Part shown: piece by piece, positions 1-32,000 of the stretch
How the letters are laid out: the number at the start of each line of letters is the position of its first letter
Numbering within the stretch: the first letter of the stretch is position 1
Origin: Nostoc sp. PCC 7120 = FACHB-418
GTDB taxonomy: Bacteria; Cyanobacteriota; Cyanobacteriia; Cyanobacteriales; Nostocaceae
Length of the DNA stretch: 32,000 bases
Assembly (NCBI RefSeq): GCF_000009705.1
Contig: NC_003272.1
Coordinates: 330,001 to 362,000, forward strand
Direction: 5' to 3'
The notes under the pieces: generated by a model
Seen by the model: only the letters and a program-made list of their open reading frames with translations
What the model was told of the DNA's origin: nothing
The model's database searches: none
Program-made: the position numbers and the translations under genes

Positions 1-179
1 GGTTTTATATATGTTTCTAAAGGATAAACTTCAATTCCTGTACCGTATTCATCCAAAGGAAAAACCATGTAGCTACCTGGATGGGGGAAAAAGGGAACGG
101 CTTCTCCATTCATAACTTCTGCTAGCACTTGAGCAACGTGATGGGGATTTTCAACAGAAATAGATATGTGGTGAATCAT
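1..179 (-). CDS. VOC (glyoxalase/bleomycin-resistance fold) family protein, N-terminal part only; the gene runs off the window edge
   Basis: Not in the ORF track because it is truncated. My translation of the minus strand from the ATG at complement(177..179) is MIHHISISVENPHHVAQVLAEVMNGEAVPFFPHPGSYMVFPLDEYGTGIEVYPLETYIK..., open to position 1. The N-terminus resembles VOC-family proteins (recalled, not searched). Confidence 0.5.
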   Translation of the reverse strand, partial: MIHHISISVENPHHVAQVLAEVMNGEAVPFFPHPGSYMVFPLDEYGTGIEVYPLETYIK

Positions 180-325
180 AATATTACCTCTCGCCCTGTC
201 GTTATAGGGCTAATAAACTTCATTTTTATTGCAGTTGGATATTTACACAATTGCCTTAATTACTTCTCATGGCTGACGCAGTAATTTATGCAATGGTGAG
301 CAAAAAAATGAGTGAGTGGCTTTCT

Positions 326-925
326 CTATAAAGTTGCTACAAGTTCTTTGAGGCGATCGCGTCCATCCCGAAACACAGACCAACCATCTCCTACTAACAC
401 AGCTTCCACCTTCTCCAATGCGGCTAATCTGCGAACTGAAGCTACAACTTTTTGCTTATTCACCAGCTTTTCATCAGGTAATACCTCCAAACCCCCGGCT
501 CGATATGCCCGGACTAAATCCCCTGTAATTAAGGTGGTTTCTTCCAACAGCAATGCTAACTCTCCGGGAGTTTTAGAACCTTCGAGTTCCAGTACCTTTA
601 GCCCCGGTACAAGTTCATCACCATCAGATAGCCAGCGATCGCAATATATAGGAAAATGCTCTTTCTCTGCGACTGGCCCGGCTATTTTGGCATAGGTTTG
701 GTCGGCAATTTCCTTCGCTGACCTTACATGATCGGAGTTTGTCAGGACAATCCAAGTCACTCCACCAAGAGACTCCAAGTGCTTCCAATCATGATTTGAT
801 AAAGCTACTGGATCAATCAAGATATTGCCTTCAGGGCGAATCCAGGCAAACCCATTGAAATCAATATTTCTTGCGGGGTTGAAAGTAGACCAGCTATATA
901 GATCAGGACGGTGCAGGGATTTCAT
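326..925 (-). CDS. MBL-fold metallo-hydrolase (small, about 200 aa)
   Basis: 199-aa ORF. WIVLTNSDHVRSA sits at the position of the HxHxDH metal motif, here degenerate. The beta-lactamase-fold pattern continues with GDLV...AGGLEVLPD. The antisense 127-aa ORF is a shadow. Confidence 0.7.
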   Translation of the reverse strand: MKSLHRPDLYSWSTFNPARNIDFNGFAWIRPEGNILIDPVALSNHDWKHLESLGGVTWIVLTNSDHVRSAKEIADQTYAKIAGPVAEKEHFPIYCDRWLSDGDELVPGLKVLELEGSKTPGELALLLEETTLITGDLVRAYRAGGLEVLPDEKLVNKQKVVASVRRLAALEKVEAVLVGDGWSVFRDGRDRLKELVATL

Positions 926-1109
926 AATAATTCTGGTTCTATACCTTCAATAGCTTTCAGTTGATCAATCTGCATCCTTAATTTATCAATAATTCCGTCT
1001 TTAGTTCAAAAATGAAAATATAGGGGCAGGAGTTAGAGAGCAGAGGGGAGAAATTACTCAAAGGTTGTCTCCCTTTCCCTCTGCCCCAATTCCTAACTTT
1101 TCCCACTCC

Positions 1110-4100
1110 TCAGACATAAGCAAAATCGACGGTATAAGGTTCCTCTAGTGATTGTTGAGTGCTGGCTTTTATCGTATCAAGATAACGGTGGAGCGCCTGC
1201 AATTGTTGGAAATTGGGGCGGTAGGTGAGATTGCCTTGTTTTTCAAACAGTTGTGTGTTGGCGTTGGCGTAGCCCGTCGTAGACATCGCTTGATAGTCAA
1301 TATTGCTGAGAGAATGTTTGGTAAGCCATGTAGATTCTGGGGAGGCGGGTATTAAGCCGGCTGGTAGTTCTCCTTCGAGGAATGCTAATAGTCGTTGCTG
1401 ACAAATATTAGTATTGATTCCACGTCCTTCAAATAACTGGAGAACTTCATTAAAAGATAAAGTCCGATTGGGCAAAAGTCGCAGTAATTCTGTAAATAGG
1501 AAGTAGTCTGTGTATTGATGTCTAGATTCTTCCAAGACTTGGGAATGTAGGGGTAGTAAAGCTAAACCACAAGCAACACGACTACAATTAGGTGCGCCAT
1601 TTTCTCCCAGGTATGAGTCTTGAATAATCTTGGCATTGGGGAGTTTTTGCCGCAACCACAGGTTGACAACCCCTAAATTAGCTACCCCACCGGTGAGAAT
1701 TGCTTGATTAATTGCTTCTGTGGGGATACCACGGGCTACTAATAATTTGTTGAGTTCACGATTTAGGCGACGGGCAAAGGGAACAAAAACCTGACTTTCT
1801 AATTCTCGACGCTGTAAAACCCATCGTTGGTCGGCTAATTCTAGGGTAAAAGATTCTTGATGTTGCAAAATTAGCTTTAATGCTAGGGCTGCATCTAAAA
1901 CTGCTTGTCCTAACAGAGAACTTTCCAAATGTTGCTGGAGGCGAATTCGTGCTGGAACATCAGGTTCTCCCAAGCGGGGCAATTCTAATGCTTCCAATCC
2001 CAAACTTTCCCATTGCATCCGGTCTAAACCAGGCATAGAGGGTTGCCATTGCCAAGGATTACTGGTAATTTTCTGAGTATCTTCTGGGCTTTCCCAGCGA
2101 GCTTTCCGGTATTTTGGTGATGCGAGTAATTGACAGATAATATCCTGCTCTATTCCTTTGCTGGCATAGGCAAAACTGTGAAGCATGAAATTATTATGTG
2201 TCAGTTGGGATAGATTATCAGGAATATCCACCAGCGCCATTTCTGTGGCTGTTCCTCCGATATTCATGATTAAGGTGTTACCCACCAGAGAATGATCACT
2301 ATTTTTGGCTGGGGATAAACCTTGGTGAGTGCTTAATTGCACTACCTGACCATTACCACCATCGATAAAACTGAGGAGACTAGCGATCGCCTCTTCTACA
2401 AAAAATACTTGTTGGGGATGTTGAACTAACTTACTTGTGAGTAAAGCTTCTCGGACATTAAAGCGATATTGTTCTGACCAACTGGAAGGACAATTACAAA
2501 TAATCCCCGCAATATTACTGACAATACCATGAAAAGTGCGTTGATTCAGACCGACAGCCGTAGCGATTAACCCTTGAGTTGTGCTGTAGCGGTCTGCTTT
2601 GAGGGTCAAGAGTAATTTGGAGAGCGATCGCACCACCCAAATCAAAGGACCAGCAGACGATTCATTAAATTGCAGTACAGGTTCCCATCTCTGCTGTTCA
2701 TTTTTGTAGGGAATAGCTACTTGTAAATAGGGCTTCAACTGCACTGAATACAGATGGTTTTTGATGTCAGTAACCTCTTGCTCAGAAGTAGCTTGGGGTA
2801 CAGAAGCAGTCGGCAAATAAACTTCTGCTGGTAGCCGGAACGATTGCTGGAAAGAATTTGCGCCTGGTTGAGCCTCCGTCGACCAGTAAATAGGATGCAC
2901 AACACCAGTGGAGCGATTTAACAAAGCAGCAGAAATTCCTGTGGTTCCCAAATCAATGCCTAAATACCAGACGGAATCGTCACTACGAGACTTAGTATCG
3001 GTATTTTTATTAACTGCATGATTAACCGAATCTGCTATGTCCTCTTGACCAGCAGAGGGAATTTCCGTTGCTTTTTCAGTAGTTGTAGTAAAGTTTAAGA
3101 CATTGGCTGCTGGAGGCGTAACAGAAGTCTGGTTAACCTCAGGAACGGAGAAAGCAACAACATTACTTTTTTCGGTAATCGGTGGTTGGGGTGGCTTTTC
3201 TTGGTGGTCAGCTACAGTATCAGCAACCTTTAACTCAGTTACTGGTGCTGACTCGGATGACGCATAATCATCTAACTTCGCCAAATCCTGATGTAATTGT
3301 AGCCACTGCTCCTCATTCAGAGAAATATCTGGTGCGGTAACCAACTGAGTTACTTCGGAAGATAGTAAATTTTCCTGCGGCGAAGCGGGAATATAATTAT
3401 CTGCCTGATGCTCAGGCTGCTCATGAGGTGTAATAACTTCTATGTCTTGAGCAATCTGGAGAACATTTGTCTGCTCTAAAAGCACAGACACATCCGCCAA
3501 ATCTTCGGCAAACTCAATATCTACCAGAGATGTAATCGTATCAGTACTGTTTGGTTGTACGGGTTCAATTTCTGGCAAGACAGGAATATTCAACGGAACT
3601 TCCGGCTCTATGGGTAGATCAGTTGATTGTGTTAGTACAACCGGGTTTTCTGGCGTTGGAGTATCATTGAAATCAAACAGATCAGCCTCTGGTTGATCTA
3701 ATAACAACGACGTTATTAATGCCTCTGCTGGTACTTCGGTAGATTCCGTCTCTGGAGTATCACTGAAATCAAACAAATCAGTATCTGATTGGTCAAACCA
3801 TACATCTGGCATAATTGCCGCAGTATCCTCCTCAGCTAGAAAATTACTTTCCATTACAGGGGGGCTATCATCAACATTCAACTCCAGTAAATCGGGAGTA
3901 ATTAAATCTGGGCTGACTTCCAGACTTTCACCTGCAAAATTATCATTACCAAACAAACTGGCATAAATCAGATCAACTTCATCATTAGCAAATTCCCAAC
4001 TGTTGGGTAACAGTGTGGTGAGATTGTCAGGATTCTCTAAAGATAAAGGTGCATCAACACCAAGCTGCAAAAGTACTGCATCTAGCTCATCTGTATCTGT

Positions 4101-5105
4101 CTGTGTTACCAATTCTTGGTCAAATTCGACCGTAGAAGTTGATTCTTCAAGAGCTACAGGGCTACTGGAATCAGCTGGTGTTGAAACTTCGATCACAGTA
4201 TGAACTGGGATTGATAATGATGGTGGGGCTGTGGGTGAAGAATTTTCTTCTTTGGGAGCAGATGGCTGGAAATTGGACAATTGTTGTAGAGATTGTGTCC
4301 AATTATTGATGAAGCCACCCATCAACTGTTCGCTTTGTAATCCCGTACTGTGCATTCTTGCCAGCGCTTGAGACAGAGATTCATGATAGGTATTAATATT
4401 GCGTTGTAGCGCCTCAAAAACAACGTTAACAGTACCATCCAGTGATAGTAAGCGTTGATCTAACTCTTTTGTCAGTTGTGTTAGCCTGTCTCCCTGTTCC
4501 GATGATTCCCAAAAAGTTTGAGCCATTGCAGGAGGTAAGTCCAATCTGGCACTGTTACTGCTGTTATAACTAGTGGGGTTTACTCCTCCTTCTGTCATCT
4601 GTGGTGTTAAAACTGGCAGTAAGCGACTCATGAGTACTTGTAAAAAGTCTGTGATAATCTGCTCTTGGTTGGCTAACTGCTGACTTAAGGAGTAATTTTG
4701 TAACCGTTTCTGTTCTAGTTGTCTAATTTCTTGTGCCAGAATTGTTCGCTCTTGCAACAGCGCCGTAATTTCCCCTTGCAACGGCTGTATTAATTCTGAC
4801 AATTCATTTTTTAATTGTTGGAATGGAATATTATTATCTTCTTGATGTGGCTGATGGGGTTGTGGTGCAGACTGATTTTGACCTTGCTCAACAAATTTTG
4901 TCAACAGCAGCGAATTATGATTTGGTTCATTCTCTAAGGTTTCACTTCCTTGGAGACTGACCAAAAAATTACGAACTCTTTCTAAAACCTCTTTTGGCTC
5001 TTGCGCCTGACTAGACAAAAGCCTAGACAGGCGCTTGCCATTGCTGTTGAGCAAATTGTCAATATCTGCAATCAGTTTTTGAATTTCATCAGTGCGGGAA
5101 GTCAC
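1110..5105 (-). CDS. Giant Hsp70/actin-fold (ASKHA) ATPase protein with an N-terminal coiled-coil and an acidic low-complexity region
   Basis: 1331-aa ORF with a GTG start. The C-terminal ~620 aa (about nt 1110-2990) carry phosphate-1 WYLGIDLGTTGISAALL, phosphate-2-like MNIGGTATEMALVD and adenosine-like AILTGGVANLG. No Hsp70 substrate-binding domain is recognisable. The N-terminal ~250 aa are Q/L-rich heptad-like. The middle is a D/E/P/T-rich region with a duplicated DLFDF(S/N)DTP motif. Confidence 0.8.
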   Translation of the reverse strand: MTSRTDEIQKLIADIDNLLNSNGKRLSRLLSSQAQEPKEVLERVRNFLVSLQGSETLENEPNHNSLLLTKFVEQGQNQSAPQPHQPHQEDNNIPFQQLKNELSELIQPLQGEITALLQERTILAQEIRQLEQKRLQNYSLSQQLANQEQIITDFLQVLMSRLLPVLTPQMTEGGVNPTSYNSSNSARLDLPPAMAQTFWESSEQGDRLTQLTKELDQRLLSLDGTVNVVFEALQRNINTYHESLSQALARMHSTGLQSEQLMGGFINNWTQSLQQLSNFQPSAPKEENSSPTAPPSLSIPVHTVIEVSTPADSSSPVALEESTSTVEFDQELVTQTDTDELDAVLLQLGVDAPLSLENPDNLTTLLPNSWEFANDEVDLIYASLFGNDNFAGESLEVSPDLITPDLLELNVDDSPPVMESNFLAEEDTAAIMPDVWFDQSDTDLFDFSDTPETESTEVPAEALITSLLLDQPEADLFDFNDTPTPENPVVLTQSTDLPIEPEVPLNIPVLPEIEPVQPNSTDTITSLVDIEFAEDLADVSVLLEQTNVLQIAQDIEVITPHEQPEHQADNYIPASPQENLLSSEVTQLVTAPDISLNEEQWLQLHQDLAKLDDYASSESAPVTELKVADTVADHQEKPPQPPITEKSNVVAFSVPEVNQTSVTPPAANVLNFTTTTEKATEIPSAGQEDIADSVNHAVNKNTDTKSRSDDSVWYLGIDLGTTGISAALLNRSTGVVHPIYWSTEAQPGANSFQQSFRLPAEVYLPTASVPQATSEQEVTDIKNHLYSVQLKPYLQVAIPYKNEQQRWEPVLQFNESSAGPLIWVVRSLSKLLLTLKADRYSTTQGLIATAVGLNQRTFHGIVSNIAGIICNCPSSWSEQYRFNVREALLTSKLVQHPQQVFFVEEAIASLLSFIDGGNGQVVQLSTHQGLSPAKNSDHSLVGNTLIMNIGGTATEMALVDIPDNLSQLTHNNFMLHSFAYASKGIEQDIICQLLASPKYRKARWESPEDTQKITSNPWQWQPSMPGLDRMQWESLGLEALELPRLGEPDVPARIRLQQHLESSLLGQAVLDAALALKLILQHQESFTLELADQRWVLQRRELESQVFVPFARRLNRELNKLLVARGIPTEAINQAILTGGVANLGVVNLWLRQKLPNAKIIQDSYLGENGAPNCSRVACGLALLPLHSQVLEESRHQYTDYFLFTELLRLLPNRTLSFNEVLQLFEGRGINTNICQQRLLAFLEGELPAGLIPASPESTWLTKHSLSNIDYQAMSTTGYANANTQLFEKQGNLTYRPNFQQLQALHRYLDTIKASTQQSLEEPYTVDFAYV

Positions 5106-5765
5106 TTTAAATTACCTTAGCTACAAATGTTAGGTTAACTGGATTAGAAAGTTAATTTACAATCAATTAAAGTACTGAGAGTTAGTTAGTGCATTTGTTT
5201 TATTTATGACCGATATTTGTGGCATTCCCTGGGGTTGCCGCCGATACCGTCAATTGGTAACTATCAAAAGTGAAAAAGGGGCGCTTAGATCGGGTTTTAG
5301 GATTGTGATTCAAGACGCTGCTTAATGCCGTGCTACCGCTAACAGCACTCAACACTTTTTCCAGTCAGTTTCTCAGACGATGTTACAGTCTCTTGGACTT
5401 CATAGTATGAAAACATAAAAAAAACCAAACCGCCAAGCAAATTGCCTATTATATAGCGGTACTTTGCTGCTAAAACGAGGCAGATACACTTAAAATCCTC
5501 GCCAATGAAGAGTTGTGCTGTCACAAATCTTAAAATCACGCCCTGATGAGATGCTTCTTGCTCCGCTCTTTGGTGACAACAGTAATTATTTTCTGACGCA
5601 AAAGTTCCTGAATGGCAACCCCTGGTATAGATTTATTAGCAAAAATTAACTACTTTGAGTATCATTAAGGTTGTTCGACAATTTTTGGTCAATTAGGTAG
5701 GTACTAGAAAATTAACTGGGAAATGAGCATGAGGGTGCAGGATAGATTTTAAATAAGACCTTTGT

Positions 5766-5779
5766 GTAATAACTATTAC
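5766..5779 (+). promoter_or_regulatory. GTA-N8-TAC palindrome (NtcA/CRP-family type site) upstream of the Crp-family regulator gene
   Basis: GTAATAACTATTAC at 5766-5779, 70 nt upstream of the ATG at 5849. A TAN3T-like hexamer TAGCGT lies at 5800-5805, 20 nt downstream of the palindrome. The pattern is expected several times by chance in 32 kb, so only its position supports it. Confidence 0.25.
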
Positions 5780-5848
5780 TCAATAGATTAGGCTAAATAT
5801 AGCGTTTTAATTTTTTACATATAGCCGCTTAATTATCATAATGTCGTA

Positions 5849-6547
5849 ATGGAAGACCGATATAGCTTGCAGTCGCCCGCTCATCCTTGGATGATCTCGG
5901 CTCCCTTTTTTCAAGGACTACCAGAAACTGCTGTAGAATTAGCCCTCAATCACCTTGTCACCCGTACACACCCAGCTAATCAGGTCATACTACTAGAAAA
6001 CGACTGGGGCGGCTCTGTATATTTTATAGTCGAAGGCTGGGTAAAAATCCGTACTTATAATCTCGAAGGGAAAGAGGTGACCCTGAATATTCTGGGTACG
6101 GGAGAATTGTTTGGTGAAATGGCAGCACTAGATGAAGTACCTCGGTCTACAGATGTAATTACTTTGACTACCACAATGATTGGTAGTATGCCTTCTCAAG
6201 ATTTTGTCAAGTTACTAAATACAGAACCTTTGGCAGGAGTTCGTTTATCTCAGTTAATGGCTCGGCGCTTGCGACAAGTAAATCGGCGCTTGCGGCTACG
6301 GGAATCTGATAGTCAGTCGCGGGTAGCAGATACTCTGCTGTTTTTAGCGGAAGGTCAAGGAAAACGGGGCCAGACAGGAACGGAACTTCCTAATTTACCT
6401 CATCGAGAGCTAAGTAGTTTGAGTGGTTTGGCACGAGAAACTGTTACCAGGGTATTGACAAGGTTAGAAAAAAAAGGCTTGATTAAGCGAGATCAAGACA
6501 CTATTTGTATTCCAGATTTGTCAGCCTTAGAAAAAATGTTAATTTAA
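5849..6547 (+). CDS. Crp/Fnr family transcriptional regulator
   Basis: 232-aa ORF. It has an N-terminal cNMP-binding-type beta barrel (FFQGLP..., YFIVEGWVKI, GELFGEMAAL) and a C-terminal HTH (HRELSSLSGLARETVTRVLTRLEKKGLI). Confidence 0.85.
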   Translation: MEDRYSLQSPAHPWMISAPFFQGLPETAVELALNHLVTRTHPANQVILLENDWGGSVYFIVEGWVKIRTYNLEGKEVTLNILGTGELFGEMAALDEVPRSTDVITLTTTMIGSMPSQDFVKLLNTEPLAGVRLSQLMARRLRQVNRRLRLRESDSQSRVADTLLFLAEGQGKRGQTGTELPNLPHRELSSLSGLARETVTRVLTRLEKKGLIKRDQDTICIPDLSALEKMLI

Positions 6548-6559
6548 CTAATTTTCCAG

Positions 6560-7333
6560 ATGAGTATTTTAGATTCTCTGCCAGATGAGCCAGAGGAAGA
6601 GACATCCCCTGAATCTCCAAATCCCCAAAATCCACAATCAGATCAGCAAGAACCTGAGAAACACAATGCTCAGACCAACGGCGGAGGACAACACGCTTTA
6701 CTATCTCCCCAGTTGAAAGTTGATGCGCCCTTAAGAATGGTAGAGACAGCTTTTTTAGCAAGCACCGCTAGCCTGATTTGGTTCATCAATTTTTACTTTC
6801 CCCTTGGCCCGGTGTTGCGGATATTTTTTCCTGTACCCATCGCCTTAGTTTATCTGCGTTGGGGTAAACGAGCAGCATGGATGGCGGCTGTTACCTCTGG
6901 TTTATTATTGTCTGTACTGATGGGGCCAGTCCGTAGTCTGTTGTTCGTTATGCCTTTTGCGTTTATGGGTGTGGTGCTAGGCGCAACATGGTACCGCCGC
7001 GCTCCCTGGATTGTTTCGATTACGCTGGGTACGCTGCTGGGTACTTTAGGGGTCTTTTTTCGGTTGTGGTTGTTGTCTGTGTTGTCGGGGGAAGACCTGT
7101 GGATTTATTTAATTACCCAAGTAACAGAACTCATAGAGTGGATATTCTTGAAGCTGGGATTATTAAATAGTCCTAGTGTATTTTTGATTCAGCTTGGGGC
7201 GGTAGCATTGATTATCATTAATAACTTTATTTATCTGTTTGTTGTACACTTGGCAGCATGGCTACTCTTAGATCGCTTAGGAAATCCCATTCCCCGTCCC
7301 CCTCGTTGGGTACAAGTCCTGATGGATTATTAG
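6560..7333 (+). CDS. Multi-pass membrane protein, DUF2232-like
   Basis: 257-aa ORF starting 13 nt after the Crp gene stop. An acidic/Q-rich N-terminal tail is followed by 5-6 hydrophobic helices (LIWFINFYFPLGPVLRIFFPVPIALVYL...). The DUF2232 name is from memory. Confidence 0.7.
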   Translation: MSILDSLPDEPEEETSPESPNPQNPQSDQQEPEKHNAQTNGGGQHALLSPQLKVDAPLRMVETAFLASTASLIWFINFYFPLGPVLRIFFPVPIALVYLRWGKRAAWMAAVTSGLLLSVLMGPVRSLLFVMPFAFMGVVLGATWYRRAPWIVSITLGTLLGTLGVFFRLWLLSVLSGEDLWIYLITQVTELIEWIFLKLGLLNSPSVFLIQLGAVALIIINNFIYLFVVHLAAWLLLDRLGNPIPRPPRWVQVLMDY

Positions 7334-7339
7334 AAATTA

Positions 7340-7390
7340 GTCAGTAGTCGGTGGTCAGTGGCAAAAAATAATTAACAACCGACAACTGAC
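7340..7390. repeat. STRR-like heptamer arrays forming an imperfect intergenic hairpin
   Basis: GTCAGTAGTCGGTGG (7340-7354) and CAACCGACAACTGAC (7376-7390) are about 13/15 complementary. Both arms are built of 7-nt units (TAGTCAG/TGGTCAG and CAACCGA/CAACTGA). The hairpin lies between the DUF2232-like stop and the next ATG at 7402. Confidence 0.5.
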
Positions 7391-7401
7391 AGCTAACAAT
7401 T

Positions 7402-8556
7402 ATGATTCGCATTTATACTCAACTTGAACAGGGTGAGGCTTGGTTGCGACGATATAGCGATCGCCTACCCTTGTTTACTTGTATTCTTGGTTTTACGGAA
7501 ACTGGACTAATTCCGGGCATTTCGGCGGCTGGTCGTACTCCAGAGGATCGGAAGTACACTGCCTGTGCTGATGCTGAGTTTTTATACTACGGTGCCGAAC
7601 ATCAGCCCCAATATCCTCTACCACCACTAACAGCCGGTGCATCCCCTGTCCTCATATCCCGCGCTGTGGTAGAAGCATTCAATATGCCAGTTTATTTATT
7701 TAACGCGGGTTTACCTCAGTCCCCTGCCATACCAGCAATTGATTTAGGTGGTTGTCCTGCTAAATGTTTGAGTACAGGCGCGGCGATGGAATTAACCACC
7801 GTAGAACATCTATTTAAGCAAGGTTTACTTTGGGGGGAACGCCTAGCGGCTGAAGTTCCAGAAGGATATGTAATTCTCAGCGAATGTGTTGTTGGTGGTA
7901 CTACCACTGCGCTGGCAATGTTAACTGGTCTGGGCATAAATGCAGCAGGCAAAGTTAACAGCAGTCACCCAGTTTGTAACCATGAGCAGAAATGGCAATT
8001 GGTACAGCAAGGCTTGGAGGCGGGGAAAGAAGCAGGGGGGCAGGGGGTGGGGTGCAGGGGGGACAAATCCCCAATCGATCCCCTCAAACTAGTCGCCGCA
8101 GTTGGTGATCCCATGCAGGTTGTAGTGGCGGGAATGGCGATCGCTGCTAGTCGCGGTTGTGGTGTAATGTTAGCTGGTGGTACGCAAATGTTAGCGGTTT
8201 ATGCTCTGGCGAGTGCGATCGCCGAGACTTACAATTTATCTTGGCAACCTACAGCCGTGGTAGTAGCTACAACCCGTTGGGTAGCAGAAGACTCAACAGG
8301 TGGTACGGTGGAATTAGCCCTAAACATAGGTAAAAATAGTCAATATCCTCAGATAATGACTCCGCCACTTTTAGCTACTAAACTGAGTTTTGCTAACTCT
8401 CAATACCCGCAACTCCAAGCCTATGAGCAAGGATTCGTCAAGGAAGGCGTAGGTGCTGGCGCTGCCTGCATAGCTGCCAATCTCTACAAGAATTGGCAGC
8501 AACATCAACTTTTACAAGCAATCGAAAACCAGATCCAGCGTCTTCTTGATAGATAG
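7402..8556 (+). CDS. UPF0284 / TIGR00303-type CobT-like protein (nicotinate-nucleotide--dimethylbenzimidazole phosphoribosyltransferase homolog)
   Basis: 384-aa ORF with FTETGLIPGISAAGRTPEDR, SECVVGGTTTALAML and VMLAGGTQMLAV. These are typical of the cyanobacterial CobT-like UPF0284 family (recalled). Confidence 0.75.
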   Translation: MIRIYTQLEQGEAWLRRYSDRLPLFTCILGFTETGLIPGISAAGRTPEDRKYTACADAEFLYYGAEHQPQYPLPPLTAGASPVLISRAVVEAFNMPVYLFNAGLPQSPAIPAIDLGGCPAKCLSTGAAMELTTVEHLFKQGLLWGERLAAEVPEGYVILSECVVGGTTTALAMLTGLGINAAGKVNSSHPVCNHEQKWQLVQQGLEAGKEAGGQGVGCRGDKSPIDPLKLVAAVGDPMQVVVAGMAIAASRGCGVMLAGGTQMLAVYALASAIAETYNLSWQPTAVVVATTRWVAEDSTGGTVELALNIGKNSQYPQIMTPPLLATKLSFANSQYPQLQAYEQGFVKEGVGAGAACIAANLYKNWQQHQLLQAIENQIQRLLDR

Positions 8557-8666
8557 ATAGGGAGTAGGGAAAAAGGAATTACCAATCACCAATTACCAAA
8601 AACAAAAATACCGGACTCAATAAAGTTACCGGTAAAGCCTGATAGATTGACTTTTGATTAATTAGT

Positions 8667-9041
8667 TTAGTGTATTCTTTCTCTAAGTAGTTGTTCTTCT
8701 AAAGCTGCAATCCGATTGTAAGCTGCGGTTAATTGTGCTGTCAGTCGTTGTATTTGAATTTCTGGTGATATGATTTTTTCCCCACTTTGACGGCTCATGT
8801 CTAGATAAACGCCGTCTATCAATACGTCCTTATGTTCTAGCTCCTGATTAAAACCAATCTGTCCTTTGAACTGGTAGTTACCAGCCTCATTATTCTCCAG
8901 ATAATTATCTTTTGCTTCGGTTCTTGCTAAAGAACATTCCGAAAAAGCTTGAGCGACTTTCACATCAAGCTGCTCAATAACCTGGTAGAGGGCATCCAGC
9001 TTATGACTCATAGCCAGGATTTGTTGTTGTAATGACTCCAT
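8667..9041 (-). CDS. Hypothetical coiled-coil protein
   Basis: 124-aa ORF with an ATG start. Heptad-like N- and C-terminal segments (QQQILAMSHKLDALYQVIEQLDVKV; QIQRLTAQLTAAYNRIAALEEQLL). No family recognised. A 527-bp very AT-rich region lies upstream. Confidence 0.5.
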   Translation of the reverse strand: MESLQQQILAMSHKLDALYQVIEQLDVKVAQAFSECSLARTEAKDNYLENNEAGNYQFKGQIGFNQELEHKDVLIDGVYLDMSRQSGEKIISPEIQIQRLTAQLTAAYNRIAALEEQLLRERIH

Positions 9042-9568
9042 TTAATACCCTCGTCCGCACATTTTCTCTATGTTATTCAATTTACTGACAATGTTAAATA
9101 TACTTATGAATTATTTAATGTTTCAAATTTTCCTTTGAAGAAAGAAACATATTTATTCATTTATCAAAAAAAATAAATATTCTATAAATATTATGCTCAT
9201 TTTTTGATTAAGAAAAATTAAGTAATAGGATGCTGAGAGATGTAAAACGTTACTGGATAAAGATTTAGGGCTTGATAAACTAACAATCATAAGATGCCAG
9301 AATGTAATATATCATCTGACTTTATGCCCTTTTATAGAAGTTTTTGAGCGAAATTGTATTAATAAATACTTTATGCTATAAGCATTAGAGTTGAGCTATG
9401 AGGAAACTATGACAATTCTCCATCTGCTAGCTATTAAATTTGTAGAAAAAATCTCCAGTATGAGAAATAGTTGAGTAAATTAATAATTCGCTTGCATTTT
9501 CTCTAATTATTCAAAATACTAGCTGCTTCAAACCTTCAATCTTTGTTATCTCTGTTTAATTTATATAT

Positions 9569-10735
9569 ATGTATATTCCTAAATCTATGGATAGAAGGAC
9601 TTTTTTAGTGAGCCTGGGTGGGCTGACTTTATCACAACTACTCGTAGGCTGTACGGGGAATAACCAGACACAACTAAACGTTCAGTTATTAAAAGGTTCT
9701 ATCCCTGGTCAAGTAGTTAATAAATTTCGCCAAAGTCTAAAGCAACAGGCGCAGTTAAAGTTTGCACCAGTTGAACAACTAGAAGAGTTATATAAACGAT
9801 TGGTAAACTGGCAGCATAACCCAAAAGCTCATGATGAGCAAGAATGGACGCGCTTCATCCCATTTAGGCAATCTCAAACTTTTCCCGTGGCTGATTTGGT
9901 GACATTAGGAGATTATTGGTTAACCACAGCAATTGAGAGAAAACTGATTCAAGCCATAGAAACAGAGCAATTAAAGCAATGGTCTGGCTTAGATTCAAGA
10001 TGGCGAGAATTGGTAACGCGTAATGAGCAAGGTGTTCCAGACCCACAAGGAAAAGTTTGGGCTGCGCCTTATCGCTGGGGTAGTACGGTAATTGTTTATG
10101 ATCGTGAGAAGTTTAAAAAATTGGGATGGATACCCCAAGATTGGAGTGATTTGTGGCGTAGTGAATTGCGATCGCGTATTTCTGTACTAGATCAACCAAG
10201 AGAAATTATAGGTTTAGTCTTAAAGAAACTAGGAAAATCATACAACACAGAAAACCTAGCAACAGTTCCAGATTTAGAAAAAGAACTGCAAACCTTCAAC
10301 CAGCAGGTAAAAATCTACAGTTCCAATACCTATTTAGAACCTCTGATTCTTGGAGATACTTGGCTAGCAGTTGGTTGGTCAAGTGATTTAATCCCAGTTT
10401 TGGCACGTTATCCCCAACTTAGCGTTGTGATTCCCCGTTCCGGAACCTCTATCTGGGCAGACTTATGGGTAAGCCCTAAAGAAACCGCTAAGGATGGTCT
10501 ATCATCCCAATGGATTGATTTTTGTTTACAACCCAATATTGCTAGGCAAATTGCTTTACTCACTAAAACTAATTCCCCAGTTGCCACTAATATTGGTACT
10601 GCTGATATTCAGGAATCATTAGGTGGTTTATTCCTAAATAGTCAAGAAGTATTTGCTAAAGGTGAATTTTTGCTTCCCCTATCGCCAGAAGCGACAAAAC
10701 AATATGAAGCTTTGTTTGCCAAAATCAAAGGTTAA
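9569..10735 (+). CDS. Periplasmic solute-binding lipoprotein, PotD/PotF-like (polyamine-type ABC substrate-binding protein)
   Basis: 388-aa ORF. It has a Tat-like and lipobox signal, MDRRTFLVSLGGLTLSQLLVGC, so the likely real start is the second Met at 9587. Family-1 SBP blocks are present (WAAPYRWGSTVIVYD, GTSIWADLWV). No cognate permease or ATPase gene is in the window. Confidence 0.7.
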   Translation: MYIPKSMDRRTFLVSLGGLTLSQLLVGCTGNNQTQLNVQLLKGSIPGQVVNKFRQSLKQQAQLKFAPVEQLEELYKRLVNWQHNPKAHDEQEWTRFIPFRQSQTFPVADLVTLGDYWLTTAIERKLIQAIETEQLKQWSGLDSRWRELVTRNEQGVPDPQGKVWAAPYRWGSTVIVYDREKFKKLGWIPQDWSDLWRSELRSRISVLDQPREIIGLVLKKLGKSYNTENLATVPDLEKELQTFNQQVKIYSSNTYLEPLILGDTWLAVGWSSDLIPVLARYPQLSVVIPRSGTSIWADLWVSPKETAKDGLSSQWIDFCLQPNIARQIALLTKTNSPVATNIGTADIQESLGGLFLNSQEVFAKGEFLLPLSPEATKQYEALFAKIKG

Positions 10736-10756
10736 TTTGTCATTGGTCATTGGTCA
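10736..10756. repeat. STRR2-type heptamer array (TTGGTCA)
   Basis: TTTGTCA TTGGTCA TTGGTCA lies directly after the stop codon at 10733-10735. Confidence 0.7.
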
Positions 10757-10850
10757 TCAGTAAACTTCCCCCACCCTATATTCCCCGCTAAACCACAATT
10801 ATCTGATAATGAACTGAAGAGTGCATACAAGAGATCGACAGAGGTTAACA

Positions 10851-11831
10851 ATGCAAATTCACCAAGAACTATCCCTTCCTGGCATGGGTTGTGGAACTTG
10901 GGCGTGGGGAAACCAATTGCTTTGGGGATATAACGAAAGCATGGACGCGCAATTACAAGCTGTCTTTAACCTCTGTGTAAGTAATGGTGTTACCTTGTTT
11001 GATACGGGAGATTCTTACGGCACGGGAAGATTAAATGGGCGTAGTGAGTTGCTGCTGGGGAAATTTTCTCAAGAATATCAAGGTGTCAATCAAGAAAATA
11101 TTTGTATTGCTACTAAATTGGCGGCTTACCCCTGGCGATGGACACGCCAATCAATGATAAATGCTTGCAAGTCTTCTGCTCAACGCTTGGGTAGAAATGT
11201 TGACTTAGTACAGATGCACTGGTCAACTGCCAATTATGCGCCTTGGCAAGAAGTAGGGCTATTAGATGGTTTAGCGGATTTGTATGAGCAGGGTTTAGTG
11301 AAGGGTGTGGGACTATCTAATTACGGAACAAAAAGACTGCAACGTGTACATCAGAAGTTTGCAGAGCGAGGAGTACCAATTAAGACACTGCAAGTCCAAT
11401 ATTCCTTATTGTCTACCTATCCTGTGACTGAGTTGGGGTTAAAAGACGTTTGTGATGAACTGGGGATTAAGCTGATTGCATACAGCCCTTTAGCTTTGGG
11501 AATATTAACAGGGAAATATTCAGAAAAAGGCCCGTTTCCAAGAGGTGTCCGGGGTTTACTGTTGAGACAGTTGTTGCCAGGAGTGCGATCGCTTCTCCAA
11601 TGTTTACAAGATGTGGCACAATCCAGAAATAAAACCATGTCTCAAGTAGCGCTTAACTGGTGTATTGCTAAAGGAACCATGCCCATCCCTGGTGCAAGGT
11701 CTGTCAAACAAGCCCAGGAGAATATCGGTGCGTTAGGTTGGCAATTAAACTCTGGCGAAATAGCCGAGTTAGATAAAGCGGCTGCTAGTTCTGATAAAAA
11801 AATGGTGCAAAATATTTTTCAGACTAAATAA
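10851..11831 (+). CDS. Aldo/keto reductase
   Basis: The ORF track starts at a GTG at 10821. The ATG at 10851 (MQIHQELSLPGMGCGTWAWG) is the more typical AKR N-terminus. Motifs: FDTGDSYG, ATKL, VQMHW, GLSNYG, IAYSPLALGILTGKY. Confidence 0.85.
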   Translation: MQIHQELSLPGMGCGTWAWGNQLLWGYNESMDAQLQAVFNLCVSNGVTLFDTGDSYGTGRLNGRSELLLGKFSQEYQGVNQENICIATKLAAYPWRWTRQSMINACKSSAQRLGRNVDLVQMHWSTANYAPWQEVGLLDGLADLYEQGLVKGVGLSNYGTKRLQRVHQKFAERGVPIKTLQVQYSLLSTYPVTELGLKDVCDELGIKLIAYSPLALGILTGKYSEKGPFPRGVRGLLLRQLLPGVRSLLQCLQDVAQSRNKTMSQVALNWCIAKGTMPIPGARSVKQAQENIGALGWQLNSGEIAELDKAAASSDKKMVQNIFQTK

Positions 11832-11994
11832 AATTCATCATGATGAACTAAATAAAATTGAATAATATTTAGTACAAAATTACTACAAAAAAGGCGATCG
11901 CCTTCCTCCAGATATTCCCCGCAAATTCCTAGTTTGTTGCTGCCACAATTTGCTAAACTCCAATTCTTGGGGTTCAAATCAAAATAGTTTGAAC

Positions 11995-13242
11995 ATGGCG
12001 AAGTTAGGGGGTTGCGGAGTGGTGCATGATGAAAATGTAGAACAAATTAATCCCAGAGATTGGTCATGGTCTTACTGGTTCACGTTGCCACTGTATCCAT
12101 ACGGTAAGCGGCGGACGCTCCGGCATGAGGTTATTAAAGATACTATCTGGACTTTTGACCAGATGCAGGGTATCTTTTACGTCGTTGTCCCCATTCGGAT
12201 GACTGTAGTCAAACTGGATGAGGGAGGGTTACTAGTATATGCACCTGTCGCGCCTACCCCTGAATGTATCAGATTAGTCAATGAATTGGTAGCCGAATAT
12301 GGGGATGTGAAGTATATCATCCTGCCAACTATTTCGGGACTAGAACATAAGGTATTTGTCGGCCCCTTCGCCAGATATTTTCCCCAAGCACAGGTATTTG
12401 TCGCGCCGAATCAGTGGAGTTTCCCCCTTAATCTTCCCCTCAGTTGGTTGGGTTTACCAAATAAACGCACTCATGTACTCCCAGAAGATAGTAGCCAAAC
12501 TCCCTTTGCTAACGAGTTTGACTATGCAATCTTAGATACAATTGACCTTGGCCCTGGGAAGTTTGCAGAGGTGGTATTTTTGCACAAGCGATCGCATACT
12601 TTACTTGTAACAGATTCAGTTGTTTCTGTACCAGCAGATCCGCCGGCGATCGTCCAATTAGACCCCTATCCCTTACTATTCCACGCCAAAGATAAAGCCT
12701 CGGATATCGTTGTAGACAATCAAGCCAATCGCCGTAAAGGATGGGAACGCATCAGCTTATTTGCTTTGTATTTCCGTCCCAGTGCGGTAGATGTTCCCAA
12801 ATGGTCTGAGGTATGGATTGAAGCACTAAAAGCGCCAGAACGCTCATATAGAGCTTATTTTGGCTTGTTTCCTTTCAAATGGCAAGATGATTGGAGGCGA
12901 TCGTTTGAGGCTTTACGAGGGGATAGGCGTTTATTTGTCGCGCCAGTTCTACAGAAGTTGATTCTTAATCGCGCACCAAAAGAAACTATTAACTGGGCAA
13001 ATAAAGTAGCAAGTTGGGATTTTCAGTGGATTATTCCGTGTCATTTTGATGCACCAATTAAAGCAGAACCCCATCAATTTCGCCAAGCTTTCTCCTTTTT
13101 AGAAAAACAGCCTGCTGTCAGTGCAGGTTTATTTACTAGCAACAGCTATCCTTTACCAGAAAAAGATTTCCAAGTTTTGCAACAAATTGATAATGGTTTA
13201 TCTCAAAGTGGAATTGTCCCGCCACCCAAAGAGCAGGTGTAA
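11995..13242 (+). CDS. DUF4336-like protein
   Basis: The ORF is open from a TTG at 11950, with the first ATG at 11995. Conserved blocks are WSYWFTLPLYPYGKRRT, IWTFDQMQGIFYVVVPIRMTVVKL and VKYIILPTISGLEHK. The DUF4336 name is from memory. Confidence 0.65.
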   Translation: MAKLGGCGVVHDENVEQINPRDWSWSYWFTLPLYPYGKRRTLRHEVIKDTIWTFDQMQGIFYVVVPIRMTVVKLDEGGLLVYAPVAPTPECIRLVNELVAEYGDVKYIILPTISGLEHKVFVGPFARYFPQAQVFVAPNQWSFPLNLPLSWLGLPNKRTHVLPEDSSQTPFANEFDYAILDTIDLGPGKFAEVVFLHKRSHTLLVTDSVVSVPADPPAIVQLDPYPLLFHAKDKASDIVVDNQANRRKGWERISLFALYFRPSAVDVPKWSEVWIEALKAPERSYRAYFGLFPFKWQDDWRRSFEALRGDRRLFVAPVLQKLILNRAPKETINWANKVASWDFQWIIPCHFDAPIKAEPHQFRQAFSFLEKQPAVSAGLFTSNSYPLPEKDFQVLQQIDNGLSQSGIVPPPKEQV

Positions 13243-13396
13243 TACCAATTCAAAATTCAAAATTCAAAATAGCCTACGGCAAGGCTACGCCAACAAAATT
13301 AAGAATCAAGACAGGACAAGCTTTTGGGGCTGTATATCTGTCGCATTCTTTTTTTAAATTGGTGTAACTCATACATCAACTACAATATTTGACTTA

Positions 13397-13531
13397 GGGA
13401 ACGCCAAAAAGTAAATTATCCGAAATTGATGCTTTAGTAGGGTGCGTCAGTATGAATAATTTCTGAGTATAGTTAGGTTCTATCGCACTGACGCATTCTA
13501 CATTGTGGACATTTTTTTATTTGGAAGTCTC
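13397..13531 (+). mobile_element. MITE-like dispersed element, intact copy (about 135 bp)
   Basis: Imperfect terminal inverted repeats: GGGAACGCCAAAAAGTAAA at the left end and the reverse complement GAGACTTCCAAATAAAAAA at the right end. An internal hairpin pairs GTGCGTCAGT with ACTGACGCA. It is flanked by TTA on the left and TAA on the right. A second copy at 18249-18291 plus 19762-19854 aligns along its full length. Confidence 0.7.
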
Positions 13532-13688
13532 TAATTCATAGCGAATTAACTAGACTAACACCCTGCGTTCCTCCGCGTTTACTTAGTCTTCCTCTGCGTT
13601 TAAAAAATTTACACATTGACATAAAGCAAATCTAAAAGCAATAAATATTAATTATTTAAGTCAATGACTACTGAATAGTCTTATTTTA

Positions 13689-13702
13689 TACTTTATAAAG
13701 TA
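13689..13702. promoter_or_regulatory. Perfect 14-bp AT-rich palindrome overlapping -10-like hexamers upstream of the AIM24-like gene
   Basis: TACTTTATAAAGTA ends 33 nt upstream of the ATG at 13736. TATAAA and TATAGT hexamers overlap or follow it, and a TTGACA lies at 13616-13621. Chance occurrence in AT-rich DNA is plausible. Confidence 0.2.
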
Positions 13703-13735
13703 TAGTTAAATATCCGACTCCATAAGAATAAATTT

Positions 13736-14464
13736 ATGCAATACGAAGTCAAAATTATAGAACCGACAGATTTGTGGTACTTACAAAATAACATTAATAA
13801 AGACACAAACAAATATTATCACCCTACTAAAAATATCCCTTTTGTTCAGCAAGTTGAAATAAAAATCGAAAACTCTGGGGTTGTCATTCAAAAAGGTGCT
13901 TTGCATAGATGTTTAGGTAAATTAACTCATGGTGTTTATAAAACCGATAATCGATTAAAAGATGTTTGGGTAGCTTTAATGACGGAGATAGATTACAACG
14001 CCCCTGTTTATAAAGGTAGTGGTAACGTCTATCTTGAACCTAGAGGCAAAGGTCAATTTTTACATTACACAGATATTGAAATATCAGAGCAAGAACAATG
14101 GGAATTTGATGATGGGATCTTCCAATTTTGTTCTGATAATGTAATTTTAGGCACTAAAAAACTGAAATTTCGCCAGATGTCTGGTTCCAGTGATGGTAGA
14201 TGGAGAATTGCCATTAAAGCCTTAGCCGGGCAAACAGCTAAAGTTGTCACAGGTACAAATACGCCTGCTAGGATTATTGAAATTCATAGAGGTGAAACCG
14301 TCATTGCTGACTATGATTTGGTGAAAGGATTTACTAATGGAATTCAAGAAGATTACAGAAAATTAGGACACTTTGGTAAAGGTGGCGGAGAAGGTTTTGT
14401 TTGGATGTATGAAGGTCAAGGTAAGTTATTAATATCGGAAACCGACGGTATGGGATTAGGTTAA
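13736..14464 (+). CDS. AIM24/DUF124-like beta-sandwich protein; first gene of the candidate conflict module
   Basis: 242-aa ORF with an ATG start, noticeably AT-rich (about one-third GC by eye). The block order follows the AIM24 pattern as I recall it: VVIQKGALHRCLGKL; YKGSGNVYLEP; WEFDDGIFQFCSDNVILG; RGETVIADYDLVKGF; GGGEGFVWMYEGQGKLLIS. Not verified by search. Confidence 0.55.
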   Translation: MQYEVKIIEPTDLWYLQNNINKDTNKYYHPTKNIPFVQQVEIKIENSGVVIQKGALHRCLGKLTHGVYKTDNRLKDVWVALMTEIDYNAPVYKGSGNVYLEPRGKGQFLHYTDIEISEQEQWEFDDGIFQFCSDNVILGTKKLKFRQMSGSSDGRWRIAIKALAGQTAKVVTGTNTPARIIEIHRGETVIADYDLVKGFTNGIQEDYRKLGHFGKGGGEGFVWMYEGQGKLLISETDGMGLG

Positions 14465-14598
14465 ATGATTTGATTATTTGATAGTCTCTTAGTTCTAATT
14501 GCTTTTTTTACTATTTATTGAAATCTCTTCACGCCAGTATTGAAAATACTGGTATCGTCTGCTATGATTTCCAAAAATATAGTAAAAAATATTACACA

Positions 14599-14943
14599 AT
14601 GGATAATCAAGATTCCCTCATCGATGAGCCAGTGATCATTGTAGAATTTGCTCCTAGTGCTGGGATGAGGTCAGTTAGCTTGACTCCAGCAGATATCGCC
14701 AAAGAATCGGCGAAAGCATTGGATAAAGCCATGCTGACTATCCGGCAAATGGCACAAAAGACAATGGCAACAATCGATACATTATCTAACAAGCCCTCAG
14801 AAGTGGAATTAGAATTTGGCATCAAATTAAATACTGAAGCAGGTGCAATTATTGCCAAAACTTCGGGAGAAGCCAGCCTCAAGGTAAAGTTACTCTGGGA
14901 GCGCAAAGATTCCAATAATGAGCCAGATTCAAAATCTGCGTAA
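14599..14943 (+). CDS. Trypco2-like (trypsin co-occurring domain 2; CU044_2847-type) small protein
   Basis: The ORF is open from a TTG at 14518, with the first ATG at 14599 (MDNQDSL...). The C-terminal signature PSEVELEFGIKLNTEAGAIIAKTSGEASLKVKLLWERK matches the EFG-K-(S/T)-AEAGA-IAK...-V-L-W core of Trypco2 proteins. The stop at 14941-14943 lies 26 nt inside the next gene. Confidence 0.75.
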   Translation: MDNQDSLIDEPVIIVEFAPSAGMRSVSLTPADIAKESAKALDKAMLTIRQMAQKTMATIDTLSNKPSEVELEFGIKLNTEAGAIIAKTSGEASLKVKLLWERKDSNNEPDSKSA

Positions 14944-17893
14944 CTTTACCGTGCAGATTCGTGATGTCAACAATGTGATTGTTGGCACCGGTTTTGTAGT
15001 TTCCCCTACAGGAAAAATCGTCACCTGTTGTCATGTGGTGCGGGATGCAGGGGGACAAGTTGCTGAGGGAGTAGAAATTAATGTCTACTTCCCGAAAGCG
15101 ATAAAGCCAGAACAGAAAGCACATACAGCTAAAGTTACAGCTTGTTTTTTAGACCATGATGATGATGTGGTTGTGTTGCAACTGGACACGACTACACTCC
15201 CAGATGGGATAGAACCTGCAATTATGGGGATGGCTGAAGGTTCAGCAGGTCACAAATTTCGGAGTTTTGGCTACCGCCGACTACAAAATTACCAAGGACT
15301 ACCAGCTCATGGTGAAATAGTAGACTTTGCCGAATCACCAGAGACGCTGATTTTGCATAGCGACCCTGTAATGTTGAATAGCCAGCATATCGACAGTGGT
15401 ATGAGTGGTTCCGCCGTTCTGGATATCGAACGCAACTTAGTAGTGGGTGTAATTGCGGAAACTTGGGACTCTGGGGAAAGTGAAAAAGACCGGGACACAA
15501 GTTTTGCAGTTGATTGTCGAGTCCTCACTTTTGACCCCATGTGTTTACCATTAGCAGATGCACCACCTACACCCCAGCCTACAATTAACTCAAACCCTAC
15601 AGGAGAGCAACCAGTGTCTCAACCAGGGATAATCTCGAACCTGAATAATGCACCAGCACCTTTAGAAGAATGGGTGGGTAGAGTAGATTTTCTCAAAACA
15701 CTAAATCAGGATTGGGTTGACTCTAATTGCTCAATTGTGGGACTTATTGGTTTTGGAGGGGAAGGTAAAAGTTCCCTCACTCGTCGCTGGCTGGAAGATT
15801 TGCTACACGACTCATCTTTACCTCAACCTACTGGCGTGTTTTGGTGGGGTTTTTATGAAAAAGCTAGTGCAGATGAATTTTTTGAGGCGGCGCTAAGGTT
15901 TCTTAATAACAAAATTGACCCCCGTATATTGACCTCAACTACTATTAAAGTCCAAGTGATATTGGCAATGCTCAACAGTGGTCGCTATCTCTTTATCTTG
16001 GATGGATTGGAAGTGCTGCAACAGCAAGAAGGAGATAATTACGGCGAGTTAACTAGCGTAGACTTGCGGGAGTTTTTACGAGAGTTTGCGGCTGGGAGAC
16101 ATGAATCATTTTGTTTAATTAACAGCCGTGCGCCACTGGTAGACTTAATTGATTTCACCACCTACACCCATCGAGATGTAGACCGGCTAACAGTCTATGA
16201 GGGAAGAGAATTACTAAAAAAATTTGGAGTCAAAGGTACACATGATCAGTTAAACCGAGTGGTGCAGCAGTGGGATGGTTATGCCTTGGTTTTGAGTCTG
16301 TTAGGGTCTTATCTAGTAGATAATTATGGAGGCAAAATTGAACATATCGTCGGAATTCCAGCACCAACGGCTGATGAACCTCGATATGAGCGAGTGCGGC
16401 GAGTGTTGCGACGCTATGACGAAAATCTAACACTAGCAGAAAAGGAATTAATGAAGTGGTTTAGTGCCTTTCGTCTACCAGTACCAGAATCAGCATTACA
16501 GCAGATATTTCCACAATTTGGCGCTAGTTTGTCAACTTTCACCCCATCAGAACATATATCGTCATTAAATAGCGACTCCTTGCTGACAATGGTGCAGCGA
16601 TTGGTAAACTATCGGATTTTGCGACACAATCAGCAAGAATATTACTACACTATTCATCCCCTCATCCGCGCTCACTATTTGGCAATACTGCACAATGATC
16701 GTGAGGAAGCAGTGGTAGTTCATCAACAAATTGCAGATTACTATCTTGAAACGGCTGGGGAAACACCAGAAAACCCAACCTTGGATGATTTAGCACCACT
16801 GATTGAAGCTGTGCATCACCTCTGCCAAGGACAAAATTATGATGAAGCGATTAGCTTATTTTGGAAGCGCATTTACCAAGATGATCACTCTATAATTACC
16901 CACAAACTTGGAGCATACGAAACTAACTTAACCTTAATACAAGAGTTTTTTCCCAAAGGCGATACATCCCAAGAACCACAGGTGAGTAACTATAACCATA
17001 AACGTTTCATCCTCAACGCAGTTGGTTTATCTTTGATGTATGTGGGACGTATCGAGAAAGCTCCAACTTTTTATGAGCGTGCTAATGCGATTGCTCTTAA
17101 CAGACAAGACTGGGAAAACGCCAGTGCTGGCTATCAAAATCTAGCAGAGCAACACATATATCTCGGCAACCTTTCAGCTAGTACTGATGCTGCCAAAGAA
17201 GCATTAAATCTTGCTCATCGCTCTCCAAATAAGAGACATGAGTGTAATTCATTGGCTCTTAAAGGGTGGGCTGTAAACTTGCAGGGTGATAATAAGACAG
17301 CAGATAAAGCCTTTCTACAAGCAGAGGCATTGGAACAAAAAATTGACTCAAGTGAGCTTTATCTATACGGCTTAAGGGGTATCTGGCACGCTGATTACCT
17401 ACTGCGAGTAGGAAGTAGAAACGATGCACGACAGATGACAGAGGCAAACCTAGAGAGTTGTCAACGCAATAACTGGGTTAATAGTATCAGCAGATGTCAC
17501 CGTGTGTTGGGCGACCTAGATGCAGATGCTGGACAAAACGAAAATGCCCGCGAACACTATAACGAAGCCCTCAAGATTGCTCGTAGCATTTCTCATCGAC
17601 CCGTCCTGATTGAAGCGCTACTAGCGCGGGGACGCTGGGCAGCGCGACGGGGTGAAGTTGCGGCGGCGCGTGGTGATTTAGAAGAAGCGCTGAATTATGC
17701 CTGTACTGGTGGTTATCGCATTTATGAAGCAGATATCCGGGTTGCTTTGGGGTGGATGCACCTGGCAAACCACAATTACTCAGCAGCGACGGCGGAGGCA
17801 AAAAAGGCGCGTTTAATGAGTGATGAGATGGGCTATTATTGGGGTCGCGTTGATGCTGATGAAGTTTTGCAAGCTTTAAAACAGAATTTCTAA
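14918..17893 (+). CDS. Trypsin-like serine peptidase / NB-ARC-type STAND NTPase / TPR fusion protein (Avs-like)
   Basis: 991-aa ORF.
- Peptidase (aa ~20-205): His39 in TCCHVV (15032-15034), Asp81-83 in DDDVVVLQL, Ser163 in DSGMSGSAV (15404-15406).
- P-rich linker at aa 210-250.
- NTPase: Walker A GFGGEGKSS (K284 at 15767-15769), Walker B LFILDGLE, sensor-like FCLINSR, GxP-like DGYALVLSLLGSYL.
- TPR-like repeats at aa ~640-985 (e.g. NARENYNEALKIA-type helices). Confidence 0.85.
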   Translation: MSQIQNLRNFTVQIRDVNNVIVGTGFVVSPTGKIVTCCHVVRDAGGQVAEGVEINVYFPKAIKPEQKAHTAKVTACFLDHDDDVVVLQLDTTTLPDGIEPAIMGMAEGSAGHKFRSFGYRRLQNYQGLPAHGEIVDFAESPETLILHSDPVMLNSQHIDSGMSGSAVLDIERNLVVGVIAETWDSGESEKDRDTSFAVDCRVLTFDPMCLPLADAPPTPQPTINSNPTGEQPVSQPGIISNLNNAPAPLEEWVGRVDFLKTLNQDWVDSNCSIVGLIGFGGEGKSSLTRRWLEDLLHDSSLPQPTGVFWWGFYEKASADEFFEAALRFLNNKIDPRILTSTTIKVQVILAMLNSGRYLFILDGLEVLQQQEGDNYGELTSVDLREFLREFAAGRHESFCLINSRAPLVDLIDFTTYTHRDVDRLTVYEGRELLKKFGVKGTHDQLNRVVQQWDGYALVLSLLGSYLVDNYGGKIEHIVGIPAPTADEPRYERVRRVLRRYDENLTLAEKELMKWFSAFRLPVPESALQQIFPQFGASLSTFTPSEHISSLNSDSLLTMVQRLVNYRILRHNQQEYYYTIHPLIRAHYLAILHNDREEAVVVHQQIADYYLETAGETPENPTLDDLAPLIEAVHHLCQGQNYDEAISLFWKRIYQDDHSIITHKLGAYETNLTLIQEFFPKGDTSQEPQVSNYNHKRFILNAVGLSLMYVGRIEKAPTFYERANAIALNRQDWENASAGYQNLAEQHIYLGNLSASTDAAKEALNLAHRSPNKRHECNSLALKGWAVNLQGDNKTADKAFLQAEALEQKIDSSELYLYGLRGIWHADYLLRVGSRNDARQMTEANLESCQRNNWVNSISRCHRVLGDLDADAGQNENAREHYNEALKIARSISHRPVLIEALLARGRWAARRGEVAAARGDLEEALNYACTGGYRIYEADIRVALGWMHLANHNYSAATAEAKKARLMSDEMGYYWGRVDADEVLQALKQNF

Positions 17894-18008
17894 ATTTTGT
17901 TCTGACTTATTTACGAGCAATAGGGTTCGGTTGGTGTGAGTTTGATAGATTTGGAAGAACCCCTCTCCAAACCTCTCCCCGACGCGGGGATAGGCTTAAA
18001 ACCTTAAC

Positions 18009-18248
18009 GAGTATAAAAGACTCATCCGTGAGTATTTATGACTTGCTCATGAGTATCAAAGACTTGTCCGCGAGTATTTATGACTCGCTCATGAGTATCA
18101 AAGACTCGTCCGGGAGTATTTATGACTTGTTCATGAGTATCAAAGACTTGTCTGGGAGTATTTATGACTTGTTCATGAGTATCAAAGACTTGTCTGGGAG
18201 TATTTATGACTTGTTCATGAGTATCAAAGACTCGTTTGCGAATATTTA
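18009..18248. repeat. Tandem array of 21-bp units in two alternating subtypes (42-bp super-unit), 11 full units plus a split 12th
   Basis: Units start at 18009, 18030, 18051 ... 18219. Subtype A is GAGTATCAAAGACTYGTCYGG and subtype B is GAGTATTTATGACTYGYTCAT. The B units 6, 8 and 10 are identical to one another, as are the A units 7 and 9. The edge units are diverged. The array resumes after the MITE/IS insertion at 19855-19891. Confidence 0.9.
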
Positions 18249-18291
18249 GGGAACACCAAAAAATAAATTATTCCAAATTGACGGTTAGTAG
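18249..18291 (+). mobile_element. MITE-like element, second copy, left fragment (split by the IS110-family insertion)
   Basis: GGGAACACCAAAAAATAAATTATTCCAAATTGACGGTTAGTAG aligns with 13397-13440 of the intact copy. The alignment stops abruptly at 18291/18292. Confidence 0.75.
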
Positions 18292-18347
18292 CGACTGTCT
18301 TGAAAGTCAAGCGATCGTTAACAAAAACCGGGACTCTGAACATTGAC

Positions 18348-18474
18348 GCAACTGGGGAACGCTGCGCTAGATTCTGCGGTGGCTGGTACGGGCAAAAAGA
18401 CTTGTGGCTCTTGGCTAAGATGGTAGCAGCCCGCACCAGCCACTCCGCTTCGCCGCAGAATCTTCCCCAGTTGC
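18348..18474 (-). ncRNA. Candidate IS-encoded structured RNA (bridge/seek-RNA-like) in the 3' non-coding region of the IS
   Basis: A three-tier imperfect hairpin, read directly:
- 18348-18359 GCAACTGGGGAA pairs with 18463-18474 TTCCCCAGTTGC (12/12).
- 18370-18379 GATTCTGCGG pairs with 18453-18462 CCGCAGAATC (10/10).
- 18380-18393 TGGCTGGTACGGGC pairs with 18429-18442 GCCCGCACCAGCCA (13/14).
Two 10-nt unpaired segments lie at 18360-18369 and 18443-18452. Strand and expression are unknown. Confidence 0.35.
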
Positions 18475-18577
18475 TGGATTTCCCGTGAAGATAAAAAAGA
18501 GCATCAAAAATTGACCCAAATGCGGCAATAGGATCATCAGGGAGAGTATTTCCAAGTATAAAAACGGTCAATTGTGA

Positions 18578-19540
18578 TTAAGCGTTGGGAATGGGTTGTA
18601 AGTTGTCAGTAACACGCCAAGGTAAATTATCCCGAACCATTGCATTTAAAATGACTAACATTTTATGAACGCAAGCAGTGAGAGCTAATTTTTTCGATTT
18701 ACCACGTTCGACAAGACGCTCATAAAAGGCCTTGATAACCGGATTATGACGCATAGCAACAACAGCACCCATATAAAGAGTGGCACGAACATGAGCGCGA
18801 CCGCCATTAATCATGCGCTTACCTTTGTGTTGACCACTATCATGATTGATAGGTGCAACACCAACTAAGCGAGAAATTTGTTTGGCAGTGAGTTGACCGA
18901 GTTCTGGCAAATCAGAAACCAGAGTTGTCGAAATAACTTGGCCAATACCAGGAGTAGTTTTGAGTAAATTAACTTTTTCAATCCATTGTTGATTGTTTTG
19001 AGTTAATTGCTCAATTTCTTGATTGAGTTGTTTGAGACGTTCGTCAAGATATTCAATGTGTGCTTCAATATCTGCCAATGCTTTACCACGGGCGCGTGAG
19101 CGTCGATTTTTTTCAGCAGTTTGCATCTCAACTAATTGTCTTCGACGACTAATTAATTCTCCTAATTGACGAGATGCTTGTGACTCAATGTTTAACACTT
19201 GAGGTTTCATTGCTTCCCCAAAGTGTGCCAATATTTGTGCATCGATAGCATCTGTTTTGGCGAGTTTACCAGTGGCTTTGGCAAAATTTCGTCCTTGACG
19301 TGGATTGATTAATGCTACTGGTAGCATTGCTGCCTGTAGTTGAATGACCAGTTCTGTTTCTAATCCTCCGGTTGCTTCTAGTACGATGAGGTTCAAATCA
19401 TAAAATTTTAATTGTTCAACTAAATTAAATATTTCTAGTTCTGTATTAGCAAACTTCAATGCTTTACCGATGGGACGGATATAAACATCGAGGGTCGCTT
19501 TGCTCACGTCAATGCCTACCCACACAGAGATGTTTTCCAT
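18578..19540 (-). CDS. IS110 family transposase (DEDD recombinase)
   Basis: 320-aa ORF. The N-terminal RuvC-like DEDD region has VWVGIDVSKATLDV, VLEATGGLE and AKTDAIDAQILA. The C-terminal Tnp domain has INHDSGQHKGKRMINGGRAHVRATLYMGAVVA. Confidence 0.9.
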   Translation of the reverse strand: MENISVWVGIDVSKATLDVYIRPIGKALKFANTELEIFNLVEQLKFYDLNLIVLEATGGLETELVIQLQAAMLPVALINPRQGRNFAKATGKLAKTDAIDAQILAHFGEAMKPQVLNIESQASRQLGELISRRRQLVEMQTAEKNRRSRARGKALADIEAHIEYLDERLKQLNQEIEQLTQNNQQWIEKVNLLKTTPGIGQVISTTLVSDLPELGQLTAKQISRLVGVAPINHDSGQHKGKRMINGGRAHVRATLYMGAVVAMRHNPVIKAFYERLVERGKSKKLALTACVHKMLVILNAMVRDNLPWRVTDNLQPIPNA

Positions 19541-19761
19541 TTTTGAATCTCAACTATTTTGTCAAGAAGTTTTTAATTCATCCCCTTGATTTCACTCATC
19601 CTTGCCCGATGCGGACTGTATACTTTAAATGTCAGTAGTTTAAAGCTTTGACCCCGGCGACTGTTCGAGTTCTGTCAAAGAGATTGTTGTGGTGACCCAT
19701 GCTACAAAGCGGTCTTTAATGACCTAGGGTGCGACGGTCTACCACTTCTTTTAATATACAA

Positions 19762-19854
19762 GGGTGCGTCAGTATGAATAATTATTTTGGTACAGCTAAG
19801 TTTTCTCGCACTGACGCACCCTACATTTGGGATATTTTTTTATCTGGAATTCCC
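19762..19854 (+). mobile_element. MITE-like element, second copy, right fragment
   Basis: GGGTGCGTCAGTATGAATAATT...CTCGCACTGACGCACCCTACATTTGGGATATTTTTTTATCTGGAATTCCC aligns with 13440-13531. It has a perfect 12-bp internal hairpin (GGGTGCGTCAGT/ACTGACGCACCC). The right TIR, reverse-complemented, is GGGAATTCCAGATAAAAAAAT. Confidence 0.75.
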
Positions 19855-19953
19855 TTATGACTCGCTCACGGAGTTTAAACACTCATTTACCAGTTCCTAG
19901 AAGCGGGAAGAGAAACAAGTGTAACTCCGTTGTCGCGATCGCCTTTAACGCCT

Positions 19954-20298
19954 TTAATCGGTAGACTCAATTAACTTGAAACCCCAAGGCTTGAGAGCTG
20001 CGATCGCTATTTCTCGATCTACGCCTTCATAAAGTTCCCATTCATGGGGGTGTTCTTTGGGGTGTCCTTCGCCGACGTTACCTGCAACTTTGATGACTGG
20101 AAAATTCGCCACGCGATCGCGCTCTAATCCTTTGGGTAGCGCTAGCTGGACTTTACGACCGATAAATTTTGACATACCAGAATTAGCCACAGATTCACGG
20201 ATTAAACAAATATCACCAGCAGTACCCCAAGTAGTTTGGTAAATGTAGAGAAATGATATGTAGGTTTCTGGTTTAATTGACCTTTTGAGAACTTTCAT
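19954..20298 (-). CDS. Hypothetical protein (114 aa)
   Basis: ATG-initiated ORF convergent with the STAND gene. Ordinary composition and HIP1 sites inside. No family recognised from the sequence. Confidence 0.5.
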   Translation of the reverse strand: MKVLKRSIKPETYISFLYIYQTTWGTAGDICLIRESVANSGMSKFIGRKVQLALPKGLERDRVANFPVIKVAGNVGEGHPKEHPHEWELYEGVDREIAIAALKPWGFKLIESTD

Positions 20299-20778
20299 GA
20301 ACTGTAATCCTTACACAAAGAGTGAAAAATCCTATGAGTGTTGTCTATCGTTGGCTACAACTACTTTAATTTTGCAACACCAAAATCACGTTTATAGTGT
20401 TTTCTAGTCTGCTGGCGTGCCAATTTATCTGCGTCCATCTGGGGTTAAGTGTTTCTTGTTCTCATTTACTGCGTCGTGCGTATCTGTCGGGAGTTGTCAT
20501 GTCAGTGGTTTTTGACCTGGTTTAATGCTCTATCCCCTTGTGGTGTATTTTTAGATGGCTATCACTATATGACGTTTTCATCGCCATCCCATAGAAACTT
20601 TTACTCAGAGAAACTTTGTTTTATGTTCGACTGTAGGCGATGATTTCCGGTCGGTAGCAGACGGAGGCTGCGTTAATGCCAATACTCAGCATACGAAACT
20701 CTGGCAATTATGGAAAATAATATATGTAAGTCGAGTATCGTAAGACTCACTTGATTTCCTCATTTCCTCTAGGAAAAT

Positions 20779-23700
20779 ATGACTCATCCTTTCCTGAAAC
20801 GCCTGCACAGTCCGGAACTTCCGGTTATCGTCTTCGACGGTGCAATGGGAACTAACCTACAAACCCAAAACCTCACGGCTGAGGATTTCGGCGGTGTGCA
20901 GTATGAAGGTTGTAACGAATACCTAGTCCACACCAAACCCGAAGCTGTCGCCAAGGTTCACCGCGACTTTCTCGCTGTGGGTGCAGATGTCATCGAAACC
21001 GACACTTTCGGTGCGACATCCATTGTTTTGGCGGAATATGACTTAGCAGACCAAACATATTACCTGAACAAGAAAGCCGCCGAACTGGCGAAAAGTGTCG
21101 CTGCTGAATTTTCCACACCAGATAAACCCCGGTTTGTTGCTGGTTCCATCGGCCCCACAACCAAACTTCCCACCTTGGGACATATCGACTTTGACACTCT
21201 CAAAACTTGCTTTGCTGAACAAGCAGAAGCGCTGTTAGATGGTGGCGTGGATTTACTTTTGGTGGAGACTTGTCAAGATGTGCTGCAAATCAAAGCGGCG
21301 CTGAATGGGATAGAAGAAGTCTTTGGCAAGAGAGGGGAACGCATACCCTTGATGGTGTCCGTGACAATGGAAAGCATGGGGACAATGTTGGTCGGTTCCG
21401 AAATCAACGCCGTCCTGACAATTTTAGAACCTTTCCCAATTGACATTCTCGGTCTGAACTGTGCCACAGGCCCAGACTTGATGAAACCACATATTAAATA
21501 TTTGGCTGAACATTCGCCGTTTGTGGTTTCTTGTATTCCTAACGCGGGTTTACCAGAAAACGTTGGTGGTCAAGCACATTATCGCTTAACACCAATGGAA
21601 TTACGCATGGCGTTGATGCACTTTGTTGAAGATTTGGGTGTCCAAGTGATCGGGGGTTGCTGTGGGACACGTCCAGAACACATTCAACAATTAGCAGAAA
21701 TTGCCAAGGATTTAAAGCCAAAGGTGAGACAGCCAAGTTTAGAACCTGCGGCTGCATCAATATATAGTACTCAACCCTACGAACAAGATAATTCTTTCTT
21801 GATTGTGGGTGAACGCCTCAACGCCAGTGGTTCCAAGAAATGCCGTGATTTGCTGAATGCGGAAGATTGGGACGGATTGGTATCAATGGCGCGATCGCAA
21901 GTCAAGGAAGGCGCACATATCCTTGATGTCAACGTTGATTATGTGGGACGGGACGGTGTGCGGGATATGCACGAACTAGTTTCCCGCATTGTGAATAATG
22001 TTACACTCCCCTTAATGCTCGACTCCACCGAATGGGAAAAGATGGAGGCGGGTTTAAAGGTGGCTGGTGGTAAGTGTTTGCTGAACTCCACCAACTACGA
22101 AGATGGGGAACCACGTTTCTTAAAAGTGTTGGAGTTGGCGAAGAAATATGGCGCGGGTGTTGTTATTGGCACAATTGACGAAGAAGGGATGGCGCGGACA
22201 GCCGAGAAAAAGTTTCAAATTGCCCAGCGTGCCTATCGTCAATCGGTAGAATATGGGATTCCCCCCACAGAAATATTCTTTGATACCTTAGCTTTACCAA
22301 TTTCTACCGGGATTGAAGAAGACCGGGAAAATGGCAAGGCGACAATTGAATCAATTAGCCGTATCCGTAAAGAATTGCCAGGGTGTCATGTTATTTTAGG
22401 CGTGTCAAATATATCCTTTGGCTTAAATTCAGCCTCGCGGATGGTCTTAAACTCCGTGTTTCTCCATGAAGCAATGACTGCTGGCATGGATGCGGCGATC
22501 GTCAGTGCTAGCAAGATTCTACCACTGTCGAAGATTGAAGAGCGTCATCAAGAAGTCTGCCGCCAGTTAATTTATGACCAGCGTAAATTTGAGGGTGATA
22601 TCTGCATCTATGACCCCTTAACAGAACTAACTAAATTGTTTGAGGGAGTCACCACCAAACGTAACAAAGGCGTTGATGAAAGCTTACCCATCGAAGAACG
22701 ACTCAAGCGTCACATTATCGACGGCGAACGCATTGGTTTAGAAGCGCAACTGACAAAAGCCTTAGAACAATATCCACCCCTAGAAATTATCAACACTTTC
22801 CTACTAGATGGGATGAAAGTAGTCGGGGAATTGTTCGGTTCAGGACAAATGCAGCTACCTTTCGTTTTACAGTCAGCCGAAACCATGAAAGCGGCGGTAG
22901 CCTACCTAGAACCGTTCATGGAAAAATCGGAAAGTGGCAACAATGCCAAAGGTAAAGTAATTATTGCCACCGTGAAAGGCGATGTTCACGACATTGGTAA
23001 AAACCTAGTAGACATTATCTTGTCCAACAACGGCTACAAGGTAATTAACCTGGGAATTAAACAGCCGGTGGAAAATATCATCGAGGCTTACAACCAACAC
23101 AAAGCTGATTGTATTGCCATGAGTGGCTTGCTGGTAAAATCCACCGCATTCATGAAAGAAAATTTGGAGGTCTTCAACGAAAAAGGCATTAATGTTCCTG
23201 TAATTTTAGGTGGTGCGGCATTAACCCCGAAATTCGTGCATAAAGATTGCCAAAATACCTACAAAGGTAAAGTCATTTATGGCAAAGATGCTTTCTCAGA
23301 CCTGCATTTCATGGATAAATTAATGCCAGCCAAAGCCACTGGCAAATGGGACAATTCCTTAGGATTCTTGGATGAAGTAGAAACCGAGGAAACAGAACCT
23401 ACCAATCACAAATCCCCAATCCCCAGTCCCCAATCCCCAGTCCCCAGTCCCCAGTCCCCAGTCCCTATAGACACCCGACGTTCCGAAGCTGTAGCCATAG
23501 ACATTCCCCGTCCCACACCACCATTCTGGGGAACGCAATTATTACAGCCTAGCGATATTTCCTTAGAGGAAATATTCTGGCACATGGATTTGCAAGCCTT
23601 GATTGCGGGACAATGGCAATTCCGCAAACCCAAAGAACAATCAAAGGAAGAATATCAAGCTTTCTTGAATGAGAAAGTGTATCCAGTTCTAGAAACTTGG

Positions 23701-24315
23701 AAACAGCGCATCATTGCAGAAAACTTGTTACATCCCCAGGTAATTTATGGGTATTTTCCTTGTCAATCTGAGGGTAATACTTTATATGTTTACGAAACAA
23801 ACAGCCCAAATGCCACAGAAATCACTCAGTTTGAATTCCCCCGACAAAAGTCATCAAAACGATTATGTATTGCCGATTTCTTTGCACCGAAAGATTCAGG
23901 AATCATTGATGTCTTCCCCATGCAGGCGGTGACTGTAGGCGAAATTGCTACAGAGTTCGCGCAAAAATTGTTTGCAAACAATCAATACACTGATTATCTG
24001 TATTTTCACGGTTTGGCGGTGCAAGTAGCAGAAGCCTTGGCCGAGTGGACACACGCCAGAATCCGCCGTGAGTTAGGGTTCGGTGCTGAAGAACCGGATA
24101 ATATCCGGGATATTTTGGCACAACGCTATCAGGGTTCCCGGTATAGTTTTGGCTACCCAGCTTGTCCCAATATTCAAGACCAGTTTAAGCAGCTGGATTT
24201 GTTGGAGACTAGCAGAATTAACTTATACATGGATGAAAGTGAGCAACTTTATCCAGAACAGTCTACGACGGCGATTATTACTTATCACCCAGTAGCTAAG
24301 TACTTCACCGCGTAA
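20779..24315 (+). CDS. metH: Cobalamin-dependent methionine synthase
   Basis: 1178-aa ORF with all MetH modules:
- Hcy-binding: [15 protein letters not shown].
- Pterin-binding: [10 protein letters not shown].
- B12-binding: [15 protein letters not shown].
- AdoMet activation domain: FWGTQ..., [10 protein letters not shown]. Confidence 0.95.
23414..23465 (+). repeat. STRR1-type heptamer array (CCCCAGT/CCCCAAT, 7 units) inside the metH reading frame
   Basis: CCCCAAT CCCCAGT CCCCAAT CCCCAGT x4 CCC. It is translated in frame as [18 protein letters not shown], between the B12-binding and activation modules. Confidence 0.9.
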
Positions 24316-24323
24316 TCCCAGTT

Positions 24324-24368
24324 TTCTCCTCCTCCTGTGTCTACCCCATAAATGTATGAGGAGGAGAA
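24324..24368 (+). terminator. Possible metH terminator hairpin
   Basis: TTCTCCTCCTC (24324-24334) is complementary to GAGGAGGAGAA (24358-24368), an 11-bp stem. The ~23-nt loop is long and only a weak T tract follows. Confidence 0.3.
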
Positions 24369-24516
24369 TTTGGTCAAAAATATCTGTCACTGTTATATGA
24401 AGAACCTACACTTGTCAACCCTTTCTTCTCTTTTTTGATCAGTCTGAGGAATAATAACTCATAATAAAAATAATCATTCATGAGGAGATTATCCATTCCC
24501 AATCTTGGGAAACCTT

Positions 24517-25569
24517 ATGCTACAGCTAATAACTACCATCTTTGTTGTAATTCTAGGTTCAGCGTTGTGTTCTAGTATAGAAACGGCGCTGTTTTCTGTT
24601 TCTACCCTCAGAGTCAGACAATTAGCACAATCGAATAACCCTTCAGCTGTTGCACTTTTGGCAATTCGAGAAAAGATGAATCGGCCAATTGCAACCATTG
24701 TTATTCTCAATAACATCTTTAATATTATTGGCAGTATCGTTACAGGTGGCGTTGCTACTCAGGCTTTGGGATCGCAATGGTTGGGAATCTTTTCGGCTGT
24801 ATTAACATTCTTAATCATCATCTTTGGTGAAATCATTCCCAAAACCCTGGGGGAACGGTATTGTGAGCCAATTTCCCTGTTAGCAGCCATACCTATTACT
24901 GGACTTTCTATTGTCTTTACACCTCTAGTATGGATTTTAGAAAACGTTACTGCACCGTTTTCTAAAGGGAAGAAAAGACCCACAACTAATGAGGCAGAAA
25001 TTAAGCTGTTGGCAAATATTGGTCAACAAGAAGGGATCATTGAAAGTGATGAAGCAGAAATGATTCAGAGGGTGTTTAAGCTCAATGATGTAGTAGCTGC
25101 TGACCTCATGACTCCCCGAATTATGGTGACACATATTAACGGTAATTGGACGATCGCTGAGGCACAGTCCGAGATCATCGCTTCCCAACATACCCGAATT
25201 ATTGTGACGGATAATTCAATTGATCAAGTCATAGGCTTCAGTTTAAAGCAGGAATTACTCACGGCGATCGTGGAAGGAAATCAAAATTACCAAGTCGCTA
25301 AACTGGTTCGTAAAGTCCGCTTCGTTCCTGAAGTCATTCATGCAGATAGACTGTTGAAAAACTTCATAGAAGCTCGTGAACATTTAGCCGTGGTGGTAGA
25401 TGAATATGGTAGCGTCGCCGGTGTAGTTACTTTGGAAGATGTGTTGGAACTGATAACTGGTGAGATTGTTGATGAAACTGATAGAAATATTGATTTGCAA
25501 GAAATAGCCCGCAAAAAACGAGAGAAAATGTTGCAATCTATGACTGTTGACGGTTCATATTTGAAATAA
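24517..25569 (+). CDS. CNNM/DUF21 transmembrane domain plus CBS-pair protein (hemolysin/CorC-family, putative divalent-cation transport mediator)
   Basis: The ORF is open from a TTG at 24505, with an ATG at 24517 (MLQLITTIFVVILGSALCSSIETALFSVS). The DUF21 motif GEIIPKTLG is present. Two CBS-like modules follow (VAADLMTPR...; HLAVVVDEYGSVAGVVTLEDVLE). Confidence 0.8.
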   Translation: MLQLITTIFVVILGSALCSSIETALFSVSTLRVRQLAQSNNPSAVALLAIREKMNRPIATIVILNNIFNIIGSIVTGGVATQALGSQWLGIFSAVLTFLIIIFGEIIPKTLGERYCEPISLLAAIPITGLSIVFTPLVWILENVTAPFSKGKKRPTTNEAEIKLLANIGQQEGIIESDEAEMIQRVFKLNDVVAADLMTPRIMVTHINGNWTIAEAQSEIIASQHTRIIVTDNSIDQVIGFSLKQELLTAIVEGNQNYQVAKLVRKVRFVPEVIHADRLLKNFIEAREHLAVVVDEYGSVAGVVTLEDVLELITGEIVDETDRNIDLQEIARKKREKMLQSMTVDGSYLK

Positions 25570-25825
25570 AGCCAAAATTAAGGGTTGTAAGGCGGTGAAA
25601 AAGCAGGGGAGCGGGGAGTGTGTACTTACTCCAAAGGCGCTTATTTACCAAGTCAAAATTCAGATATTTTAGATAAGCGCATAAAATTCTCAGTGTCTGT
25701 GGGGTGGGCATTACCCAACGCCACTTGCTCCAAGCCGGGAAACCCTTCCAACCCAGTAGCTCCCCTACGTATATTGCAAAAATCAAGTATGAGTCCTATA
25801 TACCCTTGTTCATCACTATCAGCTT

Positions 25826-26197
25826 TCATGACGTTGACAAGACTATCAAAAAACAGATGAGTAATAAACCTAGTAGAAGTAGTAAAGCTTGATTGCGTTG
25901 CATCCAACTTTTGATAGATGCACTAGGAGTATTAGCGGCTTGCTGTTCTTCTAATTGGGCGTTTCTCTCGGCTATATCTTGGTAAAGGGTACAGTCTTTA
26001 GCATAGGGACGCTTGGGAAACGTACAAGTATCGTCAGCATGGTAGGTACAGGTGTGGCATAGATAGGTGTCTTTAGCCGCACGATGTAAGGTAACGCCAG
26101 GATGACCGTAAGCTTTGAGTGTTGTACGACAGTAAGGACAGACAAGAGCCTGACTATCAACTTGCTGATGGCAGTTAGGACAAGAAATATTAGCCAC
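25826..26197 (-). CDS. Zinc-ribbon protein with a C-terminal transmembrane helix
   Basis: 123-aa ORF with a GTG start. It has CPNC...CPYC and CHTC...C cysteine pairs and a C-terminal hydrophobic segment (ALLLLLGLLLICFLIVL). Confidence 0.55.
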   Translation of the reverse strand: MANISCPNCHQQVDSQALVCPYCRTTLKAYGHPGVTLHRAAKDTYLCHTCTYHADDTCTFPKRPYAKDCTLYQDIAERNAQLEEQQAANTPSASIKSWMQRNQALLLLLGLLLICFLIVLSTS

Positions 26198-26415
26198 GAA
26201 TTAAATATCAATCATCTAAGCAAATAATCTGATTTTAACGATTAATTCCAGTTGCTAGATAGTCTGTGGATGTGGTAGGGGGTAATAGGTGATCGGTAAT
26301 TGGAAAGAAGCCAATAAGGCGATACACAGCATATCTAGGTTTTGGTGGGTAATACCTACCCCACTGGGTAAAATTTCTGTACTTATGAGTTGCCACTAGT
26401 AATAGTATTACTGCT

Positions 26416-28179
26416 ATGTCTAATTTGATGCCGATCGCCTATAAAAATATTAATCAACTTTGGGCTTATATTTTCACCGAAACACTCAAGCGGTTGGGAT
26501 TGGCTTATGCCGTAATTTGCCCTGGTTCTCGTTCCACACCCTTAGCTGTGGCCTTTGCCCAACAAGCACCCAATATTGAAGCAATTTCCATACTAGATGA
26601 GCGTTCTGCCGCTTTTTTCGCCTTGGGTATAGCTAAAGCAACTAATCGTCCTGTAGCGATTGTCTGCACTTCGGGAACTGCGGGGGCAAATTTTTATCCA
26701 GCAGTCATTGAGGCTCAAGAAAGTCGTGTACCACTGTTATTATTAACCGCCGATAGACCCCCAGAACTAAGAGATTGTCACTCTGGACAAACTATAGATC
26801 AAATGAAACTCTATGGTAGTTACCCAAATTGGCAAGCAGAGTTAGCTTTACCAGTATCAGATATGGGAATGCTAGCTTATCTGCGACAAACGCTAGTTCA
26901 TAGTTGGTACAGGATGCAAGCGCCAACACCGGGGCCAGTACATTTAAATATCCCCTTTCGTGACCCCCTTGCACCGATTCCTGATGGCACAGATTTGAGC
27001 TATTTACTGGCTAAGTTTCACCCAGAAGAATTTTTTGCGGGAATAACAGATACTACCCCACTCCCTCATCATTCCCCACTCTCCATTCCTCCAGAATGGT
27101 TACAATCACAGCGAGGAATCATCATTGCTGGTGTCGCTCAACCACAGCAACCACAAGAATATTGTAGAGCGATCGCCCGACTTTCCCAAACTCTACAATG
27201 GCCTGTGTTAGCTGAGGGACTTTCCCCAGTCAGAAATTACGCTGACTTCAACCCCTATTTAATTTCCACCTACGACTTGATTTTACGCAATCAACAATTA
27301 GCAACACGGCTAGCACCAGATATGGTAATTCAAATAGGTGATATGCCAACGAGTAAAGAACTGCGTAATTGGATAGACACTCACCAACCCCGACGCTGGG
27401 TAATTGATCCCAGTGACCAAAACCTCGACCCTTTGCATGGAAGGACGACCCATTTAAGAATTAGGGTGGAAGAGTTGGGATATCAGGGGGTAGAGGAAGA
27501 CAAATCTTCTGTCTCAGAGTATCTACAATTGTGGTGTAATGCTGAAACCAAAGTTAGGGTCAATGTAGATGAGACTTTGGACAAGATGGAAGACTTGGTA
27601 GAGTGTAAAGCCGCCTGGTTACTTTCTCAAATGCTACCGCCAGAAACGCCCTTATTTATCGCCAACAGTATGCCGGTAAGGGATGTAGAGTTTTTCTGGA
27701 AGCCGAATAATTTAAGAGTGCGATCGCATTTTAACCGAGGCGCGAACGGTATCGATGGTACATTATCCACCGCTTTAGGAATCTCCCACCGTCAGCAAAG
27801 TAGTGTGCTAATCACAGGGGATTTAGCTTTATTACATGACACCAACGGTTTTTTAATTAGAAATAAGTTTGTTGGACATTTGACAATTATCTTAATCAAC
27901 AATAATGGCGGGGGAATTTTTGAAATGTTACCCATCGCTAAATTTGAACCGCCATTTGAAGAATTTTTTGGTACGCCCCAAGATATTGATTTTGCTCAGT
28001 TATGCACCACTTATAATGTCCAGCATGAATTAATTCATTCCTGGGTGCATTTACAGCAGAGATTAAACCCACTACCAAATACAGGGATTCGAGTTTTAGA
28101 ATTACGCACAAATAGAAAAATAGATGCTCAATGGCGACGTGATAATTTAAGCAATTTTGCGGCGGATAATATTATCTAA
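26416..28179 (+). CDS. menD: 2-succinyl-5-enolpyruvyl-6-hydroxy-3-cyclohexene-1-carboxylate (SEPHCHC) synthase, phylloquinone pathway
   Basis: 587-aa ThDP enzyme. It has a typical MenD N-terminus (NINQLWAYIFTETLKRLGL..VICPGSRSTPLAVAF), then TSGTAGANFYPAVIEA..RVPLLLLTADRPPELR and the ThDP motif GDLALLHDTNG...NNNGGGIF. Confidence 0.9.
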   Translation: MSNLMPIAYKNINQLWAYIFTETLKRLGLAYAVICPGSRSTPLAVAFAQQAPNIEAISILDERSAAFFALGIAKATNRPVAIVCTSGTAGANFYPAVIEAQESRVPLLLLTADRPPELRDCHSGQTIDQMKLYGSYPNWQAELALPVSDMGMLAYLRQTLVHSWYRMQAPTPGPVHLNIPFRDPLAPIPDGTDLSYLLAKFHPEEFFAGITDTTPLPHHSPLSIPPEWLQSQRGIIIAGVAQPQQPQEYCRAIARLSQTLQWPVLAEGLSPVRNYADFNPYLISTYDLILRNQQLATRLAPDMVIQIGDMPTSKELRNWIDTHQPRRWVIDPSDQNLDPLHGRTTHLRIRVEELGYQGVEEDKSSVSEYLQLWCNAETKVRVNVDETLDKMEDLVECKAAWLLSQMLPPETPLFIANSMPVRDVEFFWKPNNLRVRSHFNRGANGIDGTLSTALGISHRQQSSVLITGDLALLHDTNGFLIRNKFVGHLTIILINNNGGGIFEMLPIAKFEPPFEEFFGTPQDIDFAQLCTTYNVQHELIHSWVHLQQRLNPLPNTGIRVLELRTNRKIDAQWRRDNLSNFAADNII

Positions 28180-28281
28180 CTAAGCCATTAATCACAAGGC
28201 GTAACAGTTGCCGCTTTTGTATGGTTTTCTGGATATGAGAGAATTGGTATAATTTACTTTTCAATTACCAATTACCCAATT

Positions 28282-28653
28282 TTAATTTGATTTAACAGCA
28301 ATATCCTCAAAGTCTGCTAGTGCAAAAGCAAACTCTCGAAAAGCTGTTTTAATCAAGTCCTCTTTCATATTTCTATTTAAAGAGGTATCACGGATCATAT
28401 CGGCTAACTCTATAAATAATAGAGAGAAAATAAAGCGATCTTGCCGATCAACCTGTTTTAAGCAAGCTAATATGAACTCGTACAACTCTGTTTTTCTGGG
28501 CTTGGTTTGTTCTTCCCAAATTTTCATTCCTAGACAGAAGGTTTTTAACCTGATCTCATTGATGTTGTAGGAGGTATCTTTATAGCGAACTGATACCCGT
28601 TGAGGCATTTCCATAAGTTGAAAAGATATATTTACTGTATGGTAGATATTCAA
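28282..28653 (-). CDS. Hypothetical protein (orphan, AT-rich)
   Basis: The ORF is open from a TTG at 28653, with the first ATG at 28614 (MEMPQRVSV...). No recognisable motifs. It lies between menD and the TnpB element's right end. Coding status is uncertain. Confidence 0.35.
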   Translation of the reverse strand: MNIYHTVNISFQLMEMPQRVSVRYKDTSYNINEIRLKTFCLGMKIWEEQTKPRKTELYEFILACLKQVDRQDRFIFSLLFIELADMIRDTSLNRNMKEDLIKTAFREFAFALADFEDIAVKSN

Positions 28654-28712
28654 CTTTATGCAGGCTCATCCGGAAATTTTTATTGTTGAAATGGCGTAAA
28701 TTTCAAATATAG

Positions 28713-28741
28713 CTGTTGACTGTTGATGGTTGACTGTTGAC
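28713..28741. repeat. STRR3-type heptamer array (CTGTTGA, reverse complement a permutation of CAACAGT), 4 units
   Basis: CTGTTGA CTGTTGA TGGTTGA CTGTTGA C, read directly. Confidence 0.8.
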
Positions 28742-28789
28742 AGGCTTGAAAATCTGGTTTTATCTTATAGCGTTTCCTAGTCTACTGAG

Positions 28790-28950
28790 TTGACACTCTC
28801 CGCCCTATAAGTGCGGAGATTCTTCATTCATAGACCCAACTTGCTCACACAAGATTTCTCCAGCATGAGTAGAGGACGAATCTCCTGAAGCGTTCGGATC
28901 ATAGATCCAGGTTCCTACGTGACCCGTAGTACCCAAGGCTAGTTTCAGAA
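28790..28950 (-). ncRNA. Candidate omega (re)RNA scaffold overlapping the tnpB 3' end
   Basis: By analogy with characterised TnpB loci, the guide RNA scaffold derives from the 3' end of tnpB plus the RE. The terminal hairpin and GTGTCAAC tail are visible. The extent is guessed. Confidence 0.3.
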
Positions 28951-30015
28951 TGTTAATCGCTGCGTTCCAATCTCTATCCATCACAAATCCGCATTCACAA
29001 ACATGAGTTCTTGTGGATAGAGATTTTTTGACTACTGCGCCACAATTAGAGCATTGGCTTGTTGTGTACGCAGGATTAACAGCTACAGTTATCCGGCCAA
29101 ATTTCACACCGAAATACTCCAACCATTTTCTGAATTGATACCAACCAGCATCATTAATAGATTTAGCGAGACAGTGATTCTTAACTAAGTTTTTAACCCT
29201 CAAATCTTCATAGGCGACCAAATCGTGAGATTGGATTACGCAACGCGCTACTCTCTTAGCGTGTTCTTCACGTTGCCTACTTATTTTGAGGTGTACTCGC
29301 CCTAATTTATTAAGGGCTTTTTTGCGATTGGTAGAGCCTTTCTGATGCCTTGAAACGCGCCTTTGTCTAAACTTTAGACGCTTCTCTCCTGTGCGATAAA
29401 ACTTAGGGTTAGGTTCTGTATGTCCGTTGCTATCGGTGTAGAACTCTTTTAAACCAACATCTAAACCAATGGTTTTACCAGTCGGTTGTGTTTCTACTTT
29501 GTTATCTGCGCTAATCAGGAATTGAACATAATACCCATCGGCACGACGGACTAACCTAACTCGTTTTATCTGCTCCAATTGGTAGAAGTTTAAATTCCAC
29601 GTTCCCTTTAGATTGAGTTTGCCAATACCTTTTTTGTCAGTAAAAGTGATTTGCTTTCTAGTTTCAGAAAGTGACCATCCAGAGGTTTTATATTCAACTG
29701 AACGGTTGTTTTTTTAAACTGTGGATAACCTTTCTTACCTGGAACAGACTTTTTACAGTTGTCGTAAAAACGAGCAATAGAACTATAAGCCCGTTCGATA
29801 GAAGCTTGGCAAGCACTAGAGTTCAAAGCCTTGACAAAAGAAAACTCATGTCTGAGAACCTTACTAAGACGATATAAGTCTTTCTGCCCTACACCTCGGT
29901 TATCCATCCAAAAACGAATAGCTTTGTTGCGAACGAATTGACAGGTTCTAATCGCCTCATCAATGGCTACATATTGAGTTGTTTTGCCTTTAGCTTTAAA
30001 CTCTAAAACAATCAT
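28805..30015 (-). pseudogene. tnpB: TnpB-type RNA-guided endonuclease gene interrupted by a -1 frameshift
   Basis: The ORFs 29608..30039 and 28805..29578 read as one TnpB. The N-part is MIVLEFKAKGKTTQYVAIDEAIRTCQFVRNKAIRFW...GYPQFKK. The C-part has RuvC D (IGLDVGL), E (VAYEDL) and D (DRDWNAAINI) plus a CxxC...CxC zinc finger. After the A7 run (complement of 29709-29715) the -1 frame continues as NNRSVEYKTSGWSLSETRKQITFTDKKGIGKLNLKG..., which is the expected TnpB sequence. Confidence 0.85.
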
Positions 30016-30179
30016 TTTACGTGGACAAATCCTACGCAAATATTATACCATAATCAAAGCCGTCCTTCAAGGACGGGGCTTTAGACCCAGTTTCTTGGTA
30101 AAAATTTATCCGCGTACCCTGCGGGAAGACTTCTCTACGAGACGCTACCGCGAACGTCAATATCTGTGTCCATCTGCGT

Positions 30180-31067
30180 TTAACTACAAAAATTTAGTAT
30201 ATGTTGAGCCGTAATTTCTGGTTGTTCTAAATGGGGAATATGTCCACAATCTTCAATCCAAATTAGTTGACTATGGGGAATTGCTCTTTTAAATCTTTTA
30301 CCGTCTTCCGTACCCAAAATCTTATCAGTATCACCCCACAAAATGAGGGTCGGCGACATAATTTCTGCCAGTTGCTTAAATCTGAAAGCTGTGTATCCAC
30401 CACTTTTGGTAAAAGCAATTAAAGCTTCAGGCCAGCTAGGCATTTCTAAATGTAATGCACCACAATATAAAGCATCGACAGTGGCAAGGTTCTGATTTTT
30501 GTAAGCAGCACGAGAAACGCGATCGCGCACTTTTGGACTACGCAAAAATTGCGCGGCTAAATAATCCAACGGGGGAAACATGAATTTACTTAGCGGTGAA
30601 CCCCCCCGTAAGCCAGCGCTGTCAATTAACACTAGTTTCTGCACCGCTTCTGGATAAGTCAGGGTAAAATCAATCGCGGCTGCACCCCCCATTGATGCAC
30701 CAACTAAAATCACAGGTTGGTTAATCAGGGTTTTCCAAAAGGAATGTAGGTGAGTTCTAATGGCAATAGGGCTAAATTTTATCCCTGGTAGCCTTTGCGT
30801 AAATCCAAAACCCAACAAATCCACAGCCCAAGTTTCATTCTCTTTCCCTAACAGTGGCAAAAGACGACGAAATTCCAGCACCGAACTATCGAAGCCATGA
30901 ATTAATAAAATTGGCGTACCACCGCCACCTTGACGTACATAGGCTGTGGTGATTGGTTGATTACTCAGGGGAGTAGCGATCGCTTGAGTGTGAATACTCT
31001 TAGCTAAGGCGATCGATTCAGATTCGGTAAGTTGCCCGACTGCGGCAGGTAAAAAACTTGGAAACAT
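30180..31067 (-). CDS. Alpha/beta hydrolase
   Basis: 295-aa ORF with the oxyanion region LIHGFDSS, the nucleophile elbow GASMGGAAA and a catalytic His in CGHIPHLEQP. Confidence 0.85.
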   Translation of the reverse strand: MFPSFLPAAVGQLTESESIALAKSIHTQAIATPLSNQPITTAYVRQGGGGTPILLIHGFDSSVLEFRRLLPLLGKENETWAVDLLGFGFTQRLPGIKFSPIAIRTHLHSFWKTLINQPVILVGASMGGAAAIDFTLTYPEAVQKLVLIDSAGLRGGSPLSKFMFPPLDYLAAQFLRSPKVRDRVSRAAYKNQNLATVDALYCGALHLEMPSWPEALIAFTKSGGYTAFRFKQLAEIMSPTLILWGDTDKILGTEDGKRFKRAIPHSQLIWIEDCGHIPHLEQPEITAQHILNFCS

Positions 31068-31219
31068 GAATTTTAGTTTACCAGAAGCAGGGGTATGAGG
31101 AATTGGTCAATCCCCAATTCCCAACCCCCACAAAAGAAATTTCCCCCTCATCATCACAATGGTGTCTAAAGCCACGTACAATTAATATCACTTAACTTTT
31201 TTTATCAGGAGCTAATGCC

Positions 31220-31531
31220 ATGCCAATGGCGGTTGGCGTAATCGAAACTTTAGGATTTCCGGCTGTGCTAGCGGCAGCAGATGCAATGGTAAAATCTGCC
31301 GCAGTCACCATTGTTTATTATGGTCAAGCGGAGAGCGCCCGCTTGTTAGTTGCTGTGAGGGGACACGTTGCAGAAGTAAGACGAGCTGTTGAGGCGGGAA
31401 TTGAGGCTGGTGAGCAAGCATACGGTGGTGAAGTCATCACCCACTATATAGTTCCCAATCCTCCCGAAAATGTGGTAGATATTCTCCCCATTCACTTTAC
31501 TGAAGAATCAGAACCTTTTCGGATGTTCTAA
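31220..31531 (+). CDS. ccmK3: Carboxysome shell protein CcmK3 (BMC-H domain)
   Basis: 103-aa ORF with AGGAG 8 nt upstream. It has the BMC domain [23 protein letters not shown]. The K3-type features are TIVYYG and HYIVPNPPENV, with a ccmK4-type gene directly downstream, as in the known ccmK3-ccmK4 satellite locus. Confidence 0.8.
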   Translation: MPMAVGVIETLGFPAVLAAADAMVKSAAVTIVYYGQAESARLLVAVRGHVAEVRRAVEAGIEAGEQAYGGEVITHYIVPNPPENVVDILPIHFTEESEPFRMF

Positions 31532-31619
31532 GCAATTGTGTCATCAAAATATGTAGCAAAGCTTCATACAATGAACTGGTGCGCTCCATAAATTTATTAT
31601 TCATACAGGAGATTATTAA

Positions 31620-31973
31620 ATGTCGTCACTACAGGCAATAGGAGCATTAGAGACTAAGGGATTTCCGGCTGTGTTAGCAGCAGCAGATGCTATGGTCAAA
31701 GCTGGCCGTGTCACCCTTGTGGGTTATATCCGAGTTGGTAGCGCTCGTTTTACAGTCAATATCCGTGGGGATGTTTCGGAAGTTAAGACAGCGATGGCGG
31801 CTGGTGTGGAAGCGGCACAAAATGTTTATGGTGGTACATTAGAGTCCTGGGTGATTATTCCTCGCCCTCATGAAAACGTTGAAGCAGTCCTACCCATAGG
31901 TTATACAGATGCTGTTCAACAATATCGAGATTCTGTAGAAAATCCCATTATCCGTTCATCCAACAGACGATAA
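31620..31973 (+). CDS. ccmK4: Carboxysome shell protein CcmK4 (BMC-H domain)
   Basis: 117-aa ORF with AGGAG upstream. The blocks [43 protein letters not shown] and [17 protein letters not shown] closely follow CcmK4 of model cyanobacteria as I recall it. Confidence 0.85.
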
Positions 31974-32000
31974 ATAATACGAATTCAAAATTAAAGCAAA

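Follow-up and report, generated by a model that had tools for sequence, protein, structure and literature searches.

Introduction

Work from 2025 (Evans et al., bioRxiv 10.1101/2025.11.14.688446) showed that modules combining Pepco, a protease and an Avs protein form pores once activated by the protease. The experimentally studied pair, SsPepco and trypsin-Avs4, comes from Streptomyces subrutilus, and Pepco was equated by the authors with Trypco1/Trypco2. Both Trypco domains owe their definition to the trypsin-like peptidases that they accompany in conflict systems built on NTPases (Kaur et al., eLife 2020, PMC7159879). A sequence-only reading of the locus described here held that Trypco domains lack biochemical characterisation, a statement that the 2025 work has made out of date. 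In most bacterial defence STANDs, a TPR-like sensor recognises and binds conserved proteins of phages (10.64898/2026.01.04.697583).

The window analysed, 32,000 nucleotides from the cyanobacterium Nostoc sp. PCC 7120, holds a locus of similar design. As in Pepco-Avs modules, a protein of about 115 aa without enzymatic motifs is encoded just upstream of a protein, here alr0304, whose N-terminal trypsin-like serine protease is joined to a STAND NTPase and to a sensor made of alpha-helical repeats. The small protein, Trypco1, is predicted to resemble Pepco in its amphipathic helix and strands and in the charge of its C-terminal tail. The locus also resembles the systems of Kaur et al. in that Trypco1 adjoins a trypsin-like peptidase and an NTPase with repeats in a multicellular bacterium. 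However, those pairings occur mainly in MoxR-vWA-VMAP ternary systems, whereas here the peptidase is fused straight to STAND-TPR and no MoxR, vWA or VMAP gene is present within the 32-kb window.

Because the pair matches both the Kaur et al. association and the Pepco-protease-Avs modules, Trypco1/alr0304 is a further case of a type of antiviral system that has been described before, rather than part of an undescribed three-gene system as had been proposed. In our assessment it is probably a two-gene module, located downstream of an unrelated AIM24-family gene and belonging to the protease-effector/STAND "Avs-like" immune or abortive-infection class.

Results

The three open reading frames first recognised from the sequence are all present on the forward strand, including a 26-nt overlap of the Trypco1 gene with alr0304 (Table 1). 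A DUF4336 gene upstream and metH downstream (TIGR02082, 1584 bits) are likewise where they had been reported. The description of the surroundings as AT-rich and laden with repeats and insertion sequences stands for an IS110 transposase, a tandem repeat and two hairpin copies. The low GC (∼0.33 around 13000-14500), however, belongs to the AIM24 gene (0.354) and intergenic DNA and not to the pair (Trypco1, 0.426; alr0304, 0.445).

Table 1. Features of the locus, in positions of the window
Feature	Position	Strand	Description
Hairpin element, ∼100 nt, two copies	13439-13535 and 19761-19858
AIM24-family gene	13736-14464	+	242 aa; BAB77826.1, alr0302 position; Pfam AIM24
AIM24-Trypco1 intergenic region	14465-14598		homologous to AIM24 3′ flank of a module-less genome (L002)
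Promoter-like site	14540-14568		TTGAAA-17-TATGAT with TG extension; consensus match only
Trypco1 ("Pepco"-class) gene	14599-14943	+	114 aa; Pfam Trypco1, NCBIfam CU044_2847 family
alr0304	14918-17893	+	991 aa; trypsin-like protease / STAND NTPase / TPR
Trypsin_2 domain (HtrA-like, no PDZ)	14984-15451	+	residues 23-178; Pfam 54.7 bits, E 2.5e-14
Catalytic codons of alr0304	15032-15034; 15161-15166; 15404-15406		H39; D82/D83; S163
STAND P-loop NTPase and helical/winged-helix modules	15650-16837	+	residues ∼245-640; invariant columns, fold matches
Walker motifs (family alignment)	15767-15769 (K284 codon)		A, GFGGEGKS, K284; B, LFILDGLE, D362
Exchanged allele cassette vs sister species Nostoc parmelioides	15818-17617	+	residues ∼301-900; dS, identity profile
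C-terminal TPR array, presumed ligand sensor	16838-17893	+	residues ∼641-991; TPR_12, TPR_MalT matches
42-nt tandem repeat	18009-18235
IS110 transposase	18578-19540

alr0304 (BAB77828.1; also 991 aa in the RefSeq annotation) had been read as a trypsin/NB-ARC/TPR protein. Pfam confirms the trypsin and TPR parts, whereas matches to NB-ARC (16.9 bits vs 23.5) and NACHT (18.3 vs 26.7) both fall under the curated cut-off, leaving an assignment at the STAND level only. This level is given by fold, with Foldseek matching the NTPase-helical-TPR part of the AlphaFold model (pLDDT 80.6) to the archaeal STAND-TPR protein 6mfv (E 4e-13) and Apaf-1 (E about 2e-7). The likeness to Apaf-1 is at the fold level; the effector of alr0304 is not a CARD adaptor but a protease in the same chain, and its predicted substrate is a separate protein. 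The TPR array is modelled as all-helical repeats (pLDDT >90) and matches LGN/Pins and the TPR of AfsR, while the protease domain matches MucD, DegP and HtrA (rmsd 3.3-5 Å). A family alignment of 26 sequences shows no variation at S163 and K284, the two residues singled out from the sequence as functional, nor at H39, D82, D83 and D362. With catalytic triad and Walker motifs intact, genes 2 and 3 bear out the proposal of a protease-armed STAND-TPR module of conflict or immune type.

Like Avs1-21 (10.64898/2026.01.04.697583), alr0304 consists of an effector, a STAND NTPase and a TPR-like sensor; its Walker motifs are intact and its sensor diversifies, but it lacks a match to available Avs HMMs and a defence-island context, and its activation by a phage protein is only putative. 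Nor, in contrast to trypsin-Avs4, are its sensor and NTPase recognisably Avs4: no PADLOC v2 model (AVAST/Avs, bNACHT and others) matches the NTPase or TPR region at a threshold as loose as E ≤ 10, a PDB sequence search with the STAND NTPase region returns none, and Avs structures are absent from the top 50 fold matches. In the accessible part of a supplement on 589 published STAND clades, the accessions and the Walker A string are both absent.

Gene 2 had been taken for Trypco2, whereas Pfam assigns it to Trypco1 (PF19493; 81.5 bits vs a cut-off of 24.6, E 7e-23), in line with its NCBIfam family. Its ATG at 14599 is backed by the lengths and N-termini of homologues. A monomer model of low confidence (pLDDT 57.6) places an amphipathic helix at ∼30-60 and an amphipathic beta-hairpin at 68-77/92-101, with hydrophobic-moment z-scores of 3.2, 3.0 and 2.4 for these elements, followed by a polar 14-aa tail, ERKDSNNEPDSKSA, in which 50% of residues are charged. 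The modelled helix, the two strands of alternating polar and hydrophobic residues and the charged, disordered tail would fit a membrane-active beta-barrel former. Trypco1 is predicted to be a latent effector and the substrate of the adjacent alr0304 protease.

Some details differ from SsPepco, which may itself be Trypco1 or Trypco2. In place of a conserved Ile97|Arg98 and a 20-aa tail, the Trypco1 family has a near-invariant Trp (W100 here; W in 141/146 diverse members) and, after it, a tail that is short and varies between members, with a median of 8 aa and no residue at all in some, suggesting that the cleavage or activation step may differ. The helix is also central in the low-confidence model rather than at residues ∼10-17, and the host is a cyanobacterium instead of Streptomyces.

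Of the metagenomic loci of the alr0304 family, 64 could be evaluated, and 49 of these have Trypco1 immediately before the STAND gene on the same strand, the two either overlapping or about 3-60 nt apart. The module recurs with Trypco1 paired in a Leptolyngbyaceae MAG (81% identity, same 26-nt overlap) and in Brasilonema (62% identity). Trypco1 divergence follows that of the trypsin domain (Mantel r 0.65, 0/2000 permutations; partial r 0.51 given TPR) and does not track that of the TPR array once trypsin is controlled (0.07). At about 50% identity the family has a patchy distribution over Cyanobacteria, Chloroflexi, Zixibacteria and one Asgard MAG. Its members are surrounded mostly by housekeeping genes and not by defence islands, and no plasmid copy was found at E ≤ 1e-20.

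Comparison with N. parmelioides reveals an exchanged cassette that takes in the greater part of the NTPase and extends into the TPR sensor, where it covers the N-terminal portion. Within it dS is saturated (at least 0.7-2), compared to 0.1-0.2 for residues 1-300 and 901-991 and 0.1-0.3 when flanking genes are included. In block 751-800, pN (0.34) exceeds pS (0.28). The protease domain and Trypco1 are conserved, with divergence concentrated in the cassette, and such a swapped, saturated central segment points to immune-like evolution of alr0304.

These patterns bear on the possibility that Trypco1/alr0304 is not antiviral and instead serves filamentous or multicellular bacteria as an endogenous switch, for regulated proteolysis or programmed cell death, that answers to a self or stress signal, for example in kin conflict or in developmental or stress-induced lysis. 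Trypco-trypsin systems have been tied to multicellular prokaryotes and to general conflict (Kaur et al. 2020), and the DnaK-like domains to which certain protease-effector modules are fused suggest stress sensing (Evans et al.). The neighbours of the pair are housekeeping genes, no defence-database model matches either protein, and the position upstream of metH is kept in two Nostocales genera, Nostoc and Brasilonema, indicating that the pair can persist for long. However, exchange and divergence of the NTPase/sensor beside a conserved protease and Trypco1 are traits of pathogen-sensing receptors, as are effector swapping and a patchy, cross-phylum family, and the studied homologous architecture (Pepco plus trypsin-Avs4) answers to a phage portal protein. 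We consider such an endogenous role unlikely.

A smaller chance still is given to the AIM24 gene being, at least in the PCC 7120/T. variabilis clade, a functional third part of the module that serves as its regulator, its substrate or a second effector. Its family assignment is sound (PF01987, 41.3 bits vs a cut-off of 25.7 over nearly the whole model). It lies on the same strand 134 nt before Trypco1, and co-transcription is possible because no terminator-like site occurs between them. The intergenic DNA aligns with the AIM24 3′ flank of the module-less genome L002 to about 14590; the left junction of the module therefore abuts the Trypco1 start codon, which makes read-through from AIM24 possible. 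The adjacency is retained in N. parmelioides, and accession numbering suggests it also for T. variabilis ATCC 29413 and Anabaena CCY 9910. The AIM24 proteins of all these genomes, however, fall in one 90%-identity cluster, pointing to a single event.

Moreover, among AIM24 orthologues from 64 other genomes (66-98% identity), just one, in a near-identical Nostoc of the same narrow clade, has Trypco1/STAND beside it. The other 63 loci, 60 of them with at least 1.5 kb of downstream sequence, lack Trypco1, NTPase and protease (tblastn and HMM), and AIM24 homologues are thus not enriched beside Trypco or trypsin-STAND genes. In the two closest complete genomes, Nostoc NIES-3756 and TCL26-01, DUF4336-AIM24 is kept, homology ends exactly at the AIM24 stop codon (14464/5), and Trypco1/alr0304 is missing there. 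Conversely, no AIM24 orthologue occurs in 83 STAND-family loci (611 kb) or in the 8-kb flanks of the Leptolyngbyaceae and Brasilonema modules. GC3 also differs (0.263 vs 0.37-0.40 for the pair), and the AIM24 protein has neither a PADLOC match nor a PDB sequence match.

The 242-aa protein belongs to a tight, cyanobacteria-specific orthologue group of the AIM24/DUF124 family, represented in 62 species, that has no link to defence and no known function. Identity among orthologues follows taxonomy, neighbours are lineage-specific housekeeping genes, dN/dS is 0.03, and the gene belongs to a conserved left-flank block, SBP-AKR-DUF4336-AIM24. It thus behaves like a gene that filamentous cyanobacteria have conserved and inherited vertically and, on this comparative evidence, is a conserved flanking neighbour outside the Trypco1/alr0304 module. 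Comparative genomics largely refutes the three-gene reading.

Equally improbable is that alr0304 has a housekeeping role, as an HtrA-like quality-control protease or a TPR scaffold, next to an unrelated or structural, non-toxic small protein. Its closest protease-domain structures are HtrA, DegP and MucD, and its original annotation was simply "TPR repeat protein". It lacks, however, a PDZ domain, a signal peptide and any periplasmic architecture; its protease shares a chain with a STAND NTPase whose Walker motifs are invariant; the gene is missing at the locus in the closest sister genomes; and it shows specific pairing and co-divergence with Trypco1.

Discussion

For the two-gene immune module, we take the type of trigger, oligomerisation, cleavage and pore formation by analogy from the literature. 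The TPR array of alr0304 would bind a foreign, presumably cyanophage-encoded protein and thereby lift autoinhibition. The STAND NTPase could then oligomerise in a nucleotide-dependent manner that needs K284 and D362, gathering and activating the N-terminal trypsin-like domains (H39/D83/S163). The activated protease would cut the co-translated Trypco1, and cleaved Trypco1 may assemble into an oligomer that permeabilises the membrane, so that the infected cell dies or is arrested.

Variants occur among the relatives of alr0304. One effector variant is an HD-CE fusion, and in some relatives an unannotated small membrane protein occupies the Trypco1 slot.

A two-gene Trypco1/trypsin-STAND-TPR module

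The real unit at this locus consists of two genes, a Trypco1 (Pepco) gene and a trypsin-STAND-TPR gene, at the alr0303/alr0304 positions of Nostoc/Anabaena PCC 7120, and the adjacent AIM24 gene is not part of it. Computational work described modules of this kind in 2020, and their mechanism was described in 2025. In NTPase conflict systems, either Trypco1 or Trypco2, but not both, is encoded beside a trypsin-like peptidase, and the two were defined from this association (Kaur et al. 2020, PMC7159879); Trypco has since been renamed Pepco (Evans et al., bioRxiv Nov 2025, 10.1101/2025.11.14.688446). The original Trypco context is a MoxR-vWA-VMAP ternary system, whereas a scan of ORFs of at least 100 aa across the 32-kb window found no MoxR AAA+ ATPase, vWA or VMAP domain.

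The three same-strand ORFs described in a sequence-only reading of this DNA are present, as is the 26-nt overlap between Trypco1 and alr0304. That reading had assigned the second gene to Trypco2; it is instead a Trypco1 (PF19493, E 7e-23, 81.5 bits against a curated cut-off of 24.6), with a match spanning 94 of 98 model positions, and it also belongs to the NCBIfam CU044_2847 family (70.9 bits against 23). The trypsin-like peptidase proposed for the N-terminus of alr0304 is supported by a Trypsin_2 match to residues 23-178 (E 2.5e-14), and the proposed C-terminal TPR array by TPR_12/TPR_MalT matches in the last third. The NB-ARC label is sub-threshold (PF00931, 16.9 bits against 23.5, E 4e-3), and the NACHT match is also weak (PF05729, 18.3 bits against a gathering cut-off of 26.7, E 2e-3). 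Precomputed matches to PF00931 or PF05729 are present on some family members, and alr0304 is a STAND NTPase rather than a demonstrable NB-ARC protein.

The layout of alr0304 is of the Avs type, with an N-terminal effector, a STAND NTPase with intact Walker A and B motifs, and a C-terminal TPR-like sensor. In an alignment of 26 family sequences, H39, D82/D83, S163 (GMSG), the Walker A motif GFGGEGKS (K284) and the Walker B residue D362 are invariant. The AlphaFold model (pLDDT 80.6) combines a trypsin fold with a P-loop NTPase, which has helical and winged-helix modules, and with a long solenoid of TPRs. Foldseek matched the protease domain to HtrA/DegP/MucD and the rest of the protein to the archaeal STAND-TPR structure 6mfv (E 4e-13) and Apaf-1, with no Avs3 or Avs4 structure within the top 50 matches. 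Sequence searches of the PDB gave no match for the AIM24 protein or the alr0304 NTPase domain, and the full alr0304 family profile retrieved TPR and HtrA entries only.

Features of the locus and of related loci. Locations are window coordinates unless a locus is named; L-numbers denote loci of AIM24 orthologues or alr0304 relatives.
Feature	Location	Strand	Remarks
AIM24 gene	13736-14464	+	242 aa; BAB77826.1
Promoter-like site	14540-14568		TTGAAA-17 nt-TATGAT, TG extension; consensus match only
Trypco1	14599-14943	+	114 aa, counted from ATG; longer TTG-start ORF opens at 14518
Near-invariant Trp at end of last Trypco1 strand, and tail	14896-14943
alr0304	14918-17893	+	991 aa, also in RefSeq; BAB77828.1
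alr0304 residues 301-900	~15818-17617; L001 (Nostoc parmelioides) 12080-14000		exchanged NTPase/sensor cassette
42-nt tandem repeat	18009-18235		5.4 copies, 93 % matches, 21-nt sub-period; directly past alr0304 stop codon
Spurious repetitive ORF	18028-18249		product of the tandem repeat
IS110 transposase	18578-19540	-	downstream of tandem repeat
~100-nt hairpin element	13439-13535 and 19761-19858		direct copies, 80-100 % identical
ORF, 1331 aa	1110-5105	-	no Pfam match at E<=1e-4
ORF, 124 aa	8667-9041	-	no Pfam match at E<=1e-3
ORF, 114 aa	19954-20298	-	between IS110 and metH; no Pfam (E<=1e-3) or NCBIfam (E<=0.01) match
TnpB-like gene	28805-29578	-	257 aa; OrfB_IS605 and Cas12f1-like TNB
ORF, 143 aa	29608-30039	-	separate, just upstream of TnpB-like gene
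c3	L072:5469-5927, L073:152-577, L124:3914-4339
c3	L135:244-663, L139:5480-5881, L141:291-620, also L122:1494-1919
HD-CE-trypsin-STAND-TPR gene	L108:436-4371
Trypco1-matching ORF	L120:2243-2650		overlaps the 1276-aa ORF in another reading frame
STAND-family ORF, 1276 aa	L120:1783-5613		first 306 residues without Pfam match

Trypco1 is paired with alr0304-family genes and diverges with the protease

The alr0304 family is large, with at least 863 significant matches among the candidates scored, and relatives of about 50 % identity over the full length occur in Cyanobacteria, Chloroflexi, Zixibacteria and one Asgard MAG. Of 80 metagenomic loci from this family, 64 could be evaluated, and 49 of these have a Trypco1 ORF immediately upstream in the same orientation. 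The same Trypco1-peptidase arrangement is found in a Leptolyngbyaceae MAG and in Brasilonema. Trypco1 divergence tracks that of the protease domain (Mantel r 0.65, 0 of 2000 permutations; partial r 0.51 given TPR), whereas its partial correlation with the TPR sensor is 0.07. Such co-divergence is expected if enzyme and substrate form a cassette that is combined with sensors open to exchange.

Exceptions to the pairing are of several sorts. Six loci carry in the Trypco1 slot an unrelated multi-TM protein of about 140 aa, termed c3; one relative has an extra N-terminal HD-CE domain preceding its trypsin-STAND-TPR core; and in others the slot holds nothing recognisable. No Trypco2 was found in the Trypco1-less loci of the family. 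The c3 proteins are 109-152 aa long, share a conserved N-terminus, MSAPFRI(R/H), and have no Pfam or NCBIfam match. A divergent Trypco is ruled out by an hhalign probability to Trypco1 of 0.2 % and by the multi-TM character of the protein. Unannotated, and encoded immediately before alr0304-family genes without Trypco1, c3 may be an alternative protease-licensed membrane effector.

An exchanged NTPase/sensor cassette

Immune-type evolution is visible in comparison with N. parmelioides. Trypco1 and alr0304 residues 1-300 and 901-991 have dS values of 0.1-0.2, near those of the flanking genes AIM24 (0.34) and DUF4336 (0.33). Across alr0304 residues 301-900, dS is saturated (about 0.7 to more than 2) and protein identity falls to 40-70 %; in the block 751-800, pN (0.34) exceeds pS (0.28). 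alr0304 is thus a mosaic gene with an exchanged NTPase/sensor cassette covering residues ~301-900. The PCC 7120 allele is nearer to that of the Leptolyngbyaceae MAG (81 %) than to those of sister strains (~70 %).

A proposed mechanism and its possible triggers

The mechanism of this class has recently been established for one pair from Streptomyces, a Pepco with a trypsin-Avs4, whose toxicity is triggered by a phage portal protein and needs both Pepco and the catalytic Ser (10.1101/2025.11.14.688446). Pepco is pre-assembled as 9-10-mer beta-barrels, and the protease cuts a charged, Pro-rich C-terminal tail of about 2 kDa from the Streptomyces protein (SsPepco) after Ile97 (I97|R98); truncated Pepco is toxic, and the toxicity depends on an amphipathic helix (10.1101/2025.11.14.688446). 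More generally, the TPR-like sensors of defence STAND proteins bind conserved phage proteins by shape complementarity (2026 survey, 10.64898/2026.01.04.697583).

The confidence of our Trypco1 monomer model (pLDDT 57.6) was too low for a fold search, and therefore only secondary structure was used. Hydrophobic-moment analysis indicates an amphipathic helix (z 3.2) and two strands of alternating polarity (z 3.0 and 2.4), features consistent with a membrane-toxic beta-barrel of the Pepco type. The protein ends in ...KVKLLW100-ERKDSNNEPDSKSA, where the tail comprises 14 aa, is 50 % charged and includes one Pro. Among 149 diverse family representatives (P0257-P0406) drawn from 3,132 clusters (E<=1e-3), a Trp closes the last strand almost without exception (141 of 146 members), followed by a short, variable tail with a median of 8 aa and a range of 0-55. 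The Trypco1 family thus has a Trp and no conserved Ile at the strand/tail boundary, whereas SsPepco, which may be of either the Trypco1 or the Trypco2 type, is described as having a conserved Ile and a 20-aa tail. Because the Trp is near-invariant and the tail short and variable, licensing of Trypco1 may differ from that of the Ile-type SsPepco.

Drawing on Kaur et al., Evans et al., the STAND survey and these compatible Trypco1 features, we infer a series of events for a protein with the architecture and conserved residues observed in alr0304. Ligand binding by the TPR sensor would be followed by NTP-dependent oligomerisation and activation of the protease, which would then cleave Trypco1, and the cleaved Trypco1 would damage the membrane.

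PADLOC v2.0.0 did not recognise the AIM24 or Trypco1 proteins and, in alr0304, recognised only the protease domain (RT-Protease_XI, LmuA, PDC-M35A). The NTPase alone gave no match even at E<=10 to the models of this release, its Avs models, which are older than those for Avs6-21, included. A tentative reading, to which we give slightly better than a one-in-three chance, is that alr0304 and its relatives form an Avs-like clade that responds to a new trigger, perhaps from a cyanophage, with a Trp-type Trypco1 that is licensed differently and c3 as an alternative, undescribed protease-licensed effector. The trigger may also be something other than phage, such as stress or kin conflict. By simple count, recurrent neighbours in the 80 alr0304-family loci are mostly housekeeping genes (LepA, rhomboid, epimerase, phosphorylase); Uma2 occurs in two of these loci and in the Leptolyngbyaceae MAG. 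The module pair lies upstream of metH in more than one genus and so can persist there, and a tblastn search of plasmids with alr0304 gave no match at E<=1e-20.

In the part of the 2026 STAND survey supplement that was searched, neither alr0304 accessions nor its Walker A string were found, and a literature search found neither the locus tags alr0301-alr0305 nor an experiment on alr0302-alr0304. What gives the locus its value is its tractable host, its Trp-type Trypco1, the exchange of its sensor cassette and the c3 protein as another partner in its relatives. The module is a clean pair of Trypco1 and trypsin-STAND-TPR genes in a model cyanobacterium whose genetics are tractable, and it could serve to test whether a Trp-type Trypco1 is licensed like the studied Pepco, to find which cyanophage protein such sensors detect, and to study the exchange of sensor cassettes between close strains.

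AIM24 is a neighbour of the module

The sequence-only reading had proposed an AIM24-like partner as the third component of the system. The domain assignment holds (PF01987, 41.3 bits against a gathering cut-off of 25.7; residues 38-233 align with model positions 9-202 of 205), and the partnership does not: Trypco or trypsin-STAND genes lie beside only one of 64 AIM24 loci, in the same clade. A scan of one genome per species yielded 62 orthologous loci with 66-98 % identity, which follows taxonomy (Nostoc/Trichormus 88-98 %, Tolypothrix/Scytonema ~80 %, Fischerella ~77 %, Microcoleus and Calothrix ~73 %). Trypco1, protease, NTPase and TPR were sought within 10 kb on either side by tblastn and then by profile HMMs; 60 of the 64 loci could be evaluated, having at least 1.5 kb downstream. 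The sole locus with module parts is that of N. parmelioides, whose AIM24 is 98 % identical to that of the window. Elsewhere the neighbours are lineage-specific housekeeping genes (for example glycogen synthase, SfsA, QueD-like, MoxR/DUF58, ABC transporter), with no conserved partner among them. Conversely, no AIM24 orthologue was found in 83 loci of alr0304 relatives (611 kb).

The junctions lead to the same view of the locus. The block SBP-AKR-DUF4336-AIM24 is kept in Nostoc NIES-3756 and TCL26-01, the two nearest of the complete genomes, where DNA homology to the window stops precisely with the stop codon of AIM24 (14464/5). Homology reaches further in Trichormus sp. M33, which is without the module: it continues across the intergenic DNA to a few nucleotides short of the Trypco1 ATG, so the left module junction abuts this start codon. 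The nearest module outside Nostoc, in the Leptolyngbyaceae MAG (STAND 81 %, Trypco1 91 %), has the same 26-nt overlap, and its neighbours are a metallophosphatase and a NYN gene. In Brasilonema, metH is found downstream of the module, as it also is in the window, and a TPR/AAA_35 gene takes the AIM24 position.

Adjacency of AIM24 and the module is common to PCC 7120 and N. parmelioides and, judging by accession numbering, extends to T. variabilis ATCC 29413 and Anabaena CCY 9910. It probably goes back to a single evolutionary event, since the AIM24 proteins of all carriers fall in one 90 % cluster. Purifying selection on AIM24 is strong (dN/dS 0.03), and its GC3 is 0.26, against 0.37-0.40 for the Trypco1/alr0304 pair.

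AIM24 could conceivably have been co-opted in the PCC 7120/T. variabilis clade as a lineage-specific accessory of Trypco1 and alr0304, for example by being co-transcribed and cleaved by the protease, which would be the first defence role for the AIM24 fold. Co-transcription is possible because the DNA from AIM24 to Trypco1 contains no terminator-like site; a promoter-like site is situated ~30 nt ahead of the Trypco1 ATG, in DNA with homology to the sequence 3′ of AIM24 in a module-less genome. We consider such co-option highly improbable, and an Avs-like clade with a new trigger is the more plausible of the two readings. The locus is not worth pursuing as a three-gene system, because an AIM24-fold defence component does not hold.

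Flanking DNA and other features of the window

The flanks are as first described, with DUF4336 upstream, metH downstream, repeats and an IS, here IS110; an aldo-keto reductase gene also lies upstream. The ~100-nt element has a 15-bp terminal hairpin (TAGGGTGCGTCAGT...ACTGACGCA) and is MITE-like in appearance. Its two copies bracket the three genes and IS110; a composite mobile unit was rejected, as neither N. parmelioides, which has the gene trio, nor NIES-3756 carries the left copy. Because of this absence, the left copy is a PCC 7120-specific insertion.

Searches of the whole window with Rfam found nothing, and it contains no tRNAs. The TnpB-like gene and the 143-aa ORF may together represent a split or degraded TnpB of the IS605 family. 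An ORF of the same length as the 124-aa ORF occurs at the syntenic position of NIES-3756.
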